Source: Candidatus Bathyarchaeota archaeon
Lineage (GTDB): Archaea; Thermoproteota; Bathyarchaeia; Bathyarchaeales; Bathycorpusculaceae
Direction of reading: 5' to 3'
Assembly (NCBI GenBank): GCA_963826715.1
Contig: CAWGYA010000008.1
Location: forward strand, 672,001-736,000
Length of the DNA: 64,000 nucleotides
The position numbers and the translations under genes are program-made. Shown here one piece after another: positions 1-64,000 of the stretch. Every line of letters begins with the position of its first letter. The first letter of the stretch is position 1. The notes under the pieces were generated by a model. The model did no database searches, was not told the origin of the DNA, and was given only the letters and a program-made list of their open reading frames with translations.

Positions 1-417
1 TATTCGTAATGTAGATACAGCCCCAAAGCCAAGGAGGGTAAGTTTTACCCATAATAGCCACGATCCAAAAATGTAGGTCAAGAGTACGCCTAGCCCTATA
101 AAGCCGATCCAAATGAGCCAACAATAAAATGTCATGCCTGATGTTCGTCGTGCATTAAAAATTGGGTCGTTTTTGAGTACAACCTTACTTACCAAGGCAT
201 CTGATAGGATGGAAATTACGAAAACCGTTATGCCTAATACGGATACATTTAGTATCTGGGTCAGGGTTGTTGAATAGGCGGCTAAACTGACTCCTATAAG
301 GCAAATTAGGGCTACATAAAACAGACTGTGTTTATAGGATGGAAGCAAAAATAAAGATGAGTAATGCTTCTTTGCACTATCCATAGAATGACTTAGAGAA
401 TGGTCAGGCTCCTCCAT
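1..417 (-). CDS. Multi-pass membrane protein, probably DUF2070 family (5' part only; runs off the window edge)
   Basis: Translated by hand from ATG at 417: MEEPDHSLSHSMDSAKKHYSSLFLLPSYKHSLFYVALICLIG...; open to position 1 with several hydrophobic helices. Family is from recalled similarity and proximity to Sec61beta. Confidence 0.6.
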   Translation of the reverse strand, partial: MEEPDHSLSHSMDSAKKHYSSLFLLPSYKHSLFYVALICLIGVSLAAYSTTLTQILNVSVLGITVFVISILSDALVSKVVLKNDPIFNARRTSGMTFYCWLIWIGFIGLGVLLTYIFGSWLLWVKLTLLGFGAVSTLRI

Positions 418-650
418 TTTGCGTCTCTTCTATGGAAGAGAATTGCCTTATTAATATTTAGCTAAAAAAAGCTTGCTATAAAATACAGAATTTTCTATAA
501 CCCCGAAGAGAAAGTACCCTGTTTTAGCAGAAATAAAGCAATTAAAAGGGCAAAACAACAATCAGGTATGTCTAAATTGAAGAATTCAACATACTTTAGA
601 AAGGGAATTGTTTTATCGCCATAAGTCCAATCATAATAGTTTGCGAGACT

Positions 651-953
651 ATGCCAGACAGAGAATTGCCACCTTCAATCTTTCATATGCTTGAACGCAA
701 CGTGGGCAAAAAGATCCGAGTTGTCATAGATCCAGCCTACGGGTTTGAAGGTACATTAGCTGCAGTGACACACGAACCGTCGGGGATATGGCTTTCCGAC
801 GCAGAAGCTGTTGTGCTTCGTTCGACTATAGCGCAGCCTATTCCGCAGGTGGCTAGCCGAGAAGAAAGAAGCGAACTTTTCTTGCACCTAAACTCAGTTC
901 AGAGGTTAGAAGTGCTCCATTTAACGCCGTCTAGAAGACAAAGCGACGTTTAA
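651..953 (+). CDS. Divergent Sm/LSm-fold protein
   Basis: N-terminal helix then GKKIRVVI...FEGTL...IWLSDAE...ELFLHLNSVQRLEV follows the Sm1/Sm2 strand pattern. Confidence 0.6.
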   Translation: MPDRELPPSIFHMLERNVGKKIRVVIDPAYGFEGTLAAVTHEPSGIWLSDAEAVVLRSTIAQPIPQVASREERSELFLHLNSVQRLEVLHLTPSRRQSDV

Positions 954-1135
954 AAGAAGATTTTAGCCAGCGCGGAAACAACAATCAAAGTCACAGCTAA
1001 CCCAACAAGGAGTTCAGGTCGGACTTTGATACCTTCGGTTTCTTCCTCGAAGAACCTCAGTAACCCAGCGCTTGCAGCGGGCATTGGACCAGTATCTTTT
1101 TTTCGTTTTCTCATACCCATAAAGGTCGTATCCAA
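950..1135 (-). CDS. secG: Preprotein translocase subunit Sec61beta
   Basis: AGLLRFFEEETEGIKVRPELLV plus one C-terminal TM helix. The real start is probably the ATG near 1120. Confidence 0.9.
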   Translation of the reverse strand: MDTTFMGMRKRKKDTGPMPAASAGLLRFFEEETEGIKVRPELLVGLAVTLIVVSALAKIFF

Positions 1136-1506
1136 AGATGTTAATGAAGCCTAATACGGGCTTAAACTAATTAATGTTATGCCAAAACTAAGGCGCCCTT
1201 TTAGAATATATGCGAAAAATAGAGGTCCTATTTATTCATGAGAGACGAAAGATAAGAACAAAAGTCACTAGAGATATCTAACAACTCTCTGGGTATAAAA
1301 ACCATCATAAAGAGAACCTGTTAATGTGAACTCAGCAGAAACTAAAACGCATATTAGAAGGTTGATGCTTTGCCTACTCTCGATCGACATACCAAATTTT
1401 TCCAATGATAAGAAATAGTTATTCCTAAGCTACATTTTTTGTATACAAAAGCATCAACCAAAACATAGAAAAACATTGATTACAGCCTTTAATACTTCTA
1501 AAGAAT

Positions 1507-1806
1507 GTGGTGAATTCAGTGCAGATAAGGGATTTCCAAGATATGATGAAGAAGCTTTACTTTAAGCGTGACATCGAACGCGGAATCGAAGGCACCTTCA
1601 ATTGGCTGGTTGACGAAGTAGCAGAACTTGGTGAGGAACTTAAAGGTAACGACCGCAGGGCAACCGAAGCAGAATTTGCTGACATCATCGCCTGGCTTGC
1701 ATCATTGGCTAATATCATAGGAATCGATTTGGAGAAAGCTGCACTCGCAAAATACCCCAATAGATGCCCCAAGTGCCAGCAAAATCCTTGTTATTGTTCC
1801 TTTTAG
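1507..1806 (+). CDS. MazG-like nucleotide pyrophosphohydrolase
   Basis: WLVDEVAELGEEL...EFADIIAWLASLAN motif and a C-terminal CPKC-x3-CYC. Confidence 0.85.
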   Translation: MVNSVQIRDFQDMMKKLYFKRDIERGIEGTFNWLVDEVAELGEELKGNDRRATEAEFADIIAWLASLANIIGIDLEKAALAKYPNRCPKCQQNPCYCSF

Positions 1807-2063
1807 TTCAAACGCTTCTGCCCCAACCCTGTAGAAAGCCAAATGTAACGGTATTTACCCTTACGCTCAATAAGTCCTTCACAACACAGAAGCCGCAGAT
1901 GATGCATCGCCACCCCATAGGATAAACCGCATTGTGCCGCAAGCTTGGCAGCATTGAAAGCCTGTACATCAAGTAACGACAGAATTTTGGTTCGAGTCGA
2001 GAGTCCACTATATACGTTACGAATACTTTTCAGGTAAGCATTGGGGTGCCAAGTTTCCTTTAT
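1803..2063 (-). CDS. Small ArsR-like winged-helix protein (not in the ORF track; no canonical start codon)
   Basis: Hand translation: (I)KETWHPNAYLKSIRNVYSGLSTRTKILSLLDVQAFNAAKLAAQCGLSYGVAMHHLRLLCCEGLIERKGKYRYIWLSTGLGQKRLN*. A GGTGA SD-like motif precedes ATA at 2063. Confidence 0.7.
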   Translation of the reverse strand: MKETWHPNAYLKSIRNVYSGLSTRTKILSLLDVQAFNAAKLAAQCGLSYGVAMHHLRLLCCEGLIERKGKYRYIWLSTGLGQKRLN

Positions 2064-2111
2064 TTTTATTCACCCAATAGATGTTTGTGTAGTTAAGGTA
2101 GAAATAGTTAG

Positions 2112-5100
2112 CTATTTAAAATCCAAAAGAGTTGACTGTTTAGGTTTTTTGTTGTCAAACATTAATGTGAGTTCTTCCTTTATTAGATCCATACGCTGGG
2201 TGTAATATTTGGGCAAACCGTACTTGTCAACTAGCTGCTGAGCCGCTACCAGATACTTCTCAATTCCACCGCGATAAACGGTCAAAGAAAGTTTGCCGCT
2301 GCATGAAGGACATTTCCCCACAAGAGGCAGCCGACGAAATTTTCTATTACAAGCTTTACATCGAAACCCCTGCGTAGAAAAAGCACGCATGTTTCCTGCA
2401 ATGTCACGCATGAAGTGAGTATTGAGAACTTTAAGCGCTACACTTTTTGCGCTTACGGCATCGATTTTTTCTCCTAACTCCAATTGCATGTGAAGCTTGT
2501 CTATCATGGATTTGAATTCTTTGTAGCTGCTGTTAGCGTTACCCAAATTAATGTTGGTACAAGGCGTAGTATATTGAAAACCTTCAAATTGCGCCTCCGT
2601 TCCCAAACGATGACTGATGGTATCCATAAATGCACTCACTGGTCTGGCTTCGCCTTTATCCCAGGTTTTGAGGAAGAATTCAAGAGGGTAACTGCTACTG
2701 ACGTCAAAGTCATGAGCTTGCCGCTGAACCTCTTTAGTGTTACAGACCGGAATCAACAAAATCGGCGCATCCATAATACCACCAATCTGGGCTGGCAAAA
2801 AAACCCGGGAAAAATTAAGCAAAGTATCGAGCCCAAGCATAATGGCATCTTCGTCCCCGTCACAGTCCCTTCGCTTGGCAGAGTGCCAAACAGGATGTGC
2901 GTAAATGACGTTTCGGTCAGTATAACCCACGACACGACCAAGAATACAAGCACAGGTGTGTGGAGCCAAACCAAAAATAAGATGTCCAACGAGGTCATCA
3001 GCTTTTTTGAAGCTGTAATAGGGTTGTTGTTTGTAAACGCGAGTTAGTAGATCATCGATGAAAGCAGCTATTTGTAAAAAATACTCGCCAGCGGTCCAGG
3101 GAATAACAACGTCTTGGATTTTAAGTTCGCAAACCTGGTTGGGATCAGTTAATGGCAAACCATGTGTATCGGCTATGTAACCCATCTGATGCATCTTTTC
3201 GATCGAGACACCGATTTCTGCTGGCGTAATGTGAGTGAGCGGAGCATTTGTGGCATCAAAACGTATTGTGCCGTCCTTGTAAACGGATAAACCATACTTA
3301 GCACGCAAGATACCTTTCTCTAACATTTCAGGGGTCTTGTCAAGATTAGTTAAGCCCTTAACACCCCGCAGCATCTTAGGCGCGGAGTAACCCACCGAAA
3401 TGCTGGCGTTATTAATTAGCTCCTTGAAGTTAACGGGTTGACGTTGATATAATACAGCGTTTGATTTACAAGAGCCACAGTAAGCATCTTTAAGAGTTCT
3501 ACCGCATCGAGGGCAAACTTTCTCAGGAAATGTCGGTCCCCCGCAGATTTCACATAGGACTTTCCGAGTATAAGTTTTACACTCTTGGCACTTACGTTTA
3601 ACCATCTCCACAAAAACTGGACCTTTCTTGACCGCTTCCATAAGGTCACGGTGAGAACCTCCAGCTAAACTAACGGGAAAAAGAACGTGCACATTAGGTT
3701 TCATTTCTCTATGCTTAGCCTTTTCAGGCCTACCCATTCGTCCACCAATGTAGGTTGGTGCTTTATCTTTAATCACTACACCCGACAACACACTAAGAAG
3801 CTCCAAAACGGATGTTACCTGCATAGGCTGAGTAAAACGTGTTGTACCATAACCTAATGTGAACGCTAACGCAGTTGCTTCTGGGTCCACCAAAACAGCT
3901 TTGCCTTCAACTATTTTATGGGGAACAAAAATCTTGCGCAGAACCTTCACCGCTTCGCCGTTAGCTTCACCTATAATTTTAGAAACATACCCCTCCTGCA
4001 AAGTCACATCACAGCAACCCAGCCACTTCTGCAGGCATTCAATATCCTCAAAGGTAGGTGTTCCCGTCCAGAAGAACGTGCTACTAGGCGCTAGGGGTAT
4101 TTTCAAGGTTTGGCTAAGAACTGCGGCTTCTTTAGTTGTAGGTTTGTTTTTGAAAGGGTCACAGATAAATCCCTCGAGTTTGTCATATGGAAGATTGCAT
4201 GCTTCCGCAGCTTTTTGAGTATCACCACTGAACTTGGCTAAAACGGCGTTTTGAAGATCTTTACTCCACCATTCCTCCACGTATCCAGAGGGCGGAAGCG
4301 CCTTGTTACTGTAAAGGAAATCGCCGAAGTCAATCAAAATGTCACCTAAGAATAGGATTTTCTGGATTTTGCCCTTAACTTCTGAAAAATTTTCCAAAGA
4401 AACCCGAACCACTGAACCATCCTTGAGCAATACCACGGGTTTCTCAATGCTATCGACGGGCATGGTGACGCCGCCTTTGCCAGGCAACTCAAGACGCATT
4501 TGGGTACCTGCGGCTAGAAAATTCTCCACCACAAGCATGGTGGCTGGGTGTATGCCCACTGCGGAAAGCCCTGTGTTGCGAGATCTGCCGTATCTGAGTC
4601 GGAAACCACCACGGGTTGAGGGAAACGCGAAAATGGGGCGTCCAGCAATAACGTCATCCATGAATCCGCCTGATTTCTTCTCTGATTTTTTCTTAAAACT
4701 CTTGAGCCATTCCCAACCAGAAAAGCCCAGTTTATCAATTATCACATAAACTTTTTGTGCCCGTCCAACAATCCCGTCATTAATAACTCGCAAAGCGCCG
4801 CCACGAACACGGTTTGTTTCCACCCTCTCCAAGTTGCGGTATGAGGAAACCTCAACTGGGTCAGATTCAGTACCTGTACACTCTACGGGCACCAAATTGA
4901 GTGCTTTACGTAGTTCCACATCTGGGATGTGATATTGAAAGCGTCCTACAGAGCGTTCATATAGCCTTAGTTCTTCTACAAAACGGGAGATTTCCTCCTC
5001 TGTGGGCTTGTATACATCTAAACCTAATTCACGACGGACATAGTCGCCGACGACCAATGTTAAGGCTTGGTCAGTTCCACCTGCGGAGCGAATTGGACCA

Positions 5101-5534
5101 GCGAAGTAAACCCCCAGATAGCATGTTTGATCAGCGTTCTTTTTGATTTTGACTTGTGCTATGCCCTGGATTGGTGCGGCAGTTAAACCTTCAGTAAAGA
5201 TAGCCAATGCCGTGCGAATAGCCTGCTCGGCTAGCTTCTCTGGATCTTTCTCTTCTTCAGTTTGAGCAAATTTACCTTGAGCAATTTCCTGTGCTGCTTT
5301 AAAGGCGATCTCTTCACGTGGCAGCATCTTGCTTAATTCTCTGATGCTGACTGCGACGCCTTTGGGTCCAACTAATCCTTCTACCAAATCAGCAATGTCC
5401 TTTGCAATAATGCATTCAGTTTTAAGAGACGGATCTAAGCCATTAGATCTAGCGCTATCGCTGATTTCGTAGATTTGTTTCAACTGGTTGTTTAAGGTAT
5501 CAATGTAGTTTTGGTAACCCTTACTGATGCTCAA
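2112..5534 (-). CDS. polC: DNA polymerase D large subunit DP2
   Basis: YFAGPIRSAGGT, GGFRLRYGRSRNTG, RRDCDGDED catalytic motif and Zn-finger Cys clusters; 1140 aa with no obvious intein. Confidence 0.98.
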   Translation of the reverse strand: MSISKGYQNYIDTLNNQLKQIYEISDSARSNGLDPSLKTECIIAKDIADLVEGLVGPKGVAVSIRELSKMLPREEIAFKAAQEIAQGKFAQTEEEKDPEKLAEQAIRTALAIFTEGLTAAPIQGIAQVKIKKNADQTCYLGVYFAGPIRSAGGTDQALTLVVGDYVRRELGLDVYKPTEEEISRFVEELRLYERSVGRFQYHIPDVELRKALNLVPVECTGTESDPVEVSSYRNLERVETNRVRGGALRVINDGIVGRAQKVYVIIDKLGFSGWEWLKSFKKKSEKKSGGFMDDVIAGRPIFAFPSTRGGFRLRYGRSRNTGLSAVGIHPATMLVVENFLAAGTQMRLELPGKGGVTMPVDSIEKPVVLLKDGSVVRVSLENFSEVKGKIQKILFLGDILIDFGDFLYSNKALPPSGYVEEWWSKDLQNAVLAKFSGDTQKAAEACNLPYDKLEGFICDPFKNKPTTKEAAVLSQTLKIPLAPSSTFFWTGTPTFEDIECLQKWLGCCDVTLQEGYVSKIIGEANGEAVKVLRKIFVPHKIVEGKAVLVDPEATALAFTLGYGTTRFTQPMQVTSVLELLSVLSGVVIKDKAPTYIGGRMGRPEKAKHREMKPNVHVLFPVSLAGGSHRDLMEAVKKGPVFVEMVKRKCQECKTYTRKVLCEICGGPTFPEKVCPRCGRTLKDAYCGSCKSNAVLYQRQPVNFKELINNASISVGYSAPKMLRGVKGLTNLDKTPEMLEKGILRAKYGLSVYKDGTIRFDATNAPLTHITPAEIGVSIEKMHQMGYIADTHGLPLTDPNQVCELKIQDVVIPWTAGEYFLQIAAFIDDLLTRVYKQQPYYSFKKADDLVGHLIFGLAPHTCACILGRVVGYTDRNVIYAHPVWHSAKRRDCDGDEDAIMLGLDTLLNFSRVFLPAQIGGIMDAPILLIPVCNTKEVQRQAHDFDVSSSYPLEFFLKTWDKGEARPVSAFMDTISHRLGTEAQFEGFQYTTPCTNINLGNANSSYKEFKSMIDKLHMQLELGEKIDAVSAKSVALKVLNTHFMRDIAGNMRAFSTQGFRCKACNRKFRRLPLVGKCPSCSGKLSLTVYRGGIEKYLVAAQQLVDKYGLPKYYTQRMDLIKEELTLMFDNKKPKQSTLLDFK

Positions 5535-5657
5535 AGCGACCTTTCACAGCCATGATATTCGGTATAGGGTTATTTTGGTTTTCCTTAAATCAAATGAAAA
5601 TACTACGAGAACCCCAAGAACAGATGTTTTTAGACAATAAAATAGTAGCCTTTTTGC

Positions 5658-5921
5658 TTATTCGGGCTTGGTTACAGGTGTTCTTTTCTGGCTGCCATAA
5701 ACACTGTCAGTGAGCATGCAATAAACGTCCACTTCGCCCTGCGCAGATCGAATCGTGAATTCTTCTTTGAGCCCACAACTGCTGCATTGAGCAACGGAGC
5801 GTCCTCCTTCTTCACGGAATATTTCCACGCGCACAGTTTCTTTTCCGCATGTCGGGCAAGAGAAGAATTTAGGTAAACGCTTCTTTGGAATATGAACAAC
5901 TTTTTTCCTTCTTCGCCCCAT
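5658..5921 (-). CDS. elf1: Transcription elongation factor Elf1
   Basis: MGRRRKK...LPKFFSCPTCG...CSSCG...VDVYC zinc-ribbon pattern. Confidence 0.9.
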   Translation of the reverse strand: MGRRRKKVVHIPKKRLPKFFSCPTCGKETVRVEIFREEGGRSVAQCSSCGLKEEFTIRSAQGEVDVYCMLTDSVYGSQKRTPVTKPE

Positions 5922-6018
5922 ACAATAACCTTCTAAAGTGTCCCGTAACGGTGATTAATATTTATACTTGTCCTTAAATACTTGCCTACCAACGTTGACA
6001 ATGAGGCTGCGTAAAACT

Positions 6019-6861
6019 GTGAAGTTAACGCCCACTGTATTAGATATGGATTTTTCGATGATAGAAAAAAGAATCTGCCGTTTCATAAAAGAATATGTTG
6101 AAAACGCAGGCGCCAGCGGGATTGTTTTAGGGCTCAGTGGGGGGGTGGACAGCGCAACCATAGCGGCACTGTCAAGCAAAGCCCTCAACGGCAACCATGT
6201 TATTGCACTTATGCTTCCCGAAAATGAAACCCAAAAACAAAAAGACATCGAAGATGCCAAAACAGTCGCTGACCTATTTGGAATACAAACTCAGGTCTGT
6301 GACATGACTGCTGCGGTTGAAAATATCTACGAAAGCATCCCTATCTTCGACTCTACAGATAGGCTTTGCAAAGGAAACATCAAAGCGCGAACCCGCATGA
6401 TTTTCCTCTACTACTACTCCAACAAACAAAACTGCATAGTCTGCGGCAGCTCCGACAAATCCGAAACCATGATGGGTTACTTTACCAAGTGGGGTGACGC
6501 TGCAGCCGATATCGCTCCAATCATTGACCTTTACAAAAGTCAAGTTCGCATGCTAGCCGTGCATATGGGCATACCTAAGGAGATAGCCTACAAACCTTCC
6601 ACGCCCGGGCTTTGGCCCGGCCAGCTAGCGGAGTCGGAGTTGCAAATAAAATATGAAACCCTCGATCTGATTCTCTTTGGGTTAGAACACTTTCTGTCAC
6701 CAGAGGATATTGCCGAGCAACTCGGCATAGAACAAACAGTCGTGAACCGAATTAGGAGCCGCTGGTTAGCTCAAGAACACAAACGCCGTCTTCCACTGGC
6801 ATCGAAACTAGGGTTTCGAACGGTCACAAACGATTTTAGACTCCCAAGACACACCTACTAG
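6019..6861 (+). CDS. nadE: NH3-dependent NAD+ synthetase
   Basis: LGLSGGVDS PP-loop, GNIKARTRM, GYFTKWGD. The ORF is open from 5968; GTG at 6019 is a plausible start. Confidence 0.95.
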   Translation: MKLTPTVLDMDFSMIEKRICRFIKEYVENAGASGIVLGLSGGVDSATIAALSSKALNGNHVIALMLPENETQKQKDIEDAKTVADLFGIQTQVCDMTAAVENIYESIPIFDSTDRLCKGNIKARTRMIFLYYYSNKQNCIVCGSSDKSETMMGYFTKWGDAAADIAPIIDLYKSQVRMLAVHMGIPKEIAYKPSTPGLWPGQLAESELQIKYETLDLILFGLEHFLSPEDIAEQLGIEQTVVNRIRSRWLAQEHKRRLPLASKLGFRTVTNDFRLPRHTY

Positions 6862-7704
6862 GTGGACACCATGAAGGACAAAGTTAAGTTGGCACTTTGC
6901 CAAATTAGTAGCGACCGAGAAAACAAAGAAGCGAACCTCCAAAAAATTGAGGCTTTAACTCGACGCGCTGAGCAGGAGGGGGCGGAAATTGCGATTTTTC
7001 CAGAAATGTCGCTTACTGGCTATGTACTCCATGACCAAGTTTACGAGCTATCTGAACCCATCCCAGGACCATCCGTTCAGCGGATAGAGGAATTGGCGAA
7101 AGATACAAAGCTACATATTATTTTTGGCATGCCAGAGCTCTCCGAAAAAGCCCAAGCCACCATATTTAATACCGCAGTATTAGTGGGTCCTGAAGGTTTC
7201 ATCGGCAAATACCGCAAAATGTATCTACCAACCCACAGTGTCTTTGAGGAAAAACGCTACTTCCGACCCGGCTACAAACCTGCCGCGTTCCAAACCAAAT
7301 TAGGAAATATTGGTCTAACAATTTGTTATGATGTGTTCTTCCCTGAGGTATTTCGGCTGCCTCGACTGATGGGCGCCCAACTAATTGTCTGCATTTCTGC
7401 GTCGCCAGCGGTGCGACGAGCTTATTTTGAAATCCTCACAGCTGCCCGTGCTTTGGAGAATACGGCGTATTTGGCTTATGTGAACCTTGCTGGAGTGCAA
7501 GATGGTTTGCAGTTTTGGGGCGGAAGCCGCCTAATCAACGCAACAGGGGATGTTTTAGCTCGAGCAAAATATGATGAGGAAGATTTTGTGGTTTGCGAAG
7601 CGGATTTTTCGGATTTACGGGCTTCTGAAGCCTTTATTCCGACGCTGCGGGATTTGCGCCCTGAGCTTTATCGAAAGCTTAGAAAGCTTTCAGAGAAATT
7701 TTAG
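6862..7704 (+). CDS. Carbon-nitrogen hydrolase (nitrilase superfamily)
   Basis: Catalytic triad motifs FPEM, YRKMYL and ICYDVFFPE. Confidence 0.92.
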   Translation: MDTMKDKVKLALCQISSDRENKEANLQKIEALTRRAEQEGAEIAIFPEMSLTGYVLHDQVYELSEPIPGPSVQRIEELAKDTKLHIIFGMPELSEKAQATIFNTAVLVGPEGFIGKYRKMYLPTHSVFEEKRYFRPGYKPAAFQTKLGNIGLTICYDVFFPEVFRLPRLMGAQLIVCISASPAVRRAYFEILTAARALENTAYLAYVNLAGVQDGLQFWGGSRLINATGDVLARAKYDEEDFVVCEADFSDLRASEAFIPTLRDLRPELYRKLRKLSEKF

Positions 7705-7708
7705 AAGT

Positions 7709-7843
7709 ATCACATATAAACTTGGCTATTGGTGTTTGATGTCACAGGTGCATCACAAAGCTGTGATACTGATAGATTTATTGAAAATCACGGTGATTTG
7801 ACTGTGAGGAGTGACGTCACGGATCGTTTTTTTATGTCTCACA
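7709..7843. repeat. Cluster A of GTGAY/RTCAC motifs and palindromes (putative protein-binding array)
   Basis: ATCACA 7709, GTCACA 7741, ATCACA 7752, TGTGAT 7762, palindrome AAATCACGGTGATTT 7785-7799, palindrome GTGACGTCAC 7811-7820. Confidence 0.75.
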
Positions 7844-8189
7844 GATTTTTTTAAAAGTTTATGTTGCTTTGAAGCGGGTTTGCCGCTAAAAAAATGTGTT
7901 TTATTTACATAAGGTTGTAAAAAGTGCGCGTTTGCCTTTTTGACTGTTTTAAAAAAGAGCATTATTCGTGTAAAGTTAATAATATTACTCCTTTGATTAA
8001 TCGTAGAATTTAGCGTTTTTTGTGTTAATCGCATCTAATTTTTGTCTAAATAGTAAATTAACGATTTTTCAGGTTTATTTTTATTTTTAGAGGTTAGATA
8101 AGAGCTTTATTTGGTAAGCATATTAGCTTTTTGAGGTCTGTAAAGGTTAAAAAGCTGAGTTAGTATACAAAAGTGTATCCATTTAATCT

Positions 8190-8687
8190 ATGGGAGAAAG
8201 CATAAGTTTGAAGCTAAAAGACGGTGTAACAGCATGGTTAAACGGGGCATTAAACGACCCTATTGTCAAAATTCTGGCTAAAAACAGCCAATTAACAAAA
8301 ACGCAGCTTGAAACACTGCTTATTGATGTTTTGGCCGAAAATATATCGGGTAAACAGCTAAAGTACGATGATAAAGCCGCTTTAAGGTTAACAAGGGCTA
8401 AAATAAGTCGCGGTTCGTTTAATAGGACTTTAAAACAGTCCCGTGAAAACGTCATTAAGTCCATCTACACGGTGCTACTTTTGGGATATTTGGGAGTTTT
8501 TGAGACTACAACTCTTGACCCGTACCTCGAAATAGCAAATAAACTGCACGAGTATGTGGAAGCACACCAGGATCTGCCTAACAAGGAGGAGGAGCTAAAA
8601 GACCACCTAAAAGTTATAGAAATCATCCGAGAAGAGCTAGAAACGAGCCTAAAGCGACTTTCTAGTCCCTCAGAAAAGCTTTTGTGA
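8190..8687 (+). CDS. Hypothetical protein with a probable HTH DNA-binding motif
   Basis: QLTKTQLETLL...KAALR...ISRGSFNRTLKQSREN resembles a sigma-r4/Tfx-type HTH; helical C-terminus. Confidence 0.7.
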   Translation: MGESISLKLKDGVTAWLNGALNDPIVKILAKNSQLTKTQLETLLIDVLAENISGKQLKYDDKAALRLTRAKISRGSFNRTLKQSRENVIKSIYTVLLLGYLGVFETTTLDPYLEIANKLHEYVEAHQDLPNKEEELKDHLKVIEIIREELETSLKRLSSPSEKLL

Positions 8688-8974
8688 CGTCACAAGTCAC
8701 AGTTTTTGCCATCATTTTTTACCTATTTTATGATGTTAAAAGCGCTCCTATAAAGCCTACAATTATCAAATATTTCTACAAAATAAGCTCTAATTGACGT
8801 TATTTTCCTCTTGGACAGGCAAGCATTAATGGGTAAGCGTTAAGATTGTGATGTGTGATGTCATGTTTGGATGTGATAATATCACCGTAAACCTTAAAAA
8901 TCCATGGGAATTATTGTGATGTGTGATGTAACCTTTAAAATCACGGTTAAGTCACAACTGAATCACATGGTGAT
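8682..8974. repeat. Cluster B of GTGAY motifs: palindromes plus a 17-bp direct repeat
   Basis: TTGTGACGTCACAA palindrome 8682-8695; ATTGTGATGTGTGATGT at 8845-8861 and 8913-8929; GTGAT-AAT-ATCAC 8873-8885; GTCACA 8696 and 8951; AATCACATGGTGAT 8961-8974. Confidence 0.85.
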
Positions 8975-8980
8975 GAGATC

Positions 8981-9757
8981 ATGGCTGACCTTACATGGGT
9001 AATCTTGGGGGTTTTGGTGGCTGTAACAGCGGTAGCTGCCTACGAATACTACAGGCAAATCCGTATGGCCCACAAAGAATACAGCAAAGCTCGCGATTTT
9101 ATTCAAGATATAGTGCTAAGTTTCAACCGTGAACTCAAACGAGAATCTAACCGCTTTGAATCCATGGTCGCGAAAGTCGATGGAAGCTACGTGTCAGCAG
9201 AATCCAGCTACAGAAAAGTCGAAAGCTTGGAGAAAAAAGTTGAACCCCTACAAGAGCAACTTAGCGTCCTAACCCAATCCTATCAGTCCTTGTCACAGAA
9301 CAGCTCAGAAACCAGCCAAAATAGCACCACCATACTCTCTGGGATAGAGGGGCTTGAATCCAAGCTTAAAGACATCGAAGCTACCCAAGAAACGTTGAGG
9401 AACAGAATCACCGGTTTCGAGGAGCAAATACAGAAACTCTCCATGGCTCAGCCTTCTGTTAAGCAGGCCGAATTGGAAGTTGTGCTGCCACCTATTCCCA
9501 TTAAACGAGATAAAGCCCTAGCCGCACTTACTGAAACGGAGATTGTGGTTTTGGAGATGCTCGTAAAAGAAGGCGCTAAAACAGCCCCTGAAATTAAAGA
9601 GCGGGTTAAGCTTAGTAGGGAACATACTGCTCGTCTTATGAAAAAGCTCTATGAGGAGGGCTACTTGGAGCGGGAAATTGGTAAGATTCCGTTCCGATAT
9701 AGCCTTAAAAAGGAAATGGAGTCCCTGCTTCAGAAAATCGAACCCTCAGTCGCATAA
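8981..9757 (+). CDS. Membrane-anchored coiled-coil protein with a C-terminal winged-helix domain
   Basis: N-terminal TM (WVILGVLVAVTAVAAY), long heptad-rich region, then LTETEIVVLEML...TAPEIKERVKLSREHTARLMKKLYEEGYLER wHTH. Confidence 0.85.
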   Translation: MADLTWVILGVLVAVTAVAAYEYYRQIRMAHKEYSKARDFIQDIVLSFNRELKRESNRFESMVAKVDGSYVSAESSYRKVESLEKKVEPLQEQLSVLTQSYQSLSQNSSETSQNSTTILSGIEGLESKLKDIEATQETLRNRITGFEEQIQKLSMAQPSVKQAELEVVLPPIPIKRDKALAALTETEIVVLEMLVKEGAKTAPEIKERVKLSREHTARLMKKLYEEGYLEREIGKIPFRYSLKKEMESLLQKIEPSVA

Positions 9758-9796
9758 AAATAGGTTGATTTTCACATTTTATGAAGAGTTGAGAAC

Positions 9797-10228
9797 TTAC
9801 TTTATGCGTGACTTTATTGTTGCCGCTGGAATGTTAGACACTGTTTTGTATTTGAGGTTGTTTGATGTACCAGTGCGCATCAACAAGCCCTTTGTAGTCA
9901 TTCTTGAAAGGTACGTGGATATTGTACTTAGGCTAACGGGTTCTTTGAGTTCCTGTTCATAAATTGATTGAATATCTTTGGAGGAGAACCAGATTAGGGG
10001 AAAGTTTTTCTGGATAACTAATTGTACCTTTTCAAAACGAGAAAGATTCCGGTTGGATATTGTAGGGCTCGAAGAGACATTGGGACTTTCAGTCGGCGCG
10101 CTACCTAGCAATTCGACAAGATCCAGTAGGCGCAGAGCTTTATCGCGGGTAACTTGACCTTCAAAAGCAATAGTATAACGATTACCATCACTATCGAACA
10201 GCTCAACGCGCATTTTGCGAGCCGGCAT
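9797..10228 (-). CDS. Two-domain protein with a C-terminal winged helix
   Basis: Small N-terminal beta/alpha domain, Ser/Pro linker, then FSSKDIQSIYEQ...VSLSTISTYLSRMTTKGLLMR wHTH. Confidence 0.8.
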   Translation of the reverse strand: MPARKMRVELFDSDGNRYTIAFEGQVTRDKALRLLDLVELLGSAPTESPNVSSSPTISNRNLSRFEKVQLVIQKNFPLIWFSSKDIQSIYEQELKEPVSLSTISTYLSRMTTKGLLMRTGTSNNLKYKTVSNIPAATIKSRIK

Positions 10229-10247
10229 CTAATTTACACCTAGGTTG

Positions 10248-10547
10248 TTCACAAAATCTACACTTCACGGCATATAACTGTGATGGTGAACAAAGAGAAA
10301 TAGACGGGGTTATTTTAGGCTTTGAATTTATTTTTATCCATATTTTAGACTTTTTACAGGATAACAAGCTTCACATGTTAACAGAACTACAAAATGATTT
10401 CAGTTCAAGCTTAGTTCGCTTTTTCCAGTAGAAGCAGAGGGGTGGCTGCTTCACAGTAAAGAGACAGAATTAGAGTAAATTAACAAAAAACAAGTCTTTT
10501 AAAGCAACAGTTTTTTGGTATTTAATATGGATTCACAAATCTGTGAA
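10248..10547. repeat. Cluster C of TTCACA/TGTGAA motifs
   Basis: TTCACA 10248, 10370 and 10450; TTCACG 10264; GGTGAAC 10285; inverted pair TTCACA-AATC-TGTGAA 10532-10547. Confidence 0.65.
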
Positions 10548-11011
10548 CGGTAAAGATGAAAAAAATCAACTAAAAAATATTTTTAGCAGCCAGGATCAGG
10601 TGATTAGTATGTCATGACTAATTTACTACCTGTTATTGTGTTTTTAGCTATTTTTTATTGGTTTTTGAAGCTAAACGCACACCCCTATGTTTCCGCTCGA
10701 AGTTTTACGGGTAAAAAAGAAGTTTGGCAAGGCTGAAAAAAAATTCGCATAAGTTTTGTTTAGGATTTTAGACAGATATCATTAATATATAAAAATCCTA
10801 TTAGAACTTAGAGTATAGTTCTATATATATATATAATAATAATAATAATATGAATTTTAAAATAACTCACTGATTTTTTCCAATAGAAACATTGGGGTGT
10901 GTGTTCTTCCCTTTTTGTTTAATTGTTATAGCCTTTAACCATCCTTTTGTAGGAATATGTTGTGCCAAAACCAGTTTTTTGTACTGATTCATTTATCTGT
11001 TCCACTCGAAG
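10423..11011. other. Replication origin (oriC) with ORB elements and an AT-rich unwinding region
   Basis: ORB-like boxes: TTCCAGTAGAAGCAGAGGGG 10423 (+), 10674-10702 (-; TTCGAGCGGAAACATAGGGGTGTG), TTCCAATAGAAACATTGGGGTGTG 10878 (+), mini-ORB GTTCCACTCGAAG 10999. (TA)n/(TAA)n tract at 10822-10851. Directly upstream of cdc6. Confidence 0.88.
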
Positions 11012-11048
11012 TAACGGTTCTACCTGTGTAACAGATAGCGTGGACAAC

Positions 11049-12284
11049 ATGGGAAATTCAAGCATATTAGATGACGTATTTGATAATTTCGTTAACGGGA
11101 CAAAACTTTTCAAAGATCGAGAAGTTCTACGTCATGACTACTTACCTGATAAACTACCCCATAGAGAAGATCAAATTCGCCTTTTAGGTGCTACTGTGGC
11201 TCCCGTGCTAAAAAATGCTCGATGCTCAAACATCTTCATTTATGGTAAAACTGGGACCGGGAAAACTGCCGTTGCAAAATATGTTCTCAGTCATTTAGAG
11301 TCAAAAGCTAAAGAATACGGTGCACAAATCAAATTTTGTTATATTAATTGCCGCATGACAGGTTCAGAATATCGTGTTTTTGCTAATCTTAGCCAAAGCT
11401 TAGGCTTAACAATTCCATTTACTGGGCTCTCTGTTGGAGAAGTTTTTGACAGATTTCGCTCAGGTCTTGATCAATCCAGAATAATATTCATTATTGTTCT
11501 CGATGAGGTGGATGCCCTAATTAAGGATCGTGGCGACGCCTTCATGTACGAACTTACTCGAATAAATGAAACACTGAGTAAAAGTAAGGTTTCTATAATC
11601 GGCATATCAAATGATTTACGCCTTAAAGAATTTCTTGATCCAAGAGTATTCAGTTCGCTTAGTGAAGAAGAATTAGTTTTTCGACCTTATGATGCAGCGG
11701 AACTTCGTAACATATTACTTGAACGTTCAAAGTTAGCTTTCCAAGATAACGTTTTATCAGATTCTGCTCTGAGTATTTCATCTGCTTTAGCTGCAGCGGA
11801 ACATGGTGATGCACGACGTGCTCTGGATTTGCTGCGTGTAGCAGGTGAAGTAGCGGAGCGCGAGAATGCAAAATCTGTTACTGAGGAGCATGTTCGGCAA
11901 GCCGAAAAGCACATTGAGCATAATCGGGTTGTTGAAGCCCTCAACAATCTTACCCTTCATTCCAAATTGGTGCTACTCAGTGTCTATCACTTAAACAAGT
12001 CAAATTCAACCACAGGTGAAATCTATGATGTTTATAATGAACTCTGTTGTGAGATGGGTTCGGGACTGCTAACTCAGCGACGCTTGGGCACATTGGTGAA
12101 TGAGCTTGATTCAATGGGACTTGTCAACGCCAAAGTGGTAAGTATGGGTAGATACGGCAGAACTAAAAAAATCCGTCTTGAAATCTCCAGAGGCTTAATC
12201 CGTGATGTTTTTGGTGGTGATGCCCGTTTCAGTCAAATCATTAGCTATAAGACTAAGGGTATGCATAAACCCATTGATAGCTAA
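11049..12284 (+). CDS. cdc6: Orc1/Cdc6 replication initiator
   Basis: LRHDYLPDKLPHRE, Walker A GKTGTGKT, Walker B VLDEVD, GDARRALDLLR and C-terminal wHTH with GRYGRTK. The ORF is open from 10962, but that extension overlaps an ORB. Confidence 0.97.
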   Translation: MGNSSILDDVFDNFVNGTKLFKDREVLRHDYLPDKLPHREDQIRLLGATVAPVLKNARCSNIFIYGKTGTGKTAVAKYVLSHLESKAKEYGAQIKFCYINCRMTGSEYRVFANLSQSLGLTIPFTGLSVGEVFDRFRSGLDQSRIIFIIVLDEVDALIKDRGDAFMYELTRINETLSKSKVSIIGISNDLRLKEFLDPRVFSSLSEEELVFRPYDAAELRNILLERSKLAFQDNVLSDSALSISSALAAAEHGDARRALDLLRVAGEVAERENAKSVTEEHVRQAEKHIEHNRVVEALNNLTLHSKLVLLSVYHLNKSNSTTGEIYDVYNELCCEMGSGLLTQRRLGTLVNELDSMGLVNAKVVSMGRYGRTKKIRLEISRGLIRDVFGGDARFSQIISYKTKGMHKPIDS

Positions 12285-12285
12285 T

Positions 12286-13866
12286 TTAAAGAAAAGAAAG
12301 CACAGTTGTCTCCAATGTTTGAAGATTCACCACCGGCACCTTGCCTGGTGTTGGGACTAGCCCTAGCTTTTCCATATAGTCAGTTTGTTCTTGCCACCCA
12401 CCTGAATTAACAACTAACACTCCTCGGTAATTACAAAAGCCTAAAACGTGGATGTGCCCTGCGTGGAAGATGTCCGGAACTTTGTCGACAACTAGGAAAT
12501 CTCGATTTTCTGGTGAAAGCATTGTTTTTCCACCATAGACAGGAGCAAGGTGCCGACCTTGCAAAAGCAGTTTCATTGATTTTTCAGGGTGGTCATTATC
12601 CATTCCCGGAACAACTCCGATTATATCATTTAGGCTTACGCCATGAAACATCAAAACCTCAACTCCATGTATACTGAGGTAGCATGGACTGCCGACAGAA
12701 TGAATGTTATTTTTCCCTTTAATTCCATTTAGATAGCCCTCAGGAATAGCGGGTTGAGGCTGGGATTTACGTGCGGCATCATGATTGCCTGGAGAAATTA
12801 CAATTTCAATATAGTCAGGAATTTTACTAAGGTATTTTGCGGCAAAATTATACTGTTTGTGGATATTGCGGATGGTTAGCTCTTTCTGTTGATCAGGATA
12901 GATACCGATACCATCCACGATGTCCCCTGCAACTAATACGTATTTTACTCTACCAGCGATTTCCTGCATGGACGGTGAGCCGTATTTCCCTCGAAGCCAT
13001 TGTATAAAGTTTTTAAAAGCCTTTTTGTTAAATTTAGTGCTTCCCACATGAATGTCTGATGTTAAAACTGCGTAAATGGGCTCATTTGCTCGATTTGGTG
13101 GTTTTCTGCCTACTTCTGGAAGAATTATATCCTCTGCCATTAATAGGTCGGAGCGAGTTTTAATAACGGCTGCACAGAAAATCGTGTCGGGCAAAATCAT
13201 AAGTGCCTTCTTCTTTACTTCTTCTGGTGCCTTCTGCGGAACCATAATAGTTGCATTTCCTTGAAGATCCTCTACAGAGAGAATAATATTGTTTTTTGCA
13301 TCACGCTTCTCAGTTAGCATGCAGATGATTTTGAGCTTGGTTTTGGGCTGAGATTTTAGTGCTTCCGCAATAGGTGTGGCGGCTCTAACATCCATTCTTT
13401 GGCGAAGCACTCTTTCTATGCGTTTAAAACGGTCTTGGAAGTAGCTGCTATATTCGTTGAGGGTCCCGTTGGAGGTCAATTCTCCCGTATGGTCTTGGAG
13501 GATGACTAGTTCTGAGGGAATGTATTTGGCGTAAGGATAAAACTCGTTTGCATCTTCGCCTTGTATTGTTATTGCAGGCTTGGGGGCCCTTGGTGTTTCC
13601 GTTGTGGGGTAGCTTACTTGAGGAAGTTCAACTATAACTTCAGGGATTGTCGTTGTCTGCTGCATAATCGCTTCCAAAAAGCTACGTTCGATAAACATGG
13701 GTTTTTCCTGCAGTGCCTCTAATCTCTGCAAAGCCATGTTCATTATCAAGGCGGGGTCGTGTTGTGAGTTTTGGATGAGAAACTCGAAAGCTTCACTATT
13801 CAACTGATAACCTGCAGCAATAGTAGCCTCGATTGCATTTTGGAGTTTCTCTTCTACACTTATCAC
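12286..13866 (-). CDS. polB: DNA polymerase D small subunit DP1 (proofreading exonuclease)
   Basis: OB fold plus calcineurin-like motifs SDIHVGS, AGDIVDG, PGNHD, HG and AGHIH. Confidence 0.97.
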   Translation of the reverse strand: MISVEEKLQNAIEATIAAGYQLNSEAFEFLIQNSQHDPALIMNMALQRLEALQEKPMFIERSFLEAIMQQTTTIPEVIVELPQVSYPTTETPRAPKPAITIQGEDANEFYPYAKYIPSELVILQDHTGELTSNGTLNEYSSYFQDRFKRIERVLRQRMDVRAATPIAEALKSQPKTKLKIICMLTEKRDAKNNIILSVEDLQGNATIMVPQKAPEEVKKKALMILPDTIFCAAVIKTRSDLLMAEDIILPEVGRKPPNRANEPIYAVLTSDIHVGSTKFNKKAFKNFIQWLRGKYGSPSMQEIAGRVKYVLVAGDIVDGIGIYPDQQKELTIRNIHKQYNFAAKYLSKIPDYIEIVISPGNHDAARKSQPQPAIPEGYLNGIKGKNNIHSVGSPCYLSIHGVEVLMFHGVSLNDIIGVVPGMDNDHPEKSMKLLLQGRHLAPVYGGKTMLSPENRDFLVVDKVPDIFHAGHIHVLGFCNYRGVLVVNSGGWQEQTDYMEKLGLVPTPGKVPVVNLQTLETTVLSFL

Positions 13867-14088
13867 TTTTTAGACCTTTATTCCCTTTTTTTATACCGTG
13901 TATTTGTTAGGCTCTATGGCTTTTGGGTTATTTACTGTTTTTTGTTTTTATAGTTCCCCCTGATTAAAACTCTTTTTCAAACTTTTAACCCATAGCTTGA
14001 AAAATAGTTCTTTGATTGATAATGACGGGGTTTAAGCAATTTATATAAGCTGTGTAATGTTTAGATTTGTTATATCTTGGTGTGCTTT

Positions 14089-15060
14089 ATGGGTGATTTG
14101 CGTAAAATTCAACAGACGCCAACCGGAACCTTCTTTGTTTGTTTACCTCGCGAATGGGCGAGAGAGAATGGTCTGCAGAAGGGAATCTTGGTTGATCTAG
14201 ATGTAACTGCTGACGGCAAACTTTTGGTTGACTCCAAATACGATGTTGAACAGCTGCCCAAAGTGGCATCGCTTAAGGTTGGACCATTTTTGAACCGCGA
14301 AATTGTTGGACGGTATCTATTAGGATATGATGTTATTCGTGTTGAAGCCAAGGATCGTATTGACTCAAGCGTGCGAACCTTGATTAAATCAACGGCTAAC
14401 TCTTTGGCGGGCTTGATGATTGTTGAGGAAACAACCTCTATGATGTCGCTTCAGTGTCTTATGCAGCAACCTTTCACGTCACCCGAGAAGATTTTGCAGC
14501 GCAATAATGCAAGCGCAGCGAGGATGATTCGTGATGCAGCAAACTCATTTGTTAACTTAGACATGGATCTTGCTAAAAATGTGATTGAGCGGGATGTTGA
14601 GAACAACAAGTTTTATTTTTTACTTGTCAGAATTTTGAGAACCATTATCCAAAATCCTCGGCTAAGCGAAAAACTTGCCATATCTCCCATTGAATGTCTT
14701 GATTATCGTTTAGCTTCAAGCCTTATTGAAGGCATAGGAGATGCATGTGTGCAGATGGCATCGACTACCTTGGCACTCAACGGAACCAAACTTTCGGAGG
14801 ACCTACGCAAACTGTTGCTGGATTTGCAGTTAACCTGTTGCGAAGCAAATGAGCAAGCCTTCAAAGCATTCCTTGGTAAAGACATTTCACTAGCTGAAAA
14901 TGTTCGAAGCTTGAAAGCTAAAATCGAGGTTAACTCGTCTAAAATCGAATCTGTAGCAAAGGACTCCTCGGTGGATTTAATGCCGCAGATTCTTTCAGCA
15001 GTGTCCTTTTTACGGCAGATTTACGAACGCAGCGTTGATATGGCAGATTTAGTTGTTTAG
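14089..15060 (+). CDS. PhoU-family phosphate uptake regulator with N-terminal AbrB domain
   Basis: RKIQQTPTGTFFVCLPREWA AbrB motif, YLLGYDVIRV and two PhoU helical repeats. Confidence 0.88.
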   Translation: MGDLRKIQQTPTGTFFVCLPREWARENGLQKGILVDLDVTADGKLLVDSKYDVEQLPKVASLKVGPFLNREIVGRYLLGYDVIRVEAKDRIDSSVRTLIKSTANSLAGLMIVEETTSMMSLQCLMQQPFTSPEKILQRNNASAARMIRDAANSFVNLDMDLAKNVIERDVENNKFYFLLVRILRTIIQNPRLSEKLAISPIECLDYRLASSLIEGIGDACVQMASTTLALNGTKLSEDLRKLLLDLQLTCCEANEQAFKAFLGKDISLAENVRSLKAKIEVNSSKIESVAKDSSVDLMPQILSAVSFLRQIYERSVDMADLVV

Positions 15061-15175
15061 GTTTCTTAAATAATCGTATTGATGTGTTGGCTCAGAAATT
15101 TAAAGTGCAGTAGTATGTTGGTTCACTATTGCTAAAGGGTTAAATCTACAGGTCACTATTCACAATGAGATATCT

Positions 15176-15799
15176 ATGTCCTCAGTTACTGATAAAATCG
15201 CTAATGCTCTCTTTATCTCTGAGTGCCTGCGGTTTGACAGCTTCAAAATCAAGTCAGGAGCGACCAGCCCCTACTACATCGATTTAGCGCGTGTTCTTTC
15301 GGCACCAATGCAGATGGATGCTATAGCAGAGTCTGCGGCAGAGAAAATACGGCAAATCCAAGAAGGAGAATGCATAAACAAGTTAGCGTCAATCGAGCTT
15401 AAAGGCGCTTTAATTGTCCCCAGCATAGCTCTGAAGCTCAACATGCCTTGCATAATTGTTCGAAAAGAAGCGAAAGCGTATGGTATTACGGGTCGAATTG
15501 CTGGCGCTGATGTTAACAAAGGTGATAACATTCTTTTTTTTGACGATGTTATCAGCGAAGGCTTATCAAAGGTCGAAGGAATTAAAACACTTTTGGATTT
15601 AGGGGCAAACGTGAAGCATATTTTAGTTGTAGTTAATCGCGAACACGGTGGCAAAGAGCATCTAGAAAAACTCGGCTACCGTGTTCATGCTTTAGCTAAA
15701 ATCTCCGACGTAGTTACGTCGCTATCCGACAGAGGTTATATTTCAAAGGAGCAGGCTGCTAGAGTCTTAGATTATATCGTACAGTTCAAACTCGAATAA
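15176..15799 (+). CDS. pyrE: Orotate phosphoribosyltransferase
   Basis: KSGATSPYYIDL, IVRKEAKAYG and PRPP-binding FFDDVISEG. Confidence 0.88.
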   Translation: MSSVTDKIANALFISECLRFDSFKIKSGATSPYYIDLARVLSAPMQMDAIAESAAEKIRQIQEGECINKLASIELKGALIVPSIALKLNMPCIIVRKEAKAYGITGRIAGADVNKGDNILFFDDVISEGLSKVEGIKTLLDLGANVKHILVVVNREHGGKEHLEKLGYRVHALAKISDVVTSLSDRGYISKEQAARVLDYIVQFKLE

Positions 15800-15977
15800 T
15801 GTATACTTCTATTGATCAATGGTGTGTTACCTTGTGGGTATTTAGCTTTCCTAAAAGGGGCCTTATCAAGATACGTAATTAGGCAATTCATTGACTAACC
15901 TATAACCTATCTACAAAAGCAATCCATATTCTTTATTGCTTACTCGCCCCAAGAATAGCTGCAAGGAAGTTACAAAA

Positions 15978-16982
15978 ATGCCCAGCGAAATCGTTCAAGC
16001 ACTTCTTAACCCAGAAACTTACCCCGAAGAATCAGGCGAAATTCAACTTATACAAACCCATATCTCGTTTGTTTTTGTAACCAAAAATTACGTCTACAAA
16101 GTCAAAAAGTCAGTAAACTTTGGTTTTCTAGATTTCTCCACACTCGAAAAAAGGCATGTCTTCTGCGATAAAGAACTCCAACTAAACAGGCGGCTTTGTC
16201 CAGAAATCTACTTATCCGTAGTTCCCATAAACAAAGTTGACGCTATCATAAAGATAGATGGTGTGGGCGAAACAATCGAGTACGCAGTTAAAATGAAGAG
16301 ACTGCCCCAAGAATGCATAATGACCACCCTTCTGCAAGAGAGCAAAGTGGGTAAGAAAACCATAGATGAAATCGCATCTATAGTCGCCAAATTCCACGAA
16401 AAGGCTCAAACCAACAAAACCATTAGCAACTTTGGCTCCCTTGACATTGTGAAAGCCAATTGGAATGAAAACTTTTCTCAGACCCAAAAATACATAGGAC
16501 AAACCATAACCAAAGCCCACTTTGAATTCATCAAGAATAAAATAGATCACTTCATAACTCAAAACAAACCTCTTTTTGAAGAGCGCATCACTCACGGATG
16601 CATCCGTGACTGCCATGGTGACTTACACTCGGGGAACATTTTTGTAACAGACAAAATATGCATTTTTGATGCCATCGAATTCAATGATCGCTTCCGATAC
16701 AGCGACGTAGCCGCAGATGTAGCGTTTTTAGCTATGGATCTCGACTACCAAAACCAAAGGGACTTGGCCAACTACTTCATTTCGCAATACCTTGCTTACT
16801 CCAAGGATACTAAACTAAAACGGGTTTTATCCTTCTATAAGTGCTATCGTGCTTATGTGCGGGGAAAAGTGGTTAGTTTCCGACTTGACGATTCAAACAT
16901 AAAAGCGGAGGAAAAATCTGTCGCAACTAAGGAAGCCTCAGCATATCTACAGCTATCCTTTGAGTACGCTGTAACTCTTTGA
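15978..16982 (+). CDS. Aminoglycoside-phosphotransferase-like kinase (COG2187-type domain)
   Basis: QTHISFVF, YKVKK, ELQLNRRL, DCHGDLHSGNI, FDAIEFNDRFRYSDVAADVAFLAMDL, YRAYVRGKV. Confidence 0.88.
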   Translation: MPSEIVQALLNPETYPEESGEIQLIQTHISFVFVTKNYVYKVKKSVNFGFLDFSTLEKRHVFCDKELQLNRRLCPEIYLSVVPINKVDAIIKIDGVGETIEYAVKMKRLPQECIMTTLLQESKVGKKTIDEIASIVAKFHEKAQTNKTISNFGSLDIVKANWNENFSQTQKYIGQTITKAHFEFIKNKIDHFITQNKPLFEERITHGCIRDCHGDLHSGNIFVTDKICIFDAIEFNDRFRYSDVAADVAFLAMDLDYQNQRDLANYFISQYLAYSKDTKLKRVLSFYKCYRAYVRGKVVSFRLDDSNIKAEEKSVATKEASAYLQLSFEYAVTL

Positions 16983-16986
16983 TCTC

Positions 16987-17856
16987 TCATTTTTTGAATT
17001 GGTCTGCTACCCAAACAGGCACTGCAACTGTGCCCATTATGATGGGTTTCTGGTGGCAGTCGCTCCCCCCAGTCAAAATCAAACCTTGTTCTTTGGCGAA
17101 CGTGCTATATTGGTTGGTGGTTTCTGCAGTGAGGCGACTATGCCAGCATTCTAATCCATCAATATAGGGTAATATGCAATTTTGGATTATCTCCGTTTGC
17201 TCGGTTATATTTTTAGTTAGGGCAACAAGGGATGTGCCGTGAGGATCATTGCCATGTGCAAATACCAGTAAACCGCCTGCGTTTCTGATAAGTTTTGAGG
17301 CTTCCTTGAGATAGAGTGGGTATTTGGGTACGTCACATTTTACAAGATATTTGTCAAAAGCTTCTTGTCGGCTAGTCACGATTTTCTTCTTGATAAGGTA
17401 GTCCGCGATGTGTGGTCTACCCAAAGTACCCTCAATAGATTCCTCGATTTGCCGAAAATCATTATTAGTTAGGGGTGGAATGTTTTCTTTTTGGAATTCC
17501 TTGTTGAGATTCCCCAGGATTTTTGCTGCCCGTTCCTGTCGGTAATTCGCGATAGTTGATAGCTTTTTTTGAAGCCCCTCGTTATCTTGATTATATTGGT
17601 ATCCTAGAAAATCTAGCGAAACGGCTTTGCCCTCTCGATATTTGGGATGAGTGAAAGTGACGTTTAATTCCACGCCTGTGATGTATCGGATGCCAGTTGC
17701 CTTTGCCTGTTCGATAGCTGTAGATTGGCAGTTAATATTGTCATGGTCGGTTATTGCTAAAAAGTTGATGTTTCGGGTCTTGGCTTCTAACATGATTTCT
17801 TTGACGGTGAATTTTCCGTCGGAGGCTGAGGAATGGATATGCAAGTCAATAGTCAT
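16987..17856 (-). CDS. PHP-domain phosphoesterase (TrpH/YciV-like)
   Basis: DLHIHSSASDG, AITDHD, GVEL, GRPHIA and TGGSDCH. Confidence 0.92.
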   Translation of the reverse strand: MTIDLHIHSSASDGKFTVKEIMLEAKTRNINFLAITDHDNINCQSTAIEQAKATGIRYITGVELNVTFTHPKYREGKAVSLDFLGYQYNQDNEGLQKKLSTIANYRQERAAKILGNLNKEFQKENIPPLTNNDFRQIEESIEGTLGRPHIADYLIKKKIVTSRQEAFDKYLVKCDVPKYPLYLKEASKLIRNAGGLLVFAHGNDPHGTSLVALTKNITEQTEIIQNCILPYIDGLECWHSRLTAETTNQYSTFAKEQGLILTGGSDCHQKPIIMGTVAVPVWVADQFKK

Positions 17857-17868
17857 GTGTTTTGTCTA

Positions 17869-18480
17869 TTACCTCTCCATTTCGCCTACTATTTGCCATT
17901 GGTCTTTTTTGTCGTGACAGGTATCAACTATTAGCTGGATGATTTTCAGTGCAGGATATTTCTCTTTGAGGGCGTCTATATTTACGGGTTCAAATTTGTT
18001 TTTATTGGCTAAGTAGGCTTCAGGTGTAAGGGCGTTGGATTCGTATTTTTCTTTGGTTCGCCTACTTATTCTTGTTAGGGACACTTCTTGTGGGCAACTC
18101 GTTTCCAAAATAACAAAGGTCATGTTGTTTTTTGCAGCAATCTCAGCTGCTCTAATACGGAGATCATGGGTGACGAAGGTTGCATCCAGAATCATGCTGC
18201 CTTGCTTGTCCTTAGAAGCTAACTCGTCTGCGCGTTTGAAAAGTTCATCATAAACTGATAAGCGCTTGTTCATGTTCCCCGCGACTTTTGTGTCGAAAAT
18301 ATCCTCATTCTTAAGTACTTCCCGTCGAATTAAGTCGCTACGGAGTATGGGGTAGCCCTTGATTTTGGCAATTTCCTCTGAGGTTTCGGTTTTGTAGCTT
18401 GCAGGTAACCCGCAGGTTATCAAAAGTGTTCTGGACCCAAGTTTTGCTTTAATATATTCCCCAAAAGGTTCCTTCATCAT
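17869..18480 (-). CDS. AAA_33/COG0645-type P-loop kinase-like protein with an atypical Walker A
   Basis: CGLPASYKT, LRSDLIRREV and ILDATF. Confidence 0.8.
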   Translation of the reverse strand: MMKEPFGEYIKAKLGSRTLLITCGLPASYKTETSEEIAKIKGYPILRSDLIRREVLKNEDIFDTKVAGNMNKRLSVYDELFKRADELASKDKQGSMILDATFVTHDLRIRAAEIAAKNNMTFVILETSCPQEVSLTRISRRTKEKYESNALTPEAYLANKNKFEPVNIDALKEKYPALKIIQLIVDTCHDKKDQWQIVGEMER

Positions 18481-18629
18481 CGTACACCCTGATTGCAGTT
18501 AGTTTTGATGTAGAAGGACTTAAACTTTTCCAGCATTATGCCTCTAGCCCTACCTTACACCTGATGAAATGTAGGTAAATTCTAAATAAGGAGTAGCGCA
18601 CACAATCTCGTAAAAGAAGGAACTGGTCC

Positions 18630-19886
18630 ATGGAAGAATTCCAAATTAAAGATAAAAGTCTCGCGCCGCAAGGTCATTTACAGATTGAATGGGCAGCCAA
18701 ACATATGCCTGTTCTAAATATAATTAAAACACGATTTGAGACAGAAAAACCGCTCAAGGGTCAAACTATAGCCGCATGCCTCCACGTTACCAAAGAAACC
18801 GCAGTTCTCATTAACGTGCTTATTGCAGGAGGTGCCAACGTGGCACTTTGTGGCTCAAATCCTCTTTCAACCCAAGATGATGTGGCAGCCGCTTTATCAG
18901 ACAGTGGTGTGCATGTTTTCGCTTGGAGAGGTCAGAATACCGAGGATTACTATACATGTATCGAGAAAGTTCTCGATTTCAAACCTACAATCACCATGGA
19001 CGATGGAGCGGACGTCGTTGGTATGCTTCATAGTAAACGGAAAAACCAAATCCCCGATATCAAAGGCGGAACTGAGGAAACAACAACTGGCGTGGTTCGC
19101 TTAAAAGCTATGGAACAAGATGGGAGCCTTAAATATCCTATCGTATCCGTTAATGATGCCTACACCAAATATCTTTTCGACAATCGGTATGGCACGGGAC
19201 AGAGCACCATGGATGGTATCTTACGTGCTACCTCCGTCTTAATTGCAGGCAAAAACTTTGTGGTTGGTGGATACGGTTGGTGTAGCCGCGGCATAGCCAT
19301 GCGCGCCCAAGGCATGGGTGCAAACGTAATAGTTACCGAAGTGCAACCTATCCGCGCATTGGAAGCAGTTATGAATGGTTTGCGGGTTATGCCCATGTCT
19401 GAAGCAGCGTCTATAGGTGATATCTTCGTTACAGCTACGGGAGACATTAATGTCATTCGTAAAGAGCACATGCAGAAGATGAAAGATGGCGCCATTATAT
19501 GCAACAGCGGTCACTTTAACGTAGAAATCAGTATAACCGACCTAGAGGCGCTCTCTAAATCCAAACGAATGATGCGACCCAATATGGAAGAATATACTCT
19601 CAAAGATGGTAGACACTTATATTTGCTTGCGGAGGGTCGGCTTGTCAACTTATCTGCCGCAGAAGGGCACCCCTCGGAAGTGATGGACATGTCTTTTGCA
19701 AACCAAGCGTTATGTGCTGAATTCGTTGCTAAATCCAGCAAGTTGGATACTAAAGTTTACGTAGTGCCAAAAGAAATCGATGAGAGAGTCGCGGAGCTTA
19801 AGTTATTGGCTATGGGTATTAAAATCGACGAATTAACTGATGAGCAGAAAAAGTACCTTTCAACTTGGGAAATGGGAACAACCTAA
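18630..19886 (+). CDS. ahcY: Adenosylhomocysteinase
   Basis: [38 protein letters not shown] and [11 protein letters not shown]. Confidence 0.98.
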
Positions 19887-19963
19887 TAAGTCGAGTCATA
19901 AAAACATGACAAACTTTAAATTGATTAGTCGAATACATGGCTACTAAAGTGGTGAATCACTAA

Positions 19964-20272
19964 ATGGTAAGCAAAGATCAAGGAATAGGTGGAGCAATAC
20001 TCGCAGTCTGCGTTATCATTGCAATAGGTTATATTATTACTCTGTTCTGGCCCAGCTGGCTAGGCTACATTGGATTGAACTTTAGCGTCGATGCTGTTCG
20101 TTTCTGGGTTATCGCAATACCGGTCTTCATTGCTTTCGTCGCAATCCTTTTCATAGGTGCATGGATCGGCTGGACAATGGCAACAACACCTCCTCCAAAA
20201 CCAATCGAAGAAATCACAACTGAAATCGAAGACAAAAAAGAAGAGTCAGAAACAACTGCTGAAAAGAAATAA
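19964..20272 (+). CDS. Conserved archaeal two-TM membrane protein
   Basis: Two hydrophobic helices followed by WIGWTMATTPPPKPIEEI. Confidence 0.8.
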   Translation: MVSKDQGIGGAILAVCVIIAIGYIITLFWPSWLGYIGLNFSVDAVRFWVIAIPVFIAFVAILFIGAWIGWTMATTPPPKPIEEITTEIEDKKEESETTAEKK

Positions 20273-20349
20273 CCCTTCCTTTTCACATTTTAATTTTTTT
20301 CCTTTAGTTTTTAATAAATATACGCAAACAAATTTCCTATTCCAATGAA

Positions 20350-20706
20350 TTAAGAGTCATCCCGCATTTTCTTCAGCATACATTCAATGATACTTTTGCA
20401 AAGAACGCACTCGTCGGGGATTTGCTCCTTCTGTGTTCTTTCGCTAAGATATCCCAAATGGAACTGACATGCTGGTGTTGGTTTCTCGTTAAGGTATTTA
20501 CTTGCCTTTTTTTGTGGGATACTTTCTTTAACTTGGCCTTCTTGAATTTTCAGTTTGGGATCTTGAACCTTCGTCAAACAGTATGGACAAGCAAAATAAG
20601 GTTCAGTTGGGTTCGCTTGAAGGTTTAGTGTTTTTAGCGGAACTGTGAAGGTTTGTTGACAAGAAGGATTCTGACAATTGAAAGTTTTCTTCTCGCCCAA
20701 ACTCAT
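20350..20706 (-). CDS. Small Cys-rich putative double zinc-binding protein
   Basis: CQNPSC...CPYC and C-x2-H...CVLC-x5-C. Confidence 0.7.
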   Translation of the reverse strand: MSLGEKKTFNCQNPSCQQTFTVPLKTLNLQANPTEPYFACPYCLTKVQDPKLKIQEGQVKESIPQKKASKYLNEKPTPACQFHLGYLSERTQKEQIPDECVLCKSIIECMLKKMRDDS

Positions 20707-20763
20707 TAAACATACCTTTCCATGTGCTTGAGAAGCGCTGTGAAGTTTATAGTTTTGATGAAG

Positions 20764-21978
20764 CTAAAATATGAATTCTTCATCTTCAACATCACAGGTC
20801 TGATTAGGGGAAGCCAGCTTATGTAATGCATTTGCTCCTTCTGCATAGCCGCTTGCAACGAGCACATCACCGACCTGAATTTTGGTATCCTTGCGAGGGC
20901 GAATGCAACGGTTATCGCGTTTTATAACTAAAACCCACATGCCTGTTTCATCATGTACTCTGACTTCCCGTAGACTCTTGCCGACCAGAGCCGAATCCGC
21001 AGCTACACAAGCTTGCTCAACTGTTTCTTCTGCCTCTTCTATAGCTAACTTTAAAATGGGATGCGGCTCCACGCCACGCAAAACCACTTCTGCCATGTCA
21101 GCTGCGGCGTCCGCAATTTTTTCTGTAGCAATGCCCAAGCGGATTAATCCCAGAAAACCTGATGCTTCTTCCCTTTTGAAACCGCTTGTTAAGGCCAGCA
21201 GTTCAAAGTGGGTATGTAACTTATCCATGCGTTCCTCCAGTTGCTCGACTTCTTCAGCTAGCTCTTTGCTGTTTAGAATCAATGCCGAGTAGGCTAAATC
21301 AATCATCAACTCTGAGGTGTCCTTCAACTCCACAAACTCAGAGACTATTTCTTCGAATTTGGCACGTTTCTCAGTGTCTATGGTGGCAAGTTTGCCTTCA
21401 GCTAAATCTTTGAATTCTTCAACTCCTGACTGTGCGCCACGGGTGATTAGGATGTCACCCTGGAAGACGCTTTCGTTTTTGTTAGGGTTTAATATCCAGT
21501 CGTGATTCCGACGGATAGCTATTATGTCAACGCCCATACTTGCTGCCAAGTCTAGTTCACTGATTTTTTTGTTGACCAAACTTGAGTCTGGTTTAACAGT
21601 TACTTTCATTAACCGCTCTTCAACTTTCTCAAAGATCTCTCCGACAATAGGGTGAATGCCGATGTTATGGGTTACTATACCGGCAATATCAGCTGCAGCA
21701 TCGGAAATTTTGTCAGTTGATGCTGCGACGGTGGAGACACCTATAAGTTGCTCGGCGTCTTTGGGATCTCTCGCAGCAACCATGATTTCCATGTCAAGTA
21801 GATATGATAAATTATCAACGCGGTCTTCCAGTGCCAAAACATCTTCGGCTAGATCTTTATCGTTGTATAGGGCCGAGGAGTATGCGAGATCAATCATTAG
21901 TTCTGAGAGGTTTTTCATTTCCAGCAATAATTGCCTGACGGGAATAGGTTTGTACTCTAATTTTTCGAATTTATGCAA
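20764..21978 (-). CDS. Tandem PhoU-like plus TrkA-C (RCK_C) ion-transport regulatory protein
   Basis: Duplicated EMKNLSELMIDLAYS / ELKDTSELMIDLAYS units, each followed by an RCK_C domain. Confidence 0.88.
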   Translation of the reverse strand: MHKFEKLEYKPIPVRQLLLEMKNLSELMIDLAYSSALYNDKDLAEDVLALEDRVDNLSYLLDMEIMVAARDPKDAEQLIGVSTVAASTDKISDAAADIAGIVTHNIGIHPIVGEIFEKVEERLMKVTVKPDSSLVNKKISELDLAASMGVDIIAIRRNHDWILNPNKNESVFQGDILITRGAQSGVEEFKDLAEGKLATIDTEKRAKFEEIVSEFVELKDTSELMIDLAYSALILNSKELAEEVEQLEERMDKLHTHFELLALTSGFKREEASGFLGLIRLGIATEKIADAAADMAEVVLRGVEPHPILKLAIEEAEETVEQACVAADSALVGKSLREVRVHDETGMWVLVIKRDNRCIRPRKDTKIQVGDVLVASGYAEGANALHKLASPNQTCDVEDEEFIF

Positions 21979-22041
21979 TTTTGAAAGAGCGCTCCAGACC
22001 TAAAAGATACCTTATTCTAGCATATTTTAATTATGCTTTTT

Positions 22042-23205
22042 CTAAATCAATAAGAGGATTGTTATAAACAACGCTATGGTTGTGAAGGCATCTGCTAAAG
22101 AGCTTCCAACGGGGATAACGAAATTGTCAGGGTCCAACCCACGTTTAAATGTTAAAATCGAAATTGCGTAGGAAATTAAGGCAACAGCCGCGAAGGCAAT
22201 CAAATTGGAGATCAAAAGAATTGGCATCAGCCCCAAAATATTATTGACATTGAGTGATCCATTTATTGCCAACGCCAAAAAACCAACGACAATAAAGAGA
22301 AGAAACGTTGCTGCCCATGCGCTAAAGATGTTTTTGGCATGGTTCTTTATTGATGAGAAAGTTGGCGCTAGAATTCCTAGCGTTAACTTAACAGTGGCAA
22401 TGGAACTCACAACTAACCCTGCATCGCCTATCATATCAATCATTGCGGGATAAACAGTGTAGATCGTCTGTTGACCTCCGACGATGTCACTTATTCCTTT
22501 GAGAAATGTGCCGGTAATGTTAACCAAGAACGCTACCAAAAGCATAGTTGGGAGGGCCTCTTTGATTATTTGGCGAAAATCTGCGTCCCGAATATTTAAT
22601 GGTACAATAAAGAGAACCAATAACACATTGATGAGTCCAAATAGTATAATAGCCCATCTGCCGAAACCGCCTGAGAAGTACAGATTGAGCATTGCAATAT
22701 AGAGGAAGGTTATTATTATATTGGCAACGGTTGAAGTGAGAGGGTATCCAATGGTGTCGGGATCTAAGCTTCTTTTGAAAGAGATAAAGGTGACTTTTAC
22801 GGTTGTCAAGGTGATTAAAAGTCCCAGGGAAAGTGTTGCCAACATAACCGAGAGAATAGCGGGGAACTCGTTGATGTTGACTCCCCAAAAGAGGTTTCCA
22901 AAAAGAATTGCTATGACACTGATTGTAGCGCTTGTCGCCAAGGTCAAAACAACCATGGCGCCAATGAGTTTATAGAAGCTTTTGGTGTTGCCCAAAAACT
23001 TTGGGTGAATTGTTCCCAGATGCAGGGCGGTGCTTAAGCGACCAGTTAGCAATCCGGTGATGACGCTTTTCACGCTAATTACTGCAGGGTAAAGCGCAAT
23101 AGCCCATGGGGCCATGTTGAAGACGCCCAGTTGTAAGGCAATCATGAAACCGGCTACTAAGCCGCCGATATCAAAGAGGCATGCCAGCGAGGTCTCTTTA
23201 AACAT
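22042..23205 (-). CDS. MgtE/SLC41-family divalent cation transporter
   Basis: Two membrane repeats ending in LDPDTIGYP and GLDPDNFVIP. The start may lie upstream, at ATC 23241. Confidence 0.88.
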   Translation of the reverse strand: MFKETSLACLFDIGGLVAGFMIALQLGVFNMAPWAIALYPAVISVKSVITGLLTGRLSTALHLGTIHPKFLGNTKSFYKLIGAMVVLTLATSATISVIAILFGNLFWGVNINEFPAILSVMLATLSLGLLITLTTVKVTFISFKRSLDPDTIGYPLTSTVANIIITFLYIAMLNLYFSGGFGRWAIILFGLINVLLVLFIVPLNIRDADFRQIIKEALPTMLLVAFLVNITGTFLKGISDIVGGQQTIYTVYPAMIDMIGDAGLVVSSIATVKLTLGILAPTFSSIKNHAKNIFSAWAATFLLFIVVGFLALAINGSLNVNNILGLMPILLISNLIAFAAVALISYAISILTFKRGLDPDNFVIPVGSSLADAFTTIALFITILLLI

Positions 23206-23253
23206 GCCAAAGAAACCTTTTGAGATGCCAGCATGTGAGATGTTGGCGACCTC

Positions 23254-23373
23254 CTAGTATCCATTATTTTTTAATAAATAAAAGTCATAAGCCACTTTTC
23301 TGATGCTTTGGTCCTGAAGATTGGGTGTTGCTTTTTGTTCTTCAGTTTGTTGGGTGTTGTGGACATTTATCAT
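23254..23373 (-). CDS. 39-aa ORF directly upstream of the MgtE gene (possible leader peptide)
   Basis: GAGG SD then ATG: MINVHNTQQTEEQKATPNLQDQSIRKVAYDFYLLKNNGY*. The stop overlaps the GGAGG of the next gene. Confidence 0.5.
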   Translation of the reverse strand: MINVHNTQQTEEQKATPNLQDQSIRKVAYDFYLLKNNGY

Positions 23374-23782
23374 GTTTTCGCCTCTTTCTGTTTGGCGGTC
23401 CACACTTCACTTACGCGCCGTGTTTGGGCTGCCAAGCCTCAATTAATTGATTGTTGAAGTTTGTGAAAGACAGCTTTAGCTTAAATAGATTATGTATTGG
23501 GTTGTTTGAGTTTTGGATTAGTTGGATTTATGCCCAAAACTGGTGTTAGATAAATAAGGATACTGTAAGTTTGCTGCTGTTTCATTTTCTTAGATCCAAT
23601 TTTTGTTATAGATTATGCTTTGTACTTCTTTATGTTGATGTTATTTCGACTGATAGCTGGGGTTTATTGGGTGTATTTATGATTTTGATTTTTTTCTAGG
23701 CTTATACTGGCAAGCAAATCTGCTTTTCTTAGCTTTGAAAGAGGAAAAGGATCAACATGACGTTAACTGCCTCATATTTGTT

Positions 23783-25855
23783 TTATCTTTTTTTGGGTTG
23801 ATAAACACACCAAGGGTCTTCGGATAGGTAATCACTTCTCTGTTCTGAAGGTACGTGGAGGTCTCCGCAGTAATCGATGAAGTCACTTGATAGTCCGTAG
23901 GCGCGGGCTCGGCATCCGCCACAGATGGTTTTGTGTTCGCATATGCCACATTTACCCTTAAGACAATTTGGGTTACGAAGGTTTTTGAGCACTGGCGAGT
24001 TAAACCAGATTTCTTTGAAGCTTTGTTCTCTAACGTTGCCTAATTTAATTGGTAAGTACGGGCAGGGAGTTACGTCGCCGTTGGGGTAAATGCGGCAGTA
24101 ATGCATTCCTGCGATGCAGCCACGAATCCATTGTCGCATGTCCAAACCCATTCCCTGAGCAATTCTCATAAATTGAGGTGCACAGGATGGACGCACGTTT
24201 AGGCGATGCTTGTGGGCTTTGGCAAATGTTTTGGTTATCATCTCTTCGTACTTCTGAGGTGATATATCAGTGAGTTTGGTTGCGCGCCCAGTGGGGACAA
24301 GGAAGAAGAGGTGGAAGTTCTCTACGCCGATTGATTCTGCAAGCGTCAGGATATCATCTATTTGATCATAGTTTTCATGTGTAAGGGTTGTGTTGACTTG
24401 GACAAGTACGTTGTTTTTGCGTAATGCTTTGCATGCATTGACCGCTCTTTCCCAAGCATTTGTTACCCCTCGGAAATCGTCATGCTGCGCTGGAATATGA
24501 GAATCAAGGCTGATTGAAACTGTTGCAATTCCTGCCGCCTTGAGCTTTTTAGCTACTTTGTCGTCGATGAGATATCCATTGCTTCCCAATCCCATCTTCA
24601 GTCCTTTCGATGATCCGTATTCTATGAGTTCAAAGATGTCTGATCGTAGAAGTGGTTCGCCTCCACTAAGCACTAATAGTGGTCTGCTTACTTCGTAAAT
24701 TTGGTCCATAAGCAGTTTGCCTTCTCTGGTGGAAAGTTCGTTTATTTGTTTCTTATCGTTGGCGTTGATGTAGCAATGGTGGCATTTCATGTTGCATTCT
24801 CGTGTGACGTTCCAAGATAGGATTAGTGGCACAAACTGATTTTTAGTCTGGGCTTGTGGTGTATAAGCGAGTTTTAGGTAGAATTCGCAGTTGCCATGTG
24901 TAGCGATGAGTTTGGGTTGCCATAGCGTGAAAGGAAACGGAAGCACTGTATTGAGCATGGCTTTAGCGTGAGCGAAACAGAAATGCGTGCAGAATAACGC
25001 TGACACTTTTGGGTCAACTCCATATTTTTCTTGACCGACTTTATGGCTGCCATGTATAGGGCAATTCAGGAACTCCATGTGCCCGTCTAGTCCCTCCATA
25101 TCCATGCTCATTTTGATGTAGTGATCGCTGAGCATCACTGATTGTAGTTTTTCCCGTCGCATTCCTACTTTAAGCGTTACGTCAAGGGCGATGTTGACTG
25201 TTTCCTCCCCAAACTTATCCTGTACATTAGCCATCACCGCTTCAACTTTTTCAAACCCAAAAGCTTTTACAAGCTTTGTCAAAACCAGCAATCCAATGAT
25301 GGTTTCATTTTCTTGCAAAAGGCGCATCAGAATAACATTCTGTGTCCAGTCGTCAAACAACTTTTCAAGTGCTTCCGCTGCACTTGGGTCGCTATTGGTT
25401 AGCTTTGCTTCTACTTGCATAGTTTGTTGTTTGAGCTTGGTGAACAGAGAGATTTTCTCTTGTGAGTTCAGATGTTTGGTTTTAGTGATTATATCTGCGC
25501 CATAGTTTAGGACGGTGATTTTTTTTGTGAGTTCTTGGGCGTCGGCGTAGAATTCTCCGTAAAATTGGTTTAGGTCGGCTTCAACGTCAGGTGGCTCAAT
25601 GGCTAGTTCGCTAAGGAGCACTTGAGTTTCTGACTCCATCTTGGTTACCATAGCCATATGGTAGAGTAGTGAACCCATCATGCCTGGATCTGCTTTTTTG
25701 CCTCCTTGGACACCGGTGAAGATTTGATTGCTCAGCTGATTTGCTAGCTCAAAATCTTTTCCCTTTATTGCGGCTACTGCCTGGTCAAGCTTGACTTTCC
25801 TTTCAACAAGTAGCTGCGCCCATTTATGACATTGTCTAACGTCAAAGTTTGTCAT
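23783..25855 (-). CDS. Radical SAM/SPASM enzyme (AhbC/AhbD/NirJ-like) with a ~340-aa N-terminal extension
   Basis: WNVTRECNMKCHHC, LSGGEPLLR and SPASM cysteines CIAG...C...TPC...CGIC-x5-CGGCRARA. Confidence 0.88.
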   Translation of the reverse strand: MTNFDVRQCHKWAQLLVERKVKLDQAVAAIKGKDFELANQLSNQIFTGVQGGKKADPGMMGSLLYHMAMVTKMESETQVLLSELAIEPPDVEADLNQFYGEFYADAQELTKKITVLNYGADIITKTKHLNSQEKISLFTKLKQQTMQVEAKLTNSDPSAAEALEKLFDDWTQNVILMRLLQENETIIGLLVLTKLVKAFGFEKVEAVMANVQDKFGEETVNIALDVTLKVGMRREKLQSVMLSDHYIKMSMDMEGLDGHMEFLNCPIHGSHKVGQEKYGVDPKVSALFCTHFCFAHAKAMLNTVLPFPFTLWQPKLIATHGNCEFYLKLAYTPQAQTKNQFVPLILSWNVTRECNMKCHHCYINANDKKQINELSTREGKLLMDQIYEVSRPLLVLSGGEPLLRSDIFELIEYGSSKGLKMGLGSNGYLIDDKVAKKLKAAGIATVSISLDSHIPAQHDDFRGVTNAWERAVNACKALRKNNVLVQVNTTLTHENYDQIDDILTLAESIGVENFHLFFLVPTGRATKLTDISPQKYEEMITKTFAKAHKHRLNVRPSCAPQFMRIAQGMGLDMRQWIRGCIAGMHYCRIYPNGDVTPCPYLPIKLGNVREQSFKEIWFNSPVLKNLRNPNCLKGKCGICEHKTICGGCRARAYGLSSDFIDYCGDLHVPSEQRSDYLSEDPWCVYQPKKR

Positions 25856-26002
25856 GTGTCCAACCCCTAAAGCATTAGAGTCACCTTATAGGGTAAAAAA
25901 AGATAGCGGTGTCTTACTTACTATAGGCTTATTCATCTAAATGCTGCAGTGAGACTTCGATAAGCTAATTAACTCCGAGGGAAACATAGCCACATAAGAA
26001 GG

Positions 26003-26332
26003 ATGAACCGTTTGAATTTAGACGCAAACATGATTAATCTACTTCTTGCTTTAGTCGGTTTCCTCGTTATGTTCGGTTATCTTGGTGGTATTGGCATTAA
26101 CAAACCCCGCGGCATGAGCATGAAAACGTGGTGCGCTGGCTATCTTGCTATCGCAATAGTTTTTGATGTCTTAGCCATCATCGGTATGGTTTTTGGCTAT
26201 ACCTGGTTAACGTACTTGCTGGTTGGTCTAGCTGCAGGTGCCTCAACTGGGTTAGCACTGCATGTTGCCCACCATATAAGTGAGGAAAACGAACATGAAC
26301 ATGGCGAGAACATTTCTATCATGGGGATTTAA
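26003..26332 (+). CDS. Small three-TM membrane protein with a His/Glu-rich tail
   Basis: Three hydrophobic segments and C-terminal HVAHHISEENEHEH. Confidence 0.7.
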   Translation: MNRLNLDANMINLLLALVGFLVMFGYLGGIGINKPRGMSMKTWCAGYLAIAIVFDVLAIIGMVFGYTWLTYLLVGLAAGASTGLALHVAHHISEENEHEHGENISIMGI

Positions 26333-26598
26333 CCCCGCTTCAACCCTTTTCGTTTTCTTCTTATCTACTTTGCCTACCTTTGCAATCGACATCATAGACG
26401 CGGACCGTGAATTGATAACTCCAACACTGCGCTATCTCTTTTGCATTGGAGGAGGCAAGTTATAGTTAGAGCTGGAAAGGGTTAGATTGAATGGTTTGGA
26501 TATAACAGTCAAGTATTGCAAAAAATATTTTATTTGGGGTTGTGAAGCGAAGGTGCTAAATAGTCATTTAGCGATACCTAACCTTTAGGGCAAAAAAT

Positions 26599-27324
26599 AT
26601 GCGCAAATTCATCATGGTAGTTTTGATTGCATTGATATTTGTCTTTGTCTTCAGTGGTATACTCGCGTGGACTTATCGCGGAAGTCTAAGCCCCAAAGCT
26701 GACCTTGAAGCTATTCAGCAAATCAGAGACGAAACCATACTCTATATATCCGCAAACCATACTGAAACATCTCCACTATTAAATAATCTCTCTTGGAGCG
26801 GCGGCAACTTAAATCATGGTGTTTTAGCCACTGAAACTTATCTTTTTATAAGTGGCAATTGGGAAATTAAAATCTCTTACCCCGTTGTTACTAATCCCAT
26901 ATACAGCGTTTGCGCCAACTACACTTCGCAGGAAGCAAGAGTAATCTGGAAAGGCGATTGCCAGGATGGCATACTAAAAGAGGTAAGTAGTGATATAACC
27001 TTGAATAATTCAGGTTTAATGACTCAGCCGCAAATCCGTGATTTAGCCATGAACTACATCAAAATATTCCACAATGAAACAGCTTCCTATATGTCGAGTC
27101 TCAATTGGGCGGGTGGAAGAGTTACTGTTAATGGTTTATTTGGCTCAGAAACTTATACTTACCTTAGTACTGGTTGGAATGTAACCCTAAAGTACCCAGT
27201 TGTTCCTAATCCCATTTACACAATAACTGTTCAGTACGTATCTTCAGGTTTATCATTGATTAACTGGCAGGGTACGTTGCAGGATGGCCTCATAATCGAA
27301 ACAGCCTACGATTACACCCAATAA
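26599..27324 (+). CDS. Exported or membrane-anchored protein with two internal repeats
   Basis: N-terminal signal/TM; the unit QIRD...WxGG...ETY...W...YPVVxNPIY occurs twice. Confidence 0.8.
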   Translation: MRKFIMVVLIALIFVFVFSGILAWTYRGSLSPKADLEAIQQIRDETILYISANHTETSPLLNNLSWSGGNLNHGVLATETYLFISGNWEIKISYPVVTNPIYSVCANYTSQEARVIWKGDCQDGILKEVSSDITLNNSGLMTQPQIRDLAMNYIKIFHNETASYMSSLNWAGGRVTVNGLFGSETYTYLSTGWNVTLKYPVVPNPIYTITVQYVSSGLSLINWQGTLQDGLIIETAYDYTQ

Positions 27325-27707
27325 CCTCTCTTTCTGTTTGCTGTTATCTAGAATTATAGTAATTTTTTTAGCTGTCTTAAGTAAAAGAATTTCTATTAGG
27401 ATAAAAAAATTGTTTTCTTTTCAATAGAAGAAAAGTATCTGTGGGGGTTGTTTCTTCTTCTTTATTTTATGTCGTATTGTATAGTAAGATGTGACTCGTC
27501 TTGCTCTAAACTGTAAACTATGTATGAAGTTTAGGTATTTTACTCTTAAGGCTTCACCTAATTGGCGAGACATTTACAAGTGGGCAGACAAATCCACACT
27601 GATGGATCTTAGCAAAATGGATTGTATTTTTCGAACTTTCAAAGGATTCAACTTCGTTAATATGTAATTTAATAGATCTGCTAAATTCGATGAGGGTGAA
27701 AAACCTG

Positions 27708-28286
27708 CTACATTTTTGGGTGTTTATTAATGAGTTGCAGAAGCCTCTCAAAACCATTCATATACGTGAATAATTCTTGGACAGGTGCGTCCTCTATGAC
27801 CAATATTTCGCTGGTTGAATATATGCAGCCATCAACCATCAAGTTATCTGTCAACTCTAATTCTTCAATGAACATGCCCTTTTCATCCCACAACCTTCCC
27901 CCTTCGCCTCGTTTGACTTGATTATTTAGGGCTTCTATAGTGCGCTGGGAAAACTGTATCGTAACGTTCGTGTAGGCAAAAACTTTTTTGCCGAGGCCAT
28001 GTGCAAACCCAATTTCATAAACTGTTCCTACGTCTGCGCTTGGACCACGAAACGGTGTTATGTTGGCAACTACGATTTCACAACTACGAATCAAATCCTC
28101 ATTTACTCTGCTAATAGCTAACCCCAGTTCTCTTGGGTTCTTATCCTTCCCACTAACTTCAACATCTAAGGGAAAAACACCTTCAAACCCGTGTTTTTTG
28201 CATAACGCTTTTTTGCGTTCAGAAATTTTTTTTGCGTTGAATAGGAACACTTCAGGTCCAGCGAGGTAAACCCTTTTGGTAGTCAC
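27708..28286 (-). CDS. Nucleoside 2-deoxyribosyltransferase family protein
   Basis: VYLAGPEVF and ANITPFRGPSADVGTVYEIGFAHGLGK. Confidence 0.9.
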   Translation of the reverse strand: MTTKRVYLAGPEVFLFNAKKISERKKALCKKHGFEGVFPLDVEVSGKDKNPRELGLAISRVNEDLIRSCEIVVANITPFRGPSADVGTVYEIGFAHGLGKKVFAYTNVTIQFSQRTIEALNNQVKRGEGGRLWDEKGMFIEELELTDNLMVDGCIYSTSEILVIEDAPVQELFTYMNGFERLLQLINKHPKM

Positions 28287-28558
28287 GCGTTTTTGCCTCG
28301 AGATAACTTTAGCCGTGTTGTTATTAAAGAATTTTAAGCGCGGTCTCAGGAAAGGCTCGAACGAATATATATAACTTACAATTTAATGAGGTGATTAGAG
28401 TTGAATGCTAAACTCTTTTTTTATATGCTTTTGTCTATGCTGTTTGAATTCTGTTTGTATTTTGTTTAGTGTTTCACAACTTTTATGAACAAATCTTAAC
28501 TAAATTTATATTTGCCTAAACATGTTAATTGTGTTAGACCAATAGGGGATTAATCAAA

Positions 28559-28738
28559 ATGCAAACTGAACTGAGTTATAGACTCTTAGAAGGCATTAAA
28601 AAGACTGGAATCCGGATGACAGTAATACTTGAGGAGATTGAAAAGATCGTATTACTGACTGCCTTTAAAGTAATTTTTACATGTACTTCCTTGGCTCTTG
28701 ATAGGTTTTCCCAAGATGGTAAGCCGCTAAATAATTAA
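28559..28738 (+). CDS. Possible 59-aa hypothetical protein
   Basis: ATG after a GGGGA SD-like motif: MQTELSYRLLEGIKKTGIRMTVILEEIEKIVLL...; no family recognised. Confidence 0.35.
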   Translation: MQTELSYRLLEGIKKTGIRMTVILEEIEKIVLLTAFKVIFTCTSLALDRFSQDGKPLNN

Positions 28739-28840
28739 ATAACTTAAACAATTTCCTACAACAGGAACAACGAAATCTCCTTTTAAAATGAAAGAAAGCC
28801 CAAAAAGAAGCTAGTAGGGTTTTGTCCTAAGGTATGTTGT

Positions 28841-28962
28841 TGGCGCCGGGGAAGGGATTCGAACCCCTGCGAGCACGAAGCCCACCAGCTATCTTGCCGT
28901 TTGATCTGGCTGCCCATTTTTAGATCTCGAGGCTGGCGCGATAACCACTCCGCCACCCCGGC
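28841..28962 (-). tRNA. tRNA-Ser(CGA) with a 35-nt intron at 37/38 (28891-28925); CCA encoded
   Basis: GCCGGGG acceptor stem, CCAGC/GCTGG anticodon stem with CT-CGA-GA loop after intron removal, long variable arm, GGTTCGAATCC T arm and G73 discriminator. Confidence 0.93.
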
Positions 28963-29274
28963 TCCAGCCATTAAAGTGGGGTTCCCTCTAAAAGAGTTTT
29001 TCAATGCCTGAGGGGGTCTAAAGTCCCCGTTTTTTTAGGAAGGCTTAAGTTGTTTGAACCCACGATTGATTATACCAGGGTACTTTGGAAAATAAGCGCG
29101 GTTAAAAACTAACTTTAAACAAGGGTGTTTGTCTAATAGTTGAACAGATTTATCCGCAATTACCTTTGAAAGTGCGTTTTTGCTTTCTGCGCGGTTTAAT
29201 CATGCTTTTGCGTTTTTAATGGCAACGTTTATAACTATAATTACTATTTGCTAAAGGCGCGAAGCTGAAGTACA

Positions 29275-30288
29275 ATGGGACATCGTAAACATCATGCTCC
29301 AAAACATGGTTCACTAGCTTATTTACCTAGGAAACGCGCTAAGAGTCCAGTAGCACGTATACGCTATTGGCCAAAAATTAATGCGGATTCTCCTAGATTA
29401 TTAGGATTCTCAGCCTACAAGGCAGGCATGACCTACATTTTTACAATCGAAGACCGGAAACGTTCACCGAACTTCGGTAAAGAAGTTATGCGTGCAGCAA
29501 CAGTTTTAGAAACACCGCCTATCCTTGTATGTGGCATACGAACTTATGGTAAAACACCTTATGGACTGCAAAACCTCACTGAAGCTTGGATGAAGGAACC
29601 TCCAGCCAGCCTTGATCGTCTATTGGTTTTGCCTGAAAACTTTGAGACAGAGGTAATGTTAGATAAAATACAGCAGCGCCTAGAACAAACCGATATAGTT
29701 CGAGTAATCACAGCCACCCAACCCAGTCAAACAAGTCTTTCTAAGAAGAAACCAGAAACTTGCGAAATCCAAATCGGTGGCGGAACTATCGAGCAACAAT
29801 TCGAGTATGCTAAACAACTGCTCGGGAAAACCGTTACGCCCGAAGAAGTTTTCAAAGATGGGCAATATATCGACATTGCCGGTGTAACCGTGGGTAAAGG
29901 CTACCAAGGTCCCGTTAAACGTTGGGGAGTAACATGTCTGCAGCACAAAGGCAGAAAAACTAAACGTGGAATAGCTACCTTGGGTCCATGGAATCCCCAC
30001 CATCTTATGTACAGCATACCTCGTGCGGGTCAAATGGGATATCATCAACGTATCGAATTTAACAAACGTATCCTCAAAATTGGTAAGGATGGCAAAGAAG
30101 TCACCGTTAAAGGTGGATATGTTCGCTACGGCGAAGTCAACGGACCCTACATGGTACTTGAAGGTAGCATCCCTGGAACAGAAAAGCGTCAAATCCGCCT
30201 CCGGGTACCAGCGCGTCCACCAACAGAAGTTCCTGATGTTCCACCACAAGTAACATATATTTCACTGGAGTCTCCACAAGGGAAATAG
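29275..30288 (+). CDS. rpl3: 50S ribosomal protein L3 (uL3)
   Basis: HGSLAYLPRKRA, YKAGMT, GKGYQGPVKRWG and GQMGYHQR. Confidence 0.98.
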   Translation: MGHRKHHAPKHGSLAYLPRKRAKSPVARIRYWPKINADSPRLLGFSAYKAGMTYIFTIEDRKRSPNFGKEVMRAATVLETPPILVCGIRTYGKTPYGLQNLTEAWMKEPPASLDRLLVLPENFETEVMLDKIQQRLEQTDIVRVITATQPSQTSLSKKKPETCEIQIGGGTIEQQFEYAKQLLGKTVTPEEVFKDGQYIDIAGVTVGKGYQGPVKRWGVTCLQHKGRKTKRGIATLGPWNPHHLMYSIPRAGQMGYHQRIEFNKRILKIGKDGKEVTVKGGYVRYGEVNGPYMVLEGSIPGTEKRQIRLRVPARPPTEVPDVPPQVTYISLESPQGK

Positions 30289-30299
30289 GTTGAATAGTC

Positions 30300-31085
30300 A
30301 TGGCACAGAAAACCGCAGAAATCTTTGACTTACAAGGAAAGTCCACTGGGAAAATCAATCTCCCAGCTGTTTTCTCAACACCGCTAAGACCGGATGTAAT
30401 TAAACGTGCAGTCTTAGCCATACAATCAAACCGTCTTCAGCCTCAGGGCAGAGACCCAATGGCAGGCAAAAAAACCACTGCTGAATCACGTGGCACAGGC
30501 AGTGGTATCTCAAGAGTTCCGAGAATGAAAAGCGGAGCCGGTAGAGCTGCGTTTGCTCCCAGCACCGTCAAAGGCAGACAACCTCATCCACCTCGTGCAG
30601 AAAAAATTATAGTTAAAAACATTCCTAAAAAGGAAGCTAAACTCGCCTTGATATCCGCTATTGCAGCAACAGCAGAAAAAGATGTTGTTGTAGCACGAGG
30701 ACATAAAATCGAAAATGTTATCGCAATACCTTTGGTTATAGATAACGCCTTTGAAAATTTAACAAAGGTCAAAGAAGTTGAAGCTGTCTTTACAAGCCTC
30801 GGGTTCGCCGCAGAGCTCACACGAGTTAGAGATAGTCGTAAGATTCGCGCAGGAAAAGGTAAACATCGCGGCAGAAAAATGAAGCAGGCTGTAGGTCCGC
30901 TTATCGTGGTTGTTGAAGGTAAGAGTCTCTCGAAAGCAGCAAGTAATATTCCAGGTGTTGAAGTCTCCACTGTTGTTAATCTAAACACTGAAATGCTAGC
31001 GCCTGGTACTCATCCTGGCAGGTTAACGGTTTGGAGCAGCGGTGCCATTGAAAAATTATCATCTCTTTACGGAGAAACCCAATAA
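30300..31085 (+). CDS. rpl4: 50S ribosomal protein L4 (uL4)
   Basis: RPDVIKRAV, TTAESRGTGSG and LAPGTHPGRLTVW. Confidence 0.98.
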   Translation: MAQKTAEIFDLQGKSTGKINLPAVFSTPLRPDVIKRAVLAIQSNRLQPQGRDPMAGKKTTAESRGTGSGISRVPRMKSGAGRAAFAPSTVKGRQPHPPRAEKIIVKNIPKKEAKLALISAIAATAEKDVVVARGHKIENVIAIPLVIDNAFENLTKVKEVEAVFTSLGFAAELTRVRDSRKIRAGKGKHRGRKMKQAVGPLIVVVEGKSLSKAASNIPGVEVSTVVNLNTEMLAPGTHPGRLTVWSSGAIEKLSSLYGETQ

Positions 31086-31345
31086 TGAAAATTGAAGAAA
31101 TAATCTTTTATCCTTTGATGACTGAATCAGCTAGCTTAATGGTAGAAAAAGACAACAAACTGATCTTCATCGTCAACTTCAAAGCAGGCAAAGCCGACAT
31201 TAAACGCGCCGTCGAAACCATGTATGAAGTGAAGGTTAAACGGGTAACTTTGCTTGTAACTCCACAGGGTCAAAAGAAAGCTTTTGTGAAGTTAATGCCA
31301 GAATTTCGAGCATCAGATGTTGCAATTAAACTTGGAATCCTCTAA
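31085..31345 (+). CDS. rpl23: 50S ribosomal protein L23 (uL23)
   Basis: YPLMTESA, NKLIFIV and KKAFVKL. Confidence 0.96.
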   Translation: MKIEEIIFYPLMTESASLMVEKDNKLIFIVNFKAGKADIKRAVETMYEVKVKRVTLLVTPQGQKKAFVKLMPEFRASDVAIKLGIL

Positions 31346-31363
31346 TAATTGAAGGCTTGACTT

Positions 31364-32107
31364 ATGGGAAAACGTATCCGTGTTCAAAGAAGAGGGCGTG
31401 GCGGACAAAACTTCCGCGCTTCGACTCATAAACGTGTAGCTCCAGCAAAATATCCAGCTATTGCTCCGAAAGAATCTTTCGAAGCTGAACTTCTCGGTAC
31501 AATAGTAGATTTAGTTCACGACCCAGGTCGCGGTTCTCCCCTGACCCTTATCGAATTCGAAGATGGCTCATCAGTTTATAACATCACCCCTGAAAGCGTC
31601 TTTGTAGGGCAAGAAATCGTATACGGCGGAAAAGCTCCCGCTGAAATCGGTAATATCTTGCCTTTGGGTAAGATGCCTGAAGGAACATTGGTCTGCGACC
31701 TTGAACTTCGCCCTGGTGACGGAGGAAAAATGGCTCGCAGCTCAGGTGCTTATGCAACCGTAGTAGGTCACACTCCACAGGGCACCATGATTCGGCTACC
31801 TTCTGGTAGAACTCGCTACGTTAACGATTACTGCTTAGCCACTGTCGGAGTAATTGCCGCTGCTGGACGAATTGAGAAACCTTTCTTGAAAGCAGGTGAG
31901 AAATATCATCAGATGAAGGCGAAAGGTCACAAGTACCCAAGAACAAGCGGCAGAAAAATGGTTCCCGCAGTTCACCCCTATGGCAGTAGCAAACGAAGTG
32001 CGCGTAGATGCACAACAACTTCACATGGTGCTCCTCCAGGACAAAAAGTCGGTTTAATTGCAGCCCGAGGTCCAGGTCAGAAGAAGAAACGTGCAATTCG
32101 AGGATAA
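31364..32107 (+). CDS. rpl2: 50S ribosomal protein L2 (uL2)
   Basis: MGKRIRVQRRG, HDPGRG, RLPSG and PPGQKVGLIAAR. Confidence 0.97.
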   Translation: MGKRIRVQRRGRGGQNFRASTHKRVAPAKYPAIAPKESFEAELLGTIVDLVHDPGRGSPLTLIEFEDGSSVYNITPESVFVGQEIVYGGKAPAEIGNILPLGKMPEGTLVCDLELRPGDGGKMARSSGAYATVVGHTPQGTMIRLPSGRTRYVNDYCLATVGVIAAAGRIEKPFLKAGEKYHQMKAKGHKYPRTSGRKMVPAVHPYGSSKRSARRCTTTSHGAPPGQKVGLIAARGPGQKKKRAIRG

Positions 32108-32147
32108 AACTTTAAAGGTAAAAAAAATAGTTAGGTGTAGATGAAAA

Positions 32148-32552
32148 ATGCCCAAAGAATTTAGCTATCGTGGACACAGCATAGAAACTCTCTCAGCTAT
32201 GTCTATGGATGAATTCATAAATCTGCTTCCGTCACGTCAACGTAGGAGTTTGCAGCGCGGATTAACTGCTGAGCAACGTACACTGCTTGAGAAATTACGC
32301 ACAGCCAAAGAATCACAAAGGCAAAGCAAAGAAGGCGGAATCAAAACACACGTGCGCGACCTTATTATTCTACCCGAAATGGTGGGCGTGAAGATTGGAG
32401 TGCACAACGGCAAAGACTTCGTTGCCATGGAAATTCGGCCTGAAATGATAGGTCACTACCTCGGCGAATTCGCAATAACCAACAAACCAGTTCGCCATGG
32501 GACTCCAGGTATCGGTGCTTCACGGTCATCAATGTATGTGCCTTTAAAATAA
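32148..32552 (+). CDS. rps19: 30S ribosomal protein S19 (uS19)
   Basis: [15 protein letters not shown] and [12 protein letters not shown]. Confidence 0.98.
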
Positions 32553-32735
32553 GCCTTTACTTTCCTTTTCTTATTTGTCTTGATTATTTTTTGTTCCTTA
32601 AAAACTATTGATTTTTTGTAGGTCCATTCTAACAAACATTTGGAAGCGTTTGCCTAAAAATGAACGGAGTTTTGATGCTCGACAATCCGCTTCCTACTGG
32701 GATGTCGAAAATGTCCTCTCCTGTGAAAATTGCTT

Positions 32736-33230
32736 CTATTGCTTGTCGTATTTTTCGAATTCATCTTTCATGATGGTTAATTCTATTCCAGCCTGCTTAA
32801 ACATTTCAATTGTGTCGGCATCGGCGTGGTAGCGTTTCGCACAAACTACTCTTTTTATGCCTGCATTAATAATCATCATCGCACAGGTACGGCAAGGTGT
32901 CATCTTGCAGAAGAGTGTTGAACCCTCTAATGGAATGCCAAACCTGGCAGCTTGGATAATGGCGTTTTGTTCTGCGTGAAGTGTACGGACGCAGTGCTGG
33001 GTCAATTCACCGTTACTATTGAAAACCTTACGCATATCATGCCCTGCTTCGTCGCAATGAGAGAGTCCTGCAGGTGCACCAACGTAGCCTGTAGTCATGA
33101 TCCGTTTGTCTTTAACGATAACACATCCACTTCTACCTCGGTCACATGTAGCCCTTCTTGCAACGGCTTCACAGAGGTCAAGAAAATACCTGTCCCAGTT
33201 AGGACGATAATTATTGCTGTTAGCTTCCAT
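32736..33230 (-). CDS. dCMP deaminase (ComEB-like)
   Basis: RPNWDRYF, HAEQNAI and PCRTC zinc motifs. Confidence 0.92.
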   Translation of the reverse strand: MEANSNNYRPNWDRYFLDLCEAVARRATCDRGRSGCVIVKDKRIMTTGYVGAPAGLSHCDEAGHDMRKVFNSNGELTQHCVRTLHAEQNAIIQAARFGIPLEGSTLFCKMTPCRTCAMMIINAGIKRVVCAKRYHADADTIEMFKQAGIELTIMKDEFEKYDKQ

Positions 33231-33299
33231 AGAGATCCCTCAATATTTAAGAAACAAAAACCAAACAAATTAATAAATTGTATCTGCGCCTCTCCAAAG

Positions 33300-34592
33300 T
33301 TATTTTTGGAGAATGTGGATTTCTCTTCCAATTTTGTGGCGTTCATCAATTTCAATAAGCGAGGCAGAATTCAATAGTCGCCCAATATCCAATTCCTCAT
33401 TAAACATGTCTTTGGAGAATATAAAGACCCGTTTAAATCCAGATTGCTCTAACTGCTCGTCAATACGCATAGTTACTGCCTCTCCTGATCTAGCGACAAT
33501 GTAGGGTGTAACAAGCACCAGTCGCCCATTACGCCTCAGCGCTAAGTAGGCTTGCTCTATAAACTCGTGGAATAGAGGCTCAAGCTTCTCGATAATTTTT
33601 TCTGCATAGTTTATCGTTGGGAAATCTTTGAGCGCTGGACCTAAATCAGGCTCAGAGACAATACAGTCCATGCTATCTACGCCGACCTTCTGGGTCAGTT
33701 TACCCACATCGCTTTGTAAAACCCTGAAATCAGCGCCTGCTAACCCATACTCTCGGATTAGCCACTCCAAATTTTCCTCTGCAGCCTCAACGCACCAGGT
33801 GTTAATATCTAACCCTACAACTGATGCCCTCTCCAGAAGTGCCTCCTGTAGGATGGTGCCGACGCCGCAGAATGGGTCTAGCAAGACTTTGTCTTTTTTG
33901 CATGCGGAAAGATTAACCATCATCCGTGCGAGTCGCGGCGGCATCCCGAATATTTTTCGTTGATTGGGTTTGTAAATGTCTCTTTTCTGGAACTCAAAAG
34001 GATCATGAACCCCTACTGTAATACCAACCCATGTGGTTTTTTTACCAATGCAAAAAAGTATCTCCGCTTGATTCTCTACCAGTTGTTTTTTGATCACTTC
34101 TACATGGCTAAGTTGAACTTTACGATCCTGAGAGTAACCCATAAAATTTGCTTTTTTACCCAGCTCTGCCATTTTGTCTTTGACAGTACTTCCGATGAAC
34201 CTCTGGATTCGCCCAGCAAAAGGATGGAAGGAATTATCGGTGAAGTAGATGCTGACACCGAAAAGGATTTTCTTTTCCGTTTGCATCATGCCATTTAGTA
34301 AATCGCTGCATGTGAGGGTTTGAGCTATTTGTTTCAGAGCTGCCTTGTTTTTTTGAAGGAAGGCTTCTTTAACTGTTTCTGTGGATAGGGTATTTTTTGG
34401 CTCGCCAATTTTTATTGTTCCTCCTAAATCGTCAATGCTTTGGGTGTTGAAGTCTCGTGGAAGGATTATAGCAAAGAATTCTCGGGAGAAGTATTCGATT
34501 TTGAAGTTGATGTTTCTGCCGCTAAAGTAAGTAACTAATTCTGCTAGCGAGAGGACCCAATTTTTGCCCGAAACAAACAACATTGTAGACAT
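33300..34592 (-). CDS. Trm11/TrmG10-like tRNA methyltransferase
   Basis: MPPRLARMMVNL and SAM motif LLDPFCGVGTIL; motif IV reads EPDLG. Confidence 0.8.
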   Translation of the reverse strand: MSTMLFVSGKNWVLSLAELVTYFSGRNINFKIEYFSREFFAIILPRDFNTQSIDDLGGTIKIGEPKNTLSTETVKEAFLQKNKAALKQIAQTLTCSDLLNGMMQTEKKILFGVSIYFTDNSFHPFAGRIQRFIGSTVKDKMAELGKKANFMGYSQDRKVQLSHVEVIKKQLVENQAEILFCIGKKTTWVGITVGVHDPFEFQKRDIYKPNQRKIFGMPPRLARMMVNLSACKKDKVLLDPFCGVGTILQEALLERASVVGLDINTWCVEAAEENLEWLIREYGLAGADFRVLQSDVGKLTQKVGVDSMDCIVSEPDLGPALKDFPTINYAEKIIEKLEPLFHEFIEQAYLALRRNGRLVLVTPYIVARSGEAVTMRIDEQLEQSGFKRVFIFSKDMFNEELDIGRLLNSASLIEIDERHKIGREIHILQK

Positions 34593-34764
34593 TTGGGGAA
34601 TGAAAAGTGAACTACCTATATATAAGTAGATGAATGAAGTCAGATTGATTAAGAATTTGTTTCAAAAATAGTTAGAACCCTAAAAAGCACGTGAGCATCA
34701 CCGAATTTTTACAAATCGTTTAAATACCGCTGAAGATGAAGGTATGCTACGAAAGTGACGTCGC

Positions 34765-35307
34765 ATGCACGCAAGAAATTACAGACACGTGAAAAACCGG
34801 GCTTACACAAGAAAAGAGTACGCTCGAGGTTTCCCACCACCAAAAATTGTCAAGTTCACAATGGGAGATACTAAAACTCAATTCGATATAGAAGCACAAC
34901 TTATCGCAACTCAGAGAGTGCAAATACGCCACTGCTCGCTGGAAGCAGCACGTGTCGCTACCAACCGTGTCTTGATTGAAAAACTAGTTAACGATTACCT
35001 GATGGTTGTTCATCCATACCCACACATAATTCTTAGGGAAAACAAAATGATTTTCGGCGCTCATGCTGACCGGCTTCAACAAGGTATGAGGCGATCCTTC
35101 GGAACAGCTGTTGGCACAGCAGCCAAAGTTGAAGTGGGGCAGCCAATAATAACTGTTCGCGTAAAAGCGGGTCAAGCTGAAGTAGCCAAAGAATCCCTAA
35201 AGCGAGGCAGCGCAAAACTTCCAATATCCTGCAAGATTGTTATCTCCAAGATTCAAGCTTCTCCAACCCCAGTTGAGAATGCCGCGCCGGAGACGGAGAC
35301 TGCTTGA
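34765..35307 (+). CDS. rpl10e: 50S ribosomal protein L16/L10e (uL16)
   Basis: QIRHCSLEAARV and LRENKMIFGAHADRLQQGMRRSFG. Confidence 0.97.
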   Translation: MHARNYRHVKNRAYTRKEYARGFPPPKIVKFTMGDTKTQFDIEAQLIATQRVQIRHCSLEAARVATNRVLIEKLVNDYLMVVHPYPHIILRENKMIFGAHADRLQQGMRRSFGTAVGTAAKVEVGQPIITVRVKAGQAEVAKESLKRGSAKLPISCKIVISKIQASPTPVENAAPETETA

Positions 35308-37730
35308 ACGCCAAAGACAAAGAGCTTGTTTTATGGTTTGACAATTTAAGAAACACTGACGTATCTATTGTTGGGGGCAAGAATGCCAGCCTCGGCGAAT
35401 TGATTCATGCCGCCCTCCCTGTTCCTTTTGGTTTTGCAGTAACAGCCTATTCTTACGAACGCTTCATTGTCGAGAAAAAAATTGCAGAGCAAATCTACAA
35501 AATTATCACAGAAACCGTAACAGACCTCAATGACCCAAAACAATACGATGTTGCATCCAAAAAAATCCGTGAACTCATCGAAAAAACCTCTATGCCAAAA
35601 GACATCGAGGCAGCCATAAGAAAGGCATATTTCGAACTAAACAAGCGTTTTGGGTTGAAAGACACCTTTGTGGCCGTGCGCTCAAGCGCAACGGCGGAGG
35701 ACCTGCCAGACGCATCCTTTGCGGGTCAGCAGGAAACTTATCTCAATGTTAAAGGCTCAGATGACTTAATCGAGAAAGTTGTCAAGTGTTGGAGCAGCCT
35801 TTTCACACCAAGAGCTATCTTTTATCGTAACGAAAAGGGCTTCCCCCATGAAAAAGTTTTCATCAGCGTTGGCGTGCAAAAGATGGTTAACAGTCGCGCA
35901 GCAGGTGTCATGTTTACAATTAATCCCGTTACGGGTAACCACGACGAAATCGTAATCGAAGGTAACTTCGGTTTAGGAGAAACCGTAGTTTCTGGGGCCG
36001 TGAACCCCGACGATTTCGTGGTGGATAAGGGTTCCATGAAAATTAAGTCGCGCCGCATTGCACGCAAAACTGTCAAGTATGTTCGTGACCTTAAAACCGG
36101 CAAAACAATCCACCTCGACATCCCCGAGGCAGAGCAGAGGCAGGTCTGCATAAGCGATACTGAAATAATGTTTCTTTCAGGTCTAGCTAAACATATAGAA
36201 GCCCACTACAACAAACCGATGGACATTGAGTGGGCAATCGACCAGGATCTCCCTTACCCTGAAAATATGATGCTTGTTCAAGCGCGTCCCGAAACGGTTT
36301 TCGGTAATAAATCACAGGAGACACTGAACATGGAAGAAAACAAAGCTCAAGAATCCCTAAAAGTTGTTGTTCAAGGAATATCCGCGGGTCGTAGAGGCTA
36401 CGGAATAGGTATGGCCAAAGTCGTGCTTAACGCTGACGACGCCACCCGTGACATGGAAAAAGGCGACATTCTAGTTACAGATATGACCGACCCAGACTTT
36501 GTTCCCTTTATGAAGATGGCTTCTGCAATAGTCACTGACAAAGGGGGCATCACGAGTCATGCCGCTATTGTAAGCCGAGAACTTAACATACCCTGTGTAG
36601 TTGGCACCGAAACAGCCACACAAGTAATGAAGACAGGGCAAGAATACACTGTTGACTCCCGAAACGGCGTAATATACGCGGGTATTCTTTCCCAAGCCAC
36701 ACAGCAGCAATCCAACGGCGCCGGAGCCATTGTTACACAGACCGAAGCTGCACCGGTGACAGCCACAAAAATCTACATGAATCTTGGCACCCCAGAAATG
36801 ATTGAAAAATACAAGAACCTGCCCTTTGAAGGCATAGGTTTGATGCGTACAGAATTCATCTTAGCCAGTGCAATCGGCAAGCATCCCATGGCGTTTGTTG
36901 AGGAAGGCAAAAGCCAAGAATTCGTGGATAAACTCGCAGACGGTATATCAACTGTTGCACGTGCAATACAGCCTCGACCTGTGGTAGTTCGCCTCAGTGA
37001 CTTCAAAACCAACGAATATCGCGGCTTAAAAGGCGGCGAAAAATACGAAATAATCGAGGAAAATCCGATGTTAGGCTGGAGAGGCTGCAGCCGATACATT
37101 AGTAAATGGTATGAGAAAGCATTCCGATTGGAATGCCAAGCTATCAAGAAATGTCGTAACGAGTGGAGTCTCAAAAACATTTATGTAATGTTACCCATGG
37201 TCCGGACGCTCTGGGAAGCTAAGGAAGTGCTGCTTATCCTTAAGGAAGAGGGCTTGGAACGTAGCAAGGACTTTAAAATCTGGTTCATGGCGGAAACTCC
37301 CGCCATTGGAATCATGGCAGACGAATTCAGCAAACTCGTTGACGGTTTCAGCATAGGCTCAAATGACATGACGCAGGGTGTCTTAATGATTGACCGCGAT
37401 AGCGAACGCCTAGGTCAAATGGGATACTTTGATGAGCGTGACCCCGCTGTCAAACGTATTATCGCACATCTTATTCGTGCTGCCCACGAAAACGGTTGTA
37501 CAGTTAGCATCTGTGGTGAGGGGCCGTCAAATTTGCCAGATTTCGCTGAGTTCCTGGTACGTGTAGGCATCGACAGCATATCGGTTAACAACGACGCTGT
37601 ATTTGCAACTCGCAAACACATTGCTAGCGTTGAACAAAAAATAATTCTTGAACGCCTCGCAGAGCAAGCTGCTATCGCAGCAGGACGCCCCCTCAAGAAA
37701 CCCGTCCAGGATTGGGAATGGACTCCCTAA
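35304..37730 (+). CDS. ppsA: Phosphoenolpyruvate synthase
   Basis: VGGKNASLGE, RSSATAEDLPDASFAGQQET, phospho-His motif GGITSHAAIVSRE and GFSIGSND. Confidence 0.97.
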   Translation: MNAKDKELVLWFDNLRNTDVSIVGGKNASLGELIHAALPVPFGFAVTAYSYERFIVEKKIAEQIYKIITETVTDLNDPKQYDVASKKIRELIEKTSMPKDIEAAIRKAYFELNKRFGLKDTFVAVRSSATAEDLPDASFAGQQETYLNVKGSDDLIEKVVKCWSSLFTPRAIFYRNEKGFPHEKVFISVGVQKMVNSRAAGVMFTINPVTGNHDEIVIEGNFGLGETVVSGAVNPDDFVVDKGSMKIKSRRIARKTVKYVRDLKTGKTIHLDIPEAEQRQVCISDTEIMFLSGLAKHIEAHYNKPMDIEWAIDQDLPYPENMMLVQARPETVFGNKSQETLNMEENKAQESLKVVVQGISAGRRGYGIGMAKVVLNADDATRDMEKGDILVTDMTDPDFVPFMKMASAIVTDKGGITSHAAIVSRELNIPCVVGTETATQVMKTGQEYTVDSRNGVIYAGILSQATQQQSNGAGAIVTQTEAAPVTATKIYMNLGTPEMIEKYKNLPFEGIGLMRTEFILASAIGKHPMAFVEEGKSQEFVDKLADGISTVARAIQPRPVVVRLSDFKTNEYRGLKGGEKYEIIEENPMLGWRGCSRYISKWYEKAFRLECQAIKKCRNEWSLKNIYVMLPMVRTLWEAKEVLLILKEEGLERSKDFKIWFMAETPAIGIMADEFSKLVDGFSIGSNDMTQGVLMIDRDSERLGQMGYFDERDPAVKRIIAHLIRAAHENGCTVSICGEGPSNLPDFAEFLVRVGIDSISVNNDAVFATRKHIASVEQKIILERLAEQAAIAAGRPLKKPVQDWEWTP

Positions 37731-37759
37731 GCCCCAACTTTTAATCTAACTTTTCTTTT

Positions 37760-38785
37760 TTGATCGTTAGTGAACACAAGATGCTGGGTTTCAATTTTGA
37801 GTTGGAGCGCATAAAAAGGGAAATTGTAAGGCTAAACGCCAAACTGGTGCTCTTACAGATGCCACAGGGACTAAAACCACAGGCTACCCAAATCGCACAG
37901 GCGGTGGAGGCTGCAGACTCAGTCGCCGTAGTTTCATCTGATCCCTGCTACGGAGCCTGCGACCTTGTTCAAAACGAAGCTGAATCGTTGGGCGTAGATT
38001 TGATTGTGCATTTCGGGCATTCTAAAATGATAATGGTAGAAGGCAAAATCCCCACTTTCTACGCGGAAACACACGTATTCGTTTCAGTGGAGCCAGCAAT
38101 TCTTCGAGCTCTCCCGCTGCTGTCAAAGTATTCCCGAATCGGTTTAGCAACATCCGTGCAGCACGTTGACGCGTTGAAGCGGGCAACGGAGGTTCTTGCT
38201 GAAGCAGGTAAAACTGTTTTGGTTGGTCACGAAGGACAGTTGGCATATGCAGGGCAGGTAATAGGCTGCAATTACAGCAACGTTGCCGCTATAGCCGACA
38301 AGGTGGAGGCTTTCCTCTTCATCGGAGGCGGCTTATTCCATGCTCTCGGAATAGCATTGGGTACCTCAAAGCCCACTATCATAGCTGACCCCTATGACAA
38401 CACTGCTTACGCAATTACTGAGCAGGCGCAGCGGCTTCTAAGACAACGGTTCGCAGCCATCCAAGAAGCCAAAGTCGCAAAAACCTTCGGTGTACTCGTG
38501 GGGCTTAAGCCAGGACAGAAACACCTCAAAAGTGCTCTCAAAGTGAAGGTTCAAGCAGAGAAGATTGGGCGGAGGGCATTTCTTTTGGCTGGTAGAGAAA
38601 TCACGCCTGAAGCCCTAATGGAGTTTCCCGATATTGATGCCTATGTAAACACAGCTTGCCCACGGATATCCCTGGATGCACCAAATAAATTTCGAAAGCC
38701 AATCCTTACAATTAACGAGTTTATGGTTGTTTCAGGTGAGGTCTCATGGACAGATATGCTCAAAAAAGGCTTATTCGAAAACTAG
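37760..38785 (+). CDS. dph2: Diphthamide biosynthesis enzyme Dph2
   Basis: DPCYGACD, HFGH, GQVIGC and ACPRI. Confidence 0.95.
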   Translation: MIVSEHKMLGFNFELERIKREIVRLNAKLVLLQMPQGLKPQATQIAQAVEAADSVAVVSSDPCYGACDLVQNEAESLGVDLIVHFGHSKMIMVEGKIPTFYAETHVFVSVEPAILRALPLLSKYSRIGLATSVQHVDALKRATEVLAEAGKTVLVGHEGQLAYAGQVIGCNYSNVAAIADKVEAFLFIGGGLFHALGIALGTSKPTIIADPYDNTAYAITEQAQRLLRQRFAAIQEAKVAKTFGVLVGLKPGQKHLKSALKVKVQAEKIGRRAFLLAGREITPEALMEFPDIDAYVNTACPRISLDAPNKFRKPILTINEFMVVSGEVSWTDMLKKGLFEN

Positions 38786-39447
38786 ACTTAGAACTGTTCC
38801 TTGGAAGTTTGGAGGCTCAGCCAAACCCACAGGCGCAGCTAGAGCAATACACCAGCTCAGAGCAAATCGCCGCTAACATGCTTTATCTTGTCGCTTATAG
38901 CTACGGGGACATCGAAGGGAAGACAATTTTGGATTTAGGCTGCGGTACGGGCAGGTTGGCATTGGGTGCAGCTTACTTGGGTGCAAAAGAGGTTGTGGGT
39001 ATTGACATCGATCATAAAGCGATTAAAACGGCAATAGAAAATGAAATGATGGTAAATTTAGCTAAGAAAGTACAGTGGATTCAAGGCGACATCAGCGCTG
39101 TTTCGGCTAATTTCGATGTGGTGCTACAGAATCCACCTTTTGGGGTTCAAACCCGTACAGCTGACCGCGCCTTTCTTATCAAAGCACTTGAAGTTGGCAA
39201 ACGGATTTACTCACTTCATAGTCATCCTGAAGTTGACCAGCATCTAATTAAACTGCTCAAGTCGAGACAGGGCATTGTATCGGTGCAGCCCAACGCTTTT
39301 CTGGAACGATTCATTGTCAAACACGGCGGCTCTGTGGAAGCAGTTTACGCGTTACTTATGACGATACCCAAGATCTTTGAGTTTCATAGCAAGCCAAAAC
39401 ATGACTTCGTCATTGACCTTTATGCAATTAAAAAACAGCCAAACTAA
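38746..39447 (+). CDS. METTL5-family (COG2263) methyltransferase
   Basis: LEQYT, DLGCGTGRL and QNPPFG. Confidence 0.92.
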   Translation: MDRYAQKRLIRKLDLELFLGSLEAQPNPQAQLEQYTSSEQIAANMLYLVAYSYGDIEGKTILDLGCGTGRLALGAAYLGAKEVVGIDIDHKAIKTAIENEMMVNLAKKVQWIQGDISAVSANFDVVLQNPPFGVQTRTADRAFLIKALEVGKRIYSLHSHPEVDQHLIKLLKSRQGIVSVQPNAFLERFIVKHGGSVEAVYALLMTIPKIFEFHSKPKHDFVIDLYAIKKQPN

Positions 39448-39545
39448 TCCATTATCTTATCAAAAGGTTTATTGCGCAGATTGGAAACTAAGCTTATGCA
39501 CTTATTAAATTAAACTTATAATTTACCTACTGAAGATGAAATAAC

Positions 39546-40127
39546 ATGGCAATGAAAGCTCCTGAAGAAAAAAGTGGTCACTTAGTGTTGCCCGGCGAAC
39601 GGCTCGGCGTTATTGAAGAATTCATTCCTGACTCAGGAACATATGTTAAAGACGGCGTCATCTTCTCCAAAATAGTTGGGCGTTCTCTTGTTGATTTGCA
39701 GAACCGTCGCGTCAGTGTTTATCCCGTAGCTAACACAGCTGTTTATCCAAAGGTTGGGCTGGTGATTATAGGCCAAATTGGCAACGCCCAATCTGACAAT
39801 GTTTTAGTTAAAATCTTTAAAGTAGGAAAAAAGAAAATTAGTGGGAATTTCGGGGGGATCCTTCATGTCTCAGATGTATCAGACAGATATGTCGAAGCCA
39901 TGAGTGATGTATGTAAACCCGGCGACATCATCCGAGCTAAAGTCATCAGCGAAAAAAACCAAATTTTTCACTTATCAACCAACGACAAAAACCTGGGGAT
40001 AATAGATGCGTTCTGTTCTCGAGACGCCGCCCTGCTTATACAGGACAGGTATGACCTGAAATGCCCCAAATGCGGAAATATTGAAAGTCGCAAAATAGCT
40101 CCAGATTACGGTAAAGAACCACTTTAG
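39546..40127 (+). CDS. csl4: Exosome subunit Csl4
   Basis: VLPGERLGVIEEF, S1 domain (PGDIIRAKV) and C-terminal Zn ribbon ending ESRKIA. Confidence 0.95.
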   Translation: MAMKAPEEKSGHLVLPGERLGVIEEFIPDSGTYVKDGVIFSKIVGRSLVDLQNRRVSVYPVANTAVYPKVGLVIIGQIGNAQSDNVLVKIFKVGKKKISGNFGGILHVSDVSDRYVEAMSDVCKPGDIIRAKVISEKNQIFHLSTNDKNLGIIDAFCSRDAALLIQDRYDLKCPKCGNIESRKIAPDYGKEPL

Positions 40128-40140
40128 AGAGGGAAAATAA

Positions 40141-40422
40141 ATGAAAGTTAATGTCCTAAAAAAATCTGAAAATGAACTTAAAATCGAAATCGAAGGATCC
40201 AGCCATGGACTATGTAACCTGCTTCAGAAGCGCCTCTTAGAAGACCCTCGTGTGGATTTCGCAGGCTATGATTTGCCACATCCTTTGGCATCCAGTCCAA
40301 TTATATACCTTCGCATGAAAGGCGACAACAAGCCGGTTGATGCACTGGTGGAAGCTGTGACTAAGATAAGGGAATCAAACGAAGCGTTTGGGAAAGAGCT
40401 TGAACGCGTCCTAATTGTCTAA
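40141..40422 (+). CDS. rpoL: RNA polymerase subunit L (Rpo11)
   Basis: EIEGSSHGLCNLL and FAGYDLPHPL. Confidence 0.93.
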   Translation: MKVNVLKKSENELKIEIEGSSHGLCNLLQKRLLEDPRVDFAGYDLPHPLASSPIIYLRMKGDNKPVDALVEAVTKIRESNEAFGKELERVLIV

Positions 40423-40477
40423 TTATGCTTTTTTAATTATTTTAATTAAAACTTCTATTCTCTACTGGTACCTCTCT

Positions 40478-41059
40478 TTGAGCAACTCTAAAACCTTCCG
40501 TATAATTAAACCTGAAATCCGAGTGATAGGGGTAGACGATGGCAAATTCACTTCCCATACAAAAGGCGATGTCCTGGTGGTGGGTGTGGTTTTCCGTGGC
40601 GGTTACTCAATAGAGGGCGTTATGCATACCAAAATTGGTATCGATAAATTGGACGCAACCGAAAAAATAACTGAAATGATTAATTCTTCGCTTCATCGAC
40701 CTCAATTACGATTGATTATGCTTAGCGGAGTTACTTTTGCAGGTTTCAATATTGTTGATATCAAAAAACTTCATTTTGACTCTGGGTTGCCTGTTATGAC
40801 AGTAACCCACAATCAGCCCAATTTAGACGCAATCTACGAAGCTCTCAAGCATCTACCACAGACAGAGGCTCGTTGGCGGATTATTCAGGCTACCGGTCAA
40901 ATATATTCAATCAAAAACAAAGGTGTCAAATTATATTTAGGACTGGCAGGTTTGTCGCTGGCGGATGCTCAAGTTATTCTTGAGTTGACCTCAACTAGGG
41001 GTAGTTACCCTGAACCCCTGCGCGTTGCCCATCTCATTGCATCAGGAATTACTCCCTAA
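40478..41059 (+). CDS. DUF99 family protein (endonuclease V-like)
   Basis: IKPEIRVIGVDDG, GVTFAGFNIVD and PEPLRVAHLIA. TTG 40478 taken as the start; the ORF is open from 40415. Confidence 0.9.
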   Translation: MSNSKTFRIIKPEIRVIGVDDGKFTSHTKGDVLVVGVVFRGGYSIEGVMHTKIGIDKLDATEKITEMINSSLHRPQLRLIMLSGVTFAGFNIVDIKKLHFDSGLPVMTVTHNQPNLDAIYEALKHLPQTEARWRIIQATGQIYSIKNKGVKLYLGLAGLSLADAQVILELTSTRGSYPEPLRVAHLIASGITP

Positions 41060-41113
41060 CAATCAAAATTAGAAAAAGTATAAAAGCGTCTGTGCTAAGG
41101 AGATCCCCCAAGT

Positions 41114-41476
41114 GTGAGTGATATGGAATTTTGCCCAAACTGCGGTTCCCGTCTTGAACCAAAGAAATCCAAGAGTGGGAAAGAAGCAACCCTTGTTCTT
41201 GCATGTGCTAAATGCGGCTACAAAAAACCTGAAGAGGGTGACAAAATCGAGCCTAAAGTCGCTAAGGTCATTCAACATAGCCCTCAGCAGTTTGTAGCTG
41301 TAATCGGCAAAGAAGAACAGAAACTTACCACCCTGCCAACTGTAAGAATTGAATGTCCCAGATGCGGAAACAACACAGCATACGTCTGGCAAGTTCAAAC
41401 TCGAGGCGCTGACGAGTCATCCACACAATTTCTAAGGTGCACAAAATGCAATTATACTTATAGAGAATACAGCTAA
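41114..41476 (+). CDS. tfs: Transcription factor S (TFS)
   Basis: Two Zn ribbons and the acidic hairpin QTRGADE. Confidence 0.93.
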   Translation: MSDMEFCPNCGSRLEPKKSKSGKEATLVLACAKCGYKKPEEGDKIEPKVAKVIQHSPQQFVAVIGKEEQKLTTLPTVRIECPRCGNNTAYVWQVQTRGADESSTQFLRCTKCNYTYREYS

Positions 41477-41570
41477 ACCTTGACTCCTTATTCTCTTTTT
41501 TAACTCCAGAGATCCAGAAGTGGTGCTTAGGCAAATCCTATTTTAAATTGCTTTTACATGAGTTAACGTT

Positions 41571-42626
41571 GTGTTCGGAGTGGAAAATAACTCTGCCCGA
41601 CTCCAATTATCGCTGCAGAAGGATTTTCTTATTAAACTTCTGCCCATGTTTGCGTTCATTGCGCCTTTGTTGTTGTTGTACTTGTTTAATCCACCCGATT
41701 CATTTCTACACGTTTCAGCGCGGCAGTCCTTTGAGCTTATGTGGAAAGGTAGAACTTTCCAAGTATTCTTCATTTGGCTTATCGCTTTAGAGTTTATTTT
41801 TAGCTGGGAAACAATCAAAAATAAAATTAGCCATCAAAATAGAGGGACCTCAGTAGCTTACGCGTCGGTTCTACTGCTTCCAACAGTTTATGTGTTATTA
41901 GAATATTACTTGGGTTTGAACGAAATCATTGCAGCTTGGTCTCAACAAAGTGGTGTTGTCTTCGCTTATTCGATGCCGCTTTCCATTGAGTACCTTGTCT
42001 TCTCAGCGCTTTTTTTCTCGATAATGTTTGGGACCTACGGTAAAAAGGGGCTTTCAAGATTCGCCCTGCCCGGGCTCTTTGTGGCTTTGGTCGGTGTTCT
42101 CTATACTATCGACAACTTTTTTCCTTATAGCAAGTTCACTCCTTTTCAGTTGTTGGTTCCCACAACCGCCGCTCTAGCCGAAGGGGTGTTTGGCTTGATG
42201 GGATTCATAGTTGTTCCTGGTATTGAGTTAAGTAGCGGGATGCCCACTTTATCGGTTTCAGGTTCAACTGGGTCGGCTTTATTTGCGATTGCTTGGCCCT
42301 GTGCAGGGATAGAAATCCTATTAATATTTACCGCAGTGACTCTGCTGTTCCTCAAACGAATAAACATAAGCAGTAAAGCCAAAGTGGTCTTCTTTGCCGC
42401 GGGTGTCACAATAACCTACCTAATTAATGTGCTGAGAATCGTTAACATATTCATTTTGGGTATGCAATATGGGGTAAGCTCTCATGAGGTTGACATGTTC
42501 CACTTCTTCTATGGCCCCCTTTATGCTATGGCATGGATAGTTACATACCCATTAATCGTCTTATTTTCTACTGTTGCATGGCAGAGAATTAGGAGACCTC
42601 AACCAAAACTGCTAGCCCCTGCTTAA
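41571..42626 (+). CDS. Archaeosortase/exosortase-family membrane protease (thaumarchaeosortase-like)
   Basis: Multi-TM protein with WKGR, catalytic WPCAG, NVLRI and a downstream His. Confidence 0.82.
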   Translation: MFGVENNSARLQLSLQKDFLIKLLPMFAFIAPLLLLYLFNPPDSFLHVSARQSFELMWKGRTFQVFFIWLIALEFIFSWETIKNKISHQNRGTSVAYASVLLLPTVYVLLEYYLGLNEIIAAWSQQSGVVFAYSMPLSIEYLVFSALFFSIMFGTYGKKGLSRFALPGLFVALVGVLYTIDNFFPYSKFTPFQLLVPTTAALAEGVFGLMGFIVVPGIELSSGMPTLSVSGSTGSALFAIAWPCAGIEILLIFTAVTLLFLKRINISSKAKVVFFAAGVTITYLINVLRIVNIFILGMQYGVSSHEVDMFHFFYGPLYAMAWIVTYPLIVLFSTVAWQRIRRPQPKLLAPA

Positions 42627-43206
42627 CTAGAATTTGAGCGTTCAGTGATGGTAACGATGCTACATCTTCCATGTGGAAGGGCCCGTAAGATTTCATGTCG
42701 GCACCCATTATAGCGGGGATATTTTTGGTGAATCGTAAGGTTAGCCTTTTATGGGTGACGTGGGTTTCGGGTTTCACGATAACTTTGATTGTTGGAATTT
42801 GGTCCTGCTGAATATGCTGTTTTATTTCAGGGGGTAATTGTCTCGGTTCTCCTTGTTTCAGATTTCTGGAAAAACAGCGATAGGCTTCTGAGAAACCAAC
42901 GAAAGCCTCGCACATTTTAGCTTCTTCAGCTGTCATTAACTCCACTGGTGCCTTATGCAGTTTGGTTATAGTTTTGAGAATTTTTCTGTAACGTAAATCC
43001 AGCAGGTCCCCGAGCATTCGCTCAACATTTTTTGTTTCATGATCAAGAAGGTTGGTTTTCACAGTTTTCTTTTCGACGGGTTTGTTCTGGTCTGCTTTTA
43101 TCTGCTCAAGGTACTCTGAGATTTTGACGTAAAAATCAGGCGTTAAACCTCCAAGTGTGGAGTCGTCAATTTCCCTTCGCCAAGCAGCATACAACTGATC
43201 ATACAT
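42589..43206 (-). CDS. GINS subunit Gins15 (Gins51)
   Basis: Helical A domain (DFY...LRYRKI...EE) and B domain IPAIMGADMKSYGPF; downstream of priS. Confidence 0.88.
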   Translation of the reverse strand: MYDQLYAAWRREIDDSTLGGLTPDFYVKISEYLEQIKADQNKPVEKKTVKTNLLDHETKNVERMLGDLLDLRYRKILKTITKLHKAPVELMTAEEAKMCEAFVGFSEAYRCFSRNLKQGEPRQLPPEIKQHIQQDQIPTIKVIVKPETHVTHKRLTLRFTKNIPAIMGADMKSYGPFHMEDVASLPSLNAQILVKQGLAVLVEVS

Positions 43207-43210
43207 CAGA

Positions 43211-44452
43211 TTATATAACCTCCGCTCGTTTTTTGCAGATAAGCATAACAGCCGCTGCAGTCGGCAACTCTATTTTCTGGTTTCTGTAAGGCCCCAACGT
43301 TTGTCCCCCTAACTTAAACTCTGGCGATTCCGACACCAACACTTGCACTTTGCCCTTTTTAAAAGCTACCGCTCCTACAAACGGATCAAAATACATTAAG
43401 TCTTTTGTTGGAAACTCGACTTTTTTTAGCCCGGTTTTGCAATGTAGGGTGCCGTTCATGCGGATCAACCGATGGATGTCGGTGGTGACGACGGTATCGA
43501 TTTTAGCAGTTTTTTCAACCTTAACGTAATTAGCGAGTCTCATCCATGTCCCGTCACTGATTCCCATAACACCGTCCCAATAACCGTCATCTAGACAGCG
43601 CTCTATCAGAGTATCCTTCTTTTCTCTAAGTAATTCCATTTTCCTTGGATCAAAGCCTATTTCTAATAAGTCTTCTGCGCTGGCGTTTGAGAGGAACTCT
43701 TTGATGCCCAATTTCAAACGTCGGTTCCAGCCGAAATCATGCAAAGCAAATCTCTTAGATTCGTTGGGCTTACCATATTTGCCTCTTTCCTTCTTAACTT
43801 TCTTTTCCAGAACAGCCACTCCCAACCCCGTCACGTAATCAACAATTTCCTTGCGCGCCATAGCATCTAAGCCTCGCACTATTTCGCTTTCTATATGCAC
43901 GTGGTATCCGCGATGCCCGGAAAAAAACACTCGGATCTCGTTCTCTGAGAACCCAAAATCATTCTCCAACATGTCTATGAGTTTGGCGGTTTCGTCCCGG
44001 GAGGATTGAATGCAGAATTCGCAAGGCCAGGTTCTGGTTTCGAATTTAGTACCCTCGCAGTTGGGGCAGACTTCGGGGGTGATACCTCTACCGCTAAAGT
44101 TGCATTTGACGCACCGGAATTTATCGTGGATTTTGTCGCATTTAGTGGGGATGTGGTCTGCGTCTATGTCAAAGACTATATCGGAACCAATCCAACCCTT
44201 TTTATCCATGTCATAGTCGGGGTTTTGGTAGTAGGCGCAACTATGATAGACGTCTGATGGCACTATATCAGCGAGGACAGCCCGTAAATTCTTAATGTTG
44301 TTAAATCTGCGATGCCGGATCATGAAGCGTTCTTTGAACATTAGGTAACCAAATTCTCGCTGTTCAGTAAACGGAGGTGAAGGAACAGCGTTTACAGGAT
44401 CTCTGTAAAACTCGCTGAACCTCTGAAAAACGAATTCTCTGGAAGCCTCCAT
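43211..44452 (-). CDS. priS: DNA primase small (catalytic) subunit
   Basis: QREFGY, VFDIDAD, FSGHRGYHVH and IDTVVTTDIHRLIR. Confidence 0.96.
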   Translation of the reverse strand: MEASREFVFQRFSEFYRDPVNAVPSPPFTEQREFGYLMFKERFMIRHRRFNNIKNLRAVLADIVPSDVYHSCAYYQNPDYDMDKKGWIGSDIVFDIDADHIPTKCDKIHDKFRCVKCNFSGRGITPEVCPNCEGTKFETRTWPCEFCIQSSRDETAKLIDMLENDFGFSENEIRVFFSGHRGYHVHIESEIVRGLDAMARKEIVDYVTGLGVAVLEKKVKKERGKYGKPNESKRFALHDFGWNRRLKLGIKEFLSNASAEDLLEIGFDPRKMELLREKKDTLIERCLDDGYWDGVMGISDGTWMRLANYVKVEKTAKIDTVVTTDIHRLIRMNGTLHCKTGLKKVEFPTKDLMYFDPFVGAVAFKKGKVQVLVSESPEFKLGGQTLGPYRNQKIELPTAAAVMLICKKRAEVI

Positions 44453-44530
44453 ATCTCCCTACCCAACTACTTTAGTAAATACTTGGGTTTCGTACATTTA
44501 ACTATTAACACCAAAAAGCGAACCTTCCAG

Positions 44531-46321
44531 CTAAAATCCAAAATTCTTTCTGAAAATATCTATTATGATGATTGGATTAAAGGCGGCACCGCCGAAGGAG
44601 ATCATTATGATCAGAAAAATCAACCATAATCCCGTGGCTGCTATCTCTTTTTTGTTCTCCGGAATTAGAACATAGATGAATATGAATGGCAAATACCAGT
44701 TTTGAAGGTAGGGCAAAGTGAAGCTTGGTATAAGCAGAAACAGTGCTGAAATGGAGAGCAAAATATTTCTATTTAACATGTAGATGGAATAGATGACGGT
44801 AGCTAACAGTGTAATGAGAACGGCGAATACTTGAATAGACCATGTTATCTGTGCATGCGGCGAAAATGCGTTTATTCCATTCATCACCAACTCAGGTCTT
44901 GTTTGCATGAGATAGGGTGCGCTTAAAAAGGCTGTTACTCCGCTTGTAGCAATAAAAGCAAAACCAATCAATATTTTCCAGTTACTGAGTAAGCCGTTAA
45001 ATCTGCTCTGCTGTAAAAGTTTCCCTAACCCATGATTATCAAGGGTAAGAGGAAAATGCCTATTTGATACTTAAAAAGAATCGATACCCCAACAAACAAC
45101 AGGAAAGCATCATAGCGCTTATTCATGAGCATGGTTAGGGCGAATAGTGCAAAAAGGAATGCAACAGAGTCAAACATACCGTTGGCAGCGAATATAACCA
45201 GAGTTATATAAATTACATAAACACCTAAAACTTTTAATAGCATCTGTAAATATTCGCCTATTAGCGGCTTCTTCTGTTTCCAATTGTTTTGAGTCAACAA
45301 CTGAATGTTTTTTTTCCAGTTTCCAAGTGTAAGTTCTGCAAAACTGGTTTTAGCCCAATAGCGGCTCAGAAATAAGTAGAGGCAGATATGAGCAAAAACC
45401 AAAAACAACGCAATTTCTAACTTATACACCAAAAGGGGGTCAACACCACTCTGTAGCAGAGCGCCAAAGGGCAGAAACAACAATATGCTCCCTATGGGGT
45501 AGAGATGTGGCATTTCAGGCCATGTTACAAAAATAAAACGTGAACTATCCTGGCTAGCGAGCATATCAAGTGGTTGATAAAAAACTGCAAAACCGTCCTT
45601 GAGGAATAAACTTGCCACATAGGGATGTCTAGCATGGTCAGTGTACCAGTTTTCGAAGGGGCCCAACGGATTAGGACTAAACGCAATAATCATGAGCCAC
45701 ACAGTCAGCGATATAACAACCAAAGATAGCAGCAATCGACGATTTGATCGGTTAATCAATGGCAGGGGTTTTTCTTGAGATTGGTGATGGTTATTGAAAG
45801 CGAGTTTTATCATGGCAACTGTGATAGCGGATAGGCTAAAAAGAAACAGGATTTTTGCGGGGGCATTTAACCAGCTATTTGAGTTAGAGGATTTGGGGTG
45901 AATCTATGGCTACTTCGAAATGGATGTCGCCAGCCTCATTGGAGTTGGATGTGAAAATGGCTTCGTAATAGTCGGCACCCGCGGGAAAAGTGTAATTTAT
46001 GTTTTGGTCACTTATGACCTGGTAGAATGAGGCGTTGTTATATGTAATGATTGAAAAGTTTTTTGTAAAACCTTGCGCGGATACAACTTTGATAGTAACT
46101 ATTTCGGGGTCTAAATAGGTGACGTTATCTTGACCGTGAAAATTTCCTATGCCTTGGCGGCGAACTTCGTTGGAGTTCAAATGGAAGGTGTTTTTGATAA
46201 TTAATTTAGACTGCTCCGTTCCATTCTCTTTAGGCACTATACTCGCGGCAGCGAGAACTATGCTTAATGCTAAAAGTGCGATTGCGATATAGAAAATAAC
46301 TTTGGTGTTGCCCAGCCTCAA
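44531..46321 (-). pseudogene. Multi-pass membrane GT-C-like glycosyltransferase broken into three ORFs by two frameshifts (or assembly errors)
   Basis: ORFs 45884-46321, 45025-45813 and 44531-44971 join seamlessly if one base is removed at 45895-45898 and one is added at 45029-45031. YTDH, YPIG, FD and KY motifs resemble GT87-type mannosyltransferases. Confidence 0.7.
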
Positions 46322-46401
46322 GCTTCAACCTGCCTGTTCTTTATTTTCTCTAAATATCTTTTAGCTGTATTTGATACTGATTAAAAACTATAATACATGT
46401 C

Positions 46402-47145
46402 TTATGAACGCCAAACCGCCTTTATTGTGTAAGAGAGGAAACTTTCAATTTCCGTCCAGGTCAGTTTGGATTTGCCCCGTTTTCGATTCACAAACAACAC
46501 AGGGGTCTCCCTAACAGTAAATTTTTTCTGCGATGCCTGCCGCACTGTTTCAATCTGGATTTCGTAGGTATGACTATGTAGGTCTCCGATGACTTCTTTA
46601 ATGAACGAAGTGGAGTAGCAGCGGAACCCACTTGTGCAGTCCTGTAGCTTTAAACCCAGCGAGGCGCGGGCTAAAGTATTAGCGGTTTTGCTAATGATTT
46701 TTCGCGACAATGGCCAACCTACGATTTGGCCGCCTTTGCTGTATCTGCTGCCGATTACCATAGCGCATTCGCATTCCTGCATTATGCTTAGTAACTTCGG
46801 TAAATCTTGGGGGTCATGGGAGTAATCGGCGTCCATCGTGAACACGTATTTAGGCGGTTGCTTATAAGAAAGAAAAATTTTGAAACCATCGGTTATGGCG
46901 GTGCCCAACCCCTTCTTTTTGGGTCTGCTGTAGAGCGTCACGTTAGTGTATTTGGTTTGTTTTTCTCTAATGATGTCAGCTGTTCCGTCAGGGCTTGAAT
47001 CGTCAATGACTAGAATCGATGCATCCAAGTTTAGGTGCTCTATATCCTCGATTAATCTAGCTATGTTGTCCGCTTCTCTATATGTTGGTAGAATCACGCC
47101 GATTTTGGAGTTACCGGGAGCGGCTCCAATTAATTCAAAGCCCAT
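46402..47145 (-). CDS. Polyprenol-phosphate mannose synthase (GT2, Dpm1-like)
   Basis: ILPTYREADNI, IDDSSPDGT, MDADYSHDP, GSRY and DCTSGFR. Confidence 0.92.
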   Translation of the reverse strand: MGFELIGAAPGNSKIGVILPTYREADNIARLIEDIEHLNLDASILVIDDSSPDGTADIIREKQTKYTNVTLYSRPKKKGLGTAITDGFKIFLSYKQPPKYVFTMDADYSHDPQDLPKLLSIMQECECAMVIGSRYSKGGQIVGWPLSRKIISKTANTLARASLGLKLQDCTSGFRCYSTSFIKEVIGDLHSHTYEIQIETVRQASQKKFTVRETPVLFVNRKRGKSKLTWTEIESFLSYTIKAVWRS

Positions 47146-47193
47146 AAATTATTCAACTTATAGCAGTAAATGTGAATTAATAAACCTAAAGGG

Positions 47194-48225
47194 CTATTTT
47201 ATCTGATTTTGAATTTTTTGTTTCAGCAAATAATACTTGAGAGGATGGTAAATTCGTCGGCAGATTTCATCACGGTTTTTGCACACACCATGAGTTTGCA
47301 GAACAGAGCATTGTGGTGGCGTGTAATGTGTCCCGGACCCACGTTCACCAGCAATATGTTCGATTTGGTAGCGGGTTAAACGTTCGTTATAGTCAGAGAA
47401 AGTTTTAAACATATCATTGACAGCTTCCGGAGACATCCCGATGTTAACTAGAAACGATGTTAATGTGAAGCGCCCGATATGGCTGAGGTGGTGTGCATCT
47501 GCTGCGTCGGTGTATAACGCGTTTATGCAGGGTGGAAACGCTGATTGAGTAATCATTTTAGGCATCTCCTCCACTTCTTGTCCCATGATTTCCCCAGCCA
47601 ACTTTGAGAGGTGATTGACAATGAGGTTTATATCTTCGGGGAGGTTTTTGAGTTCGCCCCCGTCTAGGCGTTTTTCCACTCGATTCTTAATTTCTTCCTG
47701 AAGCAGTCGAGCGGCATTGTCCTTGCTTAAGTAAACCATTCCGTGGTCGATTATTTGGTTTGTTAGCTTCCAAGTGGCACCATGCATATGAGCTGAATTC
47801 TTTAGGTAAAAAGTGAAGCCCAAGCGGAAATCCATATAGGGGCTGCCGTCGCTAATGTCCCAACTGAAATCCTTCGCTATCGCAGCAATTTTGAGCTTCG
47901 GCTTTTTTTCTTGACGCATCTGAGCATATGCCGTTTTCGCAACAGCTAATGCATAGCGTTTCTTTATCCAGGTGTTCTTGGTGGCCATAACTAGAATTAA
48001 AGATGCTGCGTAAGAGGAAATCTCAGTTCGCATGTCTCTAGTCAAATCGCCTGTGTTGGTTTCTATTATGGCTTTTTCCACGCGGTTTTTTGCACGGTCA
48101 AGCACACATCGGTCTTCAACGATGCTCTGTATGGTGAGCTCTAGCTCTTGGATTTTACTTGAGGCATTTTTTAAGAATGGGTATTTGGCGTAATCCTCAA
48201 TCGATAATACTGGCGCCAAATCCAT
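47194..48225 (-). CDS. priL: DNA primase large subunit
   Basis: AKYPFL, FPPCI, HIGRF, YQIEHI and Fe-S cysteines YTPPQC...C...C. Confidence 0.95.
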   Translation of the reverse strand: MDLAPVLSIEDYAKYPFLKNASSKIQELELTIQSIVEDRCVLDRAKNRVEKAIIETNTGDLTRDMRTEISSYAASLILVMATKNTWIKKRYALAVAKTAYAQMRQEKKPKLKIAAIAKDFSWDISDGSPYMDFRLGFTFYLKNSAHMHGATWKLTNQIIDHGMVYLSKDNAARLLQEEIKNRVEKRLDGGELKNLPEDINLIVNHLSKLAGEIMGQEVEEMPKMITQSAFPPCINALYTDAADAHHLSHIGRFTLTSFLVNIGMSPEAVNDMFKTFSDYNERLTRYQIEHIAGERGSGTHYTPPQCSVLQTHGVCKNRDEICRRIYHPLKYYLLKQKIQNQIK

Positions 48226-48237
48226 TTGGCGTCAGCA

Positions 48238-48993
48238 CTACTCTGTTTCGATTCTAGGTGCCAAGAAGAAAGTTAATTTGCCCTCTTTGGTTTGCTGAAA
48301 ATCAATCCTCACCGGCATGTCCGAGGAAAACTCTAGTGTTGCAATATCACTGGTTGCTGAGGCGGCTTTGATGATTTCTGAAAGGTAGCTGAGGCTGAAG
48401 GTTGCTTTAGCGTTTTCCTTTACTTCCAAGTCAAGGAGGGCATCGCTTCCTTTGGGTATGGTAATGGTTGCTCCCATTAGGTCGCCAGAAGCGGAAAGGG
48501 TCAATTTTTCAGGGTCGGCTTCAATGCGAACGTGATCACTAACAAGCTGGGCGTCTTCGATTGCTTGACTTAGTCCATGGGTAGTGGTTTTAGCTTTAAC
48601 GTTGAAACTAATTTTCGGAGTTGGTACCTCTTCCTCGGATGCTTCGAGTGTGGGCATTGTAAAGTTACGGCTGTATTTCCCTGTTATTTTTACGAGTAGT
48701 CGCCCTGTTTTTTCGTCGAGACTTAGTTCGACGGATTCGTCTTTTCCGGCACGCTTAAGAAGTTTGAGGAGTTCGCTGATATTGAGGCACATTTTTGAGG
48801 GTTCAGGGGCTTCATATTCTTGAAAGATGCTTTTGGGCCACTCAAAATCAATCATTGCGACACGAGATGGATCCATTGCGCGGAGCTTTAAGCCGTCAGG
48901 TTCAATTTTAAAGGTTGCCTCATCAACAAGAATTGAGATGGCGGTTGCCATGTCTCTTAGGAGCTTCGCGTCGGAAACTTTAAGCTTAAACAT
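48238..48993 (-). CDS. pcn: Sliding clamp PCNA
   Basis: LRAMDPSRVAMID and C-terminal FFLAPRIE. Confidence 0.97.
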   Translation of the reverse strand: MFKLKVSDAKLLRDMATAISILVDEATFKIEPDGLKLRAMDPSRVAMIDFEWPKSIFQEYEAPEPSKMCLNISELLKLLKRAGKDESVELSLDEKTGRLLVKITGKYSRNFTMPTLEASEEEVPTPKISFNVKAKTTTHGLSQAIEDAQLVSDHVRIEADPEKLTLSASGDLMGATITIPKGSDALLDLEVKENAKATFSLSYLSEIIKAASATSDIATLEFSSDMPVRIDFQQTKEGKLTFFLAPRIETE

Positions 48994-49503
48994 GAATTTC
49001 TAACCTCTTTTCCTCGCCTAATGCTTACAGTACAGGATTATATTAGCTTATCATAACGCTCTTTATTTATAAATTTAGCCTGGCAAAAAGCTGAAAGCCT
49101 TGTTTGTAAGCTTCAACCCAGGTTTCATTTTTTATTTGTGGAATCGTGGTTGCCGCAACGCGCGGTAGCCAAGGTCGCTAATCTTTCTATCTTTTCTAAT
49201 CAATCAAAACCCTTAGGCGGGACCTTTATGCCAAATCTTTTTCGTTGCTGATTTAGATCTTGGTGGCGTAGTGGACCGAGTTTCCATTGCAGAATTTTAT
49301 TACCTTTCCATAGTGAATATTTGGAAGTATTGTTTTGCTAACTACCGCTTTTATTATTATAGGACTTCCGGTTTTAAGATGTAAATAACGGGGGCCTTTC
49401 TAATATTTAAGTAACGTTTAGCTCCAACACTTTTTTTGGCTATAAAAGTGAAAAAGTATAAGAACATGTGTGTTCCCTTATTGGGAAGCTGGTAGTGAAG
49501 AAC

Positions 49504-49779
49504 GTGAACGTTCCTAAAGAAATCAATACATACTGTCCTAAATGTAAAGCTCACACAATTCATACTGTATCCCTCTATAAACCTGGCAAACGCCGCGCGC
49601 TCGCCCGTGGTGAACGCCACCACGCGCGTGAAAAAGAGGGGTACGGCGGACAGAAATATCCGTTGCAGCATGAATTCGCAAAAACCACCAAAAAGCAGAC
49701 TTTGCGCCTTAAATGCAAAACCTGTAGTTACATGTACCACAAAGACGGCATTCGCCTTAGAAAAATGGTTATACAATAA
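49504..49779 (+). CDS. rpl44e: 50S ribosomal protein L44e (eL42)
   Basis: TYCPKCKAHT, GYGGQKYP and KTTKKQTLRLKC. Confidence 0.96.
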   Translation: MNVPKEINTYCPKCKAHTIHTVSLYKPGKRRALARGERHHAREKEGYGGQKYPLQHEFAKTTKKQTLRLKCKTCSYMYHKDGIRLRKMVIQ

Positions 49780-49799
49780 AATTAATGGAGAAGAATAAA

Positions 49800-49997
49800 A
49801 TGTCTGATTGGAACAAACTCATCCCCAAGCCACGTAGCGTTTTTCTGCGCGTGAAATGCCAGAAATGTGGCAACGAGCAGTTGCTCTTCAGCAACACAGT
49901 TAACAAAATTACTTGTAACGTCTGTGGCGAAGTCCTTGCAGAGCCAACTGGCGGAAGAGCAAACATTAACGGCGAAGTTCTATCCGTCCTCGAATAA
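49800..49997 (+). CDS. rps27e: 30S ribosomal protein S27e
   Basis: PRSVFLRVKCQKCGNEQ and CNVCGEVLAEPTGG. Confidence 0.96.
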   Translation: MSDWNKLIPKPRSVFLRVKCQKCGNEQLLFSNTVNKITCNVCGEVLAEPTGGRANINGEVLSVLE

Positions 49998-50001
49998 GGG
50001 G

Positions 50002-50136
50002 ATGTCCCCAATAGCTGAGTGTAAGCCCATGTCTTCCCCAGTCGGTGGCACAGTAGAATCTATGCTAGAAAATGCCCCGGAATGTTGCAATCATGCTAAA
50101 CTTGGTGGTCAGGGCGCTCTTAGAAGGGATCAATAG
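50002..50136 (+). pseudogene. Probable relic of translation initiation factor aIF2-alpha
   Basis: Occupies the aIF2-alpha slot between rps27e and nop10. Only 44 codons, whose ends (IAECKPMSSPVG; AKLGGQGALRRDQ*) resemble aIF2-alpha termini from memory. Confidence 0.5.
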
Positions 50137-50303
50137 TGGTTTGGCAACTTAGAAAATGCATAAAATGTCAAGCATATACACTAAACAAAAGCATTTGTCC
50201 TGTGTGCGCCGGTGGAGTTCGGATTCCGCATCCAGCTAAGTTTTCCCCTGACGATAAGTATTTTAAGTATCGTATGGCAGCAAAAAGGAGCCAAGAACAA
50301 TGA
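50136..50303 (+). CDS. nop10: H/ACA RNP protein Nop10
   Basis: Hand translation from GTG: MVWQLRKCIKCQAYTLNKSICPVCAGGVRIPHPAKFSPDDKYFKYRMAAKRSQEQ*. Confidence 0.95.
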   Translation: MVWQLRKCIKCQAYTLNKSICPVCAGGVRIPHPAKFSPDDKYFKYRMAAKRSQEQ

Positions 50304-51070
50304 AGGAAACTTATATCAAAGAATTCGCTGAAATACAACCCAACAATCCTGTGCTTATCGAAGGCTTGCCTGGATTAGGCTTAGTTGGTAAAATAGCATT
50401 GCGTTACCTAATCAAGCAGCTGAAAGCAAAAAAAATTGCCTACCTTTATAGTCCCCATTTCCCCTACTTCGTACTTGTCAACAAAAAAGGAAATGTGCGG
50501 TTGTTGCGTGGTTCATTCTACTACTATCAGAACCCCAAAGGTAATGATATTCTATTATTTACAGGAGACAGTCAAAGCCAGACCATCGAGGGACAATACG
50601 AAATCGCCGACCGCATGCTTGACTTCAGCGAGAAACATGGTGTCAAAACCATCGCAACAATTGGCGGCTATCGCATGGAACCTCAAGAGAAACCCAAAGT
50701 CTACATAGCTGCAACCAATCATACTATTCTAGAAAAAGCACTCGAAGGCGGAGCAATCCTGAGCGCGTCGGGGAGCCCCATAGTCGGAACTGCAGGACTC
50801 ATCTTGGGCTTGTCAAAATTCAAAAAAATAGAAGCTCTGTGTTTGCTCGGCGAAACACGAGGATATCTGCCTGATCCATTAGCTGCTAAGAGCGTGTTGG
50901 AAGTGCTTAAGGCAACCTTCAACTTCGATTTAGACCTTAAAAACTTAGATGATGAAATCGCTAAAGCAGAAACAATGGTTACCAAGCTACAGCAGATTGA
51001 AGAGAAACGTGCCCTCCAAGCTGAAGAAACCCGTAAGCAAGACGACAAAAAAACAACATATATTTCTTAA
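50300..51070 (+). CDS. PAC2-family proteasome assembly chaperone
   Basis: LIEGLPGLGLVG, IVGTAGL and CLLGETRGYLPDP; follows nop10 as usual. Confidence 0.92.
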   Translation: MKETYIKEFAEIQPNNPVLIEGLPGLGLVGKIALRYLIKQLKAKKIAYLYSPHFPYFVLVNKKGNVRLLRGSFYYYQNPKGNDILLFTGDSQSQTIEGQYEIADRMLDFSEKHGVKTIATIGGYRMEPQEKPKVYIAATNHTILEKALEGGAILSASGSPIVGTAGLILGLSKFKKIEALCLLGETRGYLPDPLAAKSVLEVLKATFNFDLDLKNLDDEIAKAETMVTKLQQIEEKRALQAEETRKQDDKKTTYIS

Positions 51071-52152
51071 CTAAAATTTTTCTTTATTACGTCAACTGTT
51101 TTTTTGGCTGCTGTTCCGTCTCCGAACGGAGAGACTGACGGCAAATCCCCTTCCCAGTTTGCTTCTTTCATGGCCGCCAAAATACAGTTTTTGTCGGTGC
51201 CCACCACCTTAGCAAAACCTGTGTCAACGGCTTCCGGGCGCTCGGTTGATAAGCGGATAACCAGCACGTGCTTTCTTATTTGTGGTGCCGTGGCTTCCTC
51301 TTGGATGCCGCCTGAATCGGTGATAATTATTGTACAGTTTTTCTCCAACATCAAAAAGTCGAGATATCCCAGTGGCGGCAAAATCAATACATGCTTCATT
51401 TTTTCAATTTTGCCAAGCATGTTATGTTCGGCTAGACGCTTACGCGTTCTAGGATGCATTGGATACACAACAGGTAGATGCGACATGGAGAAAACCTCCA
51501 TAAACGAAGAAAGCACATCGGTGTCATCGACGTTTTCTGCCCGGTGCGCCGTTGCCAGTACAAACTTGTCAAATGGTATCTGTTGCATTATGGTTGATTT
51601 TTTTTCTGCAATCGGCAAATGCTCATTTACAGCGTCAATAGCAGTGTTGCCTGTCAGGTAAATTTTTCCCCAAACATTTTCTTTAATCAGATTAGCTTTT
51701 GCTCGTTCAGTAGGTGAAAATAGGAATTCGGATATGTTGTCGGTTAAGCGGCGGTTATGTTCTTCTGGCATTCGCAAATCGTAACTTCTCAACCCTGCCT
51801 CCACATGGCCAATTGGCAAAAATCGTTTGTTCGCTGCCAACGCCGTTGACAGAACCGTATTTGTATCGCCTTCCACTAGCACAATGGATGGCTTAATTTC
51901 TCCAAGAAGCGCATCCATCTTCATCATTATCTCGGCAGTTTGTGCGCCTGGTGATGAAGACTCTATTTTGAGCCAGTTGTTGGGTGCTGACAATTCAAGA
52001 TTTTCAATGAATTGCTGTGCCATATTGTAATCGTAATGTTGCCCGCAGTGAACAAAAATATGAGGCATATCAGCTTTGTTTAGGGCGCGAATTATCGGCG
52101 CCATCTTAATTATTTCTGGCCTAGTTCCCGTTACTACAACAACTGGATCCAA
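51067..52152 (-). CDS. wecB: UDP-N-acetylglucosamine 2-epimerase (non-hydrolysing)
   Basis: GTRPEIIK, GQHYD, HVEAGLRS, PEEHNR and TDSGGIQEEA. Confidence 0.96.
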   Translation of the reverse strand: MDPVVVVTGTRPEIIKMAPIIRALNKADMPHIFVHCGQHYDYNMAQQFIENLELSAPNNWLKIESSSPGAQTAEIMMKMDALLGEIKPSIVLVEGDTNTVLSTALAANKRFLPIGHVEAGLRSYDLRMPEEHNRRLTDNISEFLFSPTERAKANLIKENVWGKIYLTGNTAIDAVNEHLPIAEKKSTIMQQIPFDKFVLATAHRAENVDDTDVLSSFMEVFSMSHLPVVYPMHPRTRKRLAEHNMLGKIEKMKHVLILPPLGYLDFLMLEKNCTIIITDSGGIQEEATAPQIRKHVLVIRLSTERPEAVDTGFAKVVGTDKNCILAAMKEANWEGDLPSVSPFGDGTAAKKTVDVIKKNFS

Positions 52153-52173
52153 GGTAAAGACTTCCTTTTTTGT

Positions 52174-54204
52174 TTATGTCTTCTTTAAGGAACCTTCTCG
52201 TGGCTCATAAATTGTGCCCTCTCGTAACAGCTGCCCAATCATGCGTTCAATTTCTCCACGTGGAATCTTGTGTTTAGTTTCCAGTTCATTAACAAGTGAA
52301 TCGCGTTCCACGATTCCAGTAACTTTTTCCATTTCCATAATGGTGGATAGCACTATACCTAAGCGGTCACGGATGCTCTTGGGTCTGCCAGTCATAATAA
52401 GGTCTATATCAACTTTGTAGGAAGATAAGTCAATGCCTACTTCCTCAAGTGAACGCTTCATGATGGCTATTGCTGCTTCAGCATCTTCGGCACTGACAGT
52501 GTCTCGAAGGGCTACTCGTGCTCGGGCTTCTGCGATACGGACAAGGGACTCCAGTTGGCGCGCTGTAATGGCGACAGGTGAACCTTCTGATTCGCTGGCC
52601 GAACGCATGGCTAAGTAGAAGTCACTGAGTCGTTTGAGTGCTGCCTCGCTAAGCTCTGGCTTGACAGTTTTGGCGTAACTAACATATTTTCTAAGCAATT
52701 CAGCATCTACTTGGGCTTCCACTGGGCTTATTCCGCGTCTGTGGATTTCTAGAATGTGCCTTGACATTTTGCTATCAGATTCTTTGTTTGGGACATCTCG
52801 GAGTACGAAGATGAGATCAAAACGAGAGAGAATAGTGACTGGGAGTGAAATGTTTTCTGCAACTGTACGGTTTGGCTCATATCTGCCAAGGGATGGGTTG
52901 GCGGCTGCTAACACGGCTGTGCGTGCGTTTAGAGTGGCAACTATGCCTCCTTTCGCAACAGAGACCGTGTGCTGTTCCATAGCTTCGTGAATCGCAACTC
53001 GGTCTTCGGGACGCATTTTGTCCATTTCGTCGATACATGCAATGCCTTTATCGGCAAGCACCAATGCCCCTGCTTCAAGACTCATGCTTCCACCCTTCTC
53101 TCGAACAACTGCTGCGGTTAGACCTGCGGCCGTTGTACCTCTGCCAGAAGTATAGAGTCCTCGGGGGGCTATACGGGAAACATATTGGAGCAGTTGAGAT
53201 TTTGCTGTTCCGGGATCGCCAATTATAAGTGCGTTCATTTCCCCTCTAATGTTCATGTCGGGTAGGCTTCTGGATACTCCGCCAAAGAGCAGGTACATGA
53301 CCGCTTCTTTAAGGTGCTCGTTTCCGAAGATAGAAGGAGCGATAGAGGAAATGATTTTTTTGTGTACTAACGGGTCTCTTGAGAGCTCAAGGATTTTTGC
53401 CTCTTCCTCAGGGCTTGGTGGGGAGGTTTCAGGTTCTTTGCCCAGTACCTCGACTGAGTTGGCGTCGAGTTGAAGGATAAATGTGCGAAGTTTCCCCATA
53501 CCCATTAATGAAGGTGCAAAAGCTCTGACGACGCCGACAATGGAAACGTGGTCTCCAGGTCTGGCAACATCCACGATTTCGTCGCCGATGAGTTTACATG
53601 CTAAAACCCTTGGCAATTGCCCAGGTGGTAAATCCTCAGGTTTTTCCTGTAATCTTAAATCCTGTGAATCGATAAATGTAGATTCCTCTTGATTGAACTC
53701 AAATGGTCCATCTCTGCCGCAATCAGGCGCTTGGCAAATCGCCGGGGCTTTGAGGAACTGTCCTGTTTGTTCAACATGGTTTACTGTACCGCAACGCTTG
53801 CATTTGAAAGCTGCGATTTGTACCATGGGTCGTACAGGTGTTGCTCGGACAACGATGCCTTCCACCATGACGAGTTTACTCATTTGGCGTGAGCCGAGTT
53901 TGCGTAGTTGCTCTTTACCAAGTAGTTTTACAATGCGAACGATGATTTTCTCAATTTTCTCTGCGTATTCGGCGTCCTCAATACGTAGTTGCTCATATGC
54001 ACCTTTAGCTGCATGTTGAAGGTACTCTTCAGGTTTAGCTAAAATTTGCTCTGAGAGGGCTCGGTCAAAACCGTAAAGCTCCTCAAAGTCGATTGTTAAG
54101 CTGTTTTTGCCGCTAATCGAAAGCTGCGCGATTCGCTGACGATATTTTTCTTTTTTGAAAAAATCCTGGAAACGTTGTTGCGGGTCAATAGTTTCTAGTG
54201 TCAT
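52174..54204 (-). CDS. mcm: Replicative helicase MCM
   Basis: Zn finger, GDPGTAKSQ, CIDEMDKM, arginine finger SRFD and C-terminal wHTH. Confidence 0.98.
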   Translation of the reverse strand: MTLETIDPQQRFQDFFKKEKYRQRIAQLSISGKNSLTIDFEELYGFDRALSEQILAKPEEYLQHAAKGAYEQLRIEDAEYAEKIEKIIVRIVKLLGKEQLRKLGSRQMSKLVMVEGIVVRATPVRPMVQIAAFKCKRCGTVNHVEQTGQFLKAPAICQAPDCGRDGPFEFNQEESTFIDSQDLRLQEKPEDLPPGQLPRVLACKLIGDEIVDVARPGDHVSIVGVVRAFAPSLMGMGKLRTFILQLDANSVEVLGKEPETSPPSPEEEAKILELSRDPLVHKKIISSIAPSIFGNEHLKEAVMYLLFGGVSRSLPDMNIRGEMNALIIGDPGTAKSQLLQYVSRIAPRGLYTSGRGTTAAGLTAAVVREKGGSMSLEAGALVLADKGIACIDEMDKMRPEDRVAIHEAMEQHTVSVAKGGIVATLNARTAVLAAANPSLGRYEPNRTVAENISLPVTILSRFDLIFVLRDVPNKESDSKMSRHILEIHRRGISPVEAQVDAELLRKYVSYAKTVKPELSEAALKRLSDFYLAMRSASESEGSPVAITARQLESLVRIAEARARVALRDTVSAEDAEAAIAIMKRSLEEVGIDLSSYKVDIDLIMTGRPKSIRDRLGIVLSTIMEMEKVTGIVERDSLVNELETKHKIPRGEIERMIGQLLREGTIYEPREGSLKKT

Positions 54205-54210
54205 AAATTA

Positions 54211-54807
54211 TTAAGCTCCGTTTTCCAGAATCTTGGCTTTCCACTCAGAGATAATTTTGACGAGCTGTTCATAGAGAAGTTTCTCTTCATCTGTAAGTTT
54301 TTTGAGCACCTGCTCACTTTGAGCTGGGGCAGATGAAAGAGCTACGATTTTTTTAAGTCGTGAATTCACGATATCGCGTGCAAGCTGTTTCGTGCGGTCA
54401 TACTCGTGAAATTTTTCTGATTGCTGAGTTCGGGTGGCTTGGTCTTTTTGGTCACCCAGAAACCTGCGTAGTTTAGGGTAGAAATCTTCAGGTAATTCAC
54501 CGATTTGCCCGGGGATTTGAACGCCTTCTTTCCACTGTGCTTTATAGAGTTTGGTTGTATCCAAGATGTCATCTTCGCGGAAATGAACAAGCCCAGCGGA
54601 CGCAAGTTCCTTTGCCACCCAAAAGTGAACTTCATAATCGTTGCCCTCATCAAAGGGACCTACAGTTAAGCCTGAAAGTTTGATTTCGGGGCAATTTCGG
54701 TTTGCTATTATTTTAACCATGGAATTCTCATAACAAAAATCCAAGGTACATATTCTGTTTGCTACCACTCTTTTGTCCCTCCCAAACATCTCCTTTTCAG
54801 GGTTCAA
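54211..54807 (-). CDS. GINS subunit Gins23
   Basis: N-terminal B domain (GPF...WVAKEL), LPEDFY, RLKKI and LTDEEK; directly upstream of mcm. The true start is probably downstream of 54807. Confidence 0.85.
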   Translation of the reverse strand: MNPEKEMFGRDKRVVANRICTLDFCYENSMVKIIANRNCPEIKLSGLTVGPFDEGNDYEVHFWVAKELASAGLVHFREDDILDTTKLYKAQWKEGVQIPGQIGELPEDFYPKLRRFLGDQKDQATRTQQSEKFHEYDRTKQLARDIVNSRLKKIVALSSAPAQSEQVLKKLTDEEKLLYEQLVKIISEWKAKILENGA

Positions 54808-55023
54808 AAGATATGGTAAATAGAGTTTTAAGGGTTTGCACTAGATGTTTTGGGCCTACCGGAGATGTTGGAACTGCAGTTTTAGGCATTATTTGTGTTT
54901 TTTTTATTTACTTTGAACAAACCTTCTAGCCAAATGGGCTAATACGCTCATTTATAGCACATTGTTAATACTCCGTAGCTTTAGGGTAAATCCAAAAAAT
55001 TTATTTTTTCTTCTGTTTCGATT

Positions 55024-56274
55024 TCAGGGCCAAAGTCCAAGTGTCTTTATTGCATTCGCCACGCGACCAACTCCTAGCATTAACGCGCCTGTTCGCATAT
55101 CGCTTTCTTGTCGTGCCACCACCGCCTCCACGTCGTTGAATGCCTTGGTCATTTTCTCCTCCAGCTTGCGATTTACCATCTCTAGAGGCCATTGCTCCCT
55201 TGTAAGGTTCTGTACCCATTCGAAATAACTGACTGTGACGCCCCCGCTATTGGCAAGTATGTCGGGGATGAGGCAGATTTCTTTTTCAAAGAGGATTTTG
55301 TCGGCTTCAGGGGTGGTTGGTCCGTTGGCGGCTTCGGCTACCATTTTTGCTTTGATGTGATCAGCGTTTTTCGCTGTGATTTGACTCTCCAATGCGGCGG
55401 GGATAAGTATATCGCATTCTAACTGCAGGAGTTCCTCGTTTGTAATATTTTTGCAGCCCCGATATCCCTGTAGACTGCCCGTTTTCTCTTTATGTACCAA
55501 AACATCTGCTGGAACCATTCCGTTAGGGTTAAAGATACCGCCAATTGAGTCGCTAACAGCCACCACAGTGTAACCTACCTCCCTTGCAGCCTCGGCAGCA
55601 TGATAGCCCACATTGCCAAAGCCCTGAATCGCAACGGTTACGTCCTTGAGCTTTAAGCAGTTGTTGGCGATTGCTTGTTTTACGCAATGGATAACACCTC
55701 TGCCTGTAGCTTCGGTTCTGCCCCAGGAACCGCCTATTTCAACGGGTTTGCCTGTGACGGCTTCGGGAATGCGATAGCCTTTGATTTGACTATAAGTGTC
55801 CATTATCCAAGCCATTGTCTGTTGGTCAGTGTACATGTCGGGTGCTATTATATCTCGATGTGGACCTAGATACTCGATGATAAGACTTACATACCTACGA
55901 GTTAGTCGCTCTAGTTCGAGTTGACTGAGTTTTTTGCTATCCACGCATATGCCACCTTTTGCACCTCCGAAGGGGATGTCAGCTATTGCACATTTCCACG
56001 TCATGAGCATTGCAAGTGCTGTTACATCGTTTAAGCTAGTGTTGGGTGAGTAACGGAGACCTCCTTTGAAGGGTCCACGAGCGTCCCAATGCTGCACTCG
56101 TATACCGTTGAAGACACCCACGGAGCCATCGTCCATATGCACGTCCATGCTGACAGTTATGCTACGTTTGGGATGGTTTAGCATGCGTTGCAATCCGGCG
56201 TCTAAGTCTAGTTTTTTGGATGCTAGATCAAGTTGAGATAGTGTTACTGATAGCGGTGTGTGATCTTCCGACAT
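55024..56274 (-). CDS. gdhA: Glutamate dehydrogenase (Glu/Leu/Phe/Val family)
   Basis: GPFKGGLRY, GGAKGG, APDM, QGFGNVG and PDILANSGGV. Confidence 0.95.
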   Translation of the reverse strand: MSEDHTPLSVTLSQLDLASKKLDLDAGLQRMLNHPKRSITVSMDVHMDDGSVGVFNGIRVQHWDARGPFKGGLRYSPNTSLNDVTALAMLMTWKCAIADIPFGGAKGGICVDSKKLSQLELERLTRRYVSLIIEYLGPHRDIIAPDMYTDQQTMAWIMDTYSQIKGYRIPEAVTGKPVEIGGSWGRTEATGRGVIHCVKQAIANNCLKLKDVTVAIQGFGNVGYHAAEAAREVGYTVVAVSDSIGGIFNPNGMVPADVLVHKEKTGSLQGYRGCKNITNEELLQLECDILIPAALESQITAKNADHIKAKMVAEAANGPTTPEADKILFEKEICLIPDILANSGGVTVSYFEWVQNLTREQWPLEMVNRKLEEKMTKAFNDVEAVVARQESDMRTGALMLGVGRVANAIKTLGLWP

Positions 56275-56476
56275 AATGGGCCTTCTACGTCAAAACATTG
56301 TTTGGGGTCGTTAAATAAGACTTCTCTTGGTTTTTCTATGTTTGGTTGATGTTCTTATATACATAACAGTTTTTGCTATTTCAATTGCTGTTATTATATA
56401 ATTTCTATTGTTTATATGTATTAAATACAATTTATTAGGTTTAATAAACTTATTTTTTTTAAAATTACCCTTAACT

Positions 56477-56785
56477 TTACTTATCCCTTAGACACTGTGG
56501 GCATACGCAACCAAACGGTAAATTTTTAGTCGTGCATACTTCAATGTAGCTGCAGAGCTTACACGGAAAATCTTTACCACATTGAGTGCAATATTGAAGA
56601 AAAAGCACTTCATCACCCAGTATATCACTGATGGCTACTATTACTGTTTCAATGGTATTGTAGCTTTTAATCATGAATAGCCCTTTCTCGCGGCTATAAT
56701 CCAGGCCCAGGTGCATAAGGCTAACGAATTTTTCTTTATCCAGCCGCGGAAGCTTAAAGCCTTTGCCGTTCAAAACAATAACCAT
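56477..56785 (-). CDS. Hypothetical protein with a Cys-rich C-terminus
   Basis: CTQC...CKLC...C...CVCPQC; immediately downstream of rfcL. Confidence 0.7.
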   Translation of the reverse strand: MVIVLNGKGFKLPRLDKEKFVSLMHLGLDYSREKGLFMIKSYNTIETVIVAISDILGDEVLFLQYCTQCGKDFPCKLCSYIEVCTTKNLPFGCVCPQCLRDK

Positions 56786-56788
56786 CTG

Positions 56789-58030
56789 TTAGTACCTACC
56801 CATTTTTATTAGAAAATCCACTTCTTCGGGAGTAAACTTAAACCATGCTGCAAGGGGGTTGCTACGTTGTTTTTGCAGGATCAACTTGATGTAGGGGACA
56901 AAATCATGTTTGGCGGTTTCGATAGATACGTGGCATTGGGTGCCGATTTTTCTGCATATGCTATTGAGGTTAGTGCGTTTTCCTTTAGTCCAGAACAAGG
57001 TGATGATTCGGATGGGCGGGGTTATTAGGGTGAAAGATTTGTATGATTCTGGGTTCACCGATGCGGCTTGTGCCAATTCGTTGAAGAAATATTTGAGCAG
57101 ATGCCAATTTTCAGTGCCAATTCTGCCCCGGAACATGTCAGCCTGAGACACAAAATCAAAGGCTTTAGCTAGTTCCCCTGGTTCAGTGTAACGTTTGGGT
57201 AAGTTGTCGGCTACGGAGAGCAGAAAATCATCGTAATCAATGTTGGAGTAACTCAGTAGCCTCGAAACATCAGCTATGGCGGAGGATGAAAAGAAACCCC
57301 GCAACGTATCATCCATGCTTATGTCTTTGTTTCGACTGCTCAACATCACGGTATCTTGGAGAGTTAAGATATGGTTTTCTTCGCTGAGACTTTGCAAATC
57401 GTTGATGGCAGAACGAACGTCCCCCTTGCTGTTTTGGGCGATGCGTTCAAGCGCTTCAAACTCCGCCTGAACATGTTCTAAAAGACAAATTTTCTGGAGC
57501 AATGCGATGATGAGTGGGATGCGGACCTGTTGGAAACGCACCAGTAAACAGGTCCTCTTTAGGGGTCTAAGCTTGTCTATTTCGGGGTCGTTTGCCGCCA
57601 TTATTACGGGGACTAGTGATTGCTCGATGATTTTAATGATAGCGTTAACGCCGCCGCGGTCTTCGTTACCTGCGATGCCGTCGACCTCATCGAGGAACAG
57701 CACATTGCCAAGTGTATTATTTCGTTCTCCCGTAAAGCTGTCAAGTGACTTATAGGATGTTGCAGGTTTAGCGACAGCGTTTATGGCCTTCTCAGAGCGT
57801 GTGTCGCTTGCGTTCATTTCTACGGCGGTGAAGCCGAATTCTCTAGATGCGGCGAGGATCAACGCGGTTTTGCCTACACCTGCAGGGCCAGAGAGTAACA
57901 CAGCTTTCTTTGTGTGCCGCTTGTTTTTTAGCCACTCTAGAAACAGCGCCTTAGCTTCGTCGTTGCCAACTACATCCTCGATTTTTTTGGGGCGGTACTT
58001 CTCAACCCATAGCAGATCATTTCGTTGCAT
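56789..58030 (-). CDS. rfcL: Replication factor C large subunit
   Basis: WVEKYRP, GPAGVGKT, EMNASDTR, LDEVDG and GDVRSAIND. Confidence 0.95.
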   Translation of the reverse strand: MQRNDLLWVEKYRPKKIEDVVGNDEAKALFLEWLKNKRHTKKAVLLSGPAGVGKTALILAASREFGFTAVEMNASDTRSEKAINAVAKPATSYKSLDSFTGERNNTLGNVLFLDEVDGIAGNEDRGGVNAIIKIIEQSLVPVIMAANDPEIDKLRPLKRTCLLVRFQQVRIPLIIALLQKICLLEHVQAEFEALERIAQNSKGDVRSAINDLQSLSEENHILTLQDTVMLSSRNKDISMDDTLRGFFSSSAIADVSRLLSYSNIDYDDFLLSVADNLPKRYTEPGELAKAFDFVSQADMFRGRIGTENWHLLKYFFNELAQAASVNPESYKSFTLITPPIRIITLFWTKGKRTNLNSICRKIGTQCHVSIETAKHDFVPYIKLILQKQRSNPLAAWFKFTPEEVDFLIKMGRY

Positions 58031-59027
58031 AGTTTTCCTCTATACCTTTCCCGAATTTGGCAAACTGCGCAAGTAGAGCGCTGAGTTGGATGTCACTGTT
58101 AGCTCCCTGTGTTAAGCGATAATCATATTCACCAATGACCTGTGAAATGTCGGCTTTCTGCTCTGCCGTTAAATCTGACATTTTGAAGATTTCCCGTTGC
58201 ACCTGACGAATAATTTCTGAGCCAGAGAAACCAAAGTTGCCCATTATGTCATACATGGTTTTCCTTGCTTCCAAAAAGTCACCGTAGAGAGCTTTACGTA
58301 TCATCTTCTGTACCAGCATTGGGCTGGCTTCGCCTATGACCAAAGATACTGTTTTCTCATCTACTTCGCCTTCTTTATAGGCAGATGCGGTTTGCAGCGC
58401 GTTGATGGCGTGACGTAAATCGCCCTCGGAGTAATCTACGATTCGCTCCGCCGCTTCAGGTAACAACGTCAAATGCTCCTTCTGCGCGATGCACATTAGG
58501 TGCTCTTTCATGGCTTGTCGGTCAAGGCGCGAGAAGCGGAATATGGCGCATCGACTTTGGATGGGTTCGATTATCTTGCTTGATTGATTGCAGATTAATA
58601 TGAAGCGGCTGGTGCGGCTACCGATTTCCATGATACGCCTAAGCGCGGTTTGTGCTGGACCCGTCATCTGGTCGCATTCATCGAGAATGATGAGTGCGAA
58701 GGGTATATTGCCACCGAAACCGGTGCGACTATATCGACTGAAATCTTTAATACGGTCGCGCACGGTGTCGATGCCGCGTTCGTCAGAAGCGTTGAGTTCC
58801 AATGTGAAGTTTCGCCAACTGTCGCCGTAAAGAGTGTGGGCGATGGCGAGTGCTATGGTGGTTTTTCCTGTGCCGGGGATGCCTGCCAGCATAAGATGGG
58901 GCATAGTTTTTGGGTTCTTCATAAAAGCCTTGAGGCTTTCTTTAATGTCTGTTAAGCCTACGATTTCATCGAGGTTTCGAGGTCGATACTTCTCAACCCA
59001 CATAAGTGAATCTTGGTTAACTGCCAT
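58017..59027 (-). CDS. rfcS: Replication factor C small subunit
   Basis: WVEKYRP, GTGKTT, ELNASDERGID, SRC motif and GDLR. Confidence 0.97.
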   Translation of the reverse strand: MAVNQDSLMWVEKYRPRNLDEIVGLTDIKESLKAFMKNPKTMPHLMLAGIPGTGKTTIALAIAHTLYGDSWRNFTLELNASDERGIDTVRDRIKDFSRYSRTGFGGNIPFALIILDECDQMTGPAQTALRRIMEIGSRTSRFILICNQSSKIIEPIQSRCAIFRFSRLDRQAMKEHLMCIAQKEHLTLLPEAAERIVDYSEGDLRHAINALQTASAYKEGEVDEKTVSLVIGEASPMLVQKMIRKALYGDFLEARKTMYDIMGNFGFSGSEIIRQVQREIFKMSDLTAEQKADISQVIGEYDYRLTQGANSDIQLSALLAQFAKFGKGIEENYATK

Positions 59028-59169
59028 AAACGAGACCTTCCACAATAAATCAGTAAAATATCCTCTACCATAATTAATTTAACTTTTCCTATAACCGTAA
59101 GAATAAATTTAAACGACTTTCTTTTCTGAAAATTGCCGAGGCATAAAGTTTTTCATTAGCTGTCTTTTT

Positions 59170-59502
59170 TTAACAGATTTTACTGCCTTCGGCCAGGTCT
59201 TTTTCGGGTTGTAATATCGATACGTTCCCTGGTTCATCTTCAGCCGCTAGAATCATGCACTGTGACTCAAGTCCCGCTATTTTTCGTATTTGAAGGTTGA
59301 GGAGGAACACGCATTTTTTGCCCACCAACTCTTCTGGTTGGTAGTATTTAAGTAGCCCAGCGACGCATTGACGTTTTTCTTCTCCAAAATCCACCTGGAT
59401 TTGGATGAGTTTTTTGGATTCGGGGACCGGGATGGCATCAACTATTTTGCCAATGCGCAGATCAATTTTCTCAAAGTCAGTAAAACTTATTTCCTCTACC
59501 AT
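59170..59502 (-). CDS. Stand-alone tRNA-binding OB-fold protein (Trbp111/CsaA/MetRS C-terminal type)
   Basis: FEKIDLRIGKI, VDFGEEKRQ and ESQCMILAA. Confidence 0.9.
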   Translation of the reverse strand: MVEEISFTDFEKIDLRIGKIVDAIPVPESKKLIQIQVDFGEEKRQCVAGLLKYYQPEELVGKKCVFLLNLQIRKIAGLESQCMILAAEDEPGNVSILQPEKDLAEGSKIC

Positions 59503-59698
59503 CTGTTTACACGGAGCAAATGTTACCGCGAGTTGGAATATTTACTTTGCTTTCTTTGTCCGACCAGTCACGTCTATGATAGAAACTTGTAGCCTAAACA
59601 TTGGTTCGATGATGTCGGTTTTGGTCCCTGCACAGGTGGATACCACATCTTTAGGTGAAGAAAGCCAAAGAAATACAACATCTACCTTCGAGAAATTC

Positions 59699-60373
59699 TC
59701 AGATAGTTTGGGCTTTACTTTTTATTTTTTTCTTTCGCTTAGCCGTGGTTTTGGGTACTTCAAGATTTTTGAGGTAATCCTCAAGCGATTTGCGTCGAAC
59801 TTCCAAGGTTATATCACCTCGGGTTGATTCGATGATTCGCCTTCCGATGTCAGATTTGTGCCGTAGTCCTGGAACCAACATATATGCTTCATCGAGCGCG
59901 AGAAGTTGAATAAAGATTTGGTCCATTACTTCAAGGCACCCTACGCCCTTTTCTACTTTACCATCCCGAAGATAATCCAGAGCCAACCGCCTATATTCAC
60001 CAATAACATCTGCTAACCCAAGTACATAGTCAACTGAAGGCACGTTGATTTCGAGGGGGGTAACAAAACGATTCTCTCCAACCAAAGTCAAAAGAATAGA
60101 TGCTTCCGAGAATTCCTGCATCGCCGCGTTGAACATCCCGCCGTAGATAATTTCTGGGTACTTCTTGGATAAGACCTGCAGATTTTGGATTTTCTCTTTT
60201 GCCTCTGCCAGCATCTTTGAGGCGTCGCCTTGGCGTTTTTGGTGTAACAGCAGAATTGCCTGTTTTGAGAGACTGGTGGCCTTGCGCATGCTCTCATGGG
60301 TTTCTTCGCGAACCTGATTTTTCGTCATAAGCTCAGTTTTGATTTGATCAATGACTTTTTCAAGGGAAGACAA
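59699..60373 (-). CDS. Translin/TRAX-family protein
   Basis: QEFSEA and DYVLGLADVIGEYRR. TTG 60373 taken as the start; the ORF is open from 60460. Confidence 0.88.
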   Translation of the reverse strand: MSSLEKVIDQIKTELMTKNQVREETHESMRKATSLSKQAILLLHQKRQGDASKMLAEAKEKIQNLQVLSKKYPEIIYGGMFNAAMQEFSEASILLTLVGENRFVTPLEINVPSVDYVLGLADVIGEYRRLALDYLRDGKVEKGVGCLEVMDQIFIQLLALDEAYMLVPGLRHKSDIGRRIIESTRGDITLEVRRKSLEDYLKNLEVPKTTAKRKKKIKSKAQTI

Positions 60374-60437
60374 AATTTGCCACCAAAATAGTAGAATGGT
60401 TGGGTTGTTTATTTCAATTTCTAAGTAGAAGTATGCT

Positions 60438-60620
60438 TTAGGGTTCCTGCCATTTCTCAACTAAAAGTTTACTGTCACCTAACTCGAAGTTTACTTTAAC
60501 GAAGATTGCGTCTGCACCTTTGATTGGGAACATACTGTCCTCAGCAAGGTTTTTGGGGAGATAAACTAGATATTTGCCGTCTTTTCTGCGGAATAGCCTT
60601 CCTTTCCCTTCGCTTACCAT
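60438..60620 (-). CDS. Small AbrB-like hypothetical protein
   Basis: GRLFRRKDGKYLVYLPKNLA resembles a swapped-hairpin pattern. Confidence 0.6.
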   Translation of the reverse strand: MVSEGKGRLFRRKDGKYLVYLPKNLAEDSMFPIKGADAIFVKVNFELGDSKLLVEKWQEP

Positions 60621-61231
60621 GATTAGTTACCGTTTAGTTGTTAGAGCATTAGGGCAAAAAAATAGTATTTAAGTATATCCAACTTGGGCAATGTCTGTTT
60701 TAATTCATTCTATTCCTGCTTCAAGCATACACTCTCGTTTGGCTCTTCAGGCATCGTTTTATATGGCAAAAAGCCTCAGTCCAAAGAACTTCTGTGTCCT
60801 CGACAATTTTTTCTTCTGATTAGATATATGTTAATCCAACAAGGAATGCCTTATTATAGAGAATCGCTGATCTCTTTGCCCTATAGTTTTCTTAGCTTAG
60901 ATGGATTGGATTTCACCCATTTACGTCCCCGTTGAGGATATGTTCAAGATATACAAATTTTCCAGTTTCTTCATCAATAGCTAACTCCGTATACAACTCG
61001 TCACCTGATCTTCTTGAGAGGAACGGCTATATGTTTCTCAAATGTAATGTCCTAATGAAAGCTTTTAAAAATGGGTCATGCATTTGCAGTGGTACAGAAT
61101 TAGGGTTTTCCAGAGCGCTTAAAATTTATTTGCCTTCTTACCCTTTTATTTATTGGAGAGTGATACAGTTTTCTATTCCGTCTAAACTAACCGACCTCCT
61201 AAAACGCAAGGCACTGCAGGAAGAGGTATTT

Positions 61232-62026
61232 GTGCGGCAGTTTTTGAAGGGAACCAAAGACGCAGATTTAGGTGTCTTCTGCGATTTATTCTCAGCTAAA
61301 AGCTGTTTGACGGGGCAAGACGGTGGCGTAGTAACGGCGCTGCTCCAGAAAGGCTTGGGCGAGGGTCTTTTTGACGCTGCTATCATGGTGCGTCGAATGG
61401 AAGGGTACACTGCTGACGTTGTGGTTGCCGAAAACCCACACGATATCTCTGCCTCAAGCGGCACAAGCTACCTCAAAGTCAACGTCACAGCCAAACTCCG
61501 CGAACTTATCGCACGGGGTAAAAAACGTTTAGCCATTGTCTGCACGCCCTGTGAGATCCACACAGTAAGAAAAATTCAGCACTCCCTTCCAGGTGACTGC
61601 AAAATCACAATCATTGGCTTGTTCTGTTTTGAAGCTTTTAACCGCGATAAGCTGAAGCAACAGGTTAAAGAGCGCCTCGGTGTCGATTTAGATAACGTAA
61701 AGAAAACGAAGGTTCACAACGGAAAATTTACGGCAGACTTTGATGGTGGCGAAGTCAGTTGCAAGGTAAAGGACCTCGATTGCGCCGCGGAGAAGGTATG
61801 CACTTTCTGTGATGATTTTGTTTCGCGACTGGCGGATGTTTCGGTTGGTTCCGTGGGCAGCAGGCAAGGCTACTCCACGGTGATTGTGCGTTCAGATGTC
61901 GGCAAGACACTGGTGGCAAACCATGATTTTGCTTTGGAACCAGCAGATAAAGCTGAAGTTGCACGATTATGTGAGCTTAAGAGAATTCGGGCTAAAAAGA
62001 GCTTTTCTTGTTTAAATAGTCATTGA
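61232..62026 (+). CDS. Coenzyme F420 hydrogenase/dehydrogenase beta-subunit (FrhB) family protein
   Basis: GQDGGVVTALL, CTPC, IGLFC, CTFCDDF and ADVSVGSVGS. GTG 61232 follows GAGGT; the ORF is open from 60932. Confidence 0.9.
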   Translation: MRQFLKGTKDADLGVFCDLFSAKSCLTGQDGGVVTALLQKGLGEGLFDAAIMVRRMEGYTADVVVAENPHDISASSGTSYLKVNVTAKLRELIARGKKRLAIVCTPCEIHTVRKIQHSLPGDCKITIIGLFCFEAFNRDKLKQQVKERLGVDLDNVKKTKVHNGKFTADFDGGEVSCKVKDLDCAAEKVCTFCDDFVSRLADVSVGSVGSRQGYSTVIVRSDVGKTLVANHDFALEPADKAEVARLCELKRIRAKKSFSCLNSH

Positions 62027-62141
62027 ACAGGCGGGTTTTGGAGTTGTTGCCTTTTTATGGTCTTAACCTTTGGATACCCCTGCGGATTGCAAAAGATTTT
62101 TTAACTCAAAAGCCTCCCCTCTATGACTGAGATGAATCTCG

Positions 62142-62870
62142 ATGAAAATACTAAACGAGTTTGTGCCAACACGTAAATTTTTTAAGCTTGCAGAAGAACT
62201 CAAAGATCTCGTTGACGGATGGAACGTAACCGACAGTGCAGCAGGTTTCCCAGCGCCAAGTGGTGTAGTCGTTAGTTGCTTACTCAAAAACAAGTACCCT
62301 GACAAATACGTTTGCCCAATCTTCATTTTACACTATAAAGGCCCAGTTGAAGTGGGAGGCTTAGCACTCGCATCCGACATCGTCGGCTTAGACGGATTAG
62401 CAGTAACCATGGGCGACAAGCCACATTATGGCGAAGCAATCAAGGCACCTCTTTCATCATCAGAGGTTGCACGTGACTTCATTCGCAACGACGTTAAAAC
62501 CAAAAACCTGAAACTCGGTTGTCTCCTAACTGCAAGACGCTCAATCGAAGAAACTCTCGAGCGTGTCCGTCAATCATGGGATTTCGTATACTTCATGCGC
62601 TTAAATGATGACTCATTCGACGCCCTCAAAGCAGTATCTGCAGAATGCAAGAAGCTCAACAAGCCACTTTTCGCATATTTCCTCGTTGGAACAGAAAAAA
62701 ACAAAGAAATTGTGAAGATAATCGGTTGGCCAGTAACAGCCACAATGGAAACTGTTGAAGAGAAAGCAGAAAAATGCGTCGGTCTAGTTGACGGTATCAT
62801 CGCAACATGTGCTGGTGACGCCGAAGGCGACAAATTGATGCTGCAGAAACTTCAGAAGTTCAGAAGTTAA
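62142..62870 (+). CDS. Divergent methylenetetrahydrofolate reductase (MetF)-like TIM-barrel protein
   Basis: DGWNVTDSAAG and GLDGLAVTMGD align with the MetF VNVTD and LxLTGD motifs. Confidence 0.65.
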   Translation: MKILNEFVPTRKFFKLAEELKDLVDGWNVTDSAAGFPAPSGVVVSCLLKNKYPDKYVCPIFILHYKGPVEVGGLALASDIVGLDGLAVTMGDKPHYGEAIKAPLSSSEVARDFIRNDVKTKNLKLGCLLTARRSIEETLERVRQSWDFVYFMRLNDDSFDALKAVSAECKKLNKPLFAYFLVGTEKNKEIVKIIGWPVTATMETVEEKAEKCVGLVDGIIATCAGDAEGDKLMLQKLQKFRS

Positions 62871-62883
62871 AACCGAATCAACC

Positions 62884-62900
62884 GAGACCTCCAAGGTCTC
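62884..62900 (+). terminator. Hairpin after the MetF-like gene
   Basis: GAGACCT-CCA-AGGTCTC perfect 7-bp stem with T-rich sequence downstream. Confidence 0.45.
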
Positions 62901-63309
62901 CTCCCAAAATTTCAATTTTGTCTTTTTTATCTATTAACCAATAAGCTTTTTTGATCAGAAAAAACTTAGATGTTGGATTTTTTTCATGAAAAACAAGTTT
63001 TTTCCTTAACTCTATTACTGCTGAACAAGTTTAAACGATAAAAGTAACAGAATTCACTATTTCCTAATCAAAAAAGAAAGTTTTTTGAACCAACAATAAA
63101 CCAGATAATCCATGGGTCATTGTAAACGGATTACGTCGGAATTTCTTAGAGAATTCCTTTTTCTCCTTTTAAAACTCTAAAACTATACCTCAACTAATCA
63201 TTCAAAAAATTTTGTTGCGGGGGGTTAACCAAATATTTAAACACTCTCAGCTTGTAAAAAAAGATAAAATTTAAGTTTAGGTGCTTGGGCTTTCTGGTAG
63301 GAGAGGCAT

Positions 63310-64000
63310 ATTACGAACATTATCAACGTACTTCCGGTTGAAGGTTTACCATTGATACATGAAGGCGACAATTTAGGAAAAATTATCGTAGAAGCCACAG
63401 AAAAACAGAGAATCCCCATCCAACCTCATGATGTTGTAGTGGTTACGCATGTAGTGGTCTCCAAAGCTGAGGGAAATATCGTCAACCTTGACCAAGTCAA
63501 GCCTTCACCTCGAGCACTTGAAATTGCGAAGCAAACCAACAAAGACCCCGCTCTAGTTGAAGTTATTCTTCAGGAGACCCGCGAAATAGTCCGAATCGGG
63601 CAAAACAGCATCATAACCGAAACCACTAACGGCGTAATCTGTGCTAATGCAGGCATTGATCGCTCCAACGTATTCGGAGAACGCAACGTTGTGCCTCTAC
63701 CTAAAAATCCTAATCTCTCTGCCGAAAATATTCGCCAAGAAATCAAGCGTCTCTCAGGCAAAGATGTGGCTGTGATTATTTCAGACACACACGGCAGACC
63801 GTTTCGAATGGGCGAAATCAACATCGCTGTTGGTGTCGCTGGCTTTAAGCCAATTCGGGATAGACGCGGTGAGAAGGACCTTTTTGGTTATGTATTACGA
63901 ATAAAACAAACGGCTGTGGCGGATGAGTTGGCTTCAGCTGCAGAGCTAGTGATTGGACAAGCCAATGAAGGGATTCCAGTCGCCATAGTTCGAGGTTATG
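63310..64000 (+). CDS. cofE: Coenzyme F420-0:L-glutamate ligase (3' end beyond the window)
   Basis: Hand translation: ...VEGLPLIHEGDNL...VVSKAEG...ANAGIDRSNV...VIISDTHGRPFRMG...DLFGY...ADELASAA. Confidence 0.93.
   Translation, partial: MTNIINVLPVEGLPLIHEGDNLGKIIVEATEKQRIPIQPHDVVVVTHVVVSKAEGNIVNLDQVKPSPRALEIAKQTNKDPALVEVILQETREIVRIGQNSIITETTNGVICANAGIDRSNVFGERNVVPLPKNPNLSAENIRQEIKRLSGKDVAVIISDTHGRPFRMGEINIAVGVAGFKPIRDRRGEKDLFGYVLRIKQTAVADELASAAELVIGQANEGIPVAIVRGY

Follow-up and report, generated by a model that had tools for sequence, protein, structure and literature searches.

In Bacillus subtilis, the HTH and coiled-coil protein RacA works with ram sites and DivIVA to attach the origin region to the membrane or the pole, and no dedicated motor is involved; RacA is not a membrane protein in its own right, its binding sites are scattered through hundreds of kilobases of DNA around the origin, and it acts in sporulation only. 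The membrane-fixed transcription factors ToxR, CadC and archaeal ArnR bind promoter DNA directly, with the DNA-binding domain at the N-terminus and either an extracellular sensor or additional membrane spans, and WhiP and bacterial CtrA are origin-bound accessory or regulatory proteins. In archaea beyond Sulfolobus and the haloarchaea, origin positioning, segregation and timing are regarded as an outstanding question (PMC5120986). The Sulfolobus SegAB and pNOB8 AspA-ParBA systems rely on a dimeric binder (a winged helix in AspA) placed on palindromes just upstream of its own operon, sites that may double as centromere and operator (PMC5120986). At the main haloarchaeal origin, oriC1, a conserved trio, oapABC (arvABC), lies divergent from the origin-associated Orc1/Cdc6 gene (PMC7002104, PMC7921747) and encodes a small GTPase, a DUF2073 protein and a DUF2072 zinc ribbon; OapA/ArvA has been assigned to extracellular-vesicle formation (PMC10927574). 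Sulfolobus UBP, whose gene lies away from the origin, has a beta-rich saddle shape and hundreds of sites across the genome, among them the ucm element located between ORBs (PMC12141716).

The window analysed here, the whole 64-kb stretch of DNA, carries nadE/CN-hydrolase followed by three small genes, A, B and C, and then by a three-ORB origin with Orc1/Cdc6 (Table 1). The ORF list agrees with the initial annotation, which had placed three genes between the nadE operon and oriC/cdc6; C is on the minus strand. Gene order, domain calls, site statistics, conservation and co-occurrence were computed, and on these data we give even chances to the proposal that the locus encodes three small DNA-binding proteins as a conserved set flanking the origin, with cis sites that fall into two separate families. 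The gene that we take to encode the PolD large subunit is named provisionally, by similarity and by its pairing with the small subunit. Rfam (E<=1) and ARAGORN returned no match over 5000-14000, and a non-coding RNA was rejected accordingly; exact cluster look-up returned no informative names.

Table 1. Features of the origin-proximal region (positions in the window; strand "." where none is assigned)
Feature	Positions	Strand	Description and basis
Presumed DNA polymerase D large subunit gene (PolD-L)	2112..5534	-	ORF; outer edge of conserved island; orthologues flank the module
Upstream array, 10 tGTGAy/rTCACa cores	7705..7860	.	Palindromes ATCACGGTGAT and GTGACGTCAC; A's candidate core promoter follows ~300 nt downstream
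Candidate core promoter of A	8144..8185	+	TATA-like ggTTAAAAa, then conserved AGTATACAAAAnTGTATCCATT; no GTGA core; 14-spacer genus alignment
Gene A, 165 aa	8190..8687	+	All-alpha, probable sigma-70 region 4-like HTH ~22-96; ORF, model, structure alignment
Palindrome GTGACGTCAC and two more cores	8684..8703	.	Overlap A stop codon
B-proximal array, 10 cores	8830..8980	.	Two ATTGTGATGTGTGATGT copies; cores either side of two TTAAAA boxes, reaching B's ATG
Gene B, 258 aa	8981..9757	+	Predicted N-out single-pass anchor ~5-24, variable coiled coil, MarR/TrmB winged helix 183-241
Gene C, 143 aa	9797..10228	-	Beta-beta-alpha domain, linker, one winged helix (model); divergent partner of Orc1/Cdc6
TTCAC/GTGAA sites	10229..10560	.	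Around C's TATA-like box (10249-10290), at 10371, at 10451, and palindrome TTCACAAATCTGTGAA (10531-10546)
ORB-like repeat 1	10420..10444	+	Repeat search; conserved in 14 genus spacers
ORB-like repeat 2, inverted	10680..10701	-	Repeat search; conserved in 14 genus spacers
AT-rich stretch, candidate unwinding element	10740..10860	.	GC 0.337 across 10001-11000
ORB-like repeat 3	10875..10899	+	Repeat search; conserved in 14 genus spacers
Orc1/Cdc6 initiator gene	10962..12284	+	Pfam Cdc6_C, Cdc6_lid, AAA; TIGR02928 421.6 bits (cut-off 181.3)
DNA polymerase D small subunit gene (PolD-S)	12286..13866	-	Pfam DNA_pol_E_B and Metallophos; island's other flank; synteny

The predicted origin has the layout of an initiator gene with an AT-rich stretch between repeated ORB elements (PMC4010727). 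Two direct repeats and an inverted one, all of them conserved, surround the AT-rich segment, for which the general layout suggests a role as unwinding element. Since many orthologues of Orc1/Cdc6 align only from residue ~28-30, its true start is probably ATG 11049. Throughout the taxonomic order and in much of the class Bathyarchaeia, as well as in 10 of 10 loci of AmoA-encoding archaea, the genes keep the sequence PolD-L, A, B, C, oriC/Cdc6, PolD-S, so that the linkage of the homologues to the origin, proposed as a check in the initial annotation, is found in both groups. Like oapABC, which is divergent from Orc1/Cdc6, the locus is a conserved three-gene cluster at an origin (PMC7002104, PMC7921747); homology was rejected, as none of the GTPase, DUF2073 and DUF2072 families matched A, B or C in Pfam, and site arrays or a membrane-anchored DNA binder do not figure in the parts of the oapABC report available to us (PMC10927574). 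Because that origin-linked trio has been assigned to vesicle formation (PMC10927574), origin synteny alone is weak evidence of origin function.

The description of protein B as a transmembrane segment, a long coiled coil and a winged HTH is supported by sequence. Each of 14 orthologues has a single hydrophobic 19-mer at the N-terminal end, preceded by 0-4 neutral or acidic residues and followed by a neutral to positive flank; residues ~35-165 match many coiled-coil families in Pfam; and residues 183-241 score above the cut-offs for MarR (30.0 bits against 24.6) and TrmB (29.8 against 25.6), with HTH_27 also passing (22.6 against 22.2). Sequence thus supports a membrane-anchored winged helix facing the cytoplasm. 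The winged helix carries a near-invariant helix, SREHTARLMKKL, whose strict pattern (S/T)REH(T/V)(A/S)R..KKL is found in 42 of 48 orthologues, the remaining 6 having REHxAR, and the juxtamembrane segment EYxKAKxxVxDIVLSFNR is likewise conserved. As judged from sequence, B shares the MarR/TrmB domain, with a family profile above the Pfam gathering score, but not the soluble-dimer architecture of that family, the anchor and a ~140-residue coiled coil preceding the winged helix. It differs from ToxR, CadC and ArnR in having just 0-4 residues outside, no extracytoplasmic sensor, a long coiled coil, and the winged helix at the C-terminus. As an HTH and coiled-coil protein that might fasten origin-proximal DNA without a motor, it can be likened to RacA by description; RacA lacks an anchor of its own and its sites are dispersed. 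B was matched in 35 of 41 relatives and, at E<=1e-5, in 116 of 201 genomes of the phylum, some of these matches being partial.

Dense GTGA-core arrays were reported in the spacers upstream of the genes, and a genome-wide density scan bears this out: 10 GTGA/TCAC cores per 150 nt were found twice, at 7644-7937 and 8774-9065, and nowhere else in the 2.64 Mb genome does the count exceed 7 (mean ~0.9). Array sites conform to tGTGAyNt and favour spacings of 7, 6 (the palindrome) and 11 (728 sites, 35 loci), and 4 of the 42 tandem core pairs with 7-bp spacing in the genome are at this locus, which has ~22 GTGA sites in all. GTGAYRTCAC palindromes number 7 in the genome, 2 of them at the locus (7811 and 8684-8703); a regulon built on this palindrome was dismissed, the other five being isolated and mostly inside reading frames. 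Upstream of A the cores keep their register throughout the genus in the spacer alignment; all 24 of the 24 genus-level loci have at least 7 cores per 150 nt there, as do 4 of 11 loci from the other families of the order. The B-proximal array reaches at least 7 in 32 of 35 order-level A-B spacers (locus background 0.7-1.4), and in the AmoA-encoding family f37 a peak of at least 6 marks the A-B junction in 10 of 10 loci with GC from 32 to 62%. The expectation that the motifs would be present at orthologous loci is therefore borne out in the order, the class and the AmoA lineage.

Two 10-core arrays of putative binding sites, unique in the genome and near the gene of a candidate binder, are what a centromere-like site cluster would look like, and palindromic sites upstream of the binder's own operon are a likeness to SegAB and AspA-ParBA (PMC5120986). 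There, however, a ParA-type ATPase adjoins the binder, one or two sites are present instead of ~22, there is no membrane anchor, and origin adjacency is not stated (PMC5120986). The window itself has no match to PF13614, in keeping with the statement that no ParA/SegA ATPase is encoded in it; the genome has 6 such matches, all of them elsewhere. Apart from Cdc6, no P-loop family was detected among the 8 locus proteins scanned against Pfam, and no ParB family appears among the Pfam and NCBIfam matches of A, B and C at E<=0.1.

The comparative data divide the module differently from the picture drawn in the initial annotation. At class level, a peak of at least 8 cores per 150 nt is present in 16 of 28 loci with B and in 0 of 12 without it, counts that span related genomes with few independent gains or losses; the other 12 loci with B have no such peak, and because 6 of the 16 peaks fall within NadE or HypF reading frames, the density measure can catch coding sequence or sites embedded in genes. 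The arrays persist without C (family f24, for example L059), without A (L103 and L104 of family f42, and L112, with 10 cores per 150 nt directly upstream of B) and upstream of B in lineages that have B only. Family f24 keeps A, B and the arrays without this Cdc6 orthologue, and in f42 the arrays accompany a B-like protein that has no hydrophobic N-terminus and whose gene, paired with C, is ~190 kb from the Cdc6 orthologue. Where B is missing from the locus (a genome-wide search did not find it in 10 of the 10-11 such genomes tested) the arrays are gone, while A and its promoter stay. The arrays, then, travel with B and not with the origin.

On sequence grounds B probably binds the GTGA/TCAC arrays. 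It would most likely do so as a coiled-coil dimer or oligomer at three places, namely its own core promoter (8830-8980), the end of A (8684-8703) and the array 1.1 kb upstream (7705-7860), repressing its own gene, and through its anchor the bound DNA, 1.5-2.7 kb from the first ORB, would be held at the membrane. The arrays could instead be bound by a factor encoded elsewhere, such as a global regulator or chromatin protein, or act as an RNA or DNA structure, their link to B being that of a promoter to its gene. The core is short (4-7 bp) and some dense stretches overlap coding sequence, as such an explanation would allow; yet it is highly improbable given the loss of the arrays with B, the empty Rfam and tRNA scans, a genome without another dense array for a global factor to use, and the conservation across classes of both the recognition helix of B and the DNA core.

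A less exotic account has B and C as ordinary autoregulated transcription factors, with the arrays as unusually elaborate operators and the adjacency to oriC as inherited order in an ancient replication-gene island; the genes would then play no part at the origin or in placing the chromosome. All arrays are in front of or around promoters of module genes, they stay with B even far from Cdc6, many lineages manage without B or without C, and oapABC is equally origin-linked, yet OapA/ArvA was assigned to vesicle formation and a replication function was not found (PMC7002104, PMC10927574). This account is a real possibility, though on the doubtful side, as ~22 sites at one locus with no second dense array leave no regulon visible, B has a membrane anchor without an extracytoplasmic sensor, and the same gene order has been kept between two classes. 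Two further observations against it concern C.

C had been described as a two-domain winged-helix protein. The model (pLDDT 70) retains one winged helix (64-129), with a VIA Z of 10.2 to the Fur DNA-binding domain, and replaces the other domain with a beta-beta-alpha unit (5-42) joined by a disordered linker. Membership of the BlaI/MecI/CopY repressors, for which a profile score above cut-off and a C-terminal dimerisation and sensor-cleavage domain would be expected, was rejected: Penicillinase_R (Pfam) scores 18.5 bits against a cut-off of 22.6 and CopY (NCBIfam) 13.5 against 121.95, the extra domain of C is N-terminal, and the winged-helix fold is the one feature shared. A PDB sequence search returned weak BlaI/MecI-type rows and nothing else. 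C is present in 89 of 151 class genomes, 88 of which also have the Cdc6 orthologue (the exception is a weak fragment); 11 genomes have that Cdc6 alone and 51 have neither. These counts, too, span related genomes with few independent gains or losses. Of the 89 copies, 69 lie no more than 1.5 kb from Cdc6 and divergent from it, with a median gap of 715 nt. In five genomes without the orthologue (four of f24, one of f33), a 29-33% paralogue is encoded elsewhere and C is absent. The gene tied to Cdc6 is thus C, not B, and the loss of C together with this Cdc6 is the first of the observations at odds with simple autoregulation.

The second is the presence of conserved TTCAC sites beyond promoters, between the ORBs. 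The third GTGA cluster of the initial annotation (10229-10560) is weaker as a GTGA array, but 6 of its 8 cores are of the GTGAA/TTCAC type and its palindrome TTCACAAATCTGTGAA sits between ORB1 and ORB2. Its density of 7 TTCAC/GTGAA sites per 330 nt recurs at a single other place in the genome, and 8 places in all, this one included, reach at least 6; other TTCAC-rich spots (49299-49642 of the window and one on contig 7) were set aside as largely coding sequence. In 28 C-Cdc6 spacers 137 of 185 GTGA cores are of this type, at least 4 such sites are present in 15 of 16 C-Cdc6 spacers of Bathyarchaeia, and the sites form conserved islands in the alignment of 14 genus spacers; origin spacers with Cdc6 but without C have 1-2 (3 of 3). 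The enrichment is weak in the AmoA lineage, at 0-6 per spacer. On this sequence pattern the chances that C binds the TTCAC sites are about level. It would most likely occupy those flanking its own TATA-like box and reaching between ORB1 and ORB2, and would thereby control its own gene and adjust either the expression of cdc6 or the use of the origin. UBP is likewise a non-Orc protein with sites inside an origin, those of C being putative, but C is a winged helix, is encoded at the origin and has its sites concentrated there, and kinship was ruled out by fold (PMC12141716).

Which protein binds which sites, and every physiological consequence, we infer from these patterns. The initial proposal that the module may tether the origin is partly supported, in that the homologues are linked to origins, the arrays are present at orthologous loci and an anchored winged helix is predicted, but the arrays follow B and not the origin, and it is C that is tied to Cdc6; the 'soluble adaptor' roles suggested for A and C found no support. 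A real role in origin positioning or segregation appears unlikely: B has been lost in many lineages, the anchor-less B of f42 is far from Cdc6, f24 does without this Cdc6, and C-like genes of Methanococcoides are not beside Cdc6 (4 of 4 loci, whose retrieved flanks contain none of Cdc6, A and B). The fuller version, in which B and its arrays form a motor-free, membrane-anchored, centromere-like device holding the origin-proximal part of the chromosome at the cell membrane and C is an origin-bound Orc1/Cdc6 partner that gates initiation, is rather improbable. If true, B, the arrays and C would constitute the first connection of the origin with the membrane and the cell cycle to be described for Bathyarchaeia and ammonia-oxidising archaea. 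Even on the plainest, autoregulatory reading, conservation across two classes of a recognition helix together with its presumed DNA core is rare, and so is the loss of C in step with one Orc1/Cdc6 orthologue. The locus offers three unnamed proteins and two defined families of DNA sites within ~3 kb of the predicted oriC, tangible candidates for a connection between the origin region and the membrane or cell cycle, in a module shared by Bathyarchaeia and by ammonia oxidisers amenable to laboratory culture. A literature search at the level of titles and abstracts found no description of the A-B-C module, and one may still exist.

Archaea use TBP and TFB, not sigma factors. For gene A, an HTH fold, also part of the initial description, is probable at most. 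Residues 22-96 repeatedly align to sigma-factor region 4, at VIA Z values of 5-6.4 that are under the tool's caution level and on a poor model (pLDDT 60), so that A weakly resembles that region; an atlas lead at 0.79 points to a cluster with Sigma70_r4 in 14% of its members, and one distant family member matches DUF134 below the cut-off (E 5.8e-4). No Pfam or NCBIfam family matched A itself, Foldseek gave no match at E<=0.001, and a PDB sequence search gave nothing meaningful. A could be held by B at the membrane until a signal or proteolysis frees it, in the manner of an ECF sigma factor and a membrane anti-sigma factor, with the arrays autoregulating the pair. The region 4 structures to which A aligns belong to many ECF sigma factors, and several of them include an anti-sigma partner; A precedes B in a wide range of loci (the two open frames overlap in f44 and in f49 loci L106-L108), and the juxtamembrane segment of B could be a protein-binding site. 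Such a switch is nevertheless very unlikely, considering the absence of sigma factors from archaeal transcription, a topology of B opposite to that of known anti-sigma factors, the DNA-binding domain of B itself, and the retention of A in 10 of 10 B-less genomes. In the reading of the locus as an origin-flanking set, A would be an HTH protein resembling sigma region 4, and the element near its promoter is of another kind; the block taken as its candidate promoter is conserved among the 14 genus-level spacers. An alternative start of A is possible at TTG 8208. A is present in 126 of 151 class genomes, and its relatives fall into 314 clusters at E<=0.001 among 1.84 billion representatives.

The three small genes A, B and C, which encode putative DNA-binding proteins and lie between the NadE/CN-hydrolase pair and the predicted origin, belong to a 2.64 Mb genome assembled in 8 contigs. 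Three ORB-like repeats (origin repeat elements) surround an AT-rich stretch in the C-Cdc6 spacer, and repeats flanking such a stretch are the general archaeal origin layout according to PMC4010727. The spacer measures 0.73-0.82 kb, depending on the start of Cdc6: many orthologues have nothing to match the first 29 residues of the listed ORF (GTG start, 10962-11048), and the ATG at 11049 is the likelier start, which would give the longer origin spacer.

Features of the locus, in window coordinates; genes from the ORF listing and profile scans of the locus
Feature	Position	Strand	Remark
PolD large subunit	2112-5534	minus	
Elf1-like gene	5658-5921	minus	
NadE	5968-6861		
CN-hydrolase	6862-7704		
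Gene A	8190-8687		
Gene B	8981-9757		
Gene C	9797-10228	minus	
ORB-like repeat	10420-10444	plus	C-Cdc6 spacer, around AT-rich stretch
ORB-like repeat	10680-10701	minus	C-Cdc6 spacer, around AT-rich stretch
ORB-like repeat	10875-10899	plus	C-Cdc6 spacer, around AT-rich stretch
Orc1/Cdc6	10962 or, likelier, 11049 to 12284		
PolD small subunit	12286-13866	minus	
Conserved TTCAC/GTGAA islands			around C's TATA-like box; beside ORB1; palindrome TTCACA-N4-TGTGAA between ORB1 and ORB2

The arrangement is widely retained. Each of 34 loci from 34 relatives in the order, of which 23 belong to the same genus and 11 to other families, has A next to B, and C follows B in 32, with no C match at L033, where the contig ends, nor at L043, where 2.6 kb beyond B is available. 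Cdc6 comes after C in 28 of these loci; the contig ends first in five, and L034 has no Cdc6 match within 1.9 kb beyond C. Across the class, 126 of 151 genomes have a match to A, among them 97 of the 107 of high quality. Within ±9 kb of A, at 40 class-level loci from 39 genomes and about 20 other families, Cdc6 is present in 26 and a PolD subunit in all but three; of these three, L070 has Cdc6 and only L073 lacks both. Family f37, in which archaeal AmoA is encoded in both genomes tested, has the order PolD large subunit, A, B, C in 10/10 loci, Cdc6 after C in nine and the PolD small subunit after Cdc6 in eight, the exceptions being contig ends after C (L094) or at Cdc6 (L096). In families f54 and f48, A, B, C, Cdc6 and the small subunit occur together at three loci, with A divergent from B. 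Reduced sets also occur, consisting of the B-C pair alone (f42, f64) or the A-B pair alone (f44, f49). An insert of 2.5-3 kb separates B from C at seven loci, one at genus and six at family level (L025, L036, L037, L038, L042, L044, L045), and f24 has HypF interposed between A and B (L058 9458-11782).

The spacers upstream of A and B carry the GTGA/TCAC arrays, which reach 10 cores per 150 nt at 7644-7937 and at 8774-9065 in a genome-wide window count that gives a maximum of 7 elsewhere and zero cores in 42% of windows. From 728 sites in 35 loci, the array unit is tGTGAyNt, and the cores tend to be arranged as 7-bp tandems, as GTGAnnTCAC palindromes or as 11-bp repeats. No dispersed set of strong GTGA sites is apparent in the genome as a whole; the locus accounts for 2/7 of the genome's ten-bp palindromes, those elsewhere being uninformative, and for 4/42 of its tandem pairs. 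Two TTAAAA boxes have cores of the B-proximal array on both sides, and this array extends to the ATG of B, a geometry compatible with promoter occlusion. A is preceded by a TATA-like box, conserved separately, and an AGTATACAAAAnTGTATCCATT element; the upstream array lies about 300 nt ahead of them. The element (8163-8185) stands between that box and A's start and is conserved across 14 genus-level spacers; neither it nor the box contains a GTGA core, and one possibility is that it serves as a separate operator, conceivably one for A. Between array and A promoter, the CN-hydrolase-A spacer also holds a moderately conserved block at 7930-8030 (gtttgcaaaag...gtgtaaagtt) with no match in Rfam.

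The distribution of the arrays follows that of B. The A-B spacer has at least 7 cores per 150 nt in 32/35 order-level loci, and a peak of at least 6 spans the A-B junction in all 10 f37 loci, irrespective of GC content. At class level, peaks of at least 8 are seen in 16/28 loci with B versus 0/12 without it; the dense stretches of six of those 16 are inside the NadE or HypF frames. In all 10 tested genomes with a B-less locus, a search for B elsewhere found none, and all possess A. Arrays are present despite a missing C (f24) and despite a missing A (f42 and f64, with 10 cores per 150 nt directly upstream of B). From this pattern of retention, loss and arrays it follows that B is the only module protein whose presence tracks them. 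The in-frame stretches of f24 have 9-11 cores per 150 nt inside the NadE/HypF frames flanking A (L058 8363-8661 and 10208-10532; likewise L055, L059, L060, L078 and L079), the one in NadE being about as distant from A, on its upstream side, as the upstream array of the window is; they may reflect either chance, from His/Val/Asp codons, or sites embedded in genes.

Residues 183-241 of B score above Pfam's own thresholds for MarR, TrmB and HTH_27, and residues ~35-165 match many coiled-coil families in a Pfam scan. In 14/14 aligned orthologues the sole strongly hydrophobic 19-mer is the extreme N-terminus, with 0-4 neutral or acidic residues before it and a neutral to positive flank after it, and we infer that B probably has an N-out, C-in membrane anchor. 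Coiled-coil lengths in the orthologues range over tens of residues, conservation is high in the juxtamembrane segment and the winged helix, and the helix (S/T)REHxxR..KKL is retained throughout. Among 201 genomes of the phylum, the B profile has matches in 116 at E<=1e-5, many of them partial. The B-like proteins of f42/f64 (L103-L105, L112) lack the N-terminal hydrophobic segment and retain the coiled coil, an REHVAR helix and upstream GTGA arrays; it is the B-C pair of f42 that is ~190 kb away from the Cdc6 orthologue.

Gene C is associated with Cdc6. In the same 151 class genomes, with a Cdc6 orthologue cut-off of E<=1e-80, both are present in 88, Cdc6 alone in 11, neither in 51 and C alone in one (a weak 32-residue match); these counts, like those of B and the arrays, overstate independence because the genomes are related. 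Of 89 C copies, 69 are divergent from Cdc6 within 1.5 kb (median gap 715 nt), five are divergent with an insert of ~3.3 kb, seven lie on different contigs and the remaining eight have some other arrangement. Five genomes without the Cdc6 orthologue (four f24, one f33) have no C and only a 29-33% identical paralogue elsewhere, a type also found in the window's genome.

A second type of site marks the C-Cdc6 spacer, where 6/8 cores are GTGAA/TTCAC, unlike the array cores, of which only 5% have A after GTGA. The stretch 10203-10593, with 7 TTCAC/GTGAA sites per 330 nt, has a single counterpart elsewhere in the genome, and aligning 14 spacers of the genus shows such sites as conserved islands amid diverged sequence. 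At least four occur in 15/16 Bathyarchaeia spacers with C, versus one or two in all three origin spacers with Cdc6 and without C; enrichment is weak in f37 (0-6). The model of C (pLDDT 70) comprises a beta-beta-alpha element (5-42), a disordered linker and a single winged helix (64-129), and its structural relatives by Foldseek and VIA-align (VIA Z <=10.2) are generic winged-helix proteins only, such as RosR, Fur and MecI. A C-like protein in Methanococcoides (L113-L116, e.g. L115 8001-8894) has the same beta-beta-alpha and winged-helix ends around a Q-rich linker of ~130 residues, its gene adjoining a UvrB-like gene.

We think that the tGTGAy arrays would be bound by B and the TTCAC sites by C, and that both proteins would at least regulate their own genes. 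Since B is predicted to be anchored, the DNA that it binds would be held at the membrane at a distance of 1.5-2.7 kb from the first ORB. The initial annotation had proposed a candidate origin-tethering or segregation system, and a strict origin role is disfavoured by several results: many lineages have lost B; the B-like protein of f42, without a hydrophobic N-terminus, keeps arrays ~190 kb from the Cdc6 orthologue; A, B and arrays are kept in f24 without the window-type Cdc6; and the long-linker Methanococcoides C-like proteins are not near Cdc6. In layout, the closest analogue in the literature is haloarchaeal oapABC (PMC7002104, PMC7921747, PMC10927574), unrelated in sequence and now tied there to vesicle formation, which cautions that origin synteny is a poor guide to function.

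Protein A, whose close homologues carry the source name Candidatus Bathyarchaeia, has no family in Pfam or NCBIfam and no solved relative by sequence search. When 48,161 chains were searched by structure, sigma-factor region 4 domains made up most of the top matches, aligned to residues ~22-96 at Z 5-6.4, under the aligner's trust level, and from a poor model (pLDDT 60); two further weak pointers are consistent with this likeness, and A is a probable HTH protein.

The second Orc1/Cdc6 paralogue of the window's genome (contig C2:383907-385028, 31% identity) may mark a second origin. In another genome, G094 (82% complete, 3% contamination), the A / C-Cdc6-PolD small subunit region occurs twice, on different contigs (L076, L077), which could mean either that the bin mixes two strains or that the duplication is genuine.

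Follow-up and report, generated by a model that had tools for sequence, protein, structure and literature searches.

Introduction

The closest described counterpart of the locus analyzed here is RicO/ricS of S. aureus (10.64898/2026.03.06.710092). In the sections of that account cited here, one protein combines a DNA-binding head, a coiled coil and a membrane anchor, its sites lie near the origin, and it is proposed to tether the origin to the membrane. Similarly, RocS of S. pneumoniae (PMC11500499) and RacA of B. subtilis (PMC4914108) link the chromosome to the membrane or the cell pole through a DNA-binding domain and a coiled coil, and the heads of RacA dock flexibly and coat a centromere (PMC4914108). 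Centromere-like sites beside the gene of their binder are found in SegAB, HpaAB and AspA-ParB-ParA (PMC12139799, PMC13722703, PMC5120986), all of which use a ParA ATPase according to the sections cited. AspA is a winged-helix protein that extends from a palindrome (PMC5120986) and HpaB is a ribbon-helix-helix protein (PMC13722703). At the ORB origins of Sulfolobus, UBP acts as an accessory sequence-specific binder with more than 300 genome sites, and its ucm lies inside the unwinding region (PMC12141716). TGTGA half-sites are also recognized by CRP/FNR regulators, whose recognition helix begins with R-E-x-x-x-R (PMC2677863, PMC11253593, PMC12531629); the R180/E181/R185 triad of CRP reads G2 and G4 of TGTGA (PMC11253593, PMC2677863). 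Chromosome segregation in archaea outside Sulfolobales and haloarchaea is described as an open question in the parts of the literature cited (PMC13722703, PMC11381335).

Here we describe two arrays of GTGAY half-sites beside a predicted replication origin of Bathyarchaeia, together with a membrane-anchored protein as their candidate binder. The literature searched, mostly open papers, contained no account of this locus.

Gene order beside the predicted origin

The window, meaning the whole 64-kb stretch of DNA analyzed, belongs to Bathyarchaeia judging by its homologues and related loci, and adjoins Ca. Bathycorpusculum loci in a three-gene tree. Its gene order is DP2, elf1, NAD synthase, nitrilase, left array, gene A, right array and gene B, followed by gene C on the minus strand, a 730-bp spacer, cdc6 and DP1; elf1 also lies on the minus strand. 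The features are as follows.

7709..7820, no strand: left array, close after the nitrilase stop (7704), with 8 GTGAY half-sites of mixed orientation
7850..8140, no strand: A+T-rich spacer, GTGAY-free, 24-27% GC in 7900-8099
8147..8178, plus strand: probable gene A TATA and ATACA-N4-YGTAT pseudo-palindrome, columns 90-99% conserved
8190..8687, plus strand: gene A (A165), all-helical, with a Tfx/sigma-region-4-like HTH and a C-terminal helical hairpin
8683..8701, no strand: element R1, palindrome TGTGACGTCACA and a tandem half-site 7 bp on, over the gene A stop
8847..8967, no strand: right array, TGTGATG in tandem pairs (8847, 8915), then leader half-sites
8981..9757, plus strand: gene B (B258), with predicted membrane helix, coiled coil and C-terminal winged helix
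9797..10228, minus strand: gene C (C143), small N-terminal beta-beta-alpha domain and winged helix (Fur/BlaI-like fold)
10247..10547, no strand: third array, of the GTGAA/TTCAC variant, over the gene C promoter and on both sides of ORB1
10422..10898, no strand: predicted oriC, directly upstream of cdc6
10422-10443, plus strand: ORB1, ORB-like box
10680-10700, minus strand: ORB2, ORB-like box
10800-10899, no strand: stretch of 20% GC in the A+T-rich unwinding region of the predicted oriC
10877-10898, plus strand: ORB3, ORB-like box
10962..12284, plus strand: orc1/cdc6 initiator (TIGR02928, 422 bits), conserved ATG at 11049

The spacer before cdc6 is a predicted oriC of the ORB/Cdc6 type. It contains the boxes, two of them inverted around an A+T-rich stretch, and orc1/cdc6 is adjacent; Sulfolobus oriC1 likewise has two inverted boxes around such a stretch (PMC12141716). 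Counted by eye, identity to the ORB published in Table 2 of PMC4153887 is 19/22 and 18/22. Of 75 loci, 69 have ORB1, 73 have ORB2 and 70 have ORB3. This spacer is laid out as archaeal origins are, which puts the arrays at 1.5-2.7 kb from the predicted oriC. An earlier sequence-only reading, which had singled out the arrays, mentioned neither oriC/cdc6 1.5 kb off, nor gene B as likely binder, nor the two further site classes described below.

GTGAY half-sites form two compact clusters

We counted 8 GTGAY sites in 7700-7850 and 13 in 8680-8980, compared with means of 1.29 and 1.49 in dinucleotide shuffles. As none of 2000 shuffles matched either count, the enrichment on which the sequence-only reading had staked its case is borne out. 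All seven stretches it quoted lie where it had placed them. The palindrome it described as shared by both arrays, GTGACGTCAC, occurs at 7811 and 8684 and nowhere else in the 64 kb, and its 17-bp direct repeat is exact at 8845 and 8913. From 8683 onward, TGTGA is the third most clustered 5-/6-mer of the window, behind two A/T runs. A matrix built from orthologues only gave 10 and 8 matches per 300 bp at the arrays and at most 3 elsewhere in the window. No further GTGAY cluster was present in the 64 kb, a stretch rich in replication genes; within this genome the scans covered the window only.

At its end the left array has TGTGA-n3-GTGACGTCAC (7803-7820), which repeats the element at 8683 in inverted form. 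No recognizable promoter lies under this array, yet it is as conserved as the right one. The A+T-rich spacer that follows holds short semi-conserved blocks near 7965 and 8017 and no conserved ORF across loci. In the right array, the half-sites in the gene B leader step by 11 bp (8941, 8952 and 8963). The BRE/TATA of gene B is probably at about 8884-8900, between the tandem pairs; this assignment follows from position and conservation, and we read a conserved CCTTAA-type block there as the putative TATA box.

Two of the proposed inverted half-site pairs held only in part. At 8873-8885 the right half (TCAC, 8882) is conserved and the left half is not. The pair at 8961-8974 is palindromic from 8962 only and shows no conservation as a motif, and its GTGAT half occupies the place of a G-rich ribosome-binding site in orthologues. 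Between the arrays there is no GTGAY in 7850-8189 and none in 8190-8680 (830 bp), so the sites form two compact clusters and not one unbroken tract. Cooperative spreading across 1.2 kb, which had been suggested, is thus unsupported in its sequence-guided form, as the interval has no sites.

The arrays persist while the flanking spacer diverges

A GTDB scan yielded 543 loci with a gene A relative. The counts given here rest on the closest 80, which share 83-94% protein identity with the window and have a median coding DNA identity of 72%. The host organisms are sediment and gut archaea, largely uncultured. The nitrilase lies upstream of gene A in the same orientation in 79/79 scorable loci, gene B follows gene A in 78/78, and the order gene C then cdc6, hence oriC linkage, is kept in 75/76. 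In 10 loci a HerA-type gene pair of 2.6-2.7 kb is inserted between genes B and C, parting the arrays from the origin.

Both clusters are kept in every one of the 79 loci scorable for each. Over the 200 bp that follow the nitrilase stop there are 44.6 GTGAY sites per kb (6-15 sites), and past gene A 38 per kb (9-16 sites), versus 0.9-3.3/kb in neighboring genes (79 loci each). The surrounding spacer diverges while both arrays persist: motif columns have a conservation of 0.85-0.89 and other spacer columns 0.53-0.60 (0.89 vs 0.53 in the left array). On average the left array has 8.9 sites over 79 loci. Its terminal palindrome is found in 74/79, and in 45 loci an upstream half-site makes it an inverted copy of the R1-type element.

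The R1 element itself, GTGAYRTCAC-nnn-TCAC, is present at the end of gene A in 80/80 loci. It overlaps the stop codon in 69 and lies 5-9 nt downstream of an earlier stop in the other 11. As it is retained when the stop moves, R1 is conserved in its own right and not on account of the stop codon. Tandem TGTGATG pairs stand 67-71 bp apart in 79/79 loci (68 bp in the window). Half-sites are spaced 6 bp head to head and 7 bp or 10-11 bp in tandem, spacings that would suit side-by-side binding. Together with the conserved site numbers of both clusters, this upholds the proposal that the arrays exceed a simple operator.

The inverted elements of the left array and the stop-codon site are 848-940 bp apart. 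Raw inter-array distances peak near 854, 864, 875 and 885; when the tree is taken into account, 13 of 28 length changes of at least 4 bp are in phase, which is about chance. Looping between the arrays is plausible.

Gene B is the probable binder of the GTGAY arrays

Gene B is predicted from its sequence to combine, in a single chain, a membrane anchor, a coiled coil and a DNA-binding head. The N-terminal membrane helix spans residues 6-21. Residues 25-160 show a 3.5-residue hydrophobic period, consistent with a coiled coil of about 135 residues, and the rod measures 132-189 residues across orthologues. Of the 75 sequences that could be anchored (4 loci could not), 74 have a hydrophobic segment before the EYY motif. 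Only a few residues stand before this segment and basic residues follow it. This arrangement predicts an anchor with the rest of the protein inside the cell and no outer sensor. The C-terminal winged helix passes Pfam cut-offs (MarR, TrmB), and database homologues with this head are 157 to 339 residues long. No relatives were found in plasmids.

The head carries S212-R213-E214-x3-R218, invariant in 77/77 aligned orthologues. The S-R-E-x-x-x-R helix is present in 120/120 of the database homologues listed; in the long frames of the window, R-E-x-x-x-R has a frequency of 0.00026 per residue. Across the HTH, gene B aligns gaplessly with E. coli CRP, which sets R213/E214/R218 on R180/E181/R185. In the spacer upstream of gene B, TGTGA ranks second among 509 five-mers, after the overlapping GTGAT. 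We therefore consider it likely that gene B, and not the bracketed gene A, binds the GTGAY arrays. Nevertheless, gene B does not belong to the CRP family, since BLASTP gave no alignment with CRP, the HTH_Crp_2 score of 16.8 is below the cut-off of 27, and the CRP operator TGTGA-N6-TCACA has 0 matches in the window. In contrast to CRP/FNR, gene B has no nucleotide-binding domain, its winged helix is of the MarR/TrmB type and it has a membrane anchor. The CRP reading code, borrowed across families, might not transfer. Prediction of a two-copy gene B complex, with a score of 0.10 and a mark of 0.42, weighs on neither side.

The start of gene B is unusual. The column of the ATG at 8981 in the window is ACG in 64 of 75 scored orthologues, ATG, GTG or TTG in 10 and GCG in 1 (3 of 78 loci were unscored). 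The script chose among five codons, and the DNA alignment gives the same column. Of the 64 ACG orthologues, 48 have no standard start in frame, neither upstream nor within the six codons that follow. In 70/76 sequences the start comes after a purine-rich ribosome-site pattern. The context is mostly ATC-ACG, which is itself a copy of the motif, and both the promoter and the start codon of gene B fall inside the right array. We infer that most gene B orthologues initiate at ACG and that this codon is kept because a binding site overlaps the start. The literature searched contained no account of ACG starts in archaea. Gene callers will misplace the start of gene B where the ACG is conserved.

Genes A and C have site classes of their own

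The true start of gene A is probably TTG 8208, giving 159 aa, since TTG or ATG stands at this codon in 78/81 sequences. About 3000 relatives are found in databases, in no named family, and none was found in phages. The sequence-only reading had called gene A the HTH gene. The predicted model is all-helical (pLDDT 86), and residues 32-94 match the Tfx-family structure 8HNO/EnfR over 52 residues with Z 5.9 and rmsd 1.4, a modest match. On the other hand, no Pfam or NCBIfam HTH matched gene A, and 102 members likewise lack Pfam support. Foldseek gave no match at E<=0.001, comparison of the profile with solved structures gave none below E 0.2, and a wide fold search returned mostly generic helical hairpins; the Atlas lead stood at 0.79. 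The label may thus be tentatively called fair, with the modest fold match on its side and no family match behind it.

A helix of the gene A HTH reads S-R-G-x-F-N-R, and [RK]-G-x-x-x-R occurs in 107 of the 150 distant homologues scanned. Upstream lie a probable TATA at 8147-8153 and the pseudo-palindrome ATACA-N4-YGTAT at 8165-8178, a candidate operator for gene A. An R-G-x-x-x-R helix without the glutamate would fit such a TGTAT-type site. Any trace of R1 in the C-termini of distant homologues is weak: their last residue is L, M or V in 37/111 compared with a background of 21% (a weak excess), and one pattern was observed 11 times against 6.4 expected.

For gene C, Foldseek also gave no match at E<=0.001, and its N-terminal beta-beta-alpha domain was barely probed by fold comparison. 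The third array over its promoter contains TTCACA-N4-TGTGAA at 10532-10547. Over 75 loci, GTGAA sites average 8.9 (minimum 7) in the initial 400 bp of the origin spacer, versus 0.7 for GTGAY, whereas the two GTGAY arrays hold 0.3-0.5 GTGAA sites; TCACA-N4-TGTGA occurs in the origin spacer of 72/75 loci. Gene C is a candidate binder of the GTGAA sites. Overall, there are three site classes, each on the promoter of one of three DNA-binding genes, with GTGAY on that of gene B. Genes A and C each probably recognize the class at their own promoter (ATACA-N4-YGTAT and GTGAA, respectively).

Comparison with described systems

Gene B resembles RicO in its three parts and in the proposed tethering of the origin to the membrane, with reversed order. 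In RicO the head is N-terminal and an amphipathic helix C-terminal, while in gene B a membrane-spanning helix comes first and the head last. ricS comprises nine sites over about 700 kb, in contrast to about 20 half-sites in 1.3 kb here, and RicO was tested in vivo, whereas gene B is known here from sequence. RocS, with an amphipathic helix, and RacA, with a DivIVA partner and a GC-rich site, also have the reverse domain order of gene B. No RicO, RocS or RacA family appeared among the 25 best Pfam or NCBIfam matches of gene B, so gene B differs from these families in domain order and shows no sequence relation to them in these scans. If gene B is the binder, the arrays and gene B would work like these systems while standing outside their families.

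If gene B is their binder, the GTGAY sites would lie beside its gene as those of SegAB, HpaAB and AspA-ParB-ParA do. Unlike in these systems, no ParA was found: the deviant Walker A pattern has 0 matches in six frames of the window and the 80 loci. The sections cited describe no membrane anchor for any of the three, while gene B has a predicted one. SegB is a ribbon-helix-helix protein. The arrays also recall Omega/parS of plasmid pSM19035, in which 7-bp ATCACA-like units in direct and inverted orientation serve as operator and centromere and are bound by a ribbon-helix-helix protein working with ParA; no such Omega-type protein is present at this locus. Compared with ucm, the GTGAY arrays lie outside the origin core.

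Function of the arrays

The reading we favor, at a probability of about 0.45, is that the arrays are centromere-like and that the gene B protein tethers the origin region to the membrane while repressing its own gene. The arrays would be a site cluster for this membrane-anchored protein, placed beside the replication origin. Each winged helix would read a TGTGAY half-site with its CRP-like R-E-x-x-x-R helix. Heads on a flexible proline-rich linker from the coiled coil could load at 6, 7 or 10-11 bp and in either orientation. About 20 sites in two clusters would collect many anchored molecules, which would probably bridge both clusters around gene A and keep the origin region at the membrane. 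After initiation, by analogy, each daughter origin would gain its own membrane patch and be carried apart or held. Binding over its own promoter, leader and start codon would cap the gene B level.

We favor the tether because the left array covers no recognizable promoter, no other cluster exists in 64 kb, and gene B combines a long rod with a bare anchor; given gene B as binder, a tether role is moderately likely. Against it, the right array is explained by autorepression alone, the sites span only 1.3 kb, the HerA-type pair splits arrays from origin in 10 loci, the window and the 80 loci show no ParA pattern, and helical phasing between the arrays stands at about chance. A broader version is doubtful. 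It sees a three-gene origin module with three DNA codes, in which gene B would be a ParA-free tether that segregates the chromosome, a second winged helix would bind around an ORB and would couple initiation to the tether, and the ACG start inside a binding site would hold the tether dose down.

The most serious alternative, although unlikely, is purely transcriptional: gene B binds the right array as its own operator and the left one as an auxiliary operator, with a loop controlling gene A, and the membrane anchor serves signal control by sequestration or proteolytic release instead of chromosome positioning. The sites bracket the probable TATA, the leader and the start codon of gene B, and the promoters of genes A and C have sites of their own. 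This reading stays strong because the right array is fully explained by it and inverted copies of the 17-bp element enclose exactly the gene A transcription unit. What speaks against it is that no outer sensor domain is predicted, that repression does not need a coiled rod 132-189 residues long, that there are about 20 sites for just one or two promoters, that no other cluster exists in 64 kb with many replication genes, and that oriC linkage is kept in 75/76 loci. That dimers of the gene A protein occupy the abutted palindrome and extend along the half-sites, as the sequence-only reading implied, is quite improbable. The arrays are symmetric about gene A, its fold is HTH-like with the [RK]-G-x-x-x-R motif in most distant homologues scanned, and the excess of terminal residues compatible with a site over the stop, weak as it is, points the same way. 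However, gene A is without the glutamate by which CRP specifies the second G, its own promoter has a different palindrome and no GTGAY site, and the GTGAY sites cover the promoter of gene B.

Control of replication is very doubtful. In this view an origin regulator would be titrated or handcuffed by the arrays at origin firing, or the arrays, the 7850-8140 stretch and a winged-helix initiator would make up a second origin of the iteron type. The arrays lie beside oriC, repeats border an A+T-rich stretch, GTGAA sites directly flank ORB1, and Sulfolobales have non-Cdc6 initiators and accessory origin binders (WhiP and UBP). Nevertheless, 7850-8140 has no ORB, at a distance of 2 kb there is a full ORB origin accompanied by cdc6, and the class at the origin proper is GTGAA and not GTGAY; the mixed orientation of the sites is also unlike iterons. 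Finally, the repeats might not be bound as operators by proteins: they could form RNA hairpins or act as a terminator, or they could be sites at which an invertible cassette with gene A recombines. In this genome R1 does fold into a hairpin of 7 bp, followed by a T run (z -2.1), and the two 17-bp elements are inverted repeats. Yet a T run follows R1 in only 23/80 loci, the loop that such a hairpin would have is invariant, folds of the arrays score z from -0.06 to -1.8, there is no Rfam match at E<=1, and the two palindrome centers do not co-vary. With gene A in one orientation relative to the nitrilase in 79/79 loci and no inversion seen, this reading is largely refuted and has only a slim chance.

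Significance

At this Bathyarchaeia origin there is a genuine element for regulation or partition, strongly conserved and with a specific candidate binder. It supplies a named site, that binder and three mutable residues, and a 79-residue domain with synthetic DNA suffices for work in vitro. If the tether is true, it would be a direct origin-membrane attachment in a TACK-group archaeon, free of ParA and converging on RicO/RocS with reversed architecture. Even if the arrays are purely transcriptional, three unannotated conserved DNA-binding proteins gain candidate sites beside oriC.

Variable gene content around the locus

Gene content varies on both sides of the arrays, the two clusters of the GTGAY half-site. 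Of the 77 scored sequences, 72 have a PcrB-family (GGGP synthase-like) gene that separates DP2 from elf1; this gene is absent from the window (5534-5658) and from four tree neighbours, L023, L039, L043 and L053. Ten loci, deep branches included, carry a gene for a HerA-type ATPase (Pfam DUF87) together with a 339-aa partner between gene B (membrane helix, coiled coil and winged helix) and gene C (winged helix), a pair that is not found in the window. The partner has no Pfam match and, judged by eye, we take it to be NurA-like.

HerA-type pair, carriers: L015, L038, L048, L068, L069, L071, L073, L075, L077, L078
HerA-type pair, example: L068 11475-14010, minus strand

Between the same two genes, one Bathycorpusculum locus, L039, contains a gene for a 288-aa protein (11845-12711, minus strand), without Pfam match and probably secreted or membrane-bound. 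In L016, the block from gene C to phoU, including oriC and cdc6, is inverted (~11590-17350) between two copies of an unrelated repeat of ~60 bp. This inversion may be either genuine or an assembly effect, and it has no link to the arrays.

Conserved sites and start codons

42589-59045: cluster of genes for the replication proteins GINS51, both primase subunits (small and large), PCNA, MCM, GINS23 and RFC
8165-8178: pseudo-palindrome ATACA-N4-YGTAT, between TATA and start of gene A (HTH-like); almost invariant
10247-10547: third array, variant GTGAA, covering the gene C promoter and both flanks of ORB1
10978-11018: strongly conserved block 5' of cdc6, with a T-run, TTTATCTG and an ORB-like half

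The replication genes lie less than 50 kb from the origin, and no GTGAY cluster occurs among them. A half-site copy includes the gene B start codon (8981-8983). At this column, across L001-L078, 64 of 75 orthologues have ACG as the apparent start and 10 have ATG, GTG or TTG. Spacer blocks at 7960-8030 and 8780-8790 are semi-conserved. The TTT..TGTWAA block is present in one or two copies, frequently 54 bp apart, in 44 of 79 loci, and the AAAATAAGC pattern in 54 of 80.

The GTGAA sites are candidate origin regulator sites. The conserved start of cdc6 is the ATG at 11049, and the block at 10978-11018 is probably the promoter and autoregulatory box of this gene.
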